Part shown: in pieces, positions 1 to 64,000 of the stretch
Layout: each line of letters opens with the position of its first letter
Position numbering within the stretch: position 1 is the first letter of the stretch
Source: Malacoraja senta
Taxonomy: Eukaryota
Assembly: GCA_038087875.1 (NCBI GenBank)
Contig: CM075987.1
Span: 18,292,001-18,356,000, forward strand
DNA length: 64,000 nucleotides
Direction of reading: 5' to 3'
Made by a program: the position numbers and the translations under genes
The notes under the pieces: generated by a model
Databases searched by the model: none
Told to the model about the DNA's origin: nothing
The model's input: only the letters and a program-made list of their open reading frames with translations

Positions 1-670
1 TACACAAAAGGACAGCAGTGCTGCAGTAACTCAGTAGTTCAGGCTGGAAATCATGGATAGGTGACGTATCGGGTTGAGACCCTTCTTCAGACTGATTATA
101 GGGGAGAAGAGAAGAAAGCTGGAAAAGGGAGAGGTAGAACGTAAATGGCAGGTAATACGTCGACACAGGCGAGAGAAGGTTGTTTTTGATATGCAGCAGC
201 TTGGGACAAAAACCACAGGTTTGAAGAGTTGCGGATTATAAAGCCAGAGGGAGGAAATTGGCGGTGGGAAGGCAGAGATTGAGTGGAGGGGAGAAATAGG
301 TGGGAGTCAAGGTGGGCACAGGAGAGGGGAAGAGAGAAAGAGAAGATGGTGTTTAGGGGAGGGTGTTTTGAGAGGTTACCTAAAATTGGAAAATTCAATG
401 TTCATACCATTGGGTTGTAAGCTACCCAAGCTGAATATGACGTGCTGTTGTCCAGTTTGTGCGTCACCTCACTCTGGAGGAGGAGACCCAGGACAGAAAG
501 GTCAATGTGGGAATGGGAAGGGTAGTTGAAATGGTTAGCAAGTAGACGATCCACTTGGCCTTGTCAGACCAAGCGCATGTTCAGCCAAACGGTTGCCAGG
601 TCTATGTTTGGTCTCACCGACGCACAAAAGGCCACATCAGGTGCAGTAGATGAAGTTAGAGGAGATGCAA
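1..670 (-). mobile_element. Degenerate Penelope-like element 3' part (GIY-YIG remnant plus pLTR)
   Basis: Similar to the reverse complement of 25786-26365; hammerhead-like motif at 60-94. Confidence 0.7.
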
Positions 671-1120
671 GTTTTGTATGATGTATATATAATATCAGTA
701 TTAAATGTAGTTTTATGAGAGGGATGTGGAATGGAACATTGGGGGAGAATTATTTATTCTGCTTTTGGATTTAGAATAATTCAAGATGAAAAGAGGGCAA
801 TTTGGAGCCCTATGCACCTCAATGAGGTCAGGGAAAAAAGCTGGATTTTTTTTTTTTTAAACACACAAACTGGGACAAAACCAGAAAGGGTCTCGCAGCA
901 TTTGTGATTTGTGCATGGATATTTTGGTCTGATATGAAATGATTTTGGAATGCATCTAGAAAGGAAAGAAAGATAATGTTCTGCGTTTAGTACTGGATTC
1001 TCCTTCAGCTGATGTTCAACCAGCTTTCGCTGGTAGATATTTTTGTTTATTGTCAAGCTTTCCCAGTTCTACCAGAACACACACTCAGATGTTCAGGAAT
1101 GACTGTAATCAAGACATTTT

Positions 1121-1454
1121 TAGTTTAGTTTAGTTTTTAGTTTAGTTCAGAGATACAACGTGGAAACAGGCCCTTTCGTCCCACCGGGTCCGCGCCGACC
1201 AGCGATCCCCGCACATTAACACTATCCTATACCCACTTGGGACAGTTTTTTTTACATTTACCAAACCAATTAACCTACAAACCTGTACGTCTTTGGAATG
1301 TGGGAGGAAACCAAAGATCTTGGAGAAAACCCACGCAGGTCACGGGGGGAACGTGCAAACTCCGTACAGACAGCACCCATAGTCCGGATCGAACCCGGGT
1401 CTCCGGTGCTGCATTCGCTGTAAGGCAGCAACTCTACCGCTGCGCCACCGTGCC
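1121..1454 (-). mobile_element. HE1-like tRNA-derived V-SINE
   Basis: tRNA head (ggtggcgcagcggtag ... gggttcgatcc), V-domain-like body, CR1-type 3' end with (ctaaa)n tail. Confidence 0.8.
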
Positions 1455-1488
1455 GGGGAGATCAGGAGGTGGGGTATCATCAGGGTGT

Positions 1489-1771
1489 TCATCATCATCG
1501 TTGAAAACATCAACGGGCATGGTGCCTTACAATGCTGTGTACGACAGTGATCGCAACTTCTACTGAAGTGTGGATGGCCGTTGGCTCGCTAGGAGCTCAT
1601 CTGCCCTTTGACAGGTCTTGTTTCTGGTCCTTCTGGGGGGTCCACAGCCCCCTCCTCACCTGGCAAACCAGGTGGGGGGGGAGACAGCTTAGTCGCCGAC
1701 TATCCGACCATGGAACAGGTAGCACGGGATTACATGGTACCCGTGGCGGGTAGGAACTCCCCCCGACCTGA
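1489..1771 (-). mobile_element. Bipartite RTE-like non-autonomous element, short copy
   Basis: About 240 bp shared with 51290-51530; (TGA)n tail on minus strand. Confidence 0.6.
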
Positions 1772-2149
1772 AGACAGGTTGGGTTTAGTGTTGAAGGTGT
1801 AATTGGTAGGGGATTTGGGGGGTGATGTTGGTGGGTGGGAACAGGAACGGTGCAGTGGGAGATGGCACGTACGGGAAGCAACCTCTTGAAGTTACCAGCC
1901 ATGGGTCTACTCCAAGCAGTGCCATCTGATCTGACATGGTCCAATGGGAACCTCAGCAGACTGCCACCACGTTTCCGGGGCGATGCTCTGAAGCTGTTGT
2001 GACGGCCTGACCTAGTCTCCAGTTTGTTTCAATTTGACCTGGAAATAACATTTTAATTAGATCTCCACGTAATCATTTCTCAGCCTCTATTAATTAGGTC
2101 ACTTATTGAAGAGAGTTCTAAATAAAGGATGCTTTACTTTTATTTGCAG

Positions 2150-2249
2150 GCTTAAGAATACGACTCTTTAACTTCTCCTTGAAGGTGCTCACATGTGTTC
2201 TGTACATTGTGCGAGTTTTGCTGGACCATCCCGAAGAAGGAATTGGATG
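2150..2249 (+). CDS. kcnt1: kcnt1 exon (S1): [34 protein letters not shown]
   Basis: tttgcag|GC ... TG|gtaag; 100 nt; Slo2 S1 motif. Confidence 0.95.
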
Positions 2250-2852
2250 GTAAGACACCGAAGCAGCTAAGACCACAACTCATGTACATCCTTAATTAGA
2301 TGTCTTGCACAACAGCGGCAATGATTCATTATACTGGGCATTTAGATTTACATTAGTGTATTTAATCTAAGCTAATATTCTGACACTGATTAAACAAACA
2401 GCCGATCAAGTATTTTTGGCATTATTTGTGTCTGGCCCACAATTTCAATGTGCTGAATAATAAGAGAATTGTGGCTATTTTCTCAATGCTCTGGGCTTTG
2501 ACCCTATATTTTGGGCTCTGCACGGTGCAATTACTGTATGCTCGATAATCTGGAGTTTGAGACTTTTCACCAATGGTGGTTTAAAGCATCGATTTACTAA
2601 TCCCTCAATTTAAAACAATGAAAAAGATATTACATAGGGATGCAGGAAAGTTATAGCATGTGAAAAGGCCATTCAGCCCATTAAACTTAATGCTGCAAAC
2701 ATGCCTCAACTTAATTTCATCCCAAATGTAAATCGGTTTCAAGTATATTTGTATGCACTTCCTTTCTTCAAAACCTGATGTCATCTCACTGTTGTCAATA
2801 TTTCCTGCGTCTGTGCTAATAATCGAAATTGCCTGTTTAAATGTTCACACTA

Positions 2853-3212
2853 TAATAATGGATGGGATTTATATAGCGCCTTTCTAATACTCAAGGCGCT
2901 TTACATCGCATTATTCATTCACTCCTCAGTCACACTCGGTGGTGGTGAGCTACTTCTGTAGCCACAGCTGCCCTGGGGCAGACTGACGGAAGCGTGGCTG
3001 CTAATCTGCGCCTACGGCCTACGGCCCCTCCGACCACCACCAATCACTCACACACATTCACACACGTTCACACACATTCACATACGTTCACACGCAGGCA
3101 AAGGTGGGTGAAGTGTCTTGCCCAAGGACAAGCGGGCACTCCAAGCGGGATTCGAACCGGCTACCTTCCGGTTGCCAGCCGAACACTTAGCCCATTGCGC
3201 CATCTGTCGTCC
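2853..3212 (-). mobile_element. tRNA-derived CORE-type SINE with L2-type tail (copy 1)
   Basis: B-box ggttcgaatccc, CORE-like ccttgggcaagacacttcacc, 3' aaggcgctatataaat. Confidence 0.7.
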
Positions 3213-4222
3213 AAATACCTTCTTCCTACGAGCAGTGGCATTGTTCCCTGTGCTTTACATCTCGCAGCTCCTTGACCTCCACGCCATGTTCTAATCTCCG
3301 CTACTATTCAACCACTGTCAATTTAATTATTTAATGATAAAATAAAATATCAGCAGAATAGAATGTATGACTTCAAACGTGGGATTATCTACACTTACTG
3401 CTCTCTGTCCAGAAGTCTCCACTCGTTATTGGCTCCTAATATGTAACTCCATAGAAAATCAGAATGTAAGCAGATTGAAAGTGTACCTTCTAGCTTAACA
3501 AGACATCGATATCTATTGCACATTTGGCTTTGTGATTCCTGAAAGGACGCCAAGGGATACATGAGTACTTAAAGGATGATTTTGATTGTACTTAAAATGC
3601 CTGCTTGGAAAATTAATAACTATGGAAACACAGTTTCTGGCCCGACAGTCCTTGGAAGGGCAGTTCAACTGCAGGAGTGTCCAGTGGAGGAATCTATCCT
3701 AAGGACACGCCTCAAGAATTTCCTCCTAGCTGTTTCCAAGGTGACATCAAGCCGATTAATTAAAAATGGGTTATTGACTTCCTTAAGGCATGGAGGGAGG
3801 GATTCCAGAGGAATGTCTGCCGAGGATGTGCTGCAAAATCTTGTCATGGGTTTTGAGGCTAAAAAGATGTGTTCTATCTTTTTTTAAATAAAGGACACTA
3901 TTGAATCCATACTATTGTCCAATCTGTCACAGCCTGAGAAAATTAGAAGGGTTCAATAACCAACAATTAAACAATAAACCACCTTATAGTCAAGATGAAC
4001 CACAAAGTGCTGGAGTAAGCAGGTCAAGCAAAATCTCTGGAGGATGTGGACAGGCGACACTTTGGGTCAGGACAGTTCTTCAGACTACATGTTTATTTAA
4101 TTTAATCTGTTCATTAAGAATTCATCCAATCTTGACATATTAAGTGTTAGTTTTTATTGTCCAAGTAGTCTATTTGTGCTCCCACAAATACCTATTGGAA
4201 ACAAGAAGTGAAAAGTATTAAG

Positions 4223-5263
4223 TAGCAATGTTACAAAATTTTGACATTTTAAAAATAAAGTCTGCAATTTATCCCATCAGATAAAGCATAAAAAGAAGTT
4301 TAATTTGACACTTAATTCACTTTCATATCTTCAGTATTAAAAAAGTTATGGCCATTATCATACTCAGAAATTAGCATCTAGTTCCCTATTGCTTTTCCAT
4401 TGACTTAACACAAAAGCTGTGATCGAGGACAGTTAAAAGCCCATAACTTTCTTAAAAATTATGATAACTGAAAGAAATTTTCAGTAATTATAGATTGAAG
4501 CATTCTGAAACAAATATCAAACAATCTTACTTCGGAGACATGAAAGTAAAGCATATAATTAGTTAGTTACCTAATTGTAGCTAATTACAAAATTCAATTA
4601 CTAGATCTAAACATCTATCAATTTCTTAAGAATAGATTAACATTTTTAAATAGCCTAAGTGTCCAAATAACATTCACACAATAATTCACAATATAACATA
4701 ATTTTTAAATCTAATTTTCATGAATTTACAGGCCAAATGGAAGGAATTGAATGTTTAATACCTGTAAATTAATGGGCATTTAAATCATCTTGTGAGTGAG
4801 GATTTCTGGAACGCGATCTTTTGGAACGTTCATTTGCGGTGAATTTAACCCCGTATTGGCATGAAAAATACTGCCGTTAATTCGGGGAATAAAATCACCG
4901 TGTCGCATGAAAAAATGTGAATTAAAGGCTTCTTAAGAAGCACTTTTATACATTTAAAGAAACCACTTTAGTTTACCTGTCCCGTGTGTGAAATCCGTCC
5001 CCGTTATCGGCGTTGACGCTTCAGGAGCTGCTTTTAAAATTACTCTAGCGCTGACATTGACGATTTAATAAAAATAAAAAATTCACAAAATGCCACTAGG
5101 AACGATTCATCAGCCAAGGCTTGTACTCCAACAAAATATTAACCAGGACAAGGGAGGAGAAACCCGTGTTTTAACCCCGCCCCCCCTTAAAGGCGCCAAA
5201 ATCGCGCACACGGCCAGTGGCAGAATTACAGCGCGACTGAAGGTAAGTTTTGTAACATACCTA
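4223..5263. mobile_element. Non-autonomous TIR DNA transposon, TAG...CTA termini (Academ-like?) copy 1
   Basis: Imperfect 16-bp TIR tagcaatgttacaaaa / ttttgtaacataccta; no coding capacity. Confidence 0.55.
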
Positions 5264-5267
5264 TAGT

Positions 5268-5537
5268 AAGGGCCTGTCCCACCAGCATGTGATAGCATGC
5301 GTCTAGCGTGACCAAACGTGGTCGCTTGAGGCGTACGGCCTCGCGGGGCCGGTCCCACTTCGATCGCCGGAGGCGTATGGAGTTGTGCAGTGCTGGTCCC
5401 GACATCGCGCGGGGCTCCAAATATCTTGCACTGTCCGAAAATCCCGCGCGACAACGGCCTGTCGGCCCGCAGGCGCATTGAGGCCGTACGCAGCGCCTCG
5501 ACGGGCGTACGCAGCGTCTCGACGTCATACGCAGCGT
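5268..5537. mobile_element. Left half of GC-rich MITE, truncated by the duplication junction
   Basis: Matches 8175-8444; no right TIR. Confidence 0.8.
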
Positions 5538-5759
5538 ACGCCCGGGATGCAGGAAAGTTATAGCATGTGAAAAGGCCATTCAGCCCATTAAACTTAATGC
5601 TGCAAACATGCCTCAACTTAATTTCATCCCAAATGTAAATCGGTTTCAAGTATATTTGTATGCACTTCCTTTCTTCAAAACCTGATGTCATCTCACTGTT
5701 GTCAATATTTCCTGCGTCTGTGCTAATAATCGAAATTGCCTGTTTAAATGTTCACACTA

Positions 5760-6119
5760 TAATAATGGATGGGATTTATATAGCGCCTTTCTAATACTCA
5801 AGGCGCTTTACATCGCATTATTCATTCACTCCTCAGTCACACTCGGTGGTGGTGAGCTACTTCTGTAGCCACAGCTGCCCTGGGGCAGACTGACGGAAGC
5901 GTGGCTGCTAATCTGCGCCTACGGCCTACGGCCCCTCCGACCACCACCAATCACTCACACACATTCACACACGTTCACACACATTCACATACGTTCACAC
6001 GCAGGCAAAGGTGGGTGAAGTGTCTTGCCCAAGGACAAGCGGGCACTCCAAGCGGGATTCGAACCGGCTACCTTCCGGTTGCCAGCCGAACACTTAGCCC
6101 ATTGCGCCATCTGTCGTCC
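5760..6119 (-). mobile_element. tRNA-derived CORE-type SINE (copy 2, inside duplication)
   Basis: Same sequence as 2853-3212. Confidence 0.7.
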
Positions 6120-7129
6120 AAATACCTTCTTCCTACGAGCAGTGGCATTGTTCCCTGTGCTTTACATCTCGCAGCTCCTTGACCTCCACGCCATGTTCTA
6201 ATCTCCGCTACTATTCAACCACTGTCAATTTAATTATTTAATGATAAAATAAAATATCAGCAGAATAGAATGTATGACTTCAAACGTGGGATTATCTACA
6301 CTTACTGCTCTCTGTCCAGAAGTCTCCACTCGTTATTGGCTCCTAATATGTAACTCCATAGAAAATCAGAATGTAAGCAGATTGAAAGTGTACCTTCTAG
6401 CTTAACAAGACATCGATATCTATTGCACATTTGGCTTTGTGATTCCTGAAAGGACGCCAAGGGATACATGAGTACTTAAAGGATGATTTTGATTGTACTT
6501 AAAATGCCTGCTTGGAAAATTAATAACTATGGAAACACAGTTTCTGGCCCGACAGTCCTTGGAAGGGCAGTTCAACTGCAGGAGTGTCCAGTGGAGGAAT
6601 CTATCCTAAGGACACGCCTCAAGAATTTCCTCCTAGCTGTTTCCAAGGTGACATCAAGCCGATTAATTAAAAATGGGTTATTGACTTCCTTAAGGCATGG
6701 AGGGAGGGATTCCAGAGGAATGTCTGCCGAGGATGTGCTGCAAAATCTTGTCATGGGTTTTGAGGCTAAAAAGATGTGTTCTATCTTTTTTTAAATAAAG
6801 GACACTATTGAATCCATACTATTGTCCAATCTGTCACAGCCTGAGAAAATTAGAAGGGTTCAATAACCAACAATTAAACAATAAACCACCTTATAGTCAA
6901 GATGAACCACAAAGTGCTGGAGTAAGCAGGTCAAGCAAAATCTCTGGAGGATGTGGACAGGCGACACTTTGGGTCAGGACAGTTCTTCAGACTACATGTT
7001 TATTTAATTTAATCTGTTCATTAAGAATTCATCCAATCTTGACATATTAAGTGTTAGTTTTTATTGTCCAAGTAGTCTATTTGTGCTCCCACAAATACCT
7101 ATTGGAAACAAGAAGTGAAAAGTATTAAG

Positions 7130-8170
7130 TAGCAATGTTACAAAATTTTGACATTTTAAAAATAAAGTCTGCAATTTATCCCATCAGATAAAGCATAAAA
7201 AGAAGTTTAATTTGACACTTAATTCACTTTCATATCTTCAGTATTAAAAAAGTTATGGCCATTATCATACTCAGAAATTAGCATCTAGTTCCCTATTGCT
7301 TTTCCATTGACTTAACACAAAAGCTGTGATCGAGGACAGTTAAAAGCCCATAACTTTCTTAAAAATTATGATAACTGAAAGAAATTTTCAGTAATTATAG
7401 ATTGAAGCATTCTGAAACAAATATCAAACAATCTTACTTCGGAGACATGAAAGTAAAGCATATAATTAGTTAGTTACCTAATTGTAGCTAATTACAAAAT
7501 TCAATTACTAGATCTAAACATCTATCAATTTCTTAAGAATAGATTAACATTTTTAAATAGCCTAAGTGTCCAAATAACATTCACACAATAATTCACAATA
7601 TAACATAATTTTTAAATCTAATTTTCATGAATTTACAGGCCAAATGGAAGGAATTGAATGTTTAATACCTGTAAATTAATGGGCATTTAAATCATCTTGT
7701 GAGTGAGGATTTCTGGAACGCGATCTTTTGGAACGTTCATTTGCGGTGAATTTAACCCCGTATTGGCATGAAAAATACTGCCGTTAATTCGGGGAATAAA
7801 ATCACCGTGTCGCATGAAAAAATGTGAATTAAAGGCTTCTTAAGAAGCACTTTTATACATTTAAAGAAACCACTTTAGTTTACCTGTCCCGTGTGTGAAA
7901 TCCGTCCCCGTTATCGGCGTTGACGCTTCAGGAGCTGCTTTTAAAATTACTCTAGCGCTGACATTGACGATTTAATAAAAATAAAAAATTCACAAAATGC
8001 CACTAGGAACGATTCATCAGCCAAGGCTTGTACTCCAACAAAATATTAACCAGGACAAGGGAGGAGAAACCCGTGTTTTAACCCCGCCCCCCCTTAAAGG
8101 CGCCAAAATCGCGCACACGGCCAGTGGCAGAATTACAGCGCGACTGAAGGTAAGTTTTGTAACATACCTA
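7130..8170. mobile_element. Non-autonomous TIR DNA transposon, TAG...CTA termini, copy 2
   Basis: Same sequence as 4223-5263. Confidence 0.55.
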
Positions 8171-8174
8171 TAGT

Positions 8175-8706
8175 AAGGGCCTGTCCCACCAGCATGTGAT
8201 AGCATGCGTCTAGCGTGACCAAACGTGGTCGCTTGAGGCGTACGGCCTCGCGGGGCCGGTCCCACTTCGATCGCCGGAGGCGTATGGAGTTGTGCAGTGC
8301 TGGTCCCGACATCGCGCGGGGCTCCAAATATCTTGCACTGTCCGAAAATCCCGCGCGACAACGGCCTGTCGGCCCGCAGGCGCATTGAGGCCGTACGCAG
8401 CGCCTCGACGGGCGTACGCAGCGTCTCGACGTCATACGCAGCGTCTTGACGGCGTTGCGCGATGACGTCACTGCCCGGCGTGCCATTGCGTGATGATGTC
8501 ACCGCCCGACGCCGTGCGACGTCCAAATTCAGCCGGCCTGCCTCCTGCCCAGCTGATTGGTGAGTATGGTGTCGGCACCAGCCCCGCACAACTCCAGACG
8601 CCTCAGCGGTTGAAAGTGGGACCGGCCCCGCGAGGCCATACGCCTCAAGCCACCACGTTTGGTCGCGCTAGACGCATGCAATCGCATGCTGATGGGACAG
8701 GCCCTT
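8175..8706. mobile_element. GC-rich MITE with long TIRs (aagggcctgtccca...), possibly PIF/Harbinger-like
   Basis: About 140-bp imperfect inverted termini; tagt on both flanks; internal ~18-bp tandem repeats. Confidence 0.8.
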
Positions 8707-9139
8707 TAGTGCAAAACATTCCTATTGGACAGTTCAGGAGTATTTGAGGCTTTTGATTTTGTGGGCCATTTATGTATACATAGAGGAATCTTCACACTGC
8801 AATCTTCAAGATCACATCTAAATTTTAATTTTCCTTTGTCCCTCTTCATTTACTTAACTTGCCATCTCATATTTATCTAAAATGTATCCACCATGTTGTA
8901 ACAACACCACATACAGCCTTTCAAAAAGATCAAGCCTTTCAAACGTAAACAGAACAAAATTCCAACGGGAATTTAAGCTGATGGGCTCAGATGAAGAAGG
9001 AAGCGAAAATAATATTGTAATATATATTGGATGTGCAGGAGGGTTTGTCTCTAGTTTGTACATTCTATATTAATACGTGTACATTAAAGAGTTTAATAAG
9101 TGTAGGGCTTCACCATAAGTGAAGTTCAAATAAACATTG

Positions 9140-9745
9140 AAAAAAGACACAAAGTGCTGAAGTAATTCAACGGGTCAGGCAGCAGAACATGGATTGGTGA
9201 CGTTTTGGGTCGGGGCCCTTCTTCAGACTGATTGTGATGGGGGTGAGGAAGGAGAAAGCTGGAAGAGAGGAGATGCAGGGCAAAGCCTGGTGAGTGTTAG
9301 GTGGATACAGATGAGGGAGGCCTTTAATGGGCAGATGGTTGGACACAGGTCAGGCATCAAAAGCCAAAAAGTGTGAGATAAGGATGGATGAGGTGTGAAT
9401 TGTGAAGCCAGAGGAAGGAATACAGGTGGAACGAGAGGGGGAAATGTAGAAATTAGGGCAAGTTCAGGTGGGGCACAGGGATGAGAAAAGAAATGTAAAC
9501 AAATGAGTGAGGGGATTATTTGTAGGTCAGTTACTTAAAATTGGAGAATTAATTGTTCGTACCATAAGGGTAAAAACTACCCAAGCAGAATATGAGGTGA
9601 TGTTCCTCTACTTTGCATGCGTTCTCACTCTGGCAATGGAGAAGGGCAGAATGATCAGTATGGGAAATGGAAAACGGAAGTTAAAATGGTTAGCAACCAA
9701 GAAATCCAGCAGGCCTTGGTGGAGTGAGTCCAAGCGTGAAATGTT
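9140..9745 (-). mobile_element. Degenerate Penelope-like 3' fragment
   Basis: pLTR with hammerhead-like motif at 9196-9230 and an endonuclease C-terminal remnant. Confidence 0.65.
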
Positions 9746-10429
9746 CAGTCCATCAAGACCTGCCAGATCTCTTGAATAGTTCAATGTTCAATAGCCCACA
9801 GATTCATACAGCATCTGAGGCAGACTTTAAAGCATTTCTGAATCGACGCTAAGGCCAACTTGAGCCTCCTCCTTGCTAAGCCATACCACACACTCTCCCA
9901 TCTTCTCATTTCACCCACCCTCTGATTGTTGTTCGGTCACTAAGGTACCTCACAACCTTTTTACCAACCTATTATTGTTTAATGGCCGGACTATTGTGCA
10001 GTCTGGATGCAAGTCCAATATCAGCCCAATATGAATTTCAGCTTTCTTCATCTCAGCATTGCCCCTTGTAAGTGCTGCAGAAAACTGAGTGATCCTGTTT
10101 CCTTTAGCAACAGATTGCAATGGCTTGACTCAGTGATCCACAACCTCAGACCATTTGATTTTATTGCTACCTAGAGCACTTGCATGGGCTGCTGTACCCT
10201 GTATGATTTAGAAGACAAGATCTAAATGAGTTTGGAATATGAGAAGAAAGTCATTTCAGGCCTGAGATTACTTCAATTTTTGTTCTCCGTTTCAATGCTA
10301 AGATTGCATCTCCTAGATCGTACGGGTTACAGGCCATGAAATGAAAAAGAAGGAGCTTGTGTTTTGTAAAGCACCATTCAAGATCTTCAGGATGTTACAA
10401 AATACTTTATGACCATTTCAATTTTCAGG

Positions 10430-12075
10430 ATTTGGACACTATTGGCCGGCAGATTTTATTGCAATATATCCAATTGACCATGAGTTGCCTTGTTAAAGCA
10501 TAGTATTGTTAGGTTCTGCTAGACACTTTAACGATTAGATCCCTACAATGATAGAAGACCAGCTATACGTTTCAAAATTGTGATGATTTGTGACTTGGGG
10601 AACCTGTAAGGGGGTGGAGTTCCCATGTTCTTGCTAAACTTGCCCCCCTTGGTTGTAAAAGTCACAGGATTCAGAGGGGCTGTGGAGTAACAAAGTTGAG
10701 TAATCTCAGTGCAAGTTACATAAGGTGCACTTTGCAGCCATTTTGTGTTGATCTTGGAGGCAAGGGGTGTTTAGGTTGTTGAAATGGTTTCCAATTCAGG
10801 CAAATATTATGTCCTGAATGGTATTGGGCTTTTTGAGAATCGCCGAAATCGCAACTCATCTCGTCAAACGGAGAATATTCAATCTATACATTTCTTACTT
10901 GTGCCTTGCAGTGTGGTGGGAATGTTTTGGTATGTTCTGAAGTGAGTCATTCTGCAAGATACCCCGGTCTTTGACCTGCTGTTGTAACCTTGGTATTAAT
11001 GTGACTGGTCCAGTTGAGCTTTTAATCAATTGTTAGACAATAGACAATAGGTGCAGGCGTAGACCATTTGGCCCTTCGAGCCAGCACCGCCATTCAATGT
11101 GATCATGGCTGATCATCCCCAATCAGTACCCGTTCCTGCCTTTTTCCCATATCCCCTGACTCCGCTATTTTTAAGAGCCCTATCTAGCTCTCTCTTGAAA
11201 GCATCCAGAGAACCTGCCTCCACCGCCCTCTGAGGCAGAGAATTCTCTGTGAGAAAAGGTGTTTCCTCGTCTCCGTCCTAAATGGCTTACTCCTTATTCT
11301 TAAACTGTGGCCCCAGAGATTGGCGGTGATGAACTTTACAGTGGTAGCCAAGACTTAAGCAGTTAGCTCCCTTTTAGAGATGCCCATTTGTGCTGGGAAT
11401 TTAGTGACCCCAATGATACTTGCTGCCTAGAGTGACTCGGCTGCAATCTCATCATTTGTTTGTATGTTTGTTACTGCTTCCAGCATTCCCTAGTGTTCAC
11501 CTCATTGAACAAAACACAGTATCTGGCTTGATAGTAATGGTAGACTCAGGGCTATGCCTGTTCATGAGGTTGGACTGCTTGCATTCACTAAAAATGCCCT
11601 TGGAGACCTCAACATTGACTCCAGATTCCTCATTTTAAGCTGATGGCTCTGTTCTGAATCTATCCCATTTGAACAATCATAGTTCCACACAACATGATGG
11701 AGGTGTTTCCACAAGAGGTATGCAGTGATCACTCTACCACTGCTACTATGGACAGATGCATCTGCCACATGTTGATTGGTGAAGATCATGTAGGTTTATT
11801 CCTCAAGTTAGTTCTCCAACTATCTGCTATAGATCAAACCTGGCAGCTATCTCATTCAGAACTTGCCCAGATCAGTGAGTGCTGATGCTGCCATTGAAAA
11901 TCCCAAGGTAAACTACATTCTGTGTCTTTCCCACTTTCAGTGTTTCCCCTGTTCAGCAAGGTGGACCAGTTGAGAGAGGATGGTGCAGGTGGGTGGTAAT
12001 CATGACATTTCCCTGCCTTGGACTTAATCGAATAATCTGGAGTCAATGTTGAGGTCTCCAAGGTCTAGTGTCCAG
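10430..12075 (-). mobile_element. Old degenerate LINE fragment (family uncertain), interrupted by a CR1 3' end at 11035-11313
   Basis: Resembles an elasmobranch LINE as recalled; no intact ORF. Confidence 0.35.
11035..11313 (-). mobile_element. CR1 LINE 3' end
   Basis: Same 3' UTR as 60229-60542; (ctattgt)n tail. Confidence 0.8.
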
Positions 12076-12088
12076 ACCCTTAATAATC

Positions 12089-12718
12089 TTATGTCTCAAT
12101 AAGATCCCCTCTCATCCTAAATTCCAGAATATACAACCCCAGCCGCTCCATTCTCTCAGCATTTGACTGTCCCGCCATCCCGGCAATTATCCTTGTGAAC
12201 CTACGCTGCACTCCCTCAATAGCAAGAATGTCCTTCCTCAAATTTGGAGACCAAAACTGCACACAATACTCCAGGTGTGGTCTCACCGGGACCCTGTACA
12301 ACTGCAGAAGGACCTCTTTGCTCCTATACTCGACTCCTCTTGTTATGAAGGCCAACATGCCAATTACCTTTCTTCACTGCCTGCTGTACCTGCATGCTTA
12401 ATTTAATTGACTGATGAACAAGGATCCCCAGATCCCGTTGTACTTCCCCTTTTCCCAACTTGACACCATTTAGATAATAATCTTCCTGTTTTTGCTACCA
12501 AAGTGGATAACCTCACATTTATCCACATTAAACTGCATCTGCCATGCATCTGCCCACTCACCCAACCTGTCCAAGTCACCCTGCATTCTCATAGCATCTT
12601 CCTCACAGTTCACACTGCCACCCAGCTTTGTGTCATCTGCAAATTTGTTAATGTTACTTGTAATCCCTTCATCTAAATCATTAATATATAATCCCTTCAT
12701 CTAAATCATTAATATATT
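12089..12718 (-). mobile_element. CR1 LINE reverse transcriptase fragment
   Basis: YINDLDEG...KFADDTKLGG...WQMQFNVDKC and RPHLEYCVQFWSP motifs, frameshifted. Confidence 0.92.
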
Positions 12719-12883
12719 TAAACCTCCTATTTAAACCTCCTGTTGTCTCCCTTTAGTTATTAAGTACTAGTTACTTGTACAGTACCATGGGACATTTGCC
12801 TTTGTACTGTATAATGTTTTGTACAAGTATTTTAATCTCACTGCTGCTGCTTTCTGTGTCTATTGATTTTTCTTTCCTCTTAG

Positions 12884-12943
12884 TTGGGGCTGTTCAAAGC
12901 AGAATTACACCGCCCGTCCAACATCTAATCTCGTTATCAATTG
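12884..12943 (+). CDS. kcnt1: kcnt1 exon (S1-S2 loop): CWGCSKQNYTARPTSNLVINW
   Basis: tctttcctcttag|T ... TG|gtaag; 60 nt, phase 2-2; matches the KCNT1 CWGCxKQNY loop. Confidence 0.92.
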
Positions 12944-13899
12944 GTAAGTAATGCTTTGTGATGAAATGTGCATTCATTAGAATTCTGTAGCAGGGAGGTG
13001 GAGAGAGAAGCCAGATAAGTTGATAAATGAAATCTTTAAATTTATTGATACATTTCTGATAACAAAGTTTTGTTATTCTTTTCCTCCTTTTGAACAGATT
13101 CATAATGCCCAATTTTTTTTCATTTGTTACTTTTAACCAAACAGGTTTGATTATAAAGGAAGGAATATTATATTTAATGCTTTTTAACTACAAAAAAAAA
13201 CGCATCAGGAAGGTCTACACCATGGTATGCTTTTCCATGCATTCAGTGAAGTCTATACTGATCTGATGAAAGTTTAACCAGTGTTAAGGCTACTACTGGG
13301 TTGTAAAGAGAACTTCCTCTTGTGCGACTCACTAACTTATAATGAGAAAAGGCACTTTTTCACTTTAAGCAGTATTGATTATTAATGATCCTCTTGTTAA
13401 GTCTGAATTATTCCCTTACAGTAAAATTAAATGGTTTAACAGTGCAAAATTTCACATCCCAAATGTATTTTTGTTCACCAAACACCAATTAAATAACCAC
13501 AGGTAAGTTTGGGACCTCTGGTGTCCCATGGAGGTTACAGTGCTCAACCTTATTGTTTCATGCCCCCTCCCACGTGAGTAGAAACACATGGATTTGTGGC
13601 ACACCACCCAGAGTTGTCAGTGTAGACGAATGCGTCTACATTTTGCAGTTCCTTTTATAGAATTTTGTTGCACAAGTAGCACGGGTGCCAGAAGCAGTGA
13701 GAGTGATCGCCATTTCATTTTCCCAAACTCTCTGGCATCTGATTTATATTTGATCATAAATCTGAACATTGTTTCCATCTTTTCTTGTGTGATGGATAAA
13801 GTTGTAAAATATTTGATAGATTTTCAGCTTTAATCTTACTATTGGCGAATAGTAAGATGAGAGACGTTGGGGTTCAAGTTTATAGTTCCTTGAAAGTGG

Positions 13900-14518
13900 C
13901 AACCTAAATAGGTAGAGTGATGAAGAGGGCAAATGACACTCATAGGTCAGAGCATAGAATGCAAATGTTGGGGCATTATAAGACTGTCCGTGGACTAGTG
14001 TATGATGTTGTGGTCACCACACAATAGGAAGGCCGCTGATGTGCTGGAGAGAACGAAGCAGAGATTTATCAAGTTGCTGCCTGGTTTGGAGGACTTTAGT
14101 TATGGGGAGATGGATAGACTGGGCTTGTTTTCCCTGGAGGCTGATGGGTGGCCTGGCATGAGGTACATAGAATTATTAGAAGCCTACATAGGAAAGGCAG
14201 AAGGTATCTATCTCCCCATGGTAGAGATATCATAAACAAGTGGACACAGGTTTCAGGTGAGAGGAAAGATTTTAAAAGTGGATTTGAGGGGAAAGTATTT
14301 TTACACAGAGGGTGTGTGATATCTGGTACTAGTGTTCGGGTAGGAGGTGGTGGATTCAGATATGATCACTATATACTATATTGATGAGACATTTAGACAA
14401 GCAAAGCAAGGATACGGAAATAATGTGGGAAAATGGGAATCGCATAAATGGGCAAAAGGGACAGCATGGGTGTGAGGGCCGATGGGCTTGTTTGTGTGCT
14501 GTACAATTCAATGACTCT
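13900..14518 (+). mobile_element. Degenerate CR1 3' fragment
   Basis: WSPH..LER..RF.KLLPGL..LGLFSLE remnant. Confidence 0.7.
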
Positions 14519-14586
14519 AGATATGTGTCATCTCCACTGAATTAGCAGGTTTTAATGTTGCAGGGAAGTGAAATCTAGAGTTGGAA

Positions 14587-14826
14587 TAGAAATATAGAAA
14601 ATAGGTACAGGAATAGGTCAGTCGGCCCTTTGAGCCAGTACCGCCATTCAATATCATCATGGTTGATCATCCAAAATCAGTACCCCGTTCCTGCTTTCTC
14701 CCCATATCCCTTGATTACATTAGCCCTAAGAGCTAAATCTAACTCTCTCTTGAAAACATCCAGTGAACTGGCCTCCTCTGCCTTCTGTGGCCGAGAATTC
14801 CACAGATTCACAACTCTCTGGGTGAA
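14587..14826 (-). mobile_element. CR1 3' end
   Basis: FTQRVVNLWNS..KRELD motif plus 3' UTR. Confidence 0.8.
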
Positions 14827-14901
14827 TATAGCTGGCTGGTTATGACTCTGATATCTGAAAGTGCTAATAGGCTCCAATGCTTGCTATTTTTATATTTACA
14901 G

Positions 14902-14950
14902 GGCACCTATACTTTGGGTGAACAGAAGTCTACCACTGTGGGGAATTCAG
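14902..14950 (+). CDS. kcnt1: kcnt1 exon: WAPILWVNRSLPLWGIQ
   Basis: tttacag|G ... CAG|gtgagt; 49 nt. Confidence 0.93.
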
Positions 14951-15327
14951 GTGAGTGAAAAAAATAAAAGCTAACTGACATCAGGGAAGATTTACTCCAA
15001 TCTCCATTTGTATCGAAGTATAACTGTATTCTTTTTTGTGATGTTGACTCTATTCTATTGACTTGGAGCAGATTTATATTGTATGTAAAGAACATAGAGC
15101 GACACAGGAACAGGTCCTTAGGCCCATAATGTCCAAGCTAAACATGATGCCATGATAAATTAATCTTATCTGCCTACACGTAATGTATATCCCACCATTC
15201 CCTGGATATCAATGTGCTTATCAATAAGACACATAAACACCACTATCGTATCTGCCTGTATCACCTTCCCTGGTTAGGAGAATTGATTTGAAAGATGTGA
15301 TCACTTCATGCATTTTCAGTGGTTGAT

Positions 15328-15465
15328 CTTCTTCTGGCGTATGGCGTGCACAGCCTAAAGTTGTAGGTCAACTTGTTCTATTTGATCTATTTGTTTGTGC
15401 ACGTCGGGTTGATTGCATTAGTCGAAACAGGGTGGACCACGTGAAGGTTGCAATCTTCCACCCCA
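15328..15465 (-). mobile_element. 138-bp non-autonomous retroelement (Ingi/Vingi-like) with 5' HDV-like ribozyme
   Basis: 10-bp TSD agtggttgat (15318-15327, 15466-15475). The 3' end reads GCCATACGCCAGAAGAAG. The 5' end coincides with the ribozyme G1. Family assignment is inference. Confidence 0.75.
15411..15464 (-). ncRNA. Minimal HDV-like self-cleaving ribozyme (54 nt)
   Basis: Minus strand reads GGGGUGG AA GAUUGCA ACC UUCACGU GGU CCACCCU G U UUCG A C UAA UGCAAUC. This gives P1 (7 bp, G.U at the cleavage site), P2 (7 bp perfect), P3 (3 bp), L3 UUCACGU and J4/2 CUAA, with a vestigial P4. Confidence 0.85.
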
Positions 15466-16951
15466 AGTGGTTGATATTGGACCACGTCAGTCTGATCTGA
15501 GCAGCGGCTAAGACATGTTACAGTCATACTGTGCATAAAATGTAGCCTATAACCCATTCCTCACAAGCACAAGACAGTCTCTAGGCTAAGAGAGACCAGG
15601 CAATAATGCACTTTCACAACAGGACTATAAAACATAAAGTCAGAAGATGAATTTTGATTTACCCGATATGGAATATTCACACACTTCCAGCAGGAGACTA
15701 ATTGACCCATTCAGTCCGTGCTGGCTCCCACAGCAATTCCATCAATCCCATTCTCCATTTAATCTCTCCACCCCCCCCCCCTCCCCCCCCCCCCCTGCCC
15801 ACAATTCTTCCTTCTGATTTTCCAGCTATATTAGGAATAATATACAATTCTTCCACCAACTGGAACATTTCTAACAGGTGGGAGTGAGCCACAGCACCCA
15901 GAGGAAACCCACGCAATCACACGGAGAGCATGCAAACGCCACACAGACAGCACCAAAGTCCTGGATAACAGGAGATATGAGGCAGCACCTCTACCTGTTG
16001 CATCACTGTGCCACCCACAAACTGATGAGTTTAATAGCATACTATTCATGCTCTCCATGTGATCAATGTAATTAATTATCCTGGATTATGATTTAAATAT
16101 TTTATGGCAGATCAAACTCCCACTTGCAATTACATTGCATATTTTCAGCATTATTTAAAATAAATAATGAACCCTATCTAAATATTGATCTGATTGATTC
16201 ACTTTAACTCTTATTTAAGCCAAATTTACCTTTTGCTGATAAATTCCTGAACATGTGTTTCGGCATTCGCCAAAAGGTGTTTTCCATTGTGGGAAAATAT
16301 TGAACCAACTACATATATATTTTCGAACTCCACATCCTGCCATCGTGTAGCTGGGATTTCCTCCATATTTGACAGACGATTCACAGTAAACATCTCCCTT
16401 CATTCCTGGAATAAATTTAACATGGGCAAGAATTTCTTCTTGCATGTGTGTGGCTGGAAGATGGTCACTATTTCTTATAATTATTTTAATTATGATTACA
16501 TTACAAATGTGGATGAAGCCTCAAATGAATTATACTTTTGTAGGAAGTGGAGAACTTGCTGTTTTATGTTCAGGAAATGTACTTTATCCAATCTCAAAAT
16601 ACTAAACCTTCATTGTACCAATTTCCATGCTAATATAAACTCAATGTGTAGAGTCTCAGACTCGAAACATGAACTGTTTTTCTTTCCACAGATGCATCTA
16701 ATCTTCTGGGTGTTTCAAGCATTTGATGGGGTTTTTCCCGATTTCTAACATTTGCAGTTAGTTATTCCTGATTTTTCACTTAAAGTGATTTGTTCATCAG
16801 CCTAATATTTAAAAAAAAATAACTGATGAAACTACAGAAGGTCTGCCTGTCTTTTTGTCATTAATTAATGCAGGTTTGAAGTGTCTGTAAATCGTTCACT
16901 CAAATATGCCTAAATTGAACAAACACAGAAGTTTTGTAAAAAATCTAGTTA

Positions 16952-17640
16952 ATAGTGGGAGAGTCTAGGACTAGAGGTCATAGCCTCAGAATTAAAGGAT
17001 GTTTTTTTAGGAAGGACATGCTGACAATTTTCTTTAGTCAGAGGATGGTGAATCTGTGGAATTATTTGCCACAGAAGGCTGTGGAGGCTGTCATTGATAT
17101 TTTTAAGACAGAGATAGATAGATTCTTGATTAGTACAGGTGTCGGAGGTTATGGGGAGAAGGCAGGAGAATGGGGTTAGGAGGGAGAGATAGATCAGCCA
17201 TGATTGAATGGTAGAGTAGACTTGATGGGTCGAATGGCCTAATTCTACCCCTATTAGATACATAGATACATAGAAAATAGATGCAGGAGTAGGCTGATCA
17301 TCCAACTCAGTATCCCGTACCTGCCTTCCCTCCATACCCCCTGATCCCCTTAGCCACAAGGGCCACATCTAACTCCCTCTTAAATATAGCCAATGAACTG
17401 GCCTCAACTACCCTCTGTGGCAGAGAGTTCCAGAGATTCACCACTCTCTGTGTGAAAAAGTTTTTCCTCATCTCGGTCTTAAAGTATTTCCCCCTTATCC
17501 TTAAGCTGTGACCCCTTGTACTGGACTTCCCCAACATCGGGAACAATCTTCCTGCATCTAGCCTGTCCAACCCCATAAGAATTTTGTACGTTTCTATAAG
17601 ATCCCCTCTCAATCTCCTAAATTCTAGCGAGTATAAGCCA
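16952..17640. mobile_element. Tail-to-tail CR1 3' fragments (+16952-17255, -17256-17640)
   Basis: TRGHSLRI...QRVVNLWN motifs on both strands. Confidence 0.85.
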
Positions 17641-18561
17641 AATATATTCCTTATGACATTATGATATGAATTAGATTTAAATCAAGGCAACAGTTGTGAT
17701 AGGACCTGTGTTAATCCATCGGTGCCTGGAATGGATTGCCAGGGGTGGTGGGGGAGGTAGATGCGATAGTGCCTTTTTGGATAGGCACATAGTTATGATG
17801 GGAAAGGAGGGGTGTGCATCACAGGCAGGCAGGGGATATTAGTTGAACTTGGCATCGTGTTTGACACAGACATTGTGGGCTGAAGAGCACTGTGTTATGT
17901 TCTGTGTTTCTACTTTTTTTTGACAAGGACTTTTAATAGTGAAAATAGGTAATGTGAAAATTGCCCAGATCTTCCAGTCAGTGGAAAATATATATCACCT
18001 GGCATAACCTAGCTGACCACTTCCCCTGTGTACTTCTGGCCAGAGTTCTTCAAATCTGGTATCTAATCAGGAAGTGTTCTCACCACCACCTGAAAGTGGG
18101 AAATGCAATGAGGAATTTAACAAACAGCTTGAAGAATCCTCACTGAGACGTGCAGATTCCAAATCAAGGAGTATTACATTAAATTTGATTTAATTTAACC
18201 ATAATAGAGCAAATGAAATGTGGAATTAAAGGAGAAAATGTAGAGGCACAACAGAAAAAAATTTAAAAGAAAAATCATTTAAAGTTCATTTATAAACTGT
18301 AAAAAAAAAAACTCCAACTGTATTTACATTCAGAAAAAAATAGACTTTGTAAGATTCAATTTGCAAGGTCAGAGGCAGATTGGCAACAATTTTGACTGAT
18401 GACTTAGCAGTAATCATAATAGATGGATTCTTGTACATTGGAATACCGCAGACTATTTTTGCTCCAATGTTTAAGAGGACAATGCACCAGGTTTGCGTTT
18501 ACCTTTTATTAAGTAGGAACCCAAATTAACTCTGATTGTTGTTATTCATTTCTCTCCACAG

Positions 18562-18621
18562 GTTACAGTGGCTTTAATTGGCTTTCTGGAGACTATGCTC
18601 CTCACGTATTTAAGTTACAAG
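18562..18621 (+). CDS. kcnt1: kcnt1 exon (S2): VTVALIGFLETMLLTYLSYK
   Basis: ctccacag|GTT ... AAG|gtaaga; 60 nt. Confidence 0.94.
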
Positions 18622-19529
18622 GTAAGAGTTATTCTAAATAATCTCTCTTTGAAAGATAAATAGCTTCAACAATTTAAAACCCAATTCTGATGGCCATATA
18701 TTTAATATTTTTAATATTCAGTTGATTCCATGAGGTTCTTCACTTGTGGTTGGCTGAGTGCTGGTTCAACTTTGGCAGATTTACTGCTTCATAATCCATT
18801 CTCATGAATTCGGAACAAAGTCAGACCACAAGGACCACTCCACTGGCGTCTGGTAATCCATTCTGGTCCACGGTTTCCAGAGCTGTTATGACCTTTTGTA
18901 TTACAGTGACCATAAATGTTTATACAGAGGTATAAGTTGACGGTCCTTCTAACAGACTGCACACAGTATTTATAGAACCTAAATTTATCAACATTTGGCA
19001 AGATTACTATATTTGCCCTGCCAGAATTTGAAATGCGATTCCAGCAGAGAAATAGCAGAGTACCAATAAAGAACTGAAAATAACAGTATTTTATTTGTTG
19101 GTTGGGTTTGCTGAGACTTTTTTGAAAGACCCTTTGGGAACCATGCAGAAAAAGGGCCACTACAGCAGCCCCAGGCTACTGAATAGAAGAGAAATTGCTG
19201 TCAGGACTATATCTTAGCAGGCGACAAGCAGGTGATAAATGATGGCACAGGTGAAGCCAACTGACCTGCTTCTGATAAGGAAGCATAGGGGAAATATAAG
19301 TGGCCTCACATATGAAGAGTCTTGCCATAACTCAAAGCTGCTGGCGTAACAATTCCAAAAAGTATTCAGTTTTGTTTTAATGAGAATTCTGAGCACAATA
19401 GGTCTGTTGGTAATTCCAAGTGTCTTTCACCCTTTGATTCATCCCAGCCAAATACAACCCTCAAAACATATCAGTAATGATCCAGCTATGATTCTTTTGT
19501 GTCTTCCTCTCTCACAATGCCTGTACACA

Positions 19530-20770
19530 TAGAACATAGAACAGCACAGCACAGGAACAGGTCCTTCAGCCCACAATGTCTATGACAAACATGATGCCAA
19601 GTTAAACTAATCTCCTCTACCTGTACATGATCCATATAAGACCATAAGAAATAGGAGCAGAATTAGGCCATTTGGCCCTTGAGTCTGCTTTGTCGTTCGA
19701 TCTATTTTTCCCTTTCAACTCTATTCTTCTGCCTTCTCTCTGTAATATTTGATGCCCTTATTAATCAAGAACCCATCAATCTCTGTTTTAAAAATACCCA
19801 GTTATTTGGCGCCACCGCTATCTCTGGCAATGAACTCCACAGGTAAGGTGGAGTAAACTTCTACCATAACCATACTTCTCTAATTCCTACTAGGCCGTGC
19901 ATATGTAAAAGCCTCTTAAATACCACGACCATATCTGTCTCCACCACATCCTGGGCAACGCATTCCATGCACCCACCACACTCTGTGTAAAAAAACTTGC
20001 TGCACATCTTTAAACTTAGCTCCTCTCAGCTTCTAGTCTTTGACATTTCCGCCCTGCGAAAGAAAGATCTGACTATCTACTATGCTTCTCATAAATTTAT
20101 ATACTTCTATCAGGTCTCTGCTCAACCTCTGACGCTCACAAGAAAATAATCGAAGTTTATACAACCTCTCATAGCAAATGTCCTCTAATTCAGGCAACAT
20201 TCTGGTAAACCTCTTCTGCACTCTCTCCAAAGCTTACAAATATTGGGTGATGAATCTGTGGAATTATTTGCCACAGAAGGCTGTGGAGGCAAAGCCAGTA
20301 GATATATTTAAGGCAGAGATAGATAGATTCTTGATTAGTACGGGTGTCAGAGGTTATGGGGAGAAAGCAGGAGAATGGGGTTAGGAGAGAGGGATAGATC
20401 AGCCATGATTGAATGGCATAGACTTGATGGGCCGGATGGCCTAATTCTGCTCCTATCACATGATCTTATGATGTTTCCTGTAATAGGTCAAACAGAAATG
20501 AACACAATTCTCCAATTGAGGCCTAACCCAAAGTCCTATATTGCTGCATCATGACTCACTAACTCTTATACTCAATGCCCCAACCGATGAAGGCATGTGT
20601 AAATAATATATCCCAAAACATAATTAGACTGTCTCTTTCAAGACTGTCACAAAATCAAGGGATATGGGGAGAAAGCAGGAACAGGGTACTGATTCTGGAT
20701 GATCATATTGAATTGCGGTGCTGGCTCGAAGGGCCGAATGGCCTACTCCTGTACATATTTTCTATGTTTC
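19530..20770. mobile_element. Nested CR1 3' fragments
   Basis: LERVQKRFTRMLPEL remnant on minus with inserted CR1 tails on both strands. Confidence 0.7.
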
Positions 20771-23674
20771 GTTGACACTGACTCTGTATCTTCCCTCACT
20801 CTTTCTCCTAACTTTTTTCTACCTCATTCACTTTTAATTTTACTCACTTCCTACTTCTTTCATGCTCACATTTTCCTGCCTTTGTCCCGTCTCTACCACC
20901 TCCCAGTGTATCAGAAATGCCATTTTGAAATCAGTATCTTTAATGCATCAAATGGTGTTGCAGCTCCCTCTAATAGTGCGTCCACTTTTTTTTCTTATTC
21001 CCTACAGCGGTTGATGGTAGCATCAACCCGTCCTAATCTGCCTACTAGAGAGTCGACAAGAGCACAATTTTAAATGGGCAATATGCCGATTGTTGTTTTA
21101 TCAAATGCATTAGTTGGGACTCCACTTCAAGGGGAACATTCCCGAAAACCCCAACATAGAAATGATCACTCACCCCAATTCTTATTGTTTTGGCGGCGTT
21201 TCAAATAAGTTTCTTCACCCAATTTTTGAGTGACAAAGCTCTCATTTGGAAAGAAACCTGAATGTGTGCTCAAAGTTTATATCAATATTATAAATTATGT
21301 TATGTCACCCACACATGTTTTAAATATGAGAAAGTAGATTAATTGGAAGTGAGATTTTTCGTAGACTGTTAACTGAGGTTGGGAATGAGAGATTCAGCTG
21401 AGAAAACATCCATGTTTTCAGGAAAATCAGAATGGTCAATACACTAATTTAGCAGTTATCTAAAGACCACATTTTTATGGAGCCTACTGTAGAGATACTT
21501 TTGGTTTTTTTAATGTAATTAAGAAAAATTGAATCATAATTTGAAGTTAGATTAATTTAAGAAGATAAATTGAGCCAAATGGAAGATACTGATTGCACAC
21601 CTACCCTGCATAAGGGCAGCATACATGTTCTGGCTTTGAACTAACATTCAGGTCCTTCTAATTTAAAAAAAAGGAAGATGCAAACTCTTCAGCTGGACAT
21701 TTCATAAAAAGCCCACAGTTATCTTAATGTTAACACTTTAAAACAATGAATAGATGAAAAAGTGATCAGAGATATGTTAAAAGATTTGAATAGATTTATA
21801 TAATTAAGAATCAGAAATATTGATAAAAAATACCAGAAAAACTCCTCTATGTTTTAACATAAAAATATACTGCTTCTTCATGGGACTAGAGTAGGTCGTG
21901 GTTTAATGCAGGAAAATAGGCCAACTTAAAATTAATCCTCGTTGGTAGTGCAAAATGCCCCATCGCGCCATACTGTGTATTGCATAATTGGCTCTGCTGA
22001 CTGCAAATATTTAAACAAGCATTTAAGTTCTGCACTGGAATGTTACCTTTGATTTAGTGCTCGAACTCTGTAGTGGGAATTGAACCTCCAATTCACCTAA
22101 AGGCACATTTAACTGAAATAGAGTCATTGAGTGATTCAGTGTGGAAACAGACCCTTCGGCCCAACTTGCCCACACCGGCCAACATGTCCCAGCTACACTA
22201 GGCCCAACTGCCAGCATTTGGTCCATATCCGTCCAAACCTGTCCTATCATTTACCTGTCTAACAGTTTCTTACATGTTGGGATAGTCCCTGCCTCAACTA
22301 CCTCCTCTGACAGCTTGTTCCATACATCTACCACCCCTTGTGTGAAAAATAACAATTTAAATCATTAATCTTGATTAAAATAATGAAAACAAAGATTTTC
22401 CATTTATAATAATGGTCTAACTGCTTGAATGGGGACATGGATAGAAAAGGTTGTGAGGAATGTGAGCCAAATGTGGGCAAATGGGACTAGCTTAGATGGG
22501 GTGTCTTGGTCAACATGGGCTAGTTGGGCCCAAGGGACTGTTTCCACGCTATATGACTGAGTTCCCTCTAATTAAGGGTGAAGCAACTCTTGCCCTGGTG
22601 TTAATAGTTGGCAACTCGTTGTGTGCCAGTATGAGATGATTTGTCACAAGTGCTGTATAAAAATTCTGTATTTTGGCTAGCTATCCCATTTCACTGTTGT
22701 GGAAAAAGCTTGAATTTGCCAGCCACATCAAACACTGTAAAGTAATTCATCTGTAAGCTCCAACCCCTGCTGAAAGAGAAAAATAGGTCTTTAATGCTAA
22801 AGAAGGGTTCTGACCAGAAACATCGCCAACCCATGCTGCACAGATGTTGCCTGATCAGCTGAATTCCTAAAGCACTTTGTAATTTGCTCAATTTTCTAAC
22901 ATCTGCAGTTTCTTGCGTCTCCAACAGGGCTCTTTATGATTGTTGCTCCTCCCTGGACTGCCCTGGAGCACACTTCAAACATACACGCTTTCTCTACAAC
23001 TAGGATTAATTGATTCTGAGGAGAGCTTATTCAAATTTGATACCTCTCTCATCTCTAGTGCCATGAGACTTTGCACCATTAACTAAGACATTTGCAGGGA
23101 CAGTTCTGACATTTTAAATTACCAGAATTGCTTTGTGCACTTGAATAATCACTACAGTGCAATATGGAATGCTGAAGAGTTACTGCTTCACAGGATAAAG
23201 TAACAAATGTATTAGATTGTTAATAATAACTATCAATGAAATCATGAGTGGCCCATGCACTTGGAGTAACACTGTGATTTTGTGACGTGTTGGAAAGGGG
23301 GAGAATAGATTTATTCCTGCCAGTCTTTCCAACATGGTGACACCACCTCCATCTGGAGTGGAGTCTGACAATTTAATTTGTTTAAATCCTCTCAATACCA
23401 GTTTTACTGAAGTGCTTTAGAAATTTGGTTCAGAATGTTTGCAATTTCGAGCCATAAAATTAACAGTCCAGCATGGAAGATAACTGACCATACAGTCATT
23501 GATTCCATGTTCCCGATGTTTGGTTAGTCAACACTGCACCATCTCAAAGCCAGTCAATTTGGTTTACGTGAAGTGATGTAGTCAGTTTTAAAGTTGGCAG
23601 CAGCTGAACTCAAATCAAGACATTGAGTGGAAAAATATGTGTAAAATTAATTCACTGCATTCTGTTTCATACAG

Positions 23675-23749
23675 GGAAATATCTGGGAACAGATTTTCCG
23701 AATATCTTTTCTCCTTGAAATGATCAACACTGTTCCTTTTATTGTCACT
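23675..23749 (+). CDS. kcnt1: kcnt1 exon (S3): [25 protein letters not shown]
   Basis: catacag|GGA ... ACT|gtaagt; 75 nt. Confidence 0.95.
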
Positions 23750-23982
23750 GTAAGTAAATGTGAACGATTTATCTCTGACTTTTCAAAGCACTAACCGGAT
23801 TGGCAATTTGTTGCAATTATGTAATTACTATTAGAGAAGCTTAACTCTATCTAGTTCCAGGAGCAGTAATTTGTAAAAAATTATAGACTCACTGCCTTAC
23901 AGATAGATATTCACAGATTGTCTTAACACATGCAAAGTGTTATTGATATTTCTTGTGATCTTGATTGTAATTAAGATGACAC

Positions 23983-24292
23983 TTAGTTTAGTTTAGAGAC
24001 AGAGCATGGAAAGAGGCTCTTTGACCCATCAAGTCCACAACAGGCATTTATCACCCGTTCCCACTAGTTCAATGTAATGCCACTTTCACACTGACTCCCT
24101 ATACACTAGGGGCAATTTACAGAGCAAATAACCCACAAACCTGCACATCTTTGAGATGTGGGAGGAATCCGGAACGTCTGGAGGAAATGCATGATCACAG
24201 GGAGAACGTGCAAACTCCGCACAGACAGCACCCAAGGTCAGGATTGAACTCGTGTCACTGGTGCTGTGAGGCACAGCTCTATCAGCTGTTAC
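23983..24292 (-). mobile_element. HE1-like V-SINE
   Basis: Homologous to 1121-1454. Confidence 0.7.
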
Positions 24293-25412
24293 ACTTACTA
24301 ACACAGGAGCTTTAGAACAACCTATTTACAGATATAGCTGTATTGTGTTACTGAGTTTGCAGAAGGGTCCTGGCCCATAAAATCATCTGTCCATTATCTT
24401 CACAGATGCTGCCTGACCCGCTGATTTCCTCCACGCTTTGTGTTTTGCTTAAAATTCTAGCATCTGAAGTCTCGTGTGTCTTTATTCTAGTTATTTGCTT
24501 CTTCTTCACCCCAAAGTTTCATAGTCTTACATTCAATGATCTTTTATCAGGACCTGATAACAGGTTATTGACCTGAAGCGTAAACTTTCTCTCTCCTGAC
24601 CTGCTGCGTGTTTTCAGTATTTTGAGTTTTATATTTTATATAAAATTGTTACAAATTACCTGGGCACGTGAAGTTATAAAGCAAAATGGCTTTCTGTTAC
24701 ATGTCCAGTCTCTCAATCTCTTGACAGATCTTTCTGTGTTCAAGATGATCCAACTGCTAATGAGATCTAATCTTGCAGAAATCTTCCTAAGCACAGATGA
24801 CTTAACAATTAAAGCATTCCTTTTTGACAAGACACTATAAAGTTTTGAAAATGTCTGCTGTACTAGATTTCTGCGGCAACTACTTTCTGAAGGAGATGCC
24901 ATCTGTTGAACTGATCTTTTTCCAATCAGATTTTCTTATTTAAGGAGGCTAAGTGGCTCTGGACATGCTAAGGCTGCAATGGAGTCATTACTGTAGAACA
25001 GCCATGAAGTGTTATGAACGGTGTTTTACATAACTTGATAACAAACCCTTTCAAGTTTCCATTAGTTCTTTTGAAGTCCAATACTTTGCACCACATATAT
25101 GAACTAACTATCTTTGTCAGGCTGACATTATTCCAGTTTAATGGTTTAGGTTTATTACTGTCAGGTGTATCGAGGTACAGTGAAAGGCTTTGTTGTGCAT
25201 GCTAATACTATATATAAATGAAATCGTCAAACTCAAGTACAATAATGATACAGATTGCTGAATCTGCCCCTCTTCCTCTCTCTCTGTCACATCTAGTATA
25301 TGTTTTCCATATAACGCATTTTGATATGCTGCTTTTCTATCAATATGATATTTGGTCATTGTTGATATATTGTGCATTTTCCCTGAGTGAGCATCTTCTT
25401 TTATCTTGGCAG

Positions 25413-25496
25413 ATTTTTTGGCCGCCCTTGAGGAATCTCTTCATCCCAGTGTTTCTAAACTGCTGGCTGGCCAAACATGCACTGGAGAACATGATT
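25413..25496 (+). CDS. kcnt1: kcnt1 exon (S4): [28 protein letters not shown]
   Basis: cttggcag|ATT ... ATT|gtaagt; 84 nt; also visible inside ORF 25218..25601. Confidence 0.96.
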
Positions 25497-25785
25497 GTAA
25501 GTGATCAATTTTATCCTGCATCCTGTAGTTATCACCAAACACATATTCACAGAGACTCACTCACCCTTTATCCTCCTTCGCTCTATGGAATAAAGTCCTA
25601 GCTTGCCAAATCTCTCCCTCTAGCTCAGACACACAAGTCCTGGTAGTATCCTCATCAATCTTTCCTGCACTCTTTCCAGCTTAATAACATCTTTCTTTTA
25701 GTAGGGTGACCATACCTGAACGCAATACCCCATAGGTGGCCGCACCAATGTCTTGCACAAGTGTAACATAACATCCCAACTTCTA

Positions 25786-26365
25786 CTTCCCCCCTCGACT
25801 CCATTCAAGGACCCAAGCAGTCGTTCCAGGTGCGACAGAGGTTCACCTGCATCTCCTCCAACCTCATCTATTGCATCCGCTGCTCTAGATGTCAGCTGAT
25901 CTACATCGGTGAGACCAAGCGTAGGCTTGGCGATCGTTTCGCCGAACACCTCCGGTCGGTCCGCAATAACCAACCTGACCTCCCGGTGGCTCAGCACTTC
26001 AACTCCCCCTCCCATTCCGTATCTGACCTCTCTGTCCTGGGTCTCCTCCATGGCCACAGCGAGCAACACGGTAAATTGGAGGAAATGCACCTCATATTCC
26101 TCCAGTCTACATCCTGGGGGCTTGAACATTGAATTCTCCCAATTCTGCTAGCCCTTGCTGTCCCCTCCCCTTCATCAGCCCTCTGGTTGTCTCCTCCCCT
26201 CCCCCAGCCCTCGGGCTCCTCCTCCGCCTTTTTCCTTTTTTCCTTTCTTCTCCCCACCCCCTATCAGTCTGAAGAAGTGTTTCGGCCTGAAACGTTGCCT
26301 ATTTCCTTCGCTCCATAGATGCTGCTGCACCCGCTGAGTTTCTCCAGCATTTTTTGTGTACCTTC
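25786..26365 (+). mobile_element. Penelope-like (Neptune-type) 3' fragment: GIY-YIG endonuclease plus pLTR, inserted in a CR1 remnant
   Basis: FTCISSNLIYCIRCSRCQLIYIGETKRRLGDRFAEH...VAQHF; hammerhead-like motif at 26265-26299. Confidence 0.9.
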
Positions 26366-27699
26366 TATACTCAGGACCCTGATTGATGGAGGCTAATGTA
26401 CCAGTAGCCTTCTTTATCACCATATCTACCTGTAATTCCACTTTCAGGGAACTGTGTGCCTATACACCGAGATCCCTCTGCTGTACAACAGTTTGTAGGC
26501 AAAGAGATTTTCTTCCCAGCATTTGCAATTGTAATTTTCACAATTTACCTAGTCATTGGAAATAAATAGTTTAATATGTTGGTTACTAAAGGATCAAAAT
26601 TAGTTTGTTGTGGTGACAATTGGGTGAACGAGCACGGACATTCACAGATCAGGGAGTGCTGATTCATTAATCCTGTCACGCTGAATATATATTATCGTGA
26701 AGTACATTGAACAAACTTAGTCTTGCAATTGCAGATTAATGCAGAGGATGAAAACACAGTGAGGTAACTAGGCAACACCCACTACCAGCTATCTGGTAGG
26801 GATCAGGACAAAGGTATCTGTTATTCTGCTGAACTCTTTGGGCTGCATTAAGAAAATCAATCATAAGCAGGCTTCTACTTATGGTACAGAACCCCATGTG
26901 CCAGAGGAACTCAGTCGGTCAGGCAGCATCTGTGGAGGTAATGGACAGGCAAAGTTTCAGGTTAGGACCCTTTGTCAGACCATGTTCTGTCCCTTCTACA
27001 TAAAATATCTGCTCATTTCTGAAACTATGCAATATAATAGAGTGACCAGAGTTTTAAATCCTTCCTTAATGTTTCTCAGTTCGAGCTCTAACTTATTGAA
27101 TCATAAGACTTGACATTTTTATGCATCCCGGTTAGGAAGCTTTACATTGAAAAGACAAATCCAACTTGACACTTCAGTACAGCACTGAGGGTGGTTCACT
27201 GCAGGAAGCAGTGAGCAAGAAATTCTATTGTGTAGTGCAAACTTCCAACGAGCTACAGACTGGAATTTTGCCCGGAAACAGCAATCTCCAACTCACTGTG
27301 CCACAGCAATTATTTTGTGGGGGGCAAAAACCAACACAAAGTGCTGGAGTAAGGTAGCACCACTCGAGGACTTGTATCGATAACGTTACAGATGGGGCTC
27401 ATACCTGTCCCGCTGAGTTACTCCGGCATTTTATGTCTATTTTTTGTGTGAACCAGCGTCTGCAGGTTGCACAGAAACTAAGAGCTGGGTATTTAACAAT
27501 AGATATGGTTACAGTTTTAGTTATCTGCCGTGATTCAAATGCACCATTTTCTTTCTTAATAAGAAGCAAATGAACTGAAATATACTTTGAAGAAGCAAGG
27601 AACAGGCTCAATCTATAATGCTTTGTTCAGATGAGATGTTAAACCAAGGACCTGGCAGCCATCTATAATGAATGCAAAAAGACTATTAAGCTATTTCAG

Positions 27700-28438
27700 G
27701 TTTAAGAAGGAACTGCAGATGCTGGAAAATCGAAGGTAGACAAAAGTGCTGGAGAAATTCAGCGGGTGCGTCAGGATCTGTGGAGCGAAGGAAATAGGCA
27801 ACGTTCCGGGCCGAAACCCTTCTTCAGACTGATGTAGGGTGGGGGGGGGCGGGAAGAAGAAAGGAAGAGGAGGAGCCAGAGGGCTGAGGGAGAGCTGAGA
27901 ATGGGAGGAGACAGTGAGGGCTACCTGAAATTGGAGCAGTCAATGTTCATGCCGCTGGGGTATAAACTGCCCAAGCGAAATATGAAGTGCTGCTCCTCAC
28001 TCTGGCCATGGAAGAGGCCCAGGACAGGAAGGTCGGATTCGGAATGGGAGGGGGAGTTGAAGTGCTGAGCCACCGGGAGATCAGGTTGGCTATTGCGGAC
28101 CGAGCGGAGGTGTTCGGCGAAGCGATCGCCAAGCCTACGCTTGGTCACACTGATGTAGATCAGCTGACATCTAGAGCAGCGGATGCAATAGATGAGGTTG
28201 GAGGAGGTGCAGGTGAACCTCTGTCGCACCTGGAACGACTGCTTGGGTCCTTGAATGGAGTCAAGGGGGGAGGTAAAGCGACAAGTGTAGCATCTCTTGC
28301 GGTTGCACGGGAAAGTGCCCGGGGAGGGGGTGGTACGGGTGGGGAGGGACGAATTGACCAGGGACCCCCTCCCCGGGCACTTTCCCTTGCAACCGCAAGA
28401 AATGCTACACTTGTCGCTTTACCTCCCCCTTGACTCCA
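27700..28438 (-). mobile_element. Penelope-like (Neptune-type) fragment with inverted 5' end
   Basis: GIY-YIG ORF 27921..28229; Cys-rich linker PGTFPCNRKKCYTC; inverted arms 28256-28331 and 28364-28438. Confidence 0.9.
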
Positions 28439-28595
28439 AATCAACAAAAAAACACAGTGGAGGACTCAAATATGGAAAGAAACTAATTAATCTTTCCAGT
28501 TTGCAAAACATAGGTCCCTTTTGTAAAAAATGTGGCATGTTCTCATTTGTATGTGGATCATCTCAATGGCCTAACAGAAATGTCTTTCCCTCCAG

Positions 28596-28690
28596 AATGA
28601 TTTGCATCGAGCCATTCAGAGAACGCAGTCTGCCATGTTCAACCAAGTGTCAATACTGATCTGCACTCTACTCTGCCTTGTCTTCACTGG
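28596..28690 (+). CDS. kcnt1: kcnt1 exon (S4-S5 linker, S5): [32 protein letters not shown]
   Basis: ccctccag|AAT ... GG|gtaagt; 95 nt. Confidence 0.95.
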
Positions 28691-29829
28691 GTAAGTGGAA
28701 AAATGTTTAACGTGTGTTTTTTAGGTTATTTCTTGAGTTTTCCAGTCTGCCAACCATGCTGTTGTGATGTAGCAACATTTTGATTAAGTTGGTAATATCC
28801 AGAGATGCTGTCTAAATTCTCAGTATGGTGCTGCCTTCTGTCACTCTTAATAAGCACTAGGATAAGTCCTGCTGTGCAGCACTCCCACTAAAGACGATGC
28901 TCTGACTTGAGTCATACGGATCCCTATATGCCAATGATCTGTTGCACCACAAAGATGATGGAGATTACAGGAGGAAATGTCTTTAATTCATGTCAAAGAT
29001 TCTTTATTAGTACAGGTGTCAGAGGTTATCGGGAGAAGGCAGGAGAATGGGGTTAGGAGGGAGAGATAGATCAACCATGATTGAATGGCGGAGTAGACTT
29101 GATGAACCGAATGGCCTAACTCTACTCCTATTCCTTATGACCTTATGACAAATTCCTCCACTGGCGATCGTCATACTTGGACCACACCTGGTTTACCGTG
29201 TGCAGTTCTGGGAACCAGCTACAGGAAAGATGTCATTAAGTTGGAAGGGAGTCACCAGGATGTTGCCTGGGTTCACCATTGCCTGCGGGCTTGAGCTATC
29301 AGGAGAGTGTGGATGGCATTGGGACTTTTCCTCTGTGGAGTGACCATATTGAAGAGTACAAGAACATGAGGGGCATGGATAAGGTGGACGTTCAATCTGT
29401 TTCCCAAGGTAGAGGATTCTAAAACTAGATGATGAGAGGGGAAAGATTTGGGAAGGATATTGGGGCAGCTTTTGCAAAGAGTGTAATCCGTGTCTGCAAT
29501 GAGTTGCCAGGTGAAGCCATAGAAGCAGATACAATTAAGACTTTTTAAAATACTTGTGGACAGATTTATGGATAGCAGACATTTAGAGCTAGATGGCACC
29601 ATCTTCGACAGACAAGGTGGGCTGAAAGGCCTGTTTCTATGCTGTATAGTTCGATGTCTGTGATGCCCTGGATTGAGTCATACAATACCCATTGGTGATC
29701 TATTATGTTACAAAGATCAAAGAGAAAACAGGGAAGAATTTGATTAGAGTATTATTTCTTGATTGTACTATTCAGGTTTAACTGACACAGTGACAGTGCC
29801 CAGTACCACACTCACAGAGTTCTGATGAT

Positions 29830-30297
29830 CTTCGAGTCAAGGATATATCCTTTTCAGAGCCTTCTTTGGTTCAAAGAATCCCAGGAGATTACCAGGCAGA
29901 CAACGTAAACGATTTAAGAATGTGCTCAAAGCTACCTTGAAAATGGGCACCATCTCCCCCCCCCTCCCCTCCCCCAGATACCCTTGGAAGCCTCTGGCTT
30001 GTGACTGCTGAAAGTGGAGGATTTAGACAGTCTGAAGAAGGGTCTCGACCCGTAACGTCACCCATTCCTTCTATTCAAACCAGCATCTGCAGTTCCTTCC
30101 TACAACGGATTTCGGGTAACTTTGGGGGACACATGCTTGCATTACATAAGTGGCAGAATTAGTGCACCACCTGAGAAACTATCCACTGCCACCAGGCCCA
30201 GCAGTGGAAGATTCTGCAATTTCCATATTGTCCTCAGAACCCACAAACCCAGAGTAGCAGCAAGTCATCCTGCATTCTGAAGGACTGCCTAAAAGAA
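29830..30297 (+). mobile_element. RTE (BovB-like) 3' fragment interrupted by a pLTR piece (about 30025-30105)
   Basis: GRQRKRFKNVLKATLK..W..LA..KWR-like remnant. Confidence 0.55.
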
Positions 30298-31353
30298 ATG
30301 AGTTGCCAGTCACAATAAATGATTCTCGCAGACTGGAGCAGTAAGCTCAATTTTTAATTCACTTTCTGAGTATTTTACAGAGTCTAAATTAAAAATTGGA
30401 CCATACCCATACAGTTAGAGTAGAAAATAATTGTTTTCTTAATTTCTTTTGTTTTTGAATTAAATATGTGAAATAATTCATTTTAGGGCCATATAGCTTG
30501 CTAAGTAGTAATTATGGCTCAAAAACTAAGGAATATATATTTCCCTTGACCTCAGCAGGCAGTGCAGCCCATACAGATGCACTGAATCTGCGATAGCAAC
30601 TTTGGGCTTTCAGTGCTAACTTATGACAGCAGAGGAAACCCAAGTCCGATGCCTGTTTTGTAGAGAACTTTCAATAATGTCACTACTACAAAAGAAAACT
30701 GGTTGTAGTGGCAGCTGTCATCCAATGGAACTGTAGTAAAGAGATTAAAAACTTCCAGGAGCAGTGAATGTAGTCTGGAAGATCTTAACACTGTGAAGTT
30801 ATTAGAACATAGAACAGTACCGCACTGGAACAGGCCCTTCAGCTCACAATGTCTGTGCCGAACATGAAGCCAAGTTCAACTAATTTCCTCTGCCTGCCCA
30901 TGATCCATATCCCTCCATTCCCTGCACATCCATGTGCCTATCTAAAAGCTTTGAAAATGCCACCGTTGTATTTGTTTCCACCACCACCCCTGTCTGCGCG
31001 CTCCAGGCCCAAACCACTCGCTGTATTAAAAAACATGCCCTGCACATCTCCTTTAAAATTTTCTCCTCTCACTTTAAGGCTATGATCTCTAGTCTTTAAC
31101 ATCTTCACCCTGGGGAGGGGGGTGGGGCGATGACTGTCTACCCTAGCAATGCTTCTCATAATTCTATCAGGTCTCCCCTCAACCTCCACACTCCAGAGAA
31201 AACAATCCGAGTTTGTCCAACCTCTAACGAGAGCTATTACCCTCTAATCTGGTCAGCGTAAACCACCTCTACACCCTTTCCAAAGCCTCCACATCCTTCC
31301 TGTAATGGAGCATCTAATACTGCGCACAACAACTTGTTAATGAATAGTGATAG

Positions 31354-31935
31354 ACAGAAAAAGCTGGAGTAACTCAGCGGGTCAGGCAGCATCTCTGGAG
31401 AAAAGGAATAGGTGATGTTTTGGGACATAGGAGACCTTTCTTCTGACTGAGAGTCAGGGGAAAGGGAAACGAGAGATATAGACGGTGATACGATAGGATA
31501 AAACTTTATTCATCCCCGGAGGGAAATGGTTTGCCTCCGTAATTTTGTAATGCCAAAAAGTAACGACAATATGCCTGTTTCCTTTATTATCGTAACTTTT
31601 TGCATATTTCATTCATTTGTTCTATATCTCTCTACATCACCGTCTATATCTCTCGTTTCCCTTTCCGCTGACTCTCAGTCTGAAGAAGGTTACCGACCCG
31701 AAACATCACCTATTCCTTTTCCCCAGAGATGCTGAGTTATCCCAGCTTTTTGCATTGAGGCATAGAGTGATACAGTGTGGAAACAGGCCTTTCGGCCCAA
31801 CTTGCCCATACCGGCCAACAATGTCCCAGCTACACTAGTCCCACTTGCCTGCGCTTGGTCCATATCCCTCCAAACCTGTCCATCCATTTGTGTCTATCTT
31901 CAGTTTAAACCAGCATCTGGACTTCCTTCCTACAC
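31354..31935. mobile_element. Palindromic Penelope pLTR mini-element with nested inserts
   Basis: Inverted pLTR arms; 15-bp TSD aatgaat(a/c)gtgatag (31339-31353, 31936-31950). Confidence 0.75.
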
Positions 31936-33439
31936 AATGAATCGTGATAGTAGTTAATTAAAACCCTGCAGTAATATTAAATCACAAGCAAATGTGGGCT
32001 TCTCAGTCCAATGTGCATTTGGGTCACTTAGTTTAATATATTCCTGTACAACATCAGTTTGATTTGAATACAAATAATTCAAAGCAAAGACAGCTCACAC
32101 TAACAACAAAATATGATAAAAATGATTATTTTTAATGTGGACATTAATATGCAAAAAGCCTAAATGTTGAAAATAGCTGCAGAGCATAATAAATCTAACC
32201 CCAAAGAATTGAAGGTTAGGAGACCAGTGCTCAAAACCAGGAACAATCAGAACATGGCAGGCAACGCTTTTGCCTTATTGGTGACGTTACCTCAATTCTT
32301 TTATACTTCCATCAACCTTCTGAGGTGAAGTCTTTGTTTACGTTCCCATTATTAGTGAATTAATAGCTTTTGAAATGAGTCATCTTCGGGTAGTATAAGG
32401 TTGCTTCTAAGGTTGCTTCTCCTTCCTGCCACAGTACAAAGTAAACATACAATTGATATTGTGCTGTGGAGGATGCAGTTTCCTTGCAAAATAAATCGTT
32501 ATTCTCCTTTGTTAAAATGCGCCTTACGCCCTCCCATTGGCTATATTTAAGAGGGAGTTAGATGTGGCCCTTGTGGCTAAAGGGATCAGGGGGTATGGAG
32601 AGAAGGCAGGTACGGGATACTGAGTTGGATGATCAGCCATGATCATATTGAATGGCGGTGCAGGCTCGAAGGGCCGAATGGCCTACTCCTGCACCTATTT
32701 TCTATGTATCTATGTATGACCGAGCTTTTTGTCATTGTCATTAATGTTCCTTCTGTGCCTAATTTTCAACTTTTCATAGAATAATTGAGTCATTGGTGCA
32801 CAGAATGAAGCCATTCGGCCCATTCAGCCCTTGCTTGCTTCGTAGGGCAATCCAGTTAACGTCAATCCCCTGCACTTTCTCGTGGTTTTCTCTCAGATGT
32901 TTCTCAGGTATCCTTTGATAATCAGTCCTGATTGATTCTGCTTCCACCTGCCTGAGCTCCAGAACATAATAAATCACTGAGTTTACAAAAAGAACAATTT
33001 CCTCAAACCTTTGCACAAAATTTTAAATCTCTATTCTCTGATCAACCAACTCCCCATTAACGGGAGCAGGTTCTCTGCAATGAAACAAAAAAAAGACGCG
33101 ATCAATCTCCTCTCGGTATTTTTGTTCTGAGGAAGAAAACCCATTAGTTTCTCCAATTGAACCTTCTAACTGATTGAAGTTGGGTCTTTGATATATTTCA
33201 GAACATTTTTGTGTTATAAGCACCACATAAATGGCATTTTAAAAAATAGATATCTTTTCGCCATTTAATTTTATTTCTAATCAACAAAATGTCTTGGGCA
33301 AATTGTTTCAGGCATGTTTGCTGAAAAATGATTCAACAGCCTGTCGTTTGTTAGGAACGGCAATCAACTAGAAACTGGCCAAGTGACGGCACATTGATAC
33401 GATCACAGCAAAAGCACATCTACTTCTTGAGAAGATTGA

Positions 33440-34017
33440 GGAGATTCGACATGCCACCGAATAGTCTATCGAACCTCTACACGTAGAGAGCCTACTGACT
33501 GGTTGCATCATGACCTCAGTCACACCCAGGAATAGACTCCCATCATTCCTGGGTGTTCGGTAACTGGAATGCCCAGGAATGAAGGAGGCTCTAGAGAGTG
33601 GTGGACTCTGCCTATCGTGGATACTGACCGTCAAAGAGATCTACAGGAGGCAGTATGGCAGCCCCAATGTCATCAATGACCTATGCTCGTATCTCACCAC
33701 TATCTTGAGGTAATAGATACAGGAGCCTGAAAACCATGATCTCCAGGTTCAAGGACAGCTTTTTCTCAGCAACCATCTTGAACACTAACTTCAGTAACTA
33801 TGATGTTCGTTTGACTTTGGTTTGCTTGCACTATTGGCTTTGGTTTCACCCTATCATGGTCTGTTACCTAGTATCACTGATCATAATTTATTGTATTAAT
33901 GCTTAATGTATATTCATGCATGTGTTATTCCATTAATTGGCCTGTAAAGCTGCAGCTGGTAAGAATTACTTTGTTCCATTGCCGACATACACGACTATTC
34001 AATACACTTGAATCTTG
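33440..34017 (+). mobile_element. Degenerate Rex1/Babar-like LINE 3' fragment
   Basis: ...tacaggagcctgaaaacc..ccaggttcaaggacagctt.. motif typical of Rex1 3' ends as recalled. Confidence 0.55.
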
Positions 34018-35455
34018 TCACTAAAAGGGCAGCGTTTCTGGAGCTTGCTCAACCTAATGCTCAGTTGTATTAAAATTAATGGGACTAAATATTGGGCAGA
34101 GCATGTGACAGGAATAATATTCAACATTCACAATGATGCCTGTCTAAATTTCTGCTCTGTTGAGTCAGGAAAACAATAATGATTGTTTATGCATGACTTG
34201 GTCATCGCAATAAAATACCACGTAGGTTTGTGATGTCCATTCCCTCCTGGTTATAAGGATCCTTGTTAAGTCATTAAGTGTCTGCATGTTAAATTCTCAG
34301 TGGACTGACTTGCTGCATATAAAAGGAAAAACCTAGGATATCCATGTCAGAGCCTTAAACATGGGCTGGGTCAGTGGCCTTTGGACCTTATTGACCTACC
34401 TAAGTCCTCAACAAAACACACAGTGCTGGAGGACCTCAGTGGAGTGGAGGCAGTGGAGGGACTGGACAGTTCATGATTTGCCAATAGAAGAGTTTGACCC
34501 AACATTACCTGTCCTTTCCCACCTGACTCGCTGAGTTCACCCAGCATTTTGTGTTTTGTTCAAGATTCCAGCATTTGCTGTTCCTTTTGTTTGCCAAAAT
34601 CCTCACTTGTAGTCTAAATAGTTACTGCCTCTTGAAGTGGGAATTGAAGCTTGTGAGGTAGATATGAAGTGATAGAAATTTCCATTGTAGAAAATTAGAC
34701 TTAGATGTTTGCAGTTGCCTTCAGGGACATTGTACAATAGAAAAGGGATGCGGCTGATAAAGAATAGATGCACCTGAAGTTTATGCAATTTAAATATTTT
34801 AATTTGTATTTGTGTAATATCTAAAGGTATATAATAAAATAGAGCACTGCACATAGCTCAGTTACAAAATGACCTGGGAGTCTAAAGTTTTGTTATGAGA
34901 GGCAATTTATTCCCGCAGTGGGTGGTGCATATATGGAATGAGCTGCCAAAGGAAGTTGCTGAAAAGGATACAATTACAACTTTCAGAATATTTGGATAGA
35001 TATATGGATAGGAAGGATTTACAGGGATATGGGTGAAATACAGGCAAATGGAGTTAGCCCAAAATGCACAACTTGGGCTGAAAGGTCTGTTTCCATCTGT
35101 ATAGGCGTGTGGTTTTATAAACTCCAACTAGTGGACCTCTTCCTAAGTTGGAGTACTGAAACGCCAGTTTCTGCTAAAATACATTATTAAGAGTAAATGG
35201 AACGTCATAATTGGGCTTGGAGAGCTTAGCAGTAACTCCAGATAAACAAGTGGTTCTCTGCTCCAACATGGAAACCTTTTGTCTTTTTGTGTACAATATA
35301 TATTTTTGGAATCGCTGGTTGTGTACATATTCTCCGCAGAATTCCTTGCCTTGAGTGGTGATTATAACTCAGAAGTACTTAATTGACTGCAACACTCTTT
35401 GGAGTGTCCAAAGAATACAAAGTGTGCCAGAGAAATGCAAAGATAGATACAAAAT

Positions 35456-35946
35456 CTATTGCATCCGCTGCTCGAGGTGTCAGCTGCTCTACGTCGGTGA
35501 GACCAAGCGTAGGCTTGGCGATCGCTTCGCCCAACACCTCCGCTCGGTTCGCAATGGACAAGCTGATCTCCCGGTGGCTCAGCACTTCAACTCCCCCTCC
35601 CATTCCAAATCCAATCTTTCTGTCCTGGGCCTCCTCCATGGCCAGAGTGAGGCCCATCGTAAATTGGAGGAGCAGCACCTCATATTTCGCTTGGGTAGTT
35701 TACACCCCAGCGGTATGAACATTGACCTCCAATTTCAGGTAGTCCTTGCTTTGTCCTTCTTTCCCCTGCCCTTCCCAGCTCTCCCACAGCCCATTGTCTC
35801 CGCCTCTTCCTTTCTTCTTCCCGCCCCCCCCCCCACCCCCACCCCACATCAGTCTGAAGAAGGGTCTCGACCCGAAACTTCGCCTATTTCCTTCACTCCA
35901 TAGATGCTGCCTTACCCGCTGAGTTTCTCCAGCATTTTTGTCTACC
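35456..35946 (+). mobile_element. Penelope-like GIY-YIG plus pLTR fragment
   Basis: IYCIRCSRCQLLYVGETKRRLGDRFAQH...RKLEEQHLIFRLGSLHPSGMN; flanked by an 8-bp direct repeat tacaaaat. Confidence 0.9.
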
Positions 35947-36037
35947 TACAAAATACTGGAGTAACTCAACGGGTCAGGCAGCAGCTCTGGAGAAAAAGGT
36001 GGAGTGAAGTTTCAGGTTGGGACCATTTGTCAGACTG

Positions 36038-36205
36038 AAGGGCTGTCCCACTTATGTAAATTTTTCGCCGACTTGCCGGCACCCGTCATAGTCGCCGCAG
36101 GTCAGTGAAAATTTTCAAAATGTTGAAAATCCAGCGGCAACCAGAAAAAGGTACGACTCTTTAGGCGACTACTCACGACCATACAGGAGTCACCCCACGG
36201 TCGGC
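36038..36205. mobile_element. Truncated related MITE (aagggctgtcccactt end)
   Basis: One terminus resembles the MITEs above; CpG-rich; no second TIR seen. Confidence 0.45.
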
Positions 36206-38984
36206 TTATTTCTTACGTCTGCTTTGTTAGTGTGACCAGAAATTAATTGACATAGTTTCTACATCCAGTAAAAAAAAATTGGCATATATTTGTTCAGGAT
36301 TTATTCTGTTATTAAGCTGTGTTCCATAATAAAATAAAAGGCAGATGGTCCAAATATAGATTGGTTCCTGCCAGATATGACCAAAGCTTCCAGATGCTTC
36401 CGGACATCTTTGTCAAACGTAGAAGCTGATAATTTATACCCAACAAAAATGCTACAAATAACAACAGTCTCAAAGGTGAAGGGTTCAGAGAACTTTGGTG
36501 CCAAAAAGAGTACTGCACTGACATCAAGATTATAGCAACTTGGTTGAGGCTTCTAGTTATAAGGAACAGTTGAGAAATGTGTGGATTGATAATAGGCCAC
36601 TTGGAGAGGTTGAGAATGTGCCGACATTTATACTGATCTTTGGAGAGATTTTAATATTAGTTAGAATTGAGATAATTCTATCTATAGCAATATTATAAAC
36701 AACATAGAGAAGTACAGCACAGGAACAGACCCTTGGGCACAGTGTCTGTGTCGGACAAGCCTCGTTAAACTAATCCCTCTCTCCTGTATGTACCTATCAC
36801 TTGCTAGGCTGTATTCCACTCCCAGCTGGTGGGAATCTGTGGATGGTGAATCTATGAAATTTATTGCTACAGAAGGCTGTGGAGGCCGAATCTCATCACA
36901 TTTCTCCAAAGATCAGTGTAAATTTCAGCACTTTCTCAACCTCTCCAGTGGCCGATTTGCCTGCATTTGGTCCATATCCCTCTAAACCTTTCCTATCCAT
37001 GTGCTTGTCCAAATGTCTTCTAAATGCTGTTATTGTACCTGCCTCAACTACCTCCTCTGACAGCTCATTCCATATACCCACAACCCTCTGTTCCTATGAA
37101 CTCTTTCACCTCTCAGCTGATAAAACCTAAGGCCACCTGTTCTTGATTCCTCTAACCTGTGAAAAAAGACTCTGCACATTCACCTATCCCCGTTACAATT
37201 TTAAATATCTTTACAAGATAACTCCTCATCCTCCTGCGCTCCAAGGAATGTACGTGGATCATGTGAAGGCAGATGAGATTAGTTTATCTTGGCCTCATGG
37301 TTGGTGCAAACATTGAGGACCGAAGGCTCTGTTCCTGTGTTGCATTGTGCTGTTCTGTAAATAAGGCCCTAGCCTGCTTAATCTATCACTAGCCCAGGCC
37401 CTTGAGTCCTGGCAACAAGCTATTAAATCTTCACCATTTCCAGCTTAATGGCCTCCTTCCTACAGCAGGGTGACCAGCTTTGTGCGATACACTTCATCTG
37501 TTAAAGACCCAACAGCACAATGTATCAAATGTGCTCATGGATATGCATTACTTAATCAGTATTACTCAACTCGAGAATAATAGTCTCATTGCTGTGTCAG
37601 GACTGTTATAGAATAACTGCTTTAAGCTGCTCATGTGCCAAAGATCACTGCATTGTTTTTTTGGAGACACAGAGCCATTTTGACAATGATGATGAGGGGT
37701 ACAATACAAATATGGGCAGATAGATTTATCATGTATATATTCTTTCTGTCAACTTTTAAACAAATCTGTGTCATTTCACCATCTCCTGAGAAAGCTCTTG
37801 TAGAGCAGATCTGTTAATTACTGTGATATTGATGGTGATGGGTGTTTATCTTTATTACAGTGCACTAACATCACAGGAAATGTCTAGGTGATGGCGATTG
37901 TACCGTTACTACCCATTTCGGTGTGATTAATGTAATTTTACATAGATTTAAATAGTTTGTCTTCGCTGTGCGTTCTCCAAATTGCCGTCAAATGGCCCAC
38001 ACTTGGGCTTGCAAGTTGACATTTCTAAACCTATTTACAAGATGGCAAGGACTATTTCAGGTGAATCCAAAAGCACAAATTTTACTGAACCCTCTCAATG
38101 ATATGTTTTTTTAATAATATTCTTTTTATCACAAAGTGGTGGTGATTGTTGTTCAGTGAGGCTGTGGATTTGTGAGTCAGAGACCGGGTGCTGTAAAAGT
38201 CCAAAGATCCACCGCCTGATAGATAGTTCAGTATTCCAGATGGTTCAACAGCTGGTTCACCAGGTGCTGATACCCGTTTTGCCCGCTACACATTATGTTA
38301 CACACTATTAAATGTCCAGAGGCTACGAAAATATAGACTGGCCTTCATAGCTGTTTTATTTATGGAACTGTGGACGTTCAAGTATCCCCTCAATTTAACA
38401 AACGGTTTGGATTAACGTAACATTAAGCAAACTTTCATAAATCATTGAAGTTGATATATTGATACAGGGTAGCCTTGTGTGCAGAGAGTGGCCCACAGTT
38501 TACCACAAAAACAATTTAATTCGTAAGTTAAGGGATCAATGGTGCATAGTCAATGGCAGGACAGCAAACATTTGTAAACAGAGGATCTCTTGTATGTCAG
38601 GTTTACAGCATGTAGTGAATTTGTTGCACGAGTTGTGAGTGAAATCTCATTTGTGCAGCCTGTGGAAGAATAGGACATTGCCATAATTGCCTTAAACTCA
38701 CCAGGGCCCTGGTTCTTGCACTTTCTTTCATCTCACCAGGATCCCAATCCCTGCACTGCCTTGAACCTCACAGAATGTTGTTTCCTGCACTTCCTGCTGG
38801 GTTTGTCGGGGAATTTATAAAACTCCTGTGTAACATCTTATAAAAAGAAAAGTGAGTTAGATATGTTTTGGCGTATGATTTGGACTAATTTCCATCATCC
38901 CCAAAAAATCCACTATCCCAGCACCGCTCAAGCCCCGAGCTTGGTGGATTAACAATGTTTAGCTGTACTTTCTTGATGTACTGT

Positions 38985-39735
38985 AGATAGATAGATAGAT
39001 AAACATTTATTGTCACATACACCAATTGGTGCAGTGAAATTTGACTTGCCAATGCAGCACACAAATAAAGATTACATCCAAGAATTTAACAACATAAAAA
39101 CATCCCCCCACAATGGTTCCCACTGTGGGGGGAAGGCAGCAATGTCCAGTCCCATCCCCAGTTCACCCATAGTCGGGGCCTATTGAGGCCTCTGCAGTCG
39201 CCGCTATGGCAGCCCGATGCCTCAGGCCCTCTCGCCGGATGATGGAATTCTGGCGTCGGGTGAACACTCTCAGCGGCCCGGAGTGTCTGGAGCGGCCGCT
39301 CCCTCCCAGTAGACCACGGCTCCCGAAGTCCACGAGCCGCGAGCCGCGCCGGTCGATGCTCCGACTCTGGCGACCTCATCGTCAGATCCCAGGCTCCGCG
39401 GTGTTTAGAGCTCAGCGCCGCCCGCGGCTGGAAGCTCCACTGACCGCAGACCGCAGACCACAGACCGCAGCTCCGCGATGTTGGTGCCGGCTGTCACAGC
39501 ACTCCGGAGCTTACTGCACGGCGACCCGGGTTAGGCATCGCCCGCTCCGCGATGGTACTTCAGCGCTGTGCCGCCGCCGAAGCTGAAGTCCTGGCCGGTC
39601 CCGGCAGGAAAACGCCGCTCCAGTCTGCCCGTAGGCCGCGAGGAAGGGGCGAAGATACGGCTCGGAGAAAAGCCGCATCTCCGACCAGGTAGGGACTGAG
39701 AAAATAGTTTCCCCCTTCCCCCCCCCCAACCCCCA
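38985..39735 (-). mobile_element. GC/CpG-rich non-coding retroposon with (tcta)n tail
   Basis: aataaatgtt(tatc)n 3' tail on minus, 3' hairpin, CpG-rich body without credible ORF. Confidence 0.5.
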
Positions 39736-40249
39736 GTAGAATCTCACTGATCACCGCTGGTTAAATATTGTAAGGCCAGGTGACTGCTGATTTATAATAT
39801 GTAATAACAGTGTGAAAATTATGCTTGCTTGAGAGAAGAAAAGATTGCTATTATGAGAAGGTGATGGAATTGATTTGACAACATGAGCTGATTAATTTGG
39901 ATTTTTGCGAAAGATCAATTTGCATGATTTATACTGTCTTTCTCTGTAGAATGCGATGAGTTCATAGCTAACCGACTGAGGGAAGGAAGTGGACCATATT
40001 TTATGTACAGCTAGTAATATGAAGTGTACTTGAGTGGTTAATTGAGATCCTCAGAATGATCGACTTTGTCGTTCAGTGGCGCTGACTCTCTTGTCACATC
40101 AGAGACACTAGGAACTGGATATGCTGGAATGTTGCATAGAACACGGTGCTGAAGTAACTTGGCAGGTCTGGCAGCAATTCTAGAGGACATTTTTAGGTGA
40201 TATTTCAACTTAGGTAATTTCTTTAGACTCTCATGTCACAGCAGATGGA

Positions 40250-40499
40250 TACAAAAAACTGGAATAACTCAGCGGGACAGGCAGCATCTCTGGAGAGAAG
40301 GAATGGGTGACGTTTCGGGTCGAGACCCTTTGCAGTCTAGTCAGGGGAAAGAGAAACTAGGGATATAGACAGTGATGTGGAGAGATATAGAACAAATGAA
40401 TGAAAGATACGCAAAAAAGTTACAATGATAAAGGAAACAGGCCATTGTTAGCTGTTTGCTACCTGAGAATGGAAACCTGGTGCGACTTGGGTGGGGAGG

Positions 40500-40544
<45 letters not shown>

Positions 40545-40562
40545 CAGAGGTTATTTGGAAGT
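40250..40562 (-). mobile_element. Penelope pLTR fragment (second subfamily)
   Basis: Homologous to the reverse complement of 31560-31750. Confidence 0.7.
40504..40542 (+). repeat. (GA)n microsatellite
   Basis: About 19 GA units. Confidence 0.95.
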
Positions 40563-41089
40563 TACAGCCTTCTTCTTGGGTTGGTGATACTGTTGCAGTT
40601 ATCTCTATGTTCTTTGAGTTGTTAAGTTGGGGGATCAATGTAATACTTTTACAAAGCAATCGGGCAAGCACCGGGTTTAATTTCCAGCCCATTATAACGA
40701 GACCTATTCTTTGACAGCAGTACATGCACTTTTGAGTAAACCCAAAGTAGAACCCAAACCCAAGTGTCTGAGCCAACAAACTCAGGGACTTACCTTGTGA
40801 TAAATGCAGGCTGCCTCTACTTACATGTGCCCCAAGTAGCACTTCACCACCCACTGCTGCATTGTAAAGTTCAGGAATGACTCGTGTGGAACTGTCCCTT
40901 TTTGCAGAGCACAGGGGTACGGCTGTAGAGTTGTTGCATTACAGCTCCAGATAACCAGGTTCAAGCCTGACCACTGTGTGAAGTCCCTCTGATGGCTGTG
41001 TGGATTTTCCCAGGGAACTCGGTTTCCTTCTATATCCCCAAACCTGCTGGCTGGTAGACTAATTACCGTGAATATGAGTGGTATAATCT

Positions 41090-41490
41090 TGTCAAGTCAA
41101 GATAGTTTAATTGTCATATGTACCAACAATGCAATTCTTACTTTCAGCAGTTTAATAGGCCTGTTAATGCAATACACAAACGTAATGTACAAAATTCAAT
41201 AAACTAATCATTGTAATATTTGTGCGATAAAACTTAATGCAACCAGAGACAGTCCATAGAAATGAGTAGATGCTGAGGTTAGTGGTATGTCATGTTTAAG
41301 AGCTGTAAGAAGCTGCTCTTGAACCTGATGGTCACGGTTTGCAGGCTCCTATACCACCTTACTAAAGGTAGCAGCGTGATGAGAGCGTGGCCAGGGTGGT
41401 GCCAGTCTTTGATATCGGTTGCCTTTTTGAGTCAGCACCTCCTTTATCTCCCTTCGATGGTGGGAAGATCAGTACCCGTGATGAACCGGG
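41090..41490 (-). mobile_element. Degenerate Rex1/Babar-like 3' fragment
   Basis: Reverse-complement similarity to 33650-33780; (cttga)n tail. Confidence 0.55.
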
Positions 41491-41510
41491 CAGCAGAACT
41501 ACAATGTGTA

Positions 41511-42008
41511 AAGGGCCTGTCCCACGGGCATGCGACTCCATGAGGCAAGCGCGACCTAACCGCAAGCGGGGCCGTGCGGGGGCCGCGCGGAGGTTGCGGG
41601 CCGGTCCCGCTTCGATCGCGGGAGCTGCATGGAGTTGTGCGGAGCTGGTCCCGACATCGCGCGGGGCTCCGAAAAACTGACACTGTTCAAAAATTCCGTG
41701 CGGCAACGGCCTGCCACCCCGCAGCCGCATTCGAGGCCTTGCGCGCCGCATCGACGGCCGTGCGCACCGCCTCGACGCCGGACGCAGCCGCATCGAGGCC
41801 GTGCGCACCGCCTCGCCGCCGTACGCACCGTCTTGACGGCACTCGACCTCCGCGCGGCCCCCGCTTCCGATTTGGTAGCGCTTGCCGCATGCAGCCGCAT
41901 GCTGGTGGGACCGGCCCTATATGGGGATCATTCGACCTCCGCGCGGCCCCAGCTTGCGGTTAGGTCGCGCTTGCCGCATGGAGTCGCATGCCCGTGGGAC
42001 AGGCCCTT
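41511..42008. mobile_element. Related GC-rich MITE (aagggcctgtcccacggg TIR)
   Basis: Inverted termini of about 75 bp; TA on both flanks; interior homologous to 8175-8706. Confidence 0.8.
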
Positions 42009-43378
42009 TAGAGTAGGATTGGTGCAGAAAATGGGTGCGCTGGTCAGTGCAGACTCAGTGGGCTGCCTCTGAGATGTCTCCCTCTTTATCACTGACGAAC
42101 TGCAGCTTTTGTATCCACTCAGGGGAGAGGCATTCGGCTGTAGTGCAGGGCTCTTAAAAATGCTGGTATTGATTGAGAGCACTGCTATCTTTGCAGGACC
42201 TCTTCCAGTCGTCGCCTCTTCTCCCAGATGACCTTCTCTAGTTTAAAAAAAAAATCACATTTTGCAAGTTTGGCAATGCCGTTTTTTTGAGCACCATGCA
42301 AACCAATTTCTTGACTCCTATCTAATCTTCCACTTTGGAACTAGCCAGTGTGATGGCCTTAAACCATGTGTACGACTGCAATCAACAATGGAGTAGAGAA
42401 GAGATGACTCAAAAGTCACTGCCCTGGAGGCAATGATAATACTGTTCCAAATTTTGCTCTCACTGGTAAAGAAATGGCATTTGGCATTTACCTTGCAGAC
42501 AGCTACCCACAGAGCTTTTATGAGTTTGTCAGCAGAGATTTCCTTTAAACTGATGTCCTTTCCATTGCAGTTCTCTCTGCGTGTAATCTATGGTGTCTGA
42601 ATAGAAAGTTTTGTGAAGGAAAAATAAAATTTCTGAGTCCTTGCTGAGACTGTGTGAGAAAGTATAAATTGTGCTGAAATGACATACGTATTGAGATATT
42701 CAGATCAGGAAACACAGCCTGGATTAATGGAGACTCATAAAAGGAAATGAGGAAAATGTATCTAGGTCAATATCTTCAACACTTTTTTTTAGAAAGAGGT
42801 TGAAACTCCATGGATAACAAAATCATTCTTCAAGGCAAGAGAGGCTGTAATTTACCACACTATTAAAAAGTCTGAAAATATAGGCAGACCTTCCTAGCTG
42901 TATTGTGTGTGGAGCTTGTGGGCAAATTCAAGCATCTCTAGATTTATAAAAGGCTTGCATTAACGTGACATTTTTGCAAATCTCCATAAATCAGAGGCTG
43001 AGTAAAATGGGTATTTTGATATGGTGTTGTCTTGTGGGCAGAGTGTTCCACAATTTATCGTAATAAAAATAGATCAATAAATTGTGGATATCAATGTTGC
43101 AGAGTTAATGGTAGTACAGCAAACATTTGTAAACAGAGGAACTCCTCTATATTTACATCATGCAGTGAATTCATTGCAGGATTTGTGAGTGAAAGCTCAA
43201 ATGTGCAGCCTGTGGAAGAATGGGATATTGTTTAGTGCAAAACCTCCAGTTTTACATTTTCACGTGTATGTGACTATTCTGGAGATTATAAGCGTTCCTG
43301 CATTTAAGTTTTGCTGTTATTCTCATCGTGTATTATACGGTCACGATGTTAACCTTTACAATTCTGTTGATATTCCAG

Positions 43379-43559
43379 AGCCTGTGGAATCCAGCATTTG
43401 GAGAGAGCAGGAGACAATCTGTCTTTTTTCAACTCTCTCTACTTCTGCATTGTCACCTTCTCTACAGTTGGATTTGGGGATGTGACTCCACAGATCTGGC
43501 CTTCGCAACTGCTTGTGGTCATCATGATATGCGTTGCTTTGGTGGTATTGCCTCTCCAG
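43379..43559 (+). CDS. kcnt1: kcnt1 pore/S6 exon: [60 protein letters not shown]
   Basis: tattccag|A ... CAG|gtatgt; 181 nt; K+ selectivity filter TVGFGD. Confidence 0.97.
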
Positions 43560-44293
43560 GTATGTTGTTTATCTGGCCAATGGAACATATATATATCTGC
43601 TATTAACTTATTTATTGACCATATCTGTGCGTGTGTTGAGAGTTTACACCAAGTTAGTCTCATGAAGACTAAACAGAAAATGCTGGTAACGCTCAGCAGG
43701 TCAGCCAGCATCTATGGAAAGCAAAAACCATTGATGTTCCGTTCTTGTATGCACAAAGGGCAATCTCAGAGTTACATTTCTCTCCAGATGGACTGGGTTC
43801 CAGTCTACTCCAGTGGCTCAGCAGGAGGTTTGCTGAAACAAGCCAATTGGATTGGCAACGCAATGTGTAAGGAATTGATGTCGATATATTCTTGGTGAGG
43901 AGCAATGTGATTTATGTTGCTGTGTCAAAAAACTAAATTGCCCAGAAGTCCAATGATGCCAAGAGGTGCCATCACATCTGTGATTATTGCTAGCGAGGAG
44001 TTGTTTGGCAAAGACAGGGAAAATGGTGTTAGGATTTGCATATTGATATGGTCTGCATGCCTGTTAGAACATCGCTTGCTACAAGATTTCTTCAATATAA
44101 GCAAATCAAAATTCTACAAGAAATTGAAGCAAAGACGATGTTACTAATTACTATAAAGGGAATTGCTAGTGTGTACAGTGACCATTTAGACAATGTCACT
44201 GCCTCTTCTGATTTGTGTCGTTGACGAGGTTAGTGAAAGGCATTAGCTGAGTGATTTGCTCTGTCACAGACATTATTTTCTTTCTTACCCTAG

Positions 44294-44533
<240 letters not shown>

Positions 44534-47378
44534 TAGTGGTGTCCAATGGAATGCACCTGCTTTATGCAATTCTCCTGAAGTGAGATTGCTTAAAATAGCT
44601 GTCTGGATCTTCAGTCAGGTAGTGGGAGGTTCAGTATGGTTGGTGGCTCCACACCAGTTGGAAAAACCCTTGACAGCAGGTCTAGACTTGCTCCCCAGCT
44701 TAACTGGTTGTCAAAGCTGCAAACATAAAGCAGTGCAGGATAGGATCAGACCCTTCAGCCCACAATGTCTGTGCCGAACATAATGCCAAGACCAATTACT
44801 ATCTGCCTGTACATGATCCATATCCTTCCATTCCCTGCATATCTATGTGCCTATCCGAAAGTCTCTCACCTTAAAGCTATGCCCTCTCCTACATGATATT
44901 TCCACCCTGGGGGAAAACGTACTGACTGTCTACCCTATCTATGCCTCTCATAAATGATGTACTTCTTTCAAGTCTCCCCTCAACATCTAGGGTTCCATAG
45001 AAAACTATCAGAGTCTGTCCAAACTTTCCCTCTAGCAAACATCTACCCTAATCTAGGCATAATTCTGGTAAATCTCATCTGCACACTCACCAAAGCCTCC
45101 ACATCCTTCCAATATTGGGACGACCAGAACTGCACACAATTCTCCAAACACGGCCTAACCAATGTTCCATAAAGCTGTGTCATCAAAAAAAATTTAAATA
45201 AATGTTTAAACTATGGAAAAATATAAATGATGTAAAACTAAAATACATAAAATTATTTAAAAGCTAAAGCATTTGAAAAAAAGCCTTTTTCAACCAGAAA
45301 GATGATCTTGTGAGTTAAATGCTTACTGTAAATTATCTTTTGGTATATTTTAAAGATATTTGGACAGGTACATGGATAACAAAGGTTTAAGGGGATATGG
45401 GCCAAACATGGGCAGGTGGGACTGGGGAAGATGGGGGATATTGGTTGGTGTGGACAAGTTGGGCTTAAGGACCTGTTTCCGTACTGTATGACTCTAGGTA
45501 TGAGAAAAACAAAGGGGGAGTTAATGAGCATGTGAAAGAGAAAATAGGTTGGAAGGGGACAGGGGAATAAGGAGGGGTGATTGGTGTTGAGCACCTGGAG
45601 GAAACCTATGGTCCAGGGAGAACGTGCAAACTCCACGCAGGCAACCCGGTGTCAGGGTCGAACCTGGGTCTCTGGCGCTGTGAGGCAGCAGCTCTACCAG
45701 CTGTGCCGCCCTGTTGACATTTGCCAAGCCTTTAAATAAAAACAGTTCCAGCTTCAGTTTTTTTTCCCCTTGAAATAATTCTCATAAGACGTGAATTTGT
45801 TTGGAGTTGACTCTAGGTTCTCTCCTCCGAGCATTTTCAGAAATATATTTGTCAAAAGGCTCAATTGAGCAAGGAGCAACAAAGGCCGGAAGTAGGGATA
45901 AAAAATAAATGTAAGGGATTTTTTAGCCATGGGAAAGAACCTTATCAACAGAAGCAGACCAAAAAACTCTCAAGTAGATTTTCAGATAATTTTTAACTGC
46001 TTGATATTTGAAAGGAATATTGAGATGGATACTCCCAATTTAATTTGGAAAGCAGTCAGGAATTTTCTAATGATGGGAAGCAAATTTTGATTTCTGACAT
46101 TAGGAATAAGAAAAAGCTCAGCCTTTTCGCCTCAATACTCTTGTTTCACGCCAATGCTCTACGAGGATCATTTTCAGCTTCCCTGTGTTGCGATGCCATT
46201 TAATGTGACTCTACATCCCTCATCAGTTGAGAGAGAGAATTATTCAGCATGGAAACAGGCCCTTCAACCCAACTTCATGCTGACCATGGTATCATCCTGA
46301 CCTAGTCCCATTTGCACGCATTTGGGCCGTATACCTCTAAACCTTCCCTCTCTAAGTACTAGTCAAAACATCCTGTAAAAGTTGAATTACTGCCACTTCC
46401 TCTGGCAGCTCATTCCATATACCCACTGCCCTCTGGTTGATCTGCCCCAGGCTAAATCTCATTTTCCATAGCCCTCAGTTTCCTGATCCTTCAAAAATGT
46501 ACCTCCTTCTTCAACTGCCCCTGATGATCTAGCCTCTGCAGCTCGGGAGGGCACAGAAACAGACCCTTCAGCCCAACTCACTTGTCCATGCCAACCAAAA
46601 TGCCCCATGCCGACCAAAACGTGCCCCATTTGCCCGTGTGAAGATTTTCTGAGATTCACCCCCTTCGGCAAGAAGAAATTCCTTTGCACTTCATTTATAA
46701 ATGATCACCTCCTGATCTTGTAACAATGTCTCCTCATTCAAGATGGATCAACCTCACCAGTGGAAGCACCTTGGCATCTACCCGTGGATCATATCAATTA
46801 TTCAATATGATCACTCCTCAATTCTTCTATAGTCCCGAGAATCTAGATGCAATTCCTTTCACCGCCTATGACGGGACAATTATCTCATGAGTTACACCAG
46901 TGAATCTCTTTTGGATTGTTTGCATGATCAATGATGCATCTACTCCTGGGGCTGTAGTGAGCACTTTTGTGATGCACAGGGCAATTCATTTCCACAGAGG
47001 GTGATGGGTGCCAGGAACATACTGCCAGGGGTGGAGGTGGAAACGGATATGATAGTAATGTTTAAGAGGCTTTTAGTTCGGAGCGTAGATATGCAGGGAA
47101 TGGAGGGATATGGCTCGCGTGCAGGCAGCGGAGATTAGTTTATCTTGGCATCATGTTCGTCACAGACATTGTGGGCCGAAGGGCCTGTTCCCTTGCTGTA
47201 CTGTTCTATGTAAATAAAATTTTGCTGTACTGTTCTATGTAAATAAAATTAATATATGTTTAATTATGCAAGGATGAAAGATTATTATTTAACGTTAAGT
47301 GTGCTTGATCTGTGTGGATTATTAATTTGTGCTCATTTAACCCGAAGTGGTAATATTGTGTGGAGAAGCTGATGCTGA

Positions 47379-47534
<156 letters not shown>

Positions 47535-50073
47535 TAAGCCACTTTGCCCATATCAATGTGGCGTGCTTCTGTATCTAAAACAGGAGGGAGAAACCCCTTA
47601 TGATACCTCGGGATTATTAACTTAATGACTGTTCAATGTGTCTGATTCATCCACCGTGTCAGGCAGTGAGTTAGAGTCCATGTTAGCTGTGTGACTGTTT
47701 TCATAGCTAACAGTGTGTTGTGCAACAAAGTCAGTTTACCCAAGGGAAAAAAGATCAATTTAAACTGTGTGGTAAACTGAACTGAAGACTAAAACGACAC
47801 AACTCTCTCAATAAACGTAGGTCCACGCAGTGGTGGAGCTGGCAGAACTGCTCTTGATTAGTACAGGTGTCAGAGGTTATGGGGAAAAGGCCGGAGAATG
47901 GGGTTAGGAAGGAGAGATAGATCAGCCATGATTGAATGGTGGAGTAGACTTGGTGGGCCGAATGGGCTAATTCTAATGTTCCTTGTGACCTTATGACTTA
48001 TGATCTTATGAGCTGCTGCCTCATAGCGCCAGTGTCCCGGGTGGAGTTTGCACATTCTCCCTGTAACTGCATGAGTTGTCTCTGGGTGCTCTGCTTTCCA
48101 CATCGCAATAATGTGTGGGTTTGAAGGATAATTGGCCTTTGTAAATTGCCCCTAATGTGTAGGGAGTGAATAAGAAAGTGGGATAACATAAAATTAGAGA
48201 GAACAGGTTATCGCTGGTCAGCGAGGACCTGGCGGGCCAGAGGGCTTGTTTCCAAGCTGTATCTCAGAAAACCCAAGGGTAATTTCTCCAGAAGAGTGCA
48301 ATGATGGTGGGGGATAGTTATAAACAGTTATGTACATAAACTAAATCCCACCTTCAGCAGTTTGGTCACTAGCCTCCAGTCGATGGGTGAATTACCCCAT
48401 CATCCCTGCCCTGCCTGACAGAACTATTGCCACAATATTCACCCTGAGACATACAATACGATACAATACAATTCCTTGGCGAACTTTGGTTTCGTCGGGG
48501 TTTGCTTTCTGATCAATATTTATTGCACGTCCCTTTGGTCTTGTTGAAGACACGTTGCTCTTGGATTTGGAAATTAAGTTAAGTTTGAAACTAACCAATT
48601 CTAAAATATTTTCTGATATGGATCATTGAAGGCACATCTCATATCAATTCGAAACTCAAGGAGAGTGAGTGATGGTAACTGACTGATAGACCTTGGTGGA
48701 TTATGTGAAATAATGCACAATTTTTTTTTAACTTAACAACCGTTCCCAATAGTTCCAGGAGCTCGTGAACACCAGAACAATATCTCCACAAGATTAACAT
48801 GGGAATGCACTGAGAACTTGCATAGAGTTGGTGGGTCAAAGGGTCATAGGAAAATACGAGACGCATTGTCTCACATGGAACATAGATCAGTACAGCACAG
48901 GAACTGGCCCTTCAACCCACATTGTCTAACCCGAACATGATGCCAAATTAAACTAATCTCTGCCTGCATGCAATCCACACCCCTCTATTCCCTGCAGATC
49001 CATGTGCCTATCTAAAAGCCACTTTAGTGCCACTATGATATCTGCCTCCACCACATCTCTTGGCAGTGTGTTTCAGGTCCCCACCATTCCCTGTGGTGGA
49101 AATATACTTGTCCCGCACATCTCCTTTAAACTTTGACCCTTCCACCTTAAAGTTATGCCTGCTAGTCCTTGACATTTCCACCCTGTTTATAAAGGTTCTG
49201 ACTGTCTACCCTATCTACGCCTCTCATAATTTTATATACTATCAGGTTTCCCCCTCGGCTCCAGAGAAACTAATCCAAGTTTATCAAACCTCTCCTTTTA
49301 GGTAATAACCTCCAATCCAGACAGCATTCTGGTAAATGTCTTCTCTCTACCCTTTCCAAAGCCTCCACATCCTTCCTGTAATGGGGCAACCAGCATTGCA
49401 CACAATACTCCAAATGCGACCCAACCTAAGTCCTATAAAGCTGCAGCATGACTTCCTGACTCTCACACTCATTGAGGCAAGAGATGAATGCAGCCAAGGA
49501 GAACCCTCCAGTCTGAATCATGTCACTGCTAATTTACACTTCAAATCAATTTGTTGTATTCATTTCCATAATCCTCGATACATATTTAACTAAACTCTAT
49601 CAGTTGAAAGTTCCCCTTATTTCATGCACCAGTGCTTCCCGAGGGAAGTAACAGAATTCCACCAATCTTTATGTTAAATTCCCTTTCCTTTCCAAATAAC
49701 ATGATTCTAATAAGAAAGTTGTGTTCCCCTCCTCCTGGTTTCCCTCCCACCAATGATCTCTCCGTTTGTTCTACCAAATTATGCTTTCAACCTTCAATAC
49801 ACCAGGGAATCCACCCCAATTTGATGCAATTTATGCATGCAGGAAAATAGAATTGGTCAACGAGAAATCATTCAAAACTAACGTGAGAGCTGGAGCAGAA
49901 TAAAATGTCGCTGTGCCCTTGATGTTGGAAGGTGAGGAGGTTGGTTTATCTAATCTCCTCTGCTTGCACGTGATCCATATCCCTACATTCCTTAGGGGGT
50001 TGATTCACAGGTGTATTGCAGGGTTATGGAATAATTAAATAGCCAACGTGCTTGATGTCTTCCCTTGTCACAG

Positions 50074-50137
50074 GATGGATGACGCAGAAGCCTGTTTCAT
50101 TCTGAGCAGCCGCAATGAAGTGGACCGTACAGCAGCG
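50074..50137 (+). CDS. kcnt1: kcnt1 exon: MDDAEACFILSSRNEVDRTAA
   Basis: tgtcacag|G ... GCG|gtacag; 64 nt. Confidence 0.94.
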
Positions 50138-50447
50138 GTACAGTAACCCCAACAGTGAACTGGGAGGGGGGTTGGGGGATGGGGGGTGGGGGTGGGCTTA
50201 ATACTATGGATGCCTTGGTAAAAGGAAAACTCTACCATAAGTAAAATGTTCTGAGATCAAGCTGATATTTCATCGGTGCCATCTAAATCAAGAATAGAAC
50301 AGGATCGCTAACTCTCGAAGACATATAGAAACTTCATAAGGAGTCTTTCTGTCACCAACTCAGAACCACACGTGTGTTTTGCATGTGTAATTCTTTAATA
50401 AACGAATTTGTTGCAAAAATAATGAAAACAAACACACTTAATATCCC

Positions 50448-50664
50448 GTGTGTAAGAAAGAACTGCAGATGCTGGTTTAAATCGACACAAAATGCTGGAG
50501 TAACTCAGCGGGACAGGCAGCATCTGTGGAGATAAGGAATGGGTGACGTTTAGGGTCGAGACCCTTCTTCAGACTGAAGAAGGGTCTCGACCCGAAACAT
50601 CATCCATTACTTCTCTCCAGAGATGCTGCCTGTCCCGCTGAGTTACTCCAGCATTCTGTGTCGT
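50448..50664. mobile_element. Palindromic Penelope pLTR mini-element, two head-to-head hammerhead motifs
   Basis: 90-bp arms 50483-50572 and 50574-50663; 14-bp TSD acacttaatatccc (50434-50447, 50665-50678). Confidence 0.88.
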
Positions 50665-51138
50665 ACACTTAATATCCCTATAATTTTTCTCCTGGGTTAT
50701 GGCCAGATAATTCATCTTAATTCCTGCAAACTCTACATCAATCCTGCACAATTGGCACTGAGGAAAACATTTTGTACAGGTGCCCTATTCATTGCCGTTT
50801 CATGTTCCCATTTGGTAATTGATTGTTATTTTTGAATATCAATGATTAATTTTCAGGATTATCATGCGAGTAGATTTTAAATACTCTGCGATGAAACTAA
50901 ATAACTTCCATTTGTACTGGAACAAGGATTTTTTACTCCTGCTCTCCCCAGCCCTTGACGTACTGGACAAGGGTAACATTTCATCCATTATGTCCTCAGA
51001 ATGCGAAGATCATTGTCGGCATTCCTTTGACCTTGTGAAATAATGCCCTGGATGTTGCTGGCACTGTCCACATCTGGAATTATTGTCCACCATGGCCCCA
51101 TGCTCACACTTAGGAAGGACAGATGTGGACAAGTTATT

Positions 51139-51532
51139 ATTATCATCATCATCATTGAAAACAGCGTCACAGTGGTGCTGGTTTCCAGCGGGAACAGTGA
51201 CGGACGACCACACATCTGTCCTCCAGTTCCTGCGGACATCCCCCGCTGGAAGTGTAGGATTTTGGTGTGTGTGCTTTATCATTATTCCTTACAACGCTAT
51301 GTACGACAGTGATCGCAACTTCTACTGAAGTGTGGATGGCCGTTGGCTCGCCAGAAGCTCATCTTCCCTTTGACAGGTCTTTTTTTTTGGTCCTGCTGGG
51401 GGTCTGCAGACCCCTCCTCACTTGGCAAACCAGGTGGGGGAGACGGTTTAGTCTCCGAATATCTGACCATGGAGCAGGTAGCACGGGATTACATGGTACC
51501 CGTGGCGGGGGAATCTACCCCCGACCTGACCT
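51139..51532 (-). mobile_element. Bipartite RTE-like non-autonomous element (394 bp)
   Basis: 11-bp TSD gacaagttatt (51128-51138, 51533-51543); (TGA)n tail; structured 5' part shared with 1530-1771. Confidence 0.7.
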
Positions 51533-54112
51533 GACAAGTTATTGAACTGCCCAGTGTGGGCAGTGAGTAGCCCTTCACCCAAAATGACCCCACATCCTTT
51601 GACAGCTGGGGAATGCAGAGTTTTACCAGCTTAAAATTTCAATTGACTTCAAATTGATTTTAAATGTGCCTGACATTCAGCTGCATTAAACACAATTAAA
51701 CTTGAAGTACAAGAACAGTCCAGCACAGGAACAGTTCCTTTGCCCCACAACGGCCATGCTGAACGTGATGCCGTGAAATACTAATCTACTCTGCTTGCAC
51801 ATGATCCATATCCTTCCATTCCCAACATAATACCGTGCCTTTCTAAAAGCCTCTTAAACGCCGTTATTGTATCTGCCTCCACCACCACCACACCGATGTA
51901 AATGATTAAATATTTTAAGTCAAAGTAAATATATAAGTAAATAAATATATAAGTAAAATCACTTAAAAATACTAAACTGAAACAATAGAATTTTATGGAA
52001 GTAATGTACTGTTTCATGAACCCTGAAACTTTGCCCATAGTCCCTGGAAACCAATGGAGACATAGATTGTGCATCGGGTCTGACCCTGCACAGGATCTGT
52101 GCGTGGAACTCCTGGAACGCGGGGGTGTACAAGAAGGTCTGGGCCTTGCTATTTGGCATTTGGCATTTGGAACTTCAAATTGTTCAGTGGATCCCAGACG
52201 TCCGTGTTTTGCATCGTGTGCCGTTCCAGTTGAAGCCACCAGCAAATGTCTTTATGATTGAGACGTCCCATCCCTCCACAGATGCTGCCCGACCCGCTGA
52301 GTTCCTCCAGCACTTTATGATTTGGCCTTTATGGTTTTAATTTAGTTTAGTTTAGTGTCACATGTACCGAGATACAGTGAAAAGCTTTTTTGTTGCATGC
52401 TATCCAGTCAGTGGAAAGAATATACATGATTGCAATCAAGCCGTCCACAGTGAACAGATACAAGAAGAAGGATAAAACGTTTAGTGCAATGTAAGGTCTA
52501 GTAAGGTTCAATGAAAGGACCTTGCCTATTTCAAGTTTCCGATCTCTTCAGAGCAGTATTGTCTGCACAGCTCTCTGAGAACCTCTTGTGGCAGGGAGAT
52601 GGTAATACAACGTTAATGCCTAAGGTCTGAGAAAGCAGAATGGCAAAAATTTGACTGAAGAATCGGATACACCGCAGTTCCATGTGGTAACCTCATTGAT
52701 TTTGAAGCCATTTTAATTATATTTTTACAACTACATTTTATTGATGTGTGCTTTTACGGTTTGGATACGTAGAGAGAGAGGTGTATAAGGTCCAGAGGAA
52801 ATGAAGCCAATTTCAAGCATGGGTTTACGCTCAATACAAAAAGCACGATGCTGCCTCAGAGATAGCACAGAGATTAACTTGAGTAACAAGATCATCGTGA
52901 GCAATGCTTTTTTTTTGTACTGACATACTCTACAAGGTTAAATGCTAGATTTTCTTTTTTTTGCGTATAACTGTATATTACTTTAATGACGTTTAATTTT
53001 TAATGTGTTGATTTTATACCTTTATATATTGATGGAAAAGAAGTTAATGAATGTAGCTTCATTTTTAATTGATATGATCTTTTTGGCCACACCAAAGGCA
53101 CTGATCTGGAGTATTTAGTTGATCTCATTGGTACATTAGCAGTGATTACACTGAGCCCAGCTTTCAAGTTTCCATTTTAGCATTGCGTTGAGTCACAACC
53201 AATGAGATACATTTAAATAGTTCACACTGAATGCCAATATGAGGTGCAAAATCCTTCATATCATTTTATTTTGCTCTATTATGAACAAAGTGCAGCACAG
53301 GAACAAGCCCTTTGGCCCACGATGTCTGTGCCTAACCTGATGCCAGGATAAACCTATCTCCTGTCCCTGCACATGATCCATATACATAGAAAATAGGTGC
53401 AGGAGTAGGCCATTCGGCCCTTCGAGCCAGCACCGCCATTCAATGTGATCATGGCTGATCATCCACAATCAGTACCCCGTTCCTGCCTTCTTTCCATATC
53501 CCTTGATTCCGCTAGCCCTAAGAGCTCTATCTAACTCTTTTGAATGAATCCAATGAGTCGGCCTCCACTGCTTCTGAGGCAGAGAATTCCAGAAATTCAC
53601 AATTCTTGGTGAAAATGTTTTTCCTCATCTCGGTTCTAAATGGCCTACCTCTTATTCATATTAATATCCATATCCATGTACCCATCTAAAATCCTCTTAA
53701 ATACCACTATCACATCTGCCTCCACCACCACCCCTGACAAATTCCAGGCACCCACCATTCTCCGTGTGTAAAATAAAACCTGCACTACACATTGTGGGAC
53801 AACTGAGTTAGGCAGGGGTGGAAAAGCAAACAAACATAGTACCTGATATAAAAATAACTCCTCAGATTCTGCAAAGAGGTGCTTTGATCATCGCTGCAGT
53901 TGTTGGAATATAGAATGAAATACAAAGTGCTGGAAAACCTCAGTGGGTCAGGCAGCATCTCTGGAGGGAATGGAATGTACAGACTCCACAGATTCCCTCC
54001 GGAGATTCTGAGTTGCTCAAACACTTCATGTTTCACTTATTACTGGGGAGATTATTTTCATCATCGGTACATTGCTCTATATCTAACAGTGGGTGTTTTA
54101 TCCACTTTAAAG

Positions 54113-54221
54113 GATCATCAGACTATCTTGAGAGCGTGGGCTGTAAAGGACTTTGCCCCAAATTGCCCCCTCTACGTTCAGATACTGAAGCCAGAAAATA
54201 AGTTTCATGTCAAGTTTGCAG
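54113..54221 (+). CDS. kcnt1: kcnt1 exon: [36 protein letters not shown]
   Basis: ctttaaag|GAT ... G|gtgagt; 109 nt. Confidence 0.96.
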
Positions 54222-54679
54222 GTGAGTTGAATTTTTATTTTCTGCACTTTCCCAAGTTTCAAATTGGCTCAGAATACTCGATGTAATTCATTGCTGCTTG
54301 GTGTAACATATCCCTCCACGGCACTTGACTTTTTACAAAGTTTATAACCCAAGAAATACGAAGTTACTGAAAATATATTATTAATGCAAACTGTATGATT
54401 ATGATGTATGCTTTTCACACTGCAAAGCTTACTGGCTTTGAGGTATTCCTATTGAATGAGACCAACTGCAATTCCTCCATCTAAAGTCATTGTTGACTGT
54501 GGAGGGGCTGTTTGTTGTTCCTCCACTGTGTTATAAAGCATGCAATCAACTCAGGCACCATGTGTTAGATATCCCGCCCTCCCCTTATTTTCGTTCAGGG
54601 ATCTTTGGTTTTGCCTAGCATCTAACAAAAGGGAAGGTGCTCATCTAAGATGTAGAACTCTGATTCTGGGTTTTCATTT

Positions 54680-55262
54680 TGAGAGGACTAGAATATAAAA
54701 AACAATGATGTAATGCTGAGACTTTATAAGGCACTGGTCAGATCACATTTGGAATATTGTGGTTGGGCCCCATATCTAAGGAAGGATGTGCTGGCGTTGC
54801 AGAGGGTCCAAAGGAGGTTTACGAGGGGATTTTTGTGTGAACATATGAGAAATGTTTGATGGCTCTGGGCCTGTATTCACTGCAGTTTAGAAGGATGAGG
54901 AGCGATCTCATTGAAACCTACCAAACATTGAACAGCTTAGAGTGGATGTGGAGAGGATATTTCCAATATTGGGAGCGTATAGGACCTGAGGGCACAGCCT
55001 TAGAATAAAAGGACGTACCTTTAGAATGGAGTTAAGGAGGAATTTCTCTAGCTAGATGGTGGTGAATCTGCAGAATTCATTGCCTCAGATGGTGGTGGAG
55101 GCTAAGATATTGAGTATTTTTAAAACGGAGATTGATAGGTTCTTGAGAAGTAAGGGTGCAAACGTTACAGGAAGAAGGCAGGAGAATGGTGTTGGGAGGG
55201 GAAAATAGATCAGCCATGAAGGGCTCGAAGGGCAAATTACCTAATTCTGCTCCTATGTCTTA
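54680..55262 (+). mobile_element. CR1 3' fragment
   Basis: LYKALVRSHLEYC..WAPYLRKDVLAL.RVQRRFT remnant plus 3' UTR. Confidence 0.8.
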
Positions 55263-55650
55263 CAAACTTTTTTGTTGGCAGTGTGGGTATGCACTGCTTA
55301 TTTCATTCATACTGTTGCAACCCTACAGCTTGGAGAGTTACCAACTTGCCAAGCATATCAGAAATATTTCCTCGGATTGACATTTGTAATGAAACTAACA
55401 TCAGAAACAACTAATATTTAAGTTTCTCAAAATCTGAAACACAAATTGAAAATGCTAGAACTACTCAACAGGTCAGGTATCAGGAGACCATTTCTGGTGA
55501 AATGTCGTCAAAATGAAATTTTAACTGTTCCCTTAGATACTGCCTGATCTGCTGAATGCTTCCAGGGTTTTCAATTTAAATCGAATGACATATCCATTTC
55601 AATTATTTTGCAGCATTCGATTTCCTGGCATTAAAATACAAACTCTATAA

Positions 55651-55809
<159 letters not shown>

Positions 55810-56151
55810 TAAGTCACATGTTTGCATGTCTTCCATTACGAGGGTATAAATTTATCAGGAGAATATGCTTTAAATGATGTCGACTGAGTTGCACACGGAT
55901 TTATTTTGAATTACTGGTTGAATACATTGGTTGACTCAGATCCAAGTTCAACACAAGGAACAGACCCTCTGGCCTACAATGTTTGTGCCAAGTACAATGC
56001 CAAAATAAACTATTCTCACTTGAAGTTCTACATGAACCCTTTTTACTGATTTGTTAACTCTGCCCATTAGAATTTGATCCATGTACTTTGTACATATCTT
56101 TGAATCAAGATTTACTATTTTAAACCGGTTTTACCTTGATGGTGCTCTCCA

Positions 56152-56728
56152 TCATAAGGTCATAAGAGATGGTTTAGAATTAGACCATTTGACCTATCAA
56201 GTCTATTCCGCCATTCAATCATGGCTAATCTCTCCCTCTCCTAACCCCATTCTCTCCCCATAACCACTGACACCCGTACTAATCAAGAATATCTATCTCT
56301 GCATTAAAAATATCCATTGACACAGCCTCCAAAGCCTTCTGTGGCAAAGAATTTCACAGATTCACCATCCTCTGACTAAAGAAATTCGTCTTCATCTCCT
56401 TCCTAAAGGAACGTCCTTTAATTCTGAGGCTATGACCTCTAGTCCTAGACTCTCCCACTAGTGGAAACATCCTCTACTAGTGGATACATCGACTCTATCC
56501 AAGCCTTTCACTATTCGGTAAGTTTCAATGAGGTCCCCCCTCATTTGTCTAAGCTCCAGCGAGTACAGGCCCAGTGCCATCAAATGCTCATCATGTGCTA
56601 ACCCATTCATTGCTGGGATCATTCTTGTAAACCACCTCTGGACCCTCTCCAGAGCCAGCACATCCTTCCTCAGATATGGTGCCCAAAATTACTCACAATA
56701 CTCCAAATGCGGCCTGCACAGCGTCTAA
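56152..56728 (-). mobile_element. CR1 3' fragment
   Basis: LALERVQRWFTRMIP..LGLYSLE..RGDLIETY. Confidence 0.85.
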
Positions 56729-57950
56729 TACCCATGGTCATTGTAACTTAGCACCATCTGTGCAACTTAAATCAGTTTTTTTTAATGTATTAATGAAAAA
56801 GCATGGTAAGTTGTGGAATTAAATGTAAAAATTTTAATGTAAAAATTTCAATGTGGAAGGGAGTTAATTTAAATTGGTATTTTTTGATACATTGTTAGAG
56901 CTTATGTAAAAGCATGACAATTGTGGAATTTAATGTAAAAAATTCAATGTAGACAGGAGTGGTCATTTTTAAAAGTGAATCATTTTTAGGTGCAACATCT
57001 CACTGGCTTTTTTCATTCTATATGACTGGAATAAAAAATCAGACATTGAAAGAAAATCTCCCAACTTGTTTTGAGACACAAGAAAACAAACAAACTGTGG
57101 TAGTATTTCAATGAACGAACCCTGGGATGAACTAACAATACAATCCACCAGTTAACTATTGTGTTGTGAATTAAAATCAGTTTGTTATCGCAGTGACCAC
57201 TAAGATAAATTATGAAATACTTATATCATCAGCCTGTCTAAAATAAGCTTAGGATGACAGGAAAATTGAAATTGGCTTGGTGTTTTTGAACTTGCAACTT
57301 GAGGCAGTGATTTCTCAACATGTCCCCAACAAGAATTGCTCCCTTCCAAGAGTACGCCTGTGACATTGTATTGCTTATTTGCTTTAATCAGTAGCGCCCT
57401 TGTATAACATGGTGGAAACCAGTAACACTGCATAAGGGGAATCAGCACAAGTCTATATGTCAGTGCGTTGTTCACAAAAACTAATCCATGATGACGTTGC
57501 AAGTTTGTACATCATGGGAAACTGAAATGTTATTTGCCATTTTTATATAGCAGATACAGCAAAGAAAATTGCAGCATAGGAGATTTTTGTTCATTGATGT
57601 GTACAAATGTATTTATAATTGAATCCTTGAAACATGGCCTCTGGATAAATGAGCTTCTCGGACCCTGTTCCTTTCCCATCAATTCATTCCTTGCAACACT
57701 GAGCAAAGAACACACAAGTTGCTGAATATGCTTTGCATTGCCAGATGCCACCAGATAGTGGGTGGTGACGCGGGATCGCAGAGAAATACTCATGATAATC
57801 TTGAATTCTCCTACCGTTGGGGAGTGGAAATCGCTAAACAGTGTTCTTGACCTTGGGTTTCACCTTGTTCGGTTTGCATAGATCTCATGAGGCTTCTGTG
57901 CTTCGTGAAGAATTTTAAACTAATAAAATAATGCATCTCCATGGTTACAG

Positions 57951-58100
57951 GGAAGGACAACAGTCCCCAGAACAGTGGCAGAGGATGTATGGTCGGTGCT
58001 CGGGGAATGAGGTCTATCATATTAAACTCACCGACAGCAAGTTCTTTGGAGAATATGAAGGGAAGAGTTTCACCTACGCTTCATTCCATGCCCACAAAAA
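57951..58100 (+). CDS. kcnt1: kcnt1 exon: [50 protein letters not shown]
   Basis: ggttacag|G ... AA|gtaagt; 150 nt. Confidence 0.96.
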
Positions 58101-58146
58101 GTAAGTGGTGTGCGTGTTCACGTTAATAGTCCTGTTCACAATGCAG

Positions 58147-58433
58147 CCTAGTGGCACAGCTCATAGAGCAGCGCCAGAGACCCGGCGGCGCTGTCTGTGT
58201 GGAGTTTGCACGTTCTCCCTTTGACCGCAGTGGATTCCTCCAGGTGCTCCGGTTTCCTCTCACATTCCAAAGATGTTGAGGTTTGTGTGTTAATTGGGTT
58301 TTAAATTGCCCCCAGAGTGTACATAGTGTCTGCGAAGGTGGGTAACTGAACGAGTATGGATGAGTGATTGATGGTCGGCATAGACTTGGTGGCACATAGG
58401 GCCTGTTTCCATTTTGTATCTTTCAATCAATCA
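58147..58433 (+). mobile_element. HE1-like V-SINE
   Basis: Homologous to 1121-1454 in opposite orientation; (tcaa)n tail. Confidence 0.65.
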
Positions 58434-58770
58434 TTTTTTGGGACTTTGGTTTTGCACTATTATGGTCACCTATATCATGGTCATTCATTTATTATATTAA
58501 TTGTTATATATTTATCTGTTATTTTTGATTGATTAAAAGATGCAGCATGGAAGGCTTTCGGACCACTGAGTCCATGCTGACCATCGCTCATTTGTTCACA
58601 GTAGTACCATGTTATCCCACTTTCACATCCACTCCTTATGTGTACAACTCCTCCCCCTTCTACTGTACAACTCCTTCCGCTTCTGTCGTGGGGTGGACTG
58701 ACTCCCCTCCCCAATCTTTGCACATCCCCAATCCTGGACTTTCCACTCATCACTTTAATTTCATGTATCT

Positions 58771-59355
58771 TTAGTTTAGTTTAGAGATACAGCGCGGAAA
58801 CAGGCCCTTCAGCCCACCGAGTCCGCACCGACCAGCGATCCCCGCACATTGACACTATCCTACACGCACTAGGGACAATTTAAACATGACCAAGTTTGAC
58901 TGCCTGACCGCGGGAGAAGAAGCAACGCTTTTTTTACCTTCCATCACAGTGAGGAGGTGCCTGGAGGAGAGTCACTGTGATGGATATTTATGTTCAATTT
59001 ATGTAATTGTGCGTTTTGTTTGATTTTGATTGTTATGACTATATGGCAACGACATCTCGTTCAAATTTATTTTTGAATGACAAATAAATGCAATCAATCA
59101 ATCTATCAATGAATCCACATACCTGTACGTCTTTGGAGTGTGAGAGGAAACCGAAGATCTTGGCGAAAACCCACGCGGTCACGGGGAGAACGTACAAACT
59201 CCGTGCAGACAGCACCCGTAGTCGGGATATCTTGTTGTGTTCTGTGATTGTTGGCAGACCAAATTCCCTCCTGGGATAAATAACGTTCTATCGTATTGTT
59301 ATACATTTGGGACAATTTACAGAGGCCAAATAGCCCACAAACCCGCATGTCTTTA
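58771..59355 (-). mobile_element. HE1-like V-SINE with nested inserts
   Basis: Close match to 1140-1385; interrupted at about 58895-59110 by a + strand element with a (caat)n tail. Confidence 0.65.
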
Positions 59356-60014
59356 GGAAGCTTGCTACTTTTCTATCACCTTTATACGACTCCTCTTTGG
59401 ATCGACAGCTATCCTTTTGTCAAGTTGCTTTATTCCCTCTGACTTTTTGCATTGGAGAGAAATGTATATTTGTTGCATTTTCTGTAATCTTTCCTTCTAT
59501 GTTACCCATTACTTTTCCATTGTAATGCTGTTCAATGGAACTCCACTGAATTCTTCACCACGAGGAGATATAACGGCCACGTTGCTGAATATATTTAAGA
59601 AGCCAGATGGGCACTAGAAGCTTTAAACCTAGGGTATATTTCTGATTTTCCAACCTATGTCATTGCAGACATTGTTTTCTGGAACTGTTATGCTACAATG
59701 CAGAAAAACTATATTCTACACACTGCTATTTTTCTCTTCACTTTATCTATTGTACTTGTGTATGGCTTGATGGATAGCATTATCTGATTTGATTAGATGA
59801 CTCGCAAACAATAGCATTTCACTGTATCCTGGTACACATGACAGCAATAAACCGACAGCAATGCCACTGTAAAATATGCTTGCCTTGCTTCCAGTTCTGA
59901 TGGAAGTGTCTGACCCAAAATGCCACTGTGTTTCTTTGCTCACTGATGCTGTCTGACCTACTGAATGCCTCGAGCATTTTCTGCCTCTGCTCTCCATGCC
60001 AAATTAATTCTTGC

Positions 60015-60780
60015 ATTTGATGGCTATATTCGCTGGAGTTTAGAGGAATGAGGGGGTAACCTCATTGAAACATACAAAATAGTGAAAGGCTTGGATAGAG
60101 TGGATGTGGAGAGGATGTTTCCACTAGTGGGAGAGTCTAGGACTAGAGGTCATAGCCTCAGAATTAAAGGACGTTCTTTTCGGAAGGAGATGAGGAGGAA
60201 TTTCTGTAGTTAGAGGGTGGTGAATGCAATGTTGGGGGAGTCCAGAACCAGGGGCCACAGTTTAAGAAGAAGGGGTAAGCCATTTAGAACGGAGATGAGG
60301 GAACACTTTTTCACACAGAGGGCTGTGAGTCTGTGGAATTCTCTGCTTCAGAGGGCGGTGGAGGCCGGTTCTCTGGATACTTTCAAGGGAGAGCTAGATA
60401 GGGTTCTTAAAGATAGCAGAGTCGGGGGTTATGGGGAGAAGGCAGGAACGGGGTACTGATTGGGGATGATCACCCATGATCACATTGAATGGCGGTGCTG
60501 GCTCGAAGGGCCGAATGGCCTACTCCTGCACCTATTGTCTATTGAATCTGGAATTCTTTGCCACAGAAGGCTGTGGAGGCAAAGTCAGTGGATATACAGT
60601 ATTTAAGGCAGAGATAGATTCTTGTGTACTACAAGATTCTTAGTACGTGTGTCAGAGGTTATGGGGAGAAGGCAGGAGAATGGGGTTTGGAGGGAGAGAT
60701 AAATCAGCCATGATTGAATGGCGGAGTAGACTTAATGGGCTGAATGGCCTAATTCTGCTCCTATCTCTAATGATCTTATG
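60015..60780 (+). mobile_element. CR1 3' fragment with a younger CR1 3' end nested at about 60229-60542
   Basis: TRGHSLRI/TRGHSLRR motifs occur twice; the host resumes after the inner tail. Confidence 0.8.
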
Positions 60781-61784
60781 AGCAGTGATGAACAATGCAG
60801 CGCCAGATTTGAGCTTCTCTGCAAGTTCAGGGCAAGAAACTGCAGATGCTGGGATCTTGATCAAAACACAGTGTTGGAGGAATTAAGCGGGTCAGGAAGC
60901 ATCTGTGGCGAGAATGGACAGGCGACATTTCGGATCGAGACCCTTCTTCAGAATCTCTGTTTGACTTTTAGATAACTTGTACCTGTGTACTGTATTACGG
61001 TGAATATTGCTGATGTTTTTATGTATTTAAACACTCATTTGGATTCCGCAATGCGGTATCCAAATTCTAATGTATTTAAATAGAACATTGATGGCAAAAT
61101 GCGTCTTCAGGCAGTGTCTGTTTCCAGTACAGGTCTACTGATAGACCTGTCCTCTTAATCGGAAGAATTTCCGAAACTGTTCAAGCATTTGCAGGATCTT
61201 ATCATCAGCATTACAGATGCTGCAGACACTGCACATGGGCATCTTTCTGTATTACCCTTCATGCCTTATTCCGCCTGCTTCAAGCTCCTTTCAGTTAGCA
61301 GAGGCATTGTTCTGGACCCCAGCACGTACAGTGATGAAAATAACAATGAGAGTGAGAAAGAAGGATATGAGAAGACAGATGAAGAGTAACGATAATGGTT
61401 TTACAGTGGTGATTTCATTTTTGGATATGTAAATCATGCAAATATGCATGGCAGCTCACCAAGGCAATGTCATTTCCCTGGAACATCGATGGGATGAATA
61501 GTGAATTGTCTTTTAATATCGTCGCTAAGAATTGTGACCAATATTCTGTGCCTTTCGGAGGTATATGTTGAAGGCATAAATCCTGGAGCGTAGAAAATGC
61601 AAATCTTTTTCAAATTGGATCATGATTAGTGGTTTTGGATGAAAAGACATCCCTCGTTGGGATGTGGATGCCAGCTGAGCCACGCTGCATATTAATGGAA
61701 AATGTACTCATCTTTAAGCTTTGATATAATGCTCTGCTATTGTCCTGTGAGGAGTAAACTTTATGAGCACAATACATTTCTGCT

Positions 61785-61979
61785 GGTAGACAAAAATGCT
61801 GGAGAGACTCAGCGGGTGAGGCAGCATCTGTGGAGTGAAGGAAACTGGCAACGTTTTGGGTCGAAACCCTTCTTCAGAGGGTTGCCTATTTAGTTCGCTC
61901 CATAGATGCTGCCTCACCCGCTGAGTTTCTCCAGCATTTATGTCTACCTTCGATTTTCCAGCAACTGCAGTTCCTTCTT
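61785..61979. mobile_element. Palindromic Penelope pLTR mini-element
   Basis: Inverted pLTR arms; 13-bp TSD atacatttctgct (61772-61784, 61980-61992). Confidence 0.85.
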
Positions 61980-62184
61980 ATACATTTCTGCTATTGAGTT
62001 GCAATTATAAATACACTTCAAAAGAGTCAGTAGTGAATGAAAATCAATCAAATTCAGCATTTGAGTGAATGTATGTCATCAAAACTATTTTGGTAGATTT
62101 TTATCACCGTAATGTTCATCTATCTTATTTTAGATCATGAAATGAACATCCAATATGAATTTAAATTATTGTAAGAATTTGTTT

Positions 62185-62501
62185 GGGTGGCGCAACTGGT
62201 AGAGTTGTTGCCTCACAGCACCAGAGACCAAGGTTCCTTCCTGACCCCGGGTGTTGTCTGTGTGGAGTTCACAAGTTCTCCCCGTGACTGCATGGATTTC
62301 ATCTGGGTACTCCAGTTTCCACCCACATCCCAAAGACACGCGGCTTTGCAGACTAATTAGCCGTGGTAAGTTGTCCCTAGTGTGGAGGGAACGGATGCGA
62401 AAGTGGGATAACATAGAACGAGTGTGAACGGATGATCGATGGTTGGCGTGGACTTGTTGGGATGAAGGACCTTTTTTTCCATGTTTTATCCCTAAACTAA
62501 A
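62185..62501 (+). mobile_element. HE1-like V-SINE
   Basis: tRNA head ggtggcgcaactggtagag; (ctaaa)n tail. Confidence 0.75.
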
Positions 62502-62694
62502 CCATATGGAAATGAATTTGTGGGTTACCCAGATAGAATAAAAGGCTAACATAGTAAGTAGCTGTCTTCCTTGCTTTCTAAATCAGTCTGAAGAAGGGTC
62601 CCTTCACGATGTCAACTATCCATGTTCTCCAGAAATGCTGCCTGACTCACTGAGTTCCTCCAGCACATTTTACCTTTTCCATTTTTTTCTGCAG

Positions 62695-62933
62695 GTATGG
62701 TGTCTGCCTGATAGGTGCAAAGAAAGAGGACAACAAGAGCATCTTGCTCAACCCTGGACCTCGGTACATCATGGCCAGTTCAGACATCTGCTTCTACATC
62801 AATATCACAAAAGAAGAAAACTCTGCATTCATTTTCAAAGAGGAAGAGAAACAAAAGCGACAATGCCTGACTTCAGGGGGCATCTTCAGTGGACCTTCCA
62901 GGCTACCTGTCCACAGCATCATTGCCAGTATGG
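62695..62933 (+). CDS. kcnt1: kcnt1 exon: [80 protein letters not shown]
   Basis: tttttctgcag|G ... ATG G|gtgagt; 239 nt. Confidence 0.96.
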
Positions 62934-63770
62934 GTGAGTGAAATAACTTAAATACATACACTCAATCTCAGCATTATTTTCTACCTTGAAAATCCTTATG
63001 TCTGTGTCAAGGCCCATAAAGAAGGATTTCATAAGGACTGGACGCATGAGAGAGAATAAAAAGTAGACCAAGATGTTATGGCTGAGTGGTGTGAAGTGTG
63101 TGGAGTTTTATATGTAAAAGCATATATAGATCTGATGAAAGCTCCCGACCAAAACATCGCCTGTCCATTCGCCCCAAAGATGCTACCTGATCCACTGTTC
63201 TTCCAGCATTTTGATTTTTCTCTCAAGATTCTAGCACCTGGAGTTTGTAATTAACAAACATCTCATTTGGTTCTTTGGGGTTTGACTTTGGATGTGAGCA
63301 GAACAAACATGGCCACTTCCAATTGCCTATCATTTTAATTGCTTCCATGTACTGCATTGTCACAATGAATGCAAATACTGAATGTTGAAGAGTCATTTTC
63401 TCCAGATACCATTAACAATATGGGCAGCCATTAAAACAAATTATAAAAGATCTATAGAGACAAAAGATTGACGCTGGAATAAGGAGAAAAAATAAAAATG
63501 TGTGGGAGAATCTCAGTGGGCCAGAGAGCATCTATGGAGGCAAACAACCAAATTATTTTGACTCCTAATTATTTGCTAACATCTTGATAAATGGAGGTTG
63601 ACAAAATACTCTATAGTGTGTTGGTTCCTTCCATGGAAAAATAATCAGTAAACGTGAATCATTTGCTCATGCCCCCAAGCCCCATAGGGTTGTTCTGAAG
63701 CTCAGGGAGCCCATGCCCTGTTTAAATTACTTTCCCTGTTTCCACCCTGGCCTATCCCAGCATACCCCAG

Positions 63771-63804
63771 AGTCTGAAGAAGGGTCCCAACCTGAAACGT
63801 TGCC
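63771..63804 (+). ncRNA. Minimal type I hammerhead motif of a Penelope pLTR (best-preserved core in window)
   Basis: CUGAAGA-A-GGGU(CCCA)ACCU-GAAA-CG-UU; stem I only about 2 bp, so activity is doubtful. Confidence 0.55.
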
Positions 63805-64000
63805 TGTCCATTCCCTTCAAAGATGCTGCCTGACCCACTGAGTTCCTCCAGCAACTTTGTGTTTTGCTCAAGATTCCATCATCTGCAGTTCCCCGTGTCC
63901 CCAGCATAAACCCTTCTTGATTTCCACTTCGCATTTTTCCATTCTCTTGCCTTGAAATTTGACTAATTTGTTCCTTCCCAATTTAACAGTGCAGAACGTT

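What the first reader, a model, noticed from the sequence alone, without database searches (positions are those of the whole stretch)
15318..15475. 138-bp retroposon capped by an intact 54-nt minimal HDV-like ribozyme
Seen: the minus strand of 15411-15464 folds with no mismatches into the HDV/CPEB3 nested double pseudoknot. P1 is GGGGUGG/CCACCCU with a G.U pair at the cleavage site, P2 is GAUUGCA/UGCAAUC, P3 is ACC/GGU, and L3 is UUCACGU. The putative catalytic C is at 15421, in CUAA. P4 is reduced to U-UUCG-A. The element has a 10-bp TSD, its 5' end falls within 1 nt of the predicted cleavage site, and it ends in GCCATACGCCAGAAGAAG. Established: Ingi/L1Tc, R2 and some RTE retrotransposons use 5' HDV-like ribozymes to release themselves from read-through transcripts. 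L3 UUCACGU with a single P1.1 pair is the CPEB3 arrangement. Nearly P4-less forms are best known from microbial and phage (theta) ribozymes. Inference: this is a ribozyme-headed, Vingi/Ingi-mobilised SINE-like family with no Pol III head. It lies antisense to kcnt1, so it would not cut the pre-mRNA.
Basis: partly seen in the sequence, partly recalled or inferred. Interest (0 to 1): 0.88.

Follow-up and report, generated by a model that had tools for sequence, protein, structure and literature searches.

The report
Ribozyme-headed mini-retroposon of a Vingi-like LINE
A 137-base jumping element, present in thousands of copies in this vertebrate genome, starts with a very small hepatitis-delta-type self-cutting RNA motif that it inherited from its parent LINE, whose sister lineages carry the same motif in the form known from the mammalian CPEB3 gene.

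Summary
On the minus strand, 15464-15411 is a 54-nt HDV-like double pseudoknot. It heads a 137-nt element (15464-15328) flanked by a 10-bp target-site duplication.

The element is a high-copy retroposon. Its first 28 nt occur 3,896 times in the 1.94-Gb genome. Copies have 8-14 bp duplications and variable (GAA)n tails, and their 5' ends lie at G1 or within a few nt of it.

It is not a Pol III SINE. It is an internal-deletion derivative of a single-ORF APE+RT LINE of roughly 3.3-3.7 kb. It keeps the LINE's first 80 nt and last 44 nt, including the ORF stop codon.

Four sister LINE lineages in the same genome carry the same fold at their 5' ends. P1, P2 and P3 covary: 13 of 19 pairs show double changes, and 93% of cells pair against 36-46% in slid controls. 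A model built without the window's lineage finds 15464-15426 at E about 3e-6.

One sister lineage scores 57-64 bits on Rfam's CPEB3_ribozyme model (cut-off 35). Its head resembles published Vingi 5' ends.

Self-cleavage, transcription and the Vingi clade assignment remain untested. I rate this a new variant of a known kind: a P4-less, CPEB3-related ribozyme heading a vertebrate non-autonomous LINE.

The parts
15466..15475 (-). Upstream copy of the 10-bp target-site duplication (ATCAACCACT on the minus strand)
   Evidence: exact 10-bp direct repeat with 15318-15327.
15465..15465 (-). One extra T between the duplication and G1, probably added at the 5' junction without a template
   Evidence: In 8 of the 28 copies with a duplication, 1-3 extra nt lie there.
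15411..15464 (-). 54-nt HDV-like ribozyme fold with G1 at 15464. P1 is 15464-15458 with 15435-15429. P2 is 15455-15449 with 15417-15411. P3 is 15448-15446 with 15438-15436. L3 is 15445-15439. The P1.1 partner GU is 15428-15427. The linker UUCGA, in place of P4, is 15426-15422. UAA is 15420-15418.
   Evidence: sequence. (covariation across five LINE lineages). (model built without this lineage, 31.3 bits, E 2.9e-6). (weak RF02682 match at exactly these ends).
15421..15421 (-). Putative catalytic cytosine (ribozyme position 44) in J4/2
   Evidence: Invariant column C44 in alignment A1 of five lineages. Its catalytic role is inferred from the HDV family, not tested.
15385..15410 (-). Spacer derived from the parent LINE's 5' UTR (element positions 55-80)
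   Evidence: LINE copies L073, L094 and L093 match the element up to position 80-81 and then continue into LINE-specific 5' UTR and ORF. L135 and L133 do likewise.
15372..15384 (-). 13-nt linker at the deletion junction (element positions 81-93), origin unknown
   Evidence: It matches neither the LINE 5' region nor the 3' region.
15328..15371 (-). 3' module taken from the parent LINE. It holds the last codons of the ORF (...LQL), the stop codon TAG at 15357-15355, a roughly 20-nt 3' UTR and the (GAA)n tail GAAGAAG at 15334-15328.
   Evidence: Element 95-137 matches the 3' end of LINE copy L091 at 88%. The ORF ends ...AWMSTLDLQL in L034 and L044. Tail length varies between copies.
15318..15327 (-). 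Downstream copy of the 10-bp target-site duplication

Best explanation
This is a 137-nt 'bipartite' non-autonomous LINE: an internal-deletion derivative with no ORF and no Pol III promoter. It keeps only the first 80 nt and the last 44 nt of a single-ORF APE+RT LINE of the Vingi type.

Inferred mechanism:
- The element is transcribed, probably as part of longer read-through or Pol II transcripts.
- The 54-nt HDV-like fold cuts the RNA immediately 5' of G1, so each RNA starts exactly at the element's first base.
- The LINE protein, supplied in trans, recognises the 3' module (ORF end, short 3' UTR and GAA repeats).
- That protein copies the RNA into a nicked target by target-primed reverse transcription. 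Because the RNA is so short, copying usually runs to the 5' end.

What is shown:
- the fold and its conservation by compensatory changes;
- copy number, target-site duplications and 5' ends at G1;
- both ends shared with the LINE.

What is inferred: self-cleavage, the polymerase that transcribes it, trans-mobilisation, and any further role of the fold such as 5' protection or translation start.

The window copy has an intact fold and lies on the strand opposite the KCNT1-like gene, so it cannot cut that pre-mRNA.
For: Fold:
- Every P1, P2 and P3 pair forms in the window copy.
- Across five LINE lineages of this genome (8 sequences), 92.8% of cells pair, against 36-46% when partners are slid.
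- 13 of 19 pairs show changes on both sides, and 0 of 500 shuffles reach the observed covariation score.
- C44, A47 and U48 are invariant.
- A model built from the other four lineages finds 15464-15426 at E 2.9e-6.
- Sister lineage 3 scores 64.2 and 57.1 bits on RF00622 CPEB3_ribozyme, cut-off 35. In the genome, 39 places pass that cut-off.

Retroposon:
- There are 3,896 exact 5' 28-mers and 2,475 exact 3' 30-mers, with reversed controls at 0.
- 28 of 30 copies have 8-14 bp target-site duplications. In 20 of those 28 the duplication abuts or overlaps G1; in 8 there are 1-3 extra nt.
- I sampled 20 copies by their 3' end only, all lacking an exact 5' 28-mer. 18 start at -1 to G2 and 2 are 5'-truncated.
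- 5'-truncated copies with their own duplications exist: L042, L056, L059.

Parent LINE:
- The 3' identity is shown, and the 5' identity.
- L135 carries LINE-type 5' UTR behind a head that starts at G1.
- The closest database protein, P0001, is 1019 aa with APE and RT domains and no RNase H.

Other organisms: contigs from four coded organisms cover the element and stop at 15327/8 and 15464/5, with differing flanks.

Against: - No cleavage assay was possible, and no run on record as RNA was available.
- Rfam gives the window copy only 17.5 bits on RF02682 (cut-off 44) and nothing on CPEB3 at E up to 10.
- Nested folding energy is ordinary, z -0.39.
- P4 is missing, which could slow or abolish catalysis in this lineage.
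- The helices used for the covariation count were first located by a script that picks the best complements. The MAFFT alignment it was counted on is independent of that script and gap-free over the paired columns.
- No uninterrupted ORF of the partner lineage was seen among the 45 candidates scored.
- 5' ends at G1 would also arise from transcription starting at G1.
- The Vingi assignment rests on architecture and on a by-eye likeness of a sister lineage's head to published Vingi 5' ends, not on an RT tree.
Confidence: 0.8

Rival explanations
1. The conserved 5' fold is a structural module only, such as a protein-binding site, a 5' protection cap or part of an internal Pol II promoter. It does not cleave. 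The sharp 5' ends come from transcription starting at G1.
For: - 5' ends at G1 are equally expected from a fixed transcription start.
- In L1Tc the same 77 nt act as both promoter and ribozyme (abstracts of PMC3383444 and PMC3185411 in the listing).
- P4 is absent, and no cleavage data exist.
Against: - The covarying architecture is exactly the HDV-type nested double pseudoknot, with an invariant C in J4/2 and G1.U at the predicted cut site.
- A sister lineage passes Rfam's model of a proven ribozyme.
- The element is 137 nt with no recognisable Pol III head, so read-through transcription plus processing is the simpler route.
Confidence: 0.1
2. The fold was a ribozyme in the ancestral LINE, but the P4-less 54-nt form of this lineage is catalytically dead or very slow. 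The element spreads by other means, for example chance 5' ends or template switching.
For: - P4 is replaced by a 5-nt linker only in this lineage. Lineages 2-5 keep a P4 region of about 25-45 nt.
- Linker variants such as G42>A are common among copies, so that part is unconstrained.
Against: - The lineage with the minimal head is the most successful one, with 3,896 exact heads, and its copies nearly always start at G1.
- Between subfamilies and organisms only three ribozyme positions vary at 10% or more. All three are structure-neutral: A/G opposite U5, one linker base, and the N of C-N-A-A. The other 83 nt hold 10 variable sites and one indel.
- Natural HDV-like ribozymes without P4 are reported (PMC10879173, introduction passage).
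Confidence: 0.08
3. It is a chance HDV-like fit in an ordinary SINE or repeat.
For: The Rfam score of the window copy is below threshold, and its folding energy is ordinary.
Against: The covariation across lineages, the hit from a model built without this lineage, and the CPEB3-model hits in a sister lineage all argue against chance.
Confidence: 0.02

Closest known systems
NARTc / RIME, non-autonomous derivatives of L1Tc / Ingi in trypanosomes, with the L1TcRz HDV-like ribozyme (Pr77)
   Same: They are internally deleted, ORF-less derivatives that keep the LINE's 5' end with an HDV-like ribozyme and its 3' end. The parent clade is the sister of Vingi. Sources: PMC3383444 and PMC4035085 abstracts; PMC5786205 section 23.
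   Different: - The host here is a vertebrate, not a kinetoplastid.
- The ribozyme is 54 nt without P4, against 77 nt.
- The tail is (GAA)n, not poly(A).
- No promoter function is shown here.
- The parent lacks RNase H.
Vingi-derived non-autonomous families (Vingi-1_EE derivatives in hedgehog; Vingi parts in SINE2-1_ACar and SINE2-1_AMi)
   Same: They are bipartite derivatives of a compact single-ORF LINE that use its 5' and 3' ends (PMC5786205, passages and section 23). The Vingi 5' ends printed in that paper's supplement show the same layout, GGGG..-P2-GCG-UUCACGU-CGC-..CCCU-GU-P4-C-GAA-P2' (my reading by eye).
   Different: - That paper does not list Vingi among ribozyme-bearing clades.
- The window's lineage has different P1, P2 and P3 sequences and no P4.
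- Membership of the present LINE in Vingi was not tested by phylogeny.
- Kojima 2011 itself was not held.
Mammalian CPEB3 ribozyme (Rfam RF00622)
   Same: It has the same fold, the same L3 UUCACGU, and C-N-A-A before the 3' strand of P2. Sister lineage 3 of this genome scores 57-64 bits on the CPEB3 model and shares long stretches of primary sequence with its consensus.
   Different: - CPEB3 is a single-copy intronic ribozyme of mammals. Here the motif heads multicopy LINEs.
- The window copy itself does not match the CPEB3 model and lacks P4.
R2 SIDEs, short internally deleted R2 elements of Drosophila
   Same: They are non-autonomous and have a 5' HDV-like ribozyme plus the 3' protein-binding end (PMC3414825 abstract).
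   Different: R2 is site-specific (28S rDNA), uses a restriction-like endonuclease and is co-transcribed with rRNA. The present family is dispersed, and its target-site duplications have varied sequences.
Minimal HDV-like ribozymes (drz-Mtgn) and theta ribozymes of gut phages
   Same: They have no P4 domain and are of similar size (PMC10879173 introduction passage).
   Different: Those come from metagenomes and phages and sit next to tRNAs. This one is in a vertebrate retroposon and is visibly derived from P4-bearing relatives in the same genome.

Membership tests
HDV-like self-cleaving ribozymes | Nested double pseudoknot: P1 and P3 nested, P2 crossing them, P1.1 between L3 and the bases after P1 | tested here: met
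   The window copy pairs 7/7 in P1, 7/7 in P2 and 3/3 in P3. Covariation gives 13 of 19 pairs with double changes, 92.8% of cells paired and 0 of 500 shuffles reaching the score. P1.1 is weak: its C-G pair holds in 7 of 8 sequences, and the second pair in 4 of 8.
HDV-like self-cleaving ribozymes | Cleavage site directly 5' of G1, with a G1.U wobble closing P1 | tested here: met
   G1.U occurs in 6 of 8 aligned sequences, including the window copy; the other 2 have G-C. Genomic 5' ends lie at G1 or within a few nt. The cut itself was not observed.
HDV-like self-cleaving ribozymes | Conserved catalytic cytosine in J4/2 | tested here: met
   C44 (window 15421) is invariant in A1, followed by N-A-A in 7 of 8 sequences.
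HDV-like self-cleaving ribozymes | Mg2+-dependent self-scission | not testable with these tools
   This needs an in vitro transcription and cleavage assay.
HDV-like self-cleaving ribozymes | Match to a curated Rfam HDV-type model above its gathering score | tested here: not met
   The window copy scores only 17.5 bits on RF02682, cut-off 44. Sister lineage 3 passes RF00622.
CPEB3 ribozyme (RF00622) | Score at or above 35 bits on the Rfam model | tested here: not met
   The window copy has no match at E up to 10. The feature is met by sister-lineage heads L102 (64.2 bits) and L099 (57.1 bits), and by 39 places in the genome.
Classical SINE (Pol III head) | 5' head derived from tRNA, 7SL, 5S or snRNA, with an internal Pol III promoter | tested here: not met
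   ARAGORN finds no tRNA. No Rfam tRNA, 5S, 7SL or snRNA match overlaps the element at E up to 10. The head is the LINE's own 5' end.
Bipartite non-autonomous LINE (internal-deletion derivative) | 5' end equals the 5' end of an autonomous LINE | tested here: met
   - Element 11-81, 9-81 and 44-81 match LINE copies L073, L094 and L093 at 96-100%. All three continue into LINE 5' UTR and ORF.
- L135 has the same LINE-type 5' UTR behind a head starting at G1.
Bipartite non-autonomous LINE (internal-deletion derivative) | 3' end equals the 3' end of the same LINE, with no ORF and with target-site duplications | tested here: met
   Element 95-137 matches the L091 3' end at 88%. The ORF stop codon lies inside the element. 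Duplications are present in 28 of 30 copies.
Vingi clade of non-LTR retrotransposons | Compact single ORF with APE and RT domains and no RNase H | tested here: met
   P0001, 60% identical to the LINE's RT/C-terminal part, is 1019 aa with Exo_endo_phos and RVT_1 and no RNase H. The description of Vingi comes from PMC13708176 passages. RTE elements share this feature, so it is not decisive.
Vingi clade of non-LTR retrotransposons | RT phylogeny placing it with Vingi reference elements, sister to Ingi | not tested
   No named reference RT sequences were available to the tools. The only link is the by-eye likeness of lineage 3's head to the Repbase Vingi 5' ends printed in a supplement.

The most novel reading that the evidence does not exclude
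The mammalian CPEB3 ribozyme is not a one-off. It is the exapted 5' head of a Vingi-type LINE that landed in a CPEB3 intron. The same ribozyme family is still the working head of several LINE lineages in this vertebrate genome. One lineage has shrunk it naturally to a 54-nt, P4-less form. That form would be the first eukaryotic 'minimal' HDV-like ribozyme, and it defines the 5' end of a retroposon with thousands of copies.
Probability: 0.5. Interest if true: 0.8.

Novelty: new variant of a known kind. Interest (0 to 1): 0.66.

Why it matters
HDV-like ribozymes at LINE 5' ends, and ORF-less LINE derivatives that keep them, are known from insects and trypanosomes. Three points would be new if confirmed.

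[quoted passage not shown] Here Vingi-like LINEs of a vertebrate carry them, with strong covariation.
- **Minimal form.** One lineage shows a natural P4-less 54-nt version beside P4-bearing relatives. This is a ready-made series for asking what P4 contributes.
- **CPEB3 origin.** A sister lineage passes the CPEB3 ribozyme model. That makes the origin of this mammalian ribozyme, which has been linked to memory, directly testable as a retrotransposon exaptation.

A practical note: a 2026 review describes Vingi 5' and 3' UTRs being used in gene-writing constructs. Knowing that the 5' UTR is a self-cleaving fold bears on how such templates behave.

Tried and rejected
- **RNA evidence.** The look-up of sequencing runs listed no holder on record as RNA. 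The four runs laid are contigs of guessed kind. They show presence and boundaries only, not expression, 5' ends or cleavage.
- **Whole LINE copies.** As a result no complete partner LINE was read end to end, and its length of roughly 3.3-3.7 kb is an estimate from match coordinates.
- **5'-truncated or rearranged LINE copies.** L091 turned out to be a 5'-truncated LINE. L092 and L073 are 5'-inverted copies.
- **Intron test for KCNT1.** I did not pursue it, so intronic location is unproven.
- **Nested folding energy.** It was uninformative, z -0.39.
- **Papers not held.** Kojima 2011 and Ruminski 2011 were not held. What I say of them comes from citations in PMC5786205 or is recalled.
- **Literature searches.**
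  - Vingi plus ribozyme gave 6 papers. The three alpha-synuclein papers were judged irrelevant from the listing alone. PMC4494074 was not opened. Of the two I read passages of (PMC5786205, PMC13708176), neither assigns a ribozyme to Vingi or mentions CPEB3 with it.
  - A search for the CPEB3 ribozyme with retrotransposon and origin listed 18 papers. I read passages of 3 and found no such origin proposed.
  - A broader term search returned nothing relevant.
  - Subscription journals are not covered.
- **Earlier findings of this scan.** Nothing was found for this genome or sequence, and the word search gave only unrelated ribozyme notes.
- **Pol III SINE reading.** Rejected.
Full report
**1. The observation**

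- P1 is GGGGUGG/CCACCCU, closed by G1.U.
- J1/2 is AA.
- P2 is GAUUGCA/UGCAAUC.
- P3 is ACC/GGU, and L3 is UUCACGU.
- After P1 come GU, a 5-nt linker UUCGA where P4 would be, then C (15421), UAA and the 3' strand of P2.

The element runs from G1 (15464) to the GAAGAAG tail (15328). It is flanked by an exact 10-bp duplication, 15475-15466 and 15327-15318, with one extra T at 15465.

Rfam gives only a sub-threshold match at exactly these ends: RF02682 at 17.5 bits against a cut-off of 44. It finds no tRNA, 5S or 7SL, and ARAGORN finds no tRNA. Nested folding energy is ordinary, z -0.39, which says little about a pseudoknot.

**2. A high-copy retroposon**

The window lies in an unnamed 1.94-Gb vertebrate assembly.

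A DNA search gave 2,547 first-look candidates.
- 40 were scored, and all matched at 93-100% identity.
- 35 of the 39 non-self matches begin at query positions 10-13, where G1 is position 12.

Exact-pattern counts are whole-genome figures.
- The first 28 nt (R at position 8) occur 3,896 times.
- The last 30 nt before the tail occur 2,475 times.
- The reversed control patterns occur 0 times.

In the 30 best copies:
- 28 have 8-14 bp target-site duplications of unrelated sequence, and the (GAA)n tail varies in length.
- In 20 of those 28 the duplication abuts or overlaps G1. In 8 there are 1-3 extra nt.

That sample favours full-length copies, so I built a 3'-anchored one.
- Comparing the two printed lists by eye, 27 of the 72 3' matches in the first 57 Mb of contig 1 have an exact 5' 28-mer at the expected distance.
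- I fetched the first 20 of the other 45. Of these, 18 begin at -1 to G2 with point mutations or small deletions in the head, and 2 are 5'-truncated. L130 and L131 are one duplicated locus.
- Severely truncated copies with their own duplications also exist: L042, L056, L059.

Contigs of four coded organisms cover the element and stop at 15327/8 and 15464/5 with heterogeneous flanks. Related genomes therefore share the family and its boundaries. Those runs are of guessed kind and say nothing about expression.

**3. The parent LINE**

A pattern that required the 3' tail but excluded the element's body led to copies whose upstream sequence is a LINE ORF end.
- The ORF ends ...CDCGHPDQTIPH..NDCPLR...AWMSTLDLQL.
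- Its stop codon TAG lies inside the element's CTTTAGG, followed by about 20 nt and the GAA repeats.

This C-terminal peptide has at least 3,953 candidate places in the genome.

The closest database protein, P0001, is 60% identical and 1019 aa long, on a 3.3-kb contig. It has Exo_endo_phos and RVT_1 domains and no RNase H.

At the 5' side, several LINE copies match the element up to position 80-81 and then continue into LINE-specific 5' UTR and the ORF.
- L073 matches from position 11.
- L094 matches from position 9.
- L093 matches from position 44.

Only 25 places hold that LINE-specific 5' UTR with up to 1 mismatch. I read 7 further copies.
- L135 has the complete head starting at G1.
- L133 starts at G2.
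- Two start at position 5.
- Three are joined to inverted ORF pieces.

The element is thus LINE positions 1-80, a 13-nt linker, and the LINE's last 44 nt. L033 is an independent deletion derivative of the same LINE.

Many LINE copies carry a 5' inversion of the twin-priming type. No uninterrupted partner-lineage ORF was among the candidates scored.

**4. Is the fold real?**

A search with P0001 showed several related LINE lineages in the genome. I fetched short stretches just upstream of their ORFs.

Four further lineages carry the same layout at their 5' ends with different helices.

| Lineage | P1 | P2 | P3 |
|---|---|---|---|
| 2 | GGGGGAC/GCCCCCC | GGAUCA/UGAUCC | GCG/CGC |
| 3 | GGGGAUC/GAUCCCU | GGUAGAA/UUCUACC | GCG/CGC |
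| 4 | GGAAGAG/CUCUUCU | GUCGGCA/UGCCGAU | ACC/GGU |
| 5 | GGAGGAG/CUCCUCU | AAAGACA/UGUCUUU | GCC/GGC |

All keep L3 as U-Y-Y-N-C-G-Y. A C precedes N-A-A and the 3' strand of P2 in all but lineage 4, which reads C-A-C-A. The P4 region is about 25-45 nt in these four, against 5 nt in the window's lineage.

MAFFT aligned eight sequences without gaps over all paired columns. On that alignment:
- 92.8% of cells pair, against 36-46% with partners slid.
- 13 of 19 pairs change on both sides.
- 0 of 500 shuffles reach the covariation score.
- P1.1 is the weak helix, with 69% of cells paired.

A caveat: I first located the helices with a best-complement script.

As an independent test I built a covariance model from lineages 2-5 only. 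It finds 15464-15426 at 31.3 bits, E 2.9e-6; E-values from this short calibration are rough. The next hit in the window has E 1.3.

Across organisms and subfamilies only three ribozyme positions vary at 10% or more, and all are structure-neutral. The remaining 83 nt hold ten such sites and an indel.

**5. The CPEB3 link**

Lineage 3 heads score 64.2 and 57.1 bits on Rfam RF00622, 'Mammalian CPEB3 ribozyme', whose cut-off is 35. They share long runs of primary sequence with its consensus.

Genome-wide, 51 of the 59 candidates scored match at E up to 0.001, and 39 pass the cut-off. Several of these coincide with LINE copies found independently by protein search. Lineage 2 scores 17-20 bits. Lineages 1, 4 and 5 are not recognised.

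The supplement of Kojima 2018 (PMC5786205; passages read) prints the 5' ends of Repbase Vingi-2_Gav, Vingi-4_Crp and Vingi-1_BF, plus positions 395-451 of Vingi-2_SPur. By eye they have the same layout and the same L3. They are very close to both lineage 3 and the CPEB3 consensus.

[quoted passage not shown] I found no paper in the searched library that assigns an HDV-like ribozyme to Vingi or derives CPEB3's from a LINE. Subscription journals are not covered, and Kojima 2011 and Ruminski 2011 were not held.

**6. Mechanism**

Most likely the element RNA is released from longer transcripts by self-cleavage before G1. It is then copied by the LINE protein, which recognises the shared 3' module. 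Because the RNA is short, reverse transcription nearly always reaches the 5' end.

The fold, copy number, junctions and shared ends are shown. Cleavage, the polymerase, trans-mobilisation and any extra role of the fold are inferred. One such role, 5' protection, is described for R2 templates in PMC13708176.

The main rivals are a non-cleaving structural or promoter module, and a head crippled by loss of P4.

**7. Context**

KCNT1-like exons lie on the + strand.
- The pore motif TVGFGD is at 43,464.
- BK_channel_a exons lie at 55,699-55,809 and 57,931-58,119. The second aligns to residues 533-590 of human KCNT1.

The ribozyme strand is therefore antisense to that gene. Whether 15.4 kb lies inside an intron was not shown.

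**8. Verdict**

This is a new variant of a known kind. Its most novel permitted reading is that it belongs to the living LINE family from which the CPEB3 ribozyme descends.

Noticed in passing
L102:22-105 (-), L099:81-164 (+); genome places listed: The 5' heads of a sister LINE lineage pass Rfam's 'Mammalian CPEB3 ribozyme' model at 57-64 bits (cut-off 35). In this genome 39 places pass the cut-off. This suggests the CPEB3 ribozyme descends from a LINE head.
   Followed up: partly
L097 (minus strand, about 245-345) and L100 (minus strand, whole locus): Some lineage 3 LINE copies begin with 4-6 tandem copies of a 26-nt unit: J1/2, P2, P3, L3, P3' and the first four bases of the P1 3' strand. 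This looks like slippage between the two GATC words of P1.
   Followed up: no
L073, L087, L092, L132, L134, L136: Many partner-LINE copies have their 5' part inverted next to the 3' part, a twin-priming-like arrangement. L134, L136 and L087 share the same inversion junction at three different places in the genome.
   Followed up: no
window 15478-15487 and 15433-15442: A 10-nt direct repeat (ACGTGGTCCA on the minus strand) occurs inside the ribozyme and again in the flank just upstream of the target-site duplication. It may be chance.
   Followed up: no
L035, L038, L044, L049 and other places: A recurrent sequence type shares only the last 30 nt or so (…CTTTAGGCTGTGCACGCCATACGCAAGAAG) behind a different body ending in GTGGGACAGGCCC. 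It may be a second non-autonomous family using the same LINE tail.
   Followed up: no
L033 (minus strand, upstream of the tail): This is an independent internal-deletion derivative. It has the complete head plus about 17 nt of LINE-specific 5' UTR, joined directly to the 3' tail.
   Followed up: partly
window 43464, 55651-55812, 57919-58104 (+): These are exons of a KCNT1-like potassium channel: the pore motif TVGFGD and the BK_channel_a domain. One exon aligns to residues 533-590 of human KCNT1.
   Followed up: partly
L038:143-730, L044:824-1273, window 56458-56688 (-): Fragments of an abundant CR1/L2-like LINE (…SLDTFKRELD…, …ETYRIVKGLDRVD…) lie in many flanks and in the window.
   Followed up: no
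L028/L029 and L130/L131: These pairs of loci are identical including their flanks. They are segmental duplications or haplotigs, so copy counts are slightly inflated.
   Followed up: no

What the first reader, a model, noticed from the sequence alone, without database searches (positions are those of the whole stretch)
50434..50678. Palindromic hammerhead mini-element inserted as one unit (14-bp TSD)
Seen: the 217-bp insert is two Penelope pLTR ends fused head-to-head at a 1-nt centre (ttcag-a-ctgaa, 50573). The 90-bp arms have about 7 mismatches. One arm has an extra ~35-nt tail, and the whole is flanked by acacttaatatccc. Each strand carries a CUGAAGA..stem II..(G)AAAC..UC motif, and the fold-back point sits immediately 5' of both cores. 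Established: Penelope-like elements carry minimal hammerheads in pLTRs, can show inverted pLTRs, and have an optional 3' tail. Inference: template switching or re-priming next to the hammerhead generates self-complementary mini-elements, and this one forms a long dsRNA hairpin in kcnt1 pre-mRNA about 310 nt after an exon.
Basis: partly seen in the sequence, partly recalled or inferred. Interest (0 to 1): 0.7.

Follow-up and report, generated by a model that had tools for sequence, protein, structure and literature searches.

The report
Head-to-head Penelope repeat mini-element
The 217-base palindromic insert is one ordinary copy of a very abundant family of tiny retrotransposon leftovers, made of two end-pieces of a Penelope-like element joined head to head, and the family as a whole records how these poorly understood elements integrate.

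Summary
A 217-bp insert (50448-50664) is flanked by an exact 14-bp duplication. It has two 90-nt arms (92% complementary), a 1-nt centre and a 35-nt tail on one arm. It is not a one-off: the genome holds many full-length copies (86-91% identity), most with their own 7-17-bp duplications. Arm plus tail match the last ~135 nt of an abundant, decayed element encoding reverse transcriptase and a GIY-YIG endonuclease, which is the Penelope-like architecture. The arm starts with a minimal hammerhead-like box. The joint lies in a narrow window at the 5' edge of that box, 28 nt upstream of the predicted cleavage site. Outer arm ends fall on two sites ~35-40 nt apart, like the published two reverse-transcription start sites. 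Arms of one element share subfamily variants, and no arm-specific variants exist. I therefore think the palindromes formed repeatedly at integration. Self-priming and priming from both target strands cannot be separated. The insert sits in an intron of a KCNT1-like gene. Contigs from one related organism reach both insert/flank junctions and contigs from another reach the right one. Inverted repeats, tail and duplication are known Penelope features; the ORF-less, highly amplified form is the new part. No RNA data were available.

The parts
50434..50447 (.). left copy of the 14-bp target-site duplication
   Evidence: exact 14-mer repeat
50448..50482 (-). 35-nt 'tail'. It is the 3'-most part of the module when read on the - strand. 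It lacks 7 nt at the tail/arm border that 26 of 28 other fetched copies in the alignment have.
   Evidence: aligned with 28 other full-length copies; homologous to the last ~40 nt of the parent element in L033
50483..50572 (-). arm A, the tail-bearing arm; its hammerhead-like box reads on the - strand
   Evidence: inverted repeat I1; matches parent reference positions 715-850 together with the tail
50545..50572 (-). minimal hammerhead-like box of arm A; carries T in place of the family's G in GAAAC
   Evidence: read; family majority; no Rfam hit
50573..50573 (.). single central base (A on the + strand); centre of the 5-nt joint AGACT
50574..50663 (+). arm B, tail-less; its hammerhead-like box reads on the + strand, the strand of the host gene
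   Evidence: matches parent reference 715-808
50574..50601 (+). minimal hammerhead-like box of arm B; ACATC where the family has ACGTC
   Evidence: read
50664..50664 (.). one base between arm B and the right duplication copy
50665..50678 (.). right copy of the 14-bp target-site duplication
50039..50137 (+). upstream exon of the host KCNT1-like gene; the insert lies in the following intron
   Evidence: phmmer against PDB chains, E 1e-6

Best explanation
The insert is one copy of an abundant family of non-autonomous derivatives of a Penelope-like element (PLE).

Structure. Each copy consists only of two copies of the element's ~95-nt terminal module. The module runs from the 5' edge of a minimal hammerhead-like box to the region where reverse transcription starts. 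The two copies are joined head to head, and usually one of them carries the 35-40-nt PLE 'tail'.

Shown. The whole structure entered the intron of a KCNT1-like gene as one unit and made a 14-bp target-site duplication. Contigs of one related organism reach both insert/flank junctions and contigs of a second reach the right one. The family architecture, the parentage and the fixed joint are shown by alignment and search. The outer ends coincide with the two preferred 3' ends of single-arm copies. The two arms of one element share variants.

Inferred. The palindrome is made afresh at each integration from one short template variant. The first cDNA reaches the template's fixed 5' end, just 5' of the hammerhead box. 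The inverted arm is then made in one of two ways. Either the cDNA end folds back or switches onto cDNA, or a second cDNA is primed from the other target strand and the two quasi-palindromic cDNA 3' ends anneal. That 5' end may be a transcription start inside an initiator-like TCAGTCT. The copy is old and probably inert: both hammerhead-like boxes are mutated. Its only likely present effect is a long hairpin in the host pre-mRNA.
For: Family. Of 4648 first-look candidates, 40 were scored, and they carry the whole palindrome at 86-91% identity. Of 29 fetched loci, 21 have their own direct repeat of 7-17 nt at the ends, and 20 of those are 9 nt or longer. All 29 align over the whole length.

Parent. 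In L033 a GIY-YIG frame (Pfam 30.5 bits, cut-off 22.6) ends 107 nt before the box, followed by arm and tail. All 30 parent loci give collinear tblastn hits (24-42% identity) to an intact RT+GIY-YIG frame of another family in the same genome.

Fixed ends. In a 325,626-base sample there were 211 matches. Their 5' ends: 112 fall in reference 710-729, where the box starts at 720. Their 3' ends: 94 fall at 800-819 and 71 at 840-850. Tail-less arms of palindromes end in the same 798-819 window as tail-less single arms.

Orientation. Among 91 untargeted arm matches, adjacent pairs were 11 head-to-head, 1 tail-to-tail and 3 tandem-like.

De novo formation. The arms of one element share 40 non-consensus non-CpG states over 37 elements, against 0.27 per random pair; 0 of 5000 partner shuffles reach this. 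There is no arm-specific sharing: 333 same-side against 320 cross-side, and 439 of 2000 label swaps reach the difference. Centres are varied.

This copy. It has a single duplication. Contigs of organism G reach both junctions and a contig of organism F crosses the right one, with flanks 4-5% diverged.

Literature (passages read). An inverted pLTR plus tail plus duplication is the typical Penelope structure, and a self-priming idea has been proposed (PMC3846280). The tail lies between two RT start sites, and the protein cleaves and extends both strands (PMC11167929).
Against: The sample is small and not random. It consists of the window plus 1.5-kb flanks of family members. The 29 best copies were selected by likeness to a one-tailed query.

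One-tailed palindromes are over-represented: 8 of 9 untargeted pairs, P about 0.01 if each arm chose its start site as single arms do. Independent priming from two strands does not predict this.

Single-arm 5' ends are backed by a duplication of 8 nt or more in only 6 of 37 copies, and there they spread from -15 to 0 relative to the box. Many 'single arms' simply continue into the upstream region of other PLE subfamilies.

The parent's 5' end could not be reached. The module is therefore shown only as the 3' terminus, not as a repeat at both ends.

Two elements (L024, L025) carry a 2-nt subfamily marker in one arm only. Five palindromes with the 7-nt border deletion have it in one arm only.

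Rfam does not recognise the box, and its helix I would be only 2 bp.
Confidence: 0.7

Rival explanations
1. Copied palindromic masters. A few palindromic source copies are transcribed by read-through from outside. The hairpin RNA is reverse-transcribed from the tail end to its 5' end, so the palindrome is inherited like a SINE rather than rebuilt each time.
For: The architecture is very uniform among the 29 best copies. One-tailed forms predominate, 8 of 9 untargeted pairs; inheritance would explain this without further assumption. A young, perfect master would leave no arm-specific variants, so one search does not exclude it.
Against: The mirrored variants show palindromic members in several differently marked groups. 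Masters would therefore have had to form repeatedly anyway. Both centre states occur within each of the three tail variants (read by eye). Centres include fillers and truncated arms. The tail-less end coincides with the 3' end of single arms, which would be a coincidence for an RNA 5' end. If the initiator-like centre is a promoter, it would transcribe outward and give single-arm RNAs only; this last point is inference.
Confidence: 0.2
2. Two independent insertions. One module copy inserted first, and a second later landed exactly at its head in the opposite orientation.
For: PLEs are reported to insert into or beside existing copies (review passage in PMC6765202). The family is dense in the sampled sequence (91 untargeted arm matches).
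Against: A single 14-bp duplication brackets the whole structure, and none brackets one arm. Head-to-head pairs outnumber tail-to-tail pairs 11 to 1. Arms of one element share variants far above chance. Contigs of organism G reach both outer junctions.
Confidence: 0.02
3. A DNA transposon of the MITE type, with terminal inverted repeats moved by a transposase.
For: Palindromic shape, small size, flanking duplication and high copy number.
Against: Duplication length varies from 7 to 17 nt between copies. The repeat fills the whole element up to a 1-nt centre. One end carries an unpaired 35-nt tail. The arms are the 3' terminus of an RT/GIY-YIG element. Single-arm copies with the same ends are common.
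Confidence: 0.02
4. A host-selected hairpin, for example a small-RNA precursor, an editing site or a splicing modulator of the KCNT1-like gene.
For: A very stable predicted hairpin 311 nt after an exon. The insert is retained in organisms F and G. Weak microRNA-model hits appear in the Rfam E-value run.
Against: The arms have drifted apart by 7 of 90 positions. That is about 3.9% per arm, similar to the 4-5% divergence of the flanks between organisms, so there is no sign of constraint. The Rfam hits are far below gathering scores (39 against 245 bits; 35 against 64 bits) and fit any long hairpin. Many other copies have the same shape.
Confidence: 0.03

Closest known systems
Canonical Penelope insertion structure (Drosophila virilis Penelope; Adineta vaga Pen2a): inverted pLTR next to direct pLTR-ORF-pLTR, optional tail, short duplication. 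Sources: PMC3846280 and PMC8557442 (passages read); PMC2377424 (passages read).
   Same: Head-to-head inverted terminal repeat with a palindromic joint. A 30-40-nt tail usually at one end only. A target-site duplication around the whole unit (9 bp in Pen2a, 14 bp here). A hammerhead motif in the repeat. Three of the 29 fetched copies lie in microsatellites.
   Different: There is no ORF and no direct repeat: only the two inverted modules remain. The form is highly amplified; by extrapolation from a small, non-random sample I estimate at least tens of thousands of copies. The joint sits at one narrow place at the edge of the hammerhead box rather than at variable truncation points. In the same genome's longer parent copies the truncation points do vary.
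Anolis carolinensis Poseidon (PAc) in vitro system, PMC11167929 (main text parts 1-2 read)
   Same: Two preferred 3' ends ~35-40 nt apart, which fit 'the tail is the sequence between two RT start sites'. The hammerhead lies ~90-135 nt upstream of them. The cleavage site is not used as an end. The finding that the protein cleaves and extends both strands offers a route to head-to-head products.
   Different: That work did not report head-to-head mini-products in the parts I read. Here nothing is tested biochemically. Some copies here show 2-7 nt of overlap between duplication and tail end, whereas PAc starts without homology.
Animal non-LTR retrozymes and Schistosoma hammerhead-bearing SINE-like elements, seen as non-autonomous partners of PLEs. 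Sources: bioRxiv 10.64898/2026.07.22.740005 (passages read); PMC7229834 (search listing and abstract start only); PMC4209133 (parts 1-2 read).
   Same: Short non-coding elements that carry PLE-type hammerhead motifs and presumably use PLE enzymes in trans. PMC4209133 notes pairs of minimal hammerheads 100-700 bp apart on opposite strands in Schistosoma.
   Different: Retrozymes are tandem direct repeats thought to pass through circular RNA cut at the ribozyme site. Here the units are inverted, not tandem (3 tandem-like against 11 head-to-head), and no end lies at the predicted cleavage site.
LINE-1 twin priming
   Same: A second priming event on the other target strand during target-primed reverse transcription gives inverted segments within one duplication.
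   Different: Twin priming gives an inversion with an internal deletion of one RNA copy, not a near-perfect palindrome of the same segment.

Membership tests
Penelope-like element (non-autonomous derivative) | Sequence derived from an element that encodes a reverse transcriptase plus a C-terminal GIY-YIG endonuclease | tested here: met
   In L033 a GIY-YIG frame (30.5 bits, cut-off 22.6) is followed 107 nt later by the box, arm and tail. All 30 parent loci hit an intact frame of another family. That frame carries RVT_1 at 27.8 bits, just under its 29.6 cut-off, and GIY-YIG at 27.3 bits, over its 22.6 cut-off. Two other parent frames (L075, L067) gave no Pfam hit.
Penelope-like element (non-autonomous derivative) | Optional 30-40-nt tail at one end | tested here: met
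   35 nt in this copy. 3' ends pile at two sites, reference 800-819 (94 matches) and 840-850 (71 matches). Untargeted pairs: 8 with one tail, 1 with two tails, 0 with none.
Penelope-like element (non-autonomous derivative) | Inverted (head-to-head) terminal repeats inside one target-site duplication of variable length | tested here: met
Penelope-like element (non-autonomous derivative) | The module is a pseudo-LTR, that is, repeated at both ends of a full-length element | tested here: inconclusive
   Nothing conserved follows any of 69 tail ends. The 5' ends of two parent copies could not be recognised. Further fetching was not possible.
Hammerhead ribozyme (minimal type I, PLE kind) | Core boxes CUGANGA, GAAA and a UH cleavage triplet; an extra base between positions 9 and 10.1; a G10.1-C11.1 pair; a palindromic 15.2-16.2 pair (criteria from PMC4209133) | tested here: met
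   The family majority sequence has all of them. In this copy one box has lost the G of GAAA and the other has lost the palindromic pair.
Hammerhead ribozyme (minimal type I, PLE kind) | Helix I of 4-6 bp between the sequence 5' of the box and the sequence 3' of the cleavage site | tested here: not met
   Only 2 pairs are possible, both in the parent and in the palindrome. PMC4209133 reports a 2-bp helix I for the D. virilis variant, so this alone does not exclude the kind.
Hammerhead ribozyme (Rfam families) | A match to an Rfam hammerhead covariance model | tested here: not met
   No match at gathering score or at E<=10. The Rfam models require a helix III hairpin, which minimal PLE motifs lack (recalled).
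Hammerhead ribozyme | Self-cleavage | not testable with these tools
   No assay was possible. No element end coincides with the predicted cleavage site.
Retrozyme | Tandem direct repeats bounded by hammerhead cleavage sites | tested here: not met
   3 tandem-like against 11 head-to-head adjacent pairs. Ends are not at the cleavage site.
MITE / DNA transposon | Duplication of fixed length and transposase-type terminal inverted repeats | tested here: not met
   Duplications range from 7 to 17 nt. The arms are a retroelement terminus.

The most novel reading that the evidence does not exclude
The joint marks a true RNA 5' end. On this reading, an initiator-type start (TCA+1GTCT) is built into the 5' edge of the hammerhead box. 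Two modules joined head to head would then form a self-contained divergent promoter. It would fire outward and produce the ~100-135-nt module RNAs that the Penelope enzyme copies. The two cDNA ends (quasi-palindromic AGACT) would pair when both target strands are primed. The palindrome would then be both the product and the best source of its own template: a self-renewing 'palindromic SINE' of Penelope-like elements, and a natural record of two-strand target-primed reverse transcription.
Probability: 0.2. Interest if true: 0.6.

Novelty: new variant of a known kind. Interest (0 to 1): 0.35.

Why it matters
How Penelope-like elements integrate is still largely unknown, and why they build tandem and inverted repeats is an open question stated in PMC8557442 and PMC11167929. 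This genome holds many minimal head-to-head products, each with its own duplication, outer ends and joint. A full census of joints, tails and arm variants could distinguish self-priming from two-strand priming without an in vitro system. It could also test whether the hammerhead edge is a transcription start. For the host the copy itself is ordinary: an old intronic repeat that can form a 90-bp RNA hairpin in a KCNT1-like pre-mRNA, with no evidence of function.

Tried and rejected
- Rfam at gathering score and at E<=10 gave no hammerhead. The microRNA-model hits are generic for long hairpins.
- RNA evidence: no RNA holder was listed. All four runs laid were contigs, and X1 is probably DNA. Expression, editing, small RNAs and RNA ends could therefore not be examined.
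- Empty orthologous site: none was seen. The two related organisms that could be laid hold the insert.
- A larger random sample of the genome could not be obtained. Counts rest on 325,626 bases.
- Parent 5' end. Two upstream stretches were fetched. They showed an inverted arm next to a decayed 5' region but no recognisable start. A search with L053:1-400 hit an unrelated short repeat instead, and its loci could not be cut out.
- Does anything conserved follow the tail, as it would if the module also opened the element? Nothing did at 69 tail ends.
- Is the 7-nt border deletion of this copy mirrored in its other arm, as evidence for one template? The variant occurs at 16 places. Five of the 15 others are palindromes whose tail-less arm is not deleted. 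The result is ambiguous: a recurrent deletion or two templates.
- Anchoring the centre by two 11-nt anchors failed for 13 of 37 elements.
- Literature. Exact-sequence searches found no paper. 'Penelope, retrotransposon, shark, hammerhead' gave one review. Lunse et al. 2017 on dimeric PLE hammerheads is not held, so it is known to me only from a review passage and from recall. I did not look at supplements of any paper; the supplementary figures of PMC4209133 may show vertebrate motifs like this one.
- Earlier notes of this scan: none for this genome.
- timed out and was rerun.

Full report
WHAT IS THERE

An exact 14-mer lies at 50434-50447 and again at 50665-50678. It is the only direct-repeat family found between 50000 and 51100. 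Between the two copies lie 217 bases. They comprise a 35-nt stretch (50448-50482), a 90-nt arm (50483-50572), one base (50573), the inverted arm (50574-50663; 92% complementary, 7 mismatches) and one further base. As RNA the insert folds into one long hairpin of -160.3 kcal/mol. Two hundred shuffles gave -62.4 +/- 4.4 kcal/mol, z = -22.3, and none folded as well.

Each strand reads CTGAAGA, a 12-nt near-palindromic stem, then (G)AAAC and TC, starting right at the centre. Rfam finds no hammerhead at gathering score or at E<=10.

The stretch 50039-50137 (+) encodes a peptide that matches KCNT1 chains of the PDB at E 1e-6. The insert therefore lies in an intron of a KCNT1-like gene on the + strand, starting 311 nt after that exon's last matched base.

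IT IS A FAMILY, NOT A SINGLE EVENT

A search of the window's own 1.94-Gb assembly gave 4648 first-look candidates. The 40 that were scored carry the whole palindrome, mostly with the tail, at 86-91% identity. I fetched 29 distinct loci.
- 21 of 29 have their own direct repeat of 7-17 nt at the two ends; 20 of these are 9 nt or longer, and 8 loci have none.
- Several repeats overlap the first 2-7 bases of the tail end.
- Three copies lie in GT or TA microsatellites.
- All 29 align over the full length. The majority sequence is a perfect palindrome of about 91 nt per arm with a tail of about 40 nt.
- The window copy lacks 7 nt at the tail/arm border.

WHERE THE ARMS COME FROM

Among 20 loci found with the GIY-YIG Pfam model, one (L033) carries the module. 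There, a frame with a GIY-YIG domain (30.5 bits, cut-off 22.6) stops. After 107 nt of pyrimidine-rich sequence come the box, the arm and the tail, and then unrelated DNA.

This parent is itself abundant: 13006 first-look candidates, with 40 scored at 86-88% identity. It is decayed, and its longest open frame is 336 aa. All 30 parent loci give collinear tblastn hits (24-42% identity) to an intact frame of a second family in the same genome. That frame carries RVT_1 (27.8 bits, just under its 29.6 cut-off) and GIY-YIG (27.3 bits, over its cut-off). Reverse transcriptase plus a C-terminal GIY-YIG endonuclease is the canonical architecture of endonuclease-bearing Penelope-like elements (PMC8557442 and PMC11167929, passages read).

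The arm plus tail is thus the 3'-terminal ~135 nt of a Penelope-like element. I could not show that the module also stands at the 5' end of a full-length element:
- nothing conserved follows any of 69 tail ends;
- two parent 5' regions were unreadable;
- no more genome sequence could be fetched.

FIXED ENDS

I compared a reference (L033:1168-2017; the box starts at reference 720 and the tail ends at 850) with 325,626 bases, made up of the window plus all loci. There were 211 matches.
- 5' ends: 112 fall in reference 710-729.
- 3' ends: 94 fall at 800-819 and 71 at 840-850.

The two 3' sites are ~35-40 nt apart. This fits the published finding that the Penelope tail is the sequence between two reverse-transcription start sites (PMC11167929).

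Tail-less arms of head-to-head pairs end at 798-819, the same window as tail-less single arms.

The 5' boundary is less sharp for single arms than the histogram suggests. Only 6 of 37 untargeted single arms have a duplication of 8 nt or more. In those the element starts 0 to 15 nt before the box. Many other 'single arms' continue into pyrimidine-rich upstream sequence of other subfamilies that ends in CAGT.

The predicted hammerhead cleavage site, after GTC and 28 nt into the arm, is not an end of anything. This agrees with the report that cleavage is not needed for insertion (PMC11167929).

HEAD-TO-HEAD IS THE RULE

Among 91 arm matches outside the stretches I had searched for, adjacent pairs were 11 head-to-head, 1 tail-to-tail and 3 tandem-like fragments.

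Centres were examined in 37 elements.
- 24 of 37 could be anchored; 13 could not.
- 7 are AGACT and 4 are AGTCT, read with the tail-bearing arm on the left.
- 5 are small variants.
- 8 hold 6-18 nt. Some of these extend both arms by the parent's next bases (ATCAGT), and some are fillers.
- A few pairs have one arm shortened at the centre.

Longer parent copies in the same genome also have inverted, 5'-truncated partners, but at variable points.

MADE AFRESH OR COPIED?

I aligned 38 pairs, 29 searched-for and 9 untargeted, and dropped one duplicate locus (L020).
- The two arms of one element share 40 non-consensus, non-CpG states over 37 elements. Random pairs share 0.27 each. None of 5000 partner shuffles reaches the observed sharing or the low within-pair distance (0.094 against 0.117).
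- The shared states mark several differently marked groups of copies.
- Tail-bearing arms do not share variants with each other more than with tail-less arms: 333 same-side against 320 cross-side, and 439 of 2000 label swaps reach the difference. There is therefore no trace of a long-lived asymmetric master.
- Both centre states occur within each of the three tail variants (read by eye).

Together with the varied centres, this points to repeated formation of the palindrome at integration from one template variant.

Evidence that does not fit neatly:
- L024 and L025 carry a 2-nt subfamily marker in one arm only.
- Five palindromes with the 7-nt border deletion have it in one arm only.
- One-tailed pairs are 8 of 9 among untargeted pairs. 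About 46% would be expected if each arm chose its start site as single arms do (P about 0.01).

HOW IT PROBABLY WORKS (INFERENCE)

A short RNA that begins just 5' of the box and ends at the tail is copied from a nick in the target. At the RNA's 5' end the cDNA ends in ...CAGACT. Its last five bases are nearly self-complementary. There are then two routes.
- The end folds back or switches onto cDNA and copies the arm again. This is the self-priming idea of PMC3846280.
- A second cDNA, primed from the other target strand, pairs with it. PMC11167929 shows that the protein cleaves and extends both strands. An A:A mismatch in the middle would resolve to A or T, which would fit the two centre states.

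Shared arm variants favour the first route. The canonical outer end of the second arm, the fillers and the hybrids favour the second. I cannot decide between them.

The sequence TCAGTCT at the boundary fits the initiator consensus as I recall it. The D. virilis Penelope promoter has been aligned with the initiator and downstream-promoter-element promoters of Drosophila LINEs (PMC2377424). Initiator-like motifs in both directions were noted in rotifer pLTRs (PMC3846280). Whether the boundary is a transcription start is untested here.

THIS COPY'S HISTORY

Contigs of the probable same organism (X19) cover the left and right junctions with no differences. They reach 28 and 31 letters into the insert.

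| Run (organism) | Record | Junction | Letters inside insert | Other letters / positions |
|---|---|---|---|---|
| X21 (F) | 24 | right | 38 | 24 / 501 |
| X24 (G) | 32 | right | 36 | 20 / 499 |
| X24 (G) | 25 | left | 30 (one short of the tool's 31-letter rule) | 21 / 514 |

No contig spans the whole insert. The insertion therefore predates the split of these organisms. This fits arms that differ at 7 of 90 positions, about 3.9% per arm. No empty site and no one-arm site was seen. Relative to the family majority, one box of this copy has lost the G of GAAA and the other has lost the palindromic pair.

COMPARISON WITH WHAT IS KNOWN

The typical Penelope structure is an inverted pLTR beside a direct one, a 31-34-nt tail at one end, a duplication around the whole unit and palindromes at the inverted joint (PMC3846280, PMC8557442, PMC2377424). 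Minimal hammerheads are abundant in fish, coelacanth and frog genomes. Pairs on opposite strands 100-700 bp apart were noted in Schistosoma (PMC4209133). Non-autonomous partners of Penelope-like elements are known as tandem retrozymes (bioRxiv 10.64898/2026.07.22.740005).

What I did not find in print is an ORF-less element made only of the two inverted modules and amplified to very high copy number. I did not look at supplements, and Lunse et al. 2017 is not held.

VERDICT

The identification as Penelope ends joined head to head and inserted as one unit is supported. The link to the hammerhead as a cause is not shown. The copy is an old, ordinary intronic repeat. The family is a useful natural record of Penelope integration: a new variant of a known kind, of moderate interest.

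Noticed in passing
window 61785-61984: A second head-to-head pair, from a divergent subfamily. Its two arms share 6 subfamily variants. One arm is shortened by about 40 nt at the centre and there is a 19-nt gap.
   Followed up: partly
window 35841-36040: Two arms joined tail to tail, with outer ends 5 nt apart and heads pointing outward. This is the rare arrangement; only 1 tail-to-tail pair against 11 head-to-head pairs was counted in the sample.
   Followed up: partly
window 4001-4086 and 6908-6993: Two module copies with identical sequence and identical 45-nt upstream flanks, about 2.9 kb apart. This looks like a local duplication rather than two insertions.
   Followed up: no
G000 C14:18.24-18.41 Mb, and C5550, C5485, C4423, C1804 and others (loci L034-L050): Arrays of a second Penelope-like family with intact 759-aa frames (RVT_1 plus GIY-YIG). 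It has its own box, CTGACGA..GAAAC. It includes an array of 274-aa GIY-YIG frames with a period of about 1561 bp.
   Followed up: partly
L053:135-284: Another short repeat family sits inside a decayed parent copy. It gave 5607 first-look candidates and its 40 scored hits were at 80-90% identity.
   Followed up: no
16 places in G000, including window 50474-50500: The same 7-nt loss at the tail/arm border recurs at 16 places. Where the copy is a palindrome, only the tail-bearing arm shows the loss. The cause is unexplained: a recurrent slip or a second template.
   Followed up: partly
L065:3142-3254: A tail lies directly against the head of an inverted arm, as if the whole tail-bearing arm had been deleted from a palindrome.
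   Followed up: no
upstream of the box in many copies, for example window 31351-31450 and 9145-9232: The ~100 nt before the box are pyrimidine-rich and end in CAG, like a 3' splice site. In D. virilis Penelope an intron ends at the hammerhead's helix I (PMC4209133). This was not tested here.
   Followed up: no
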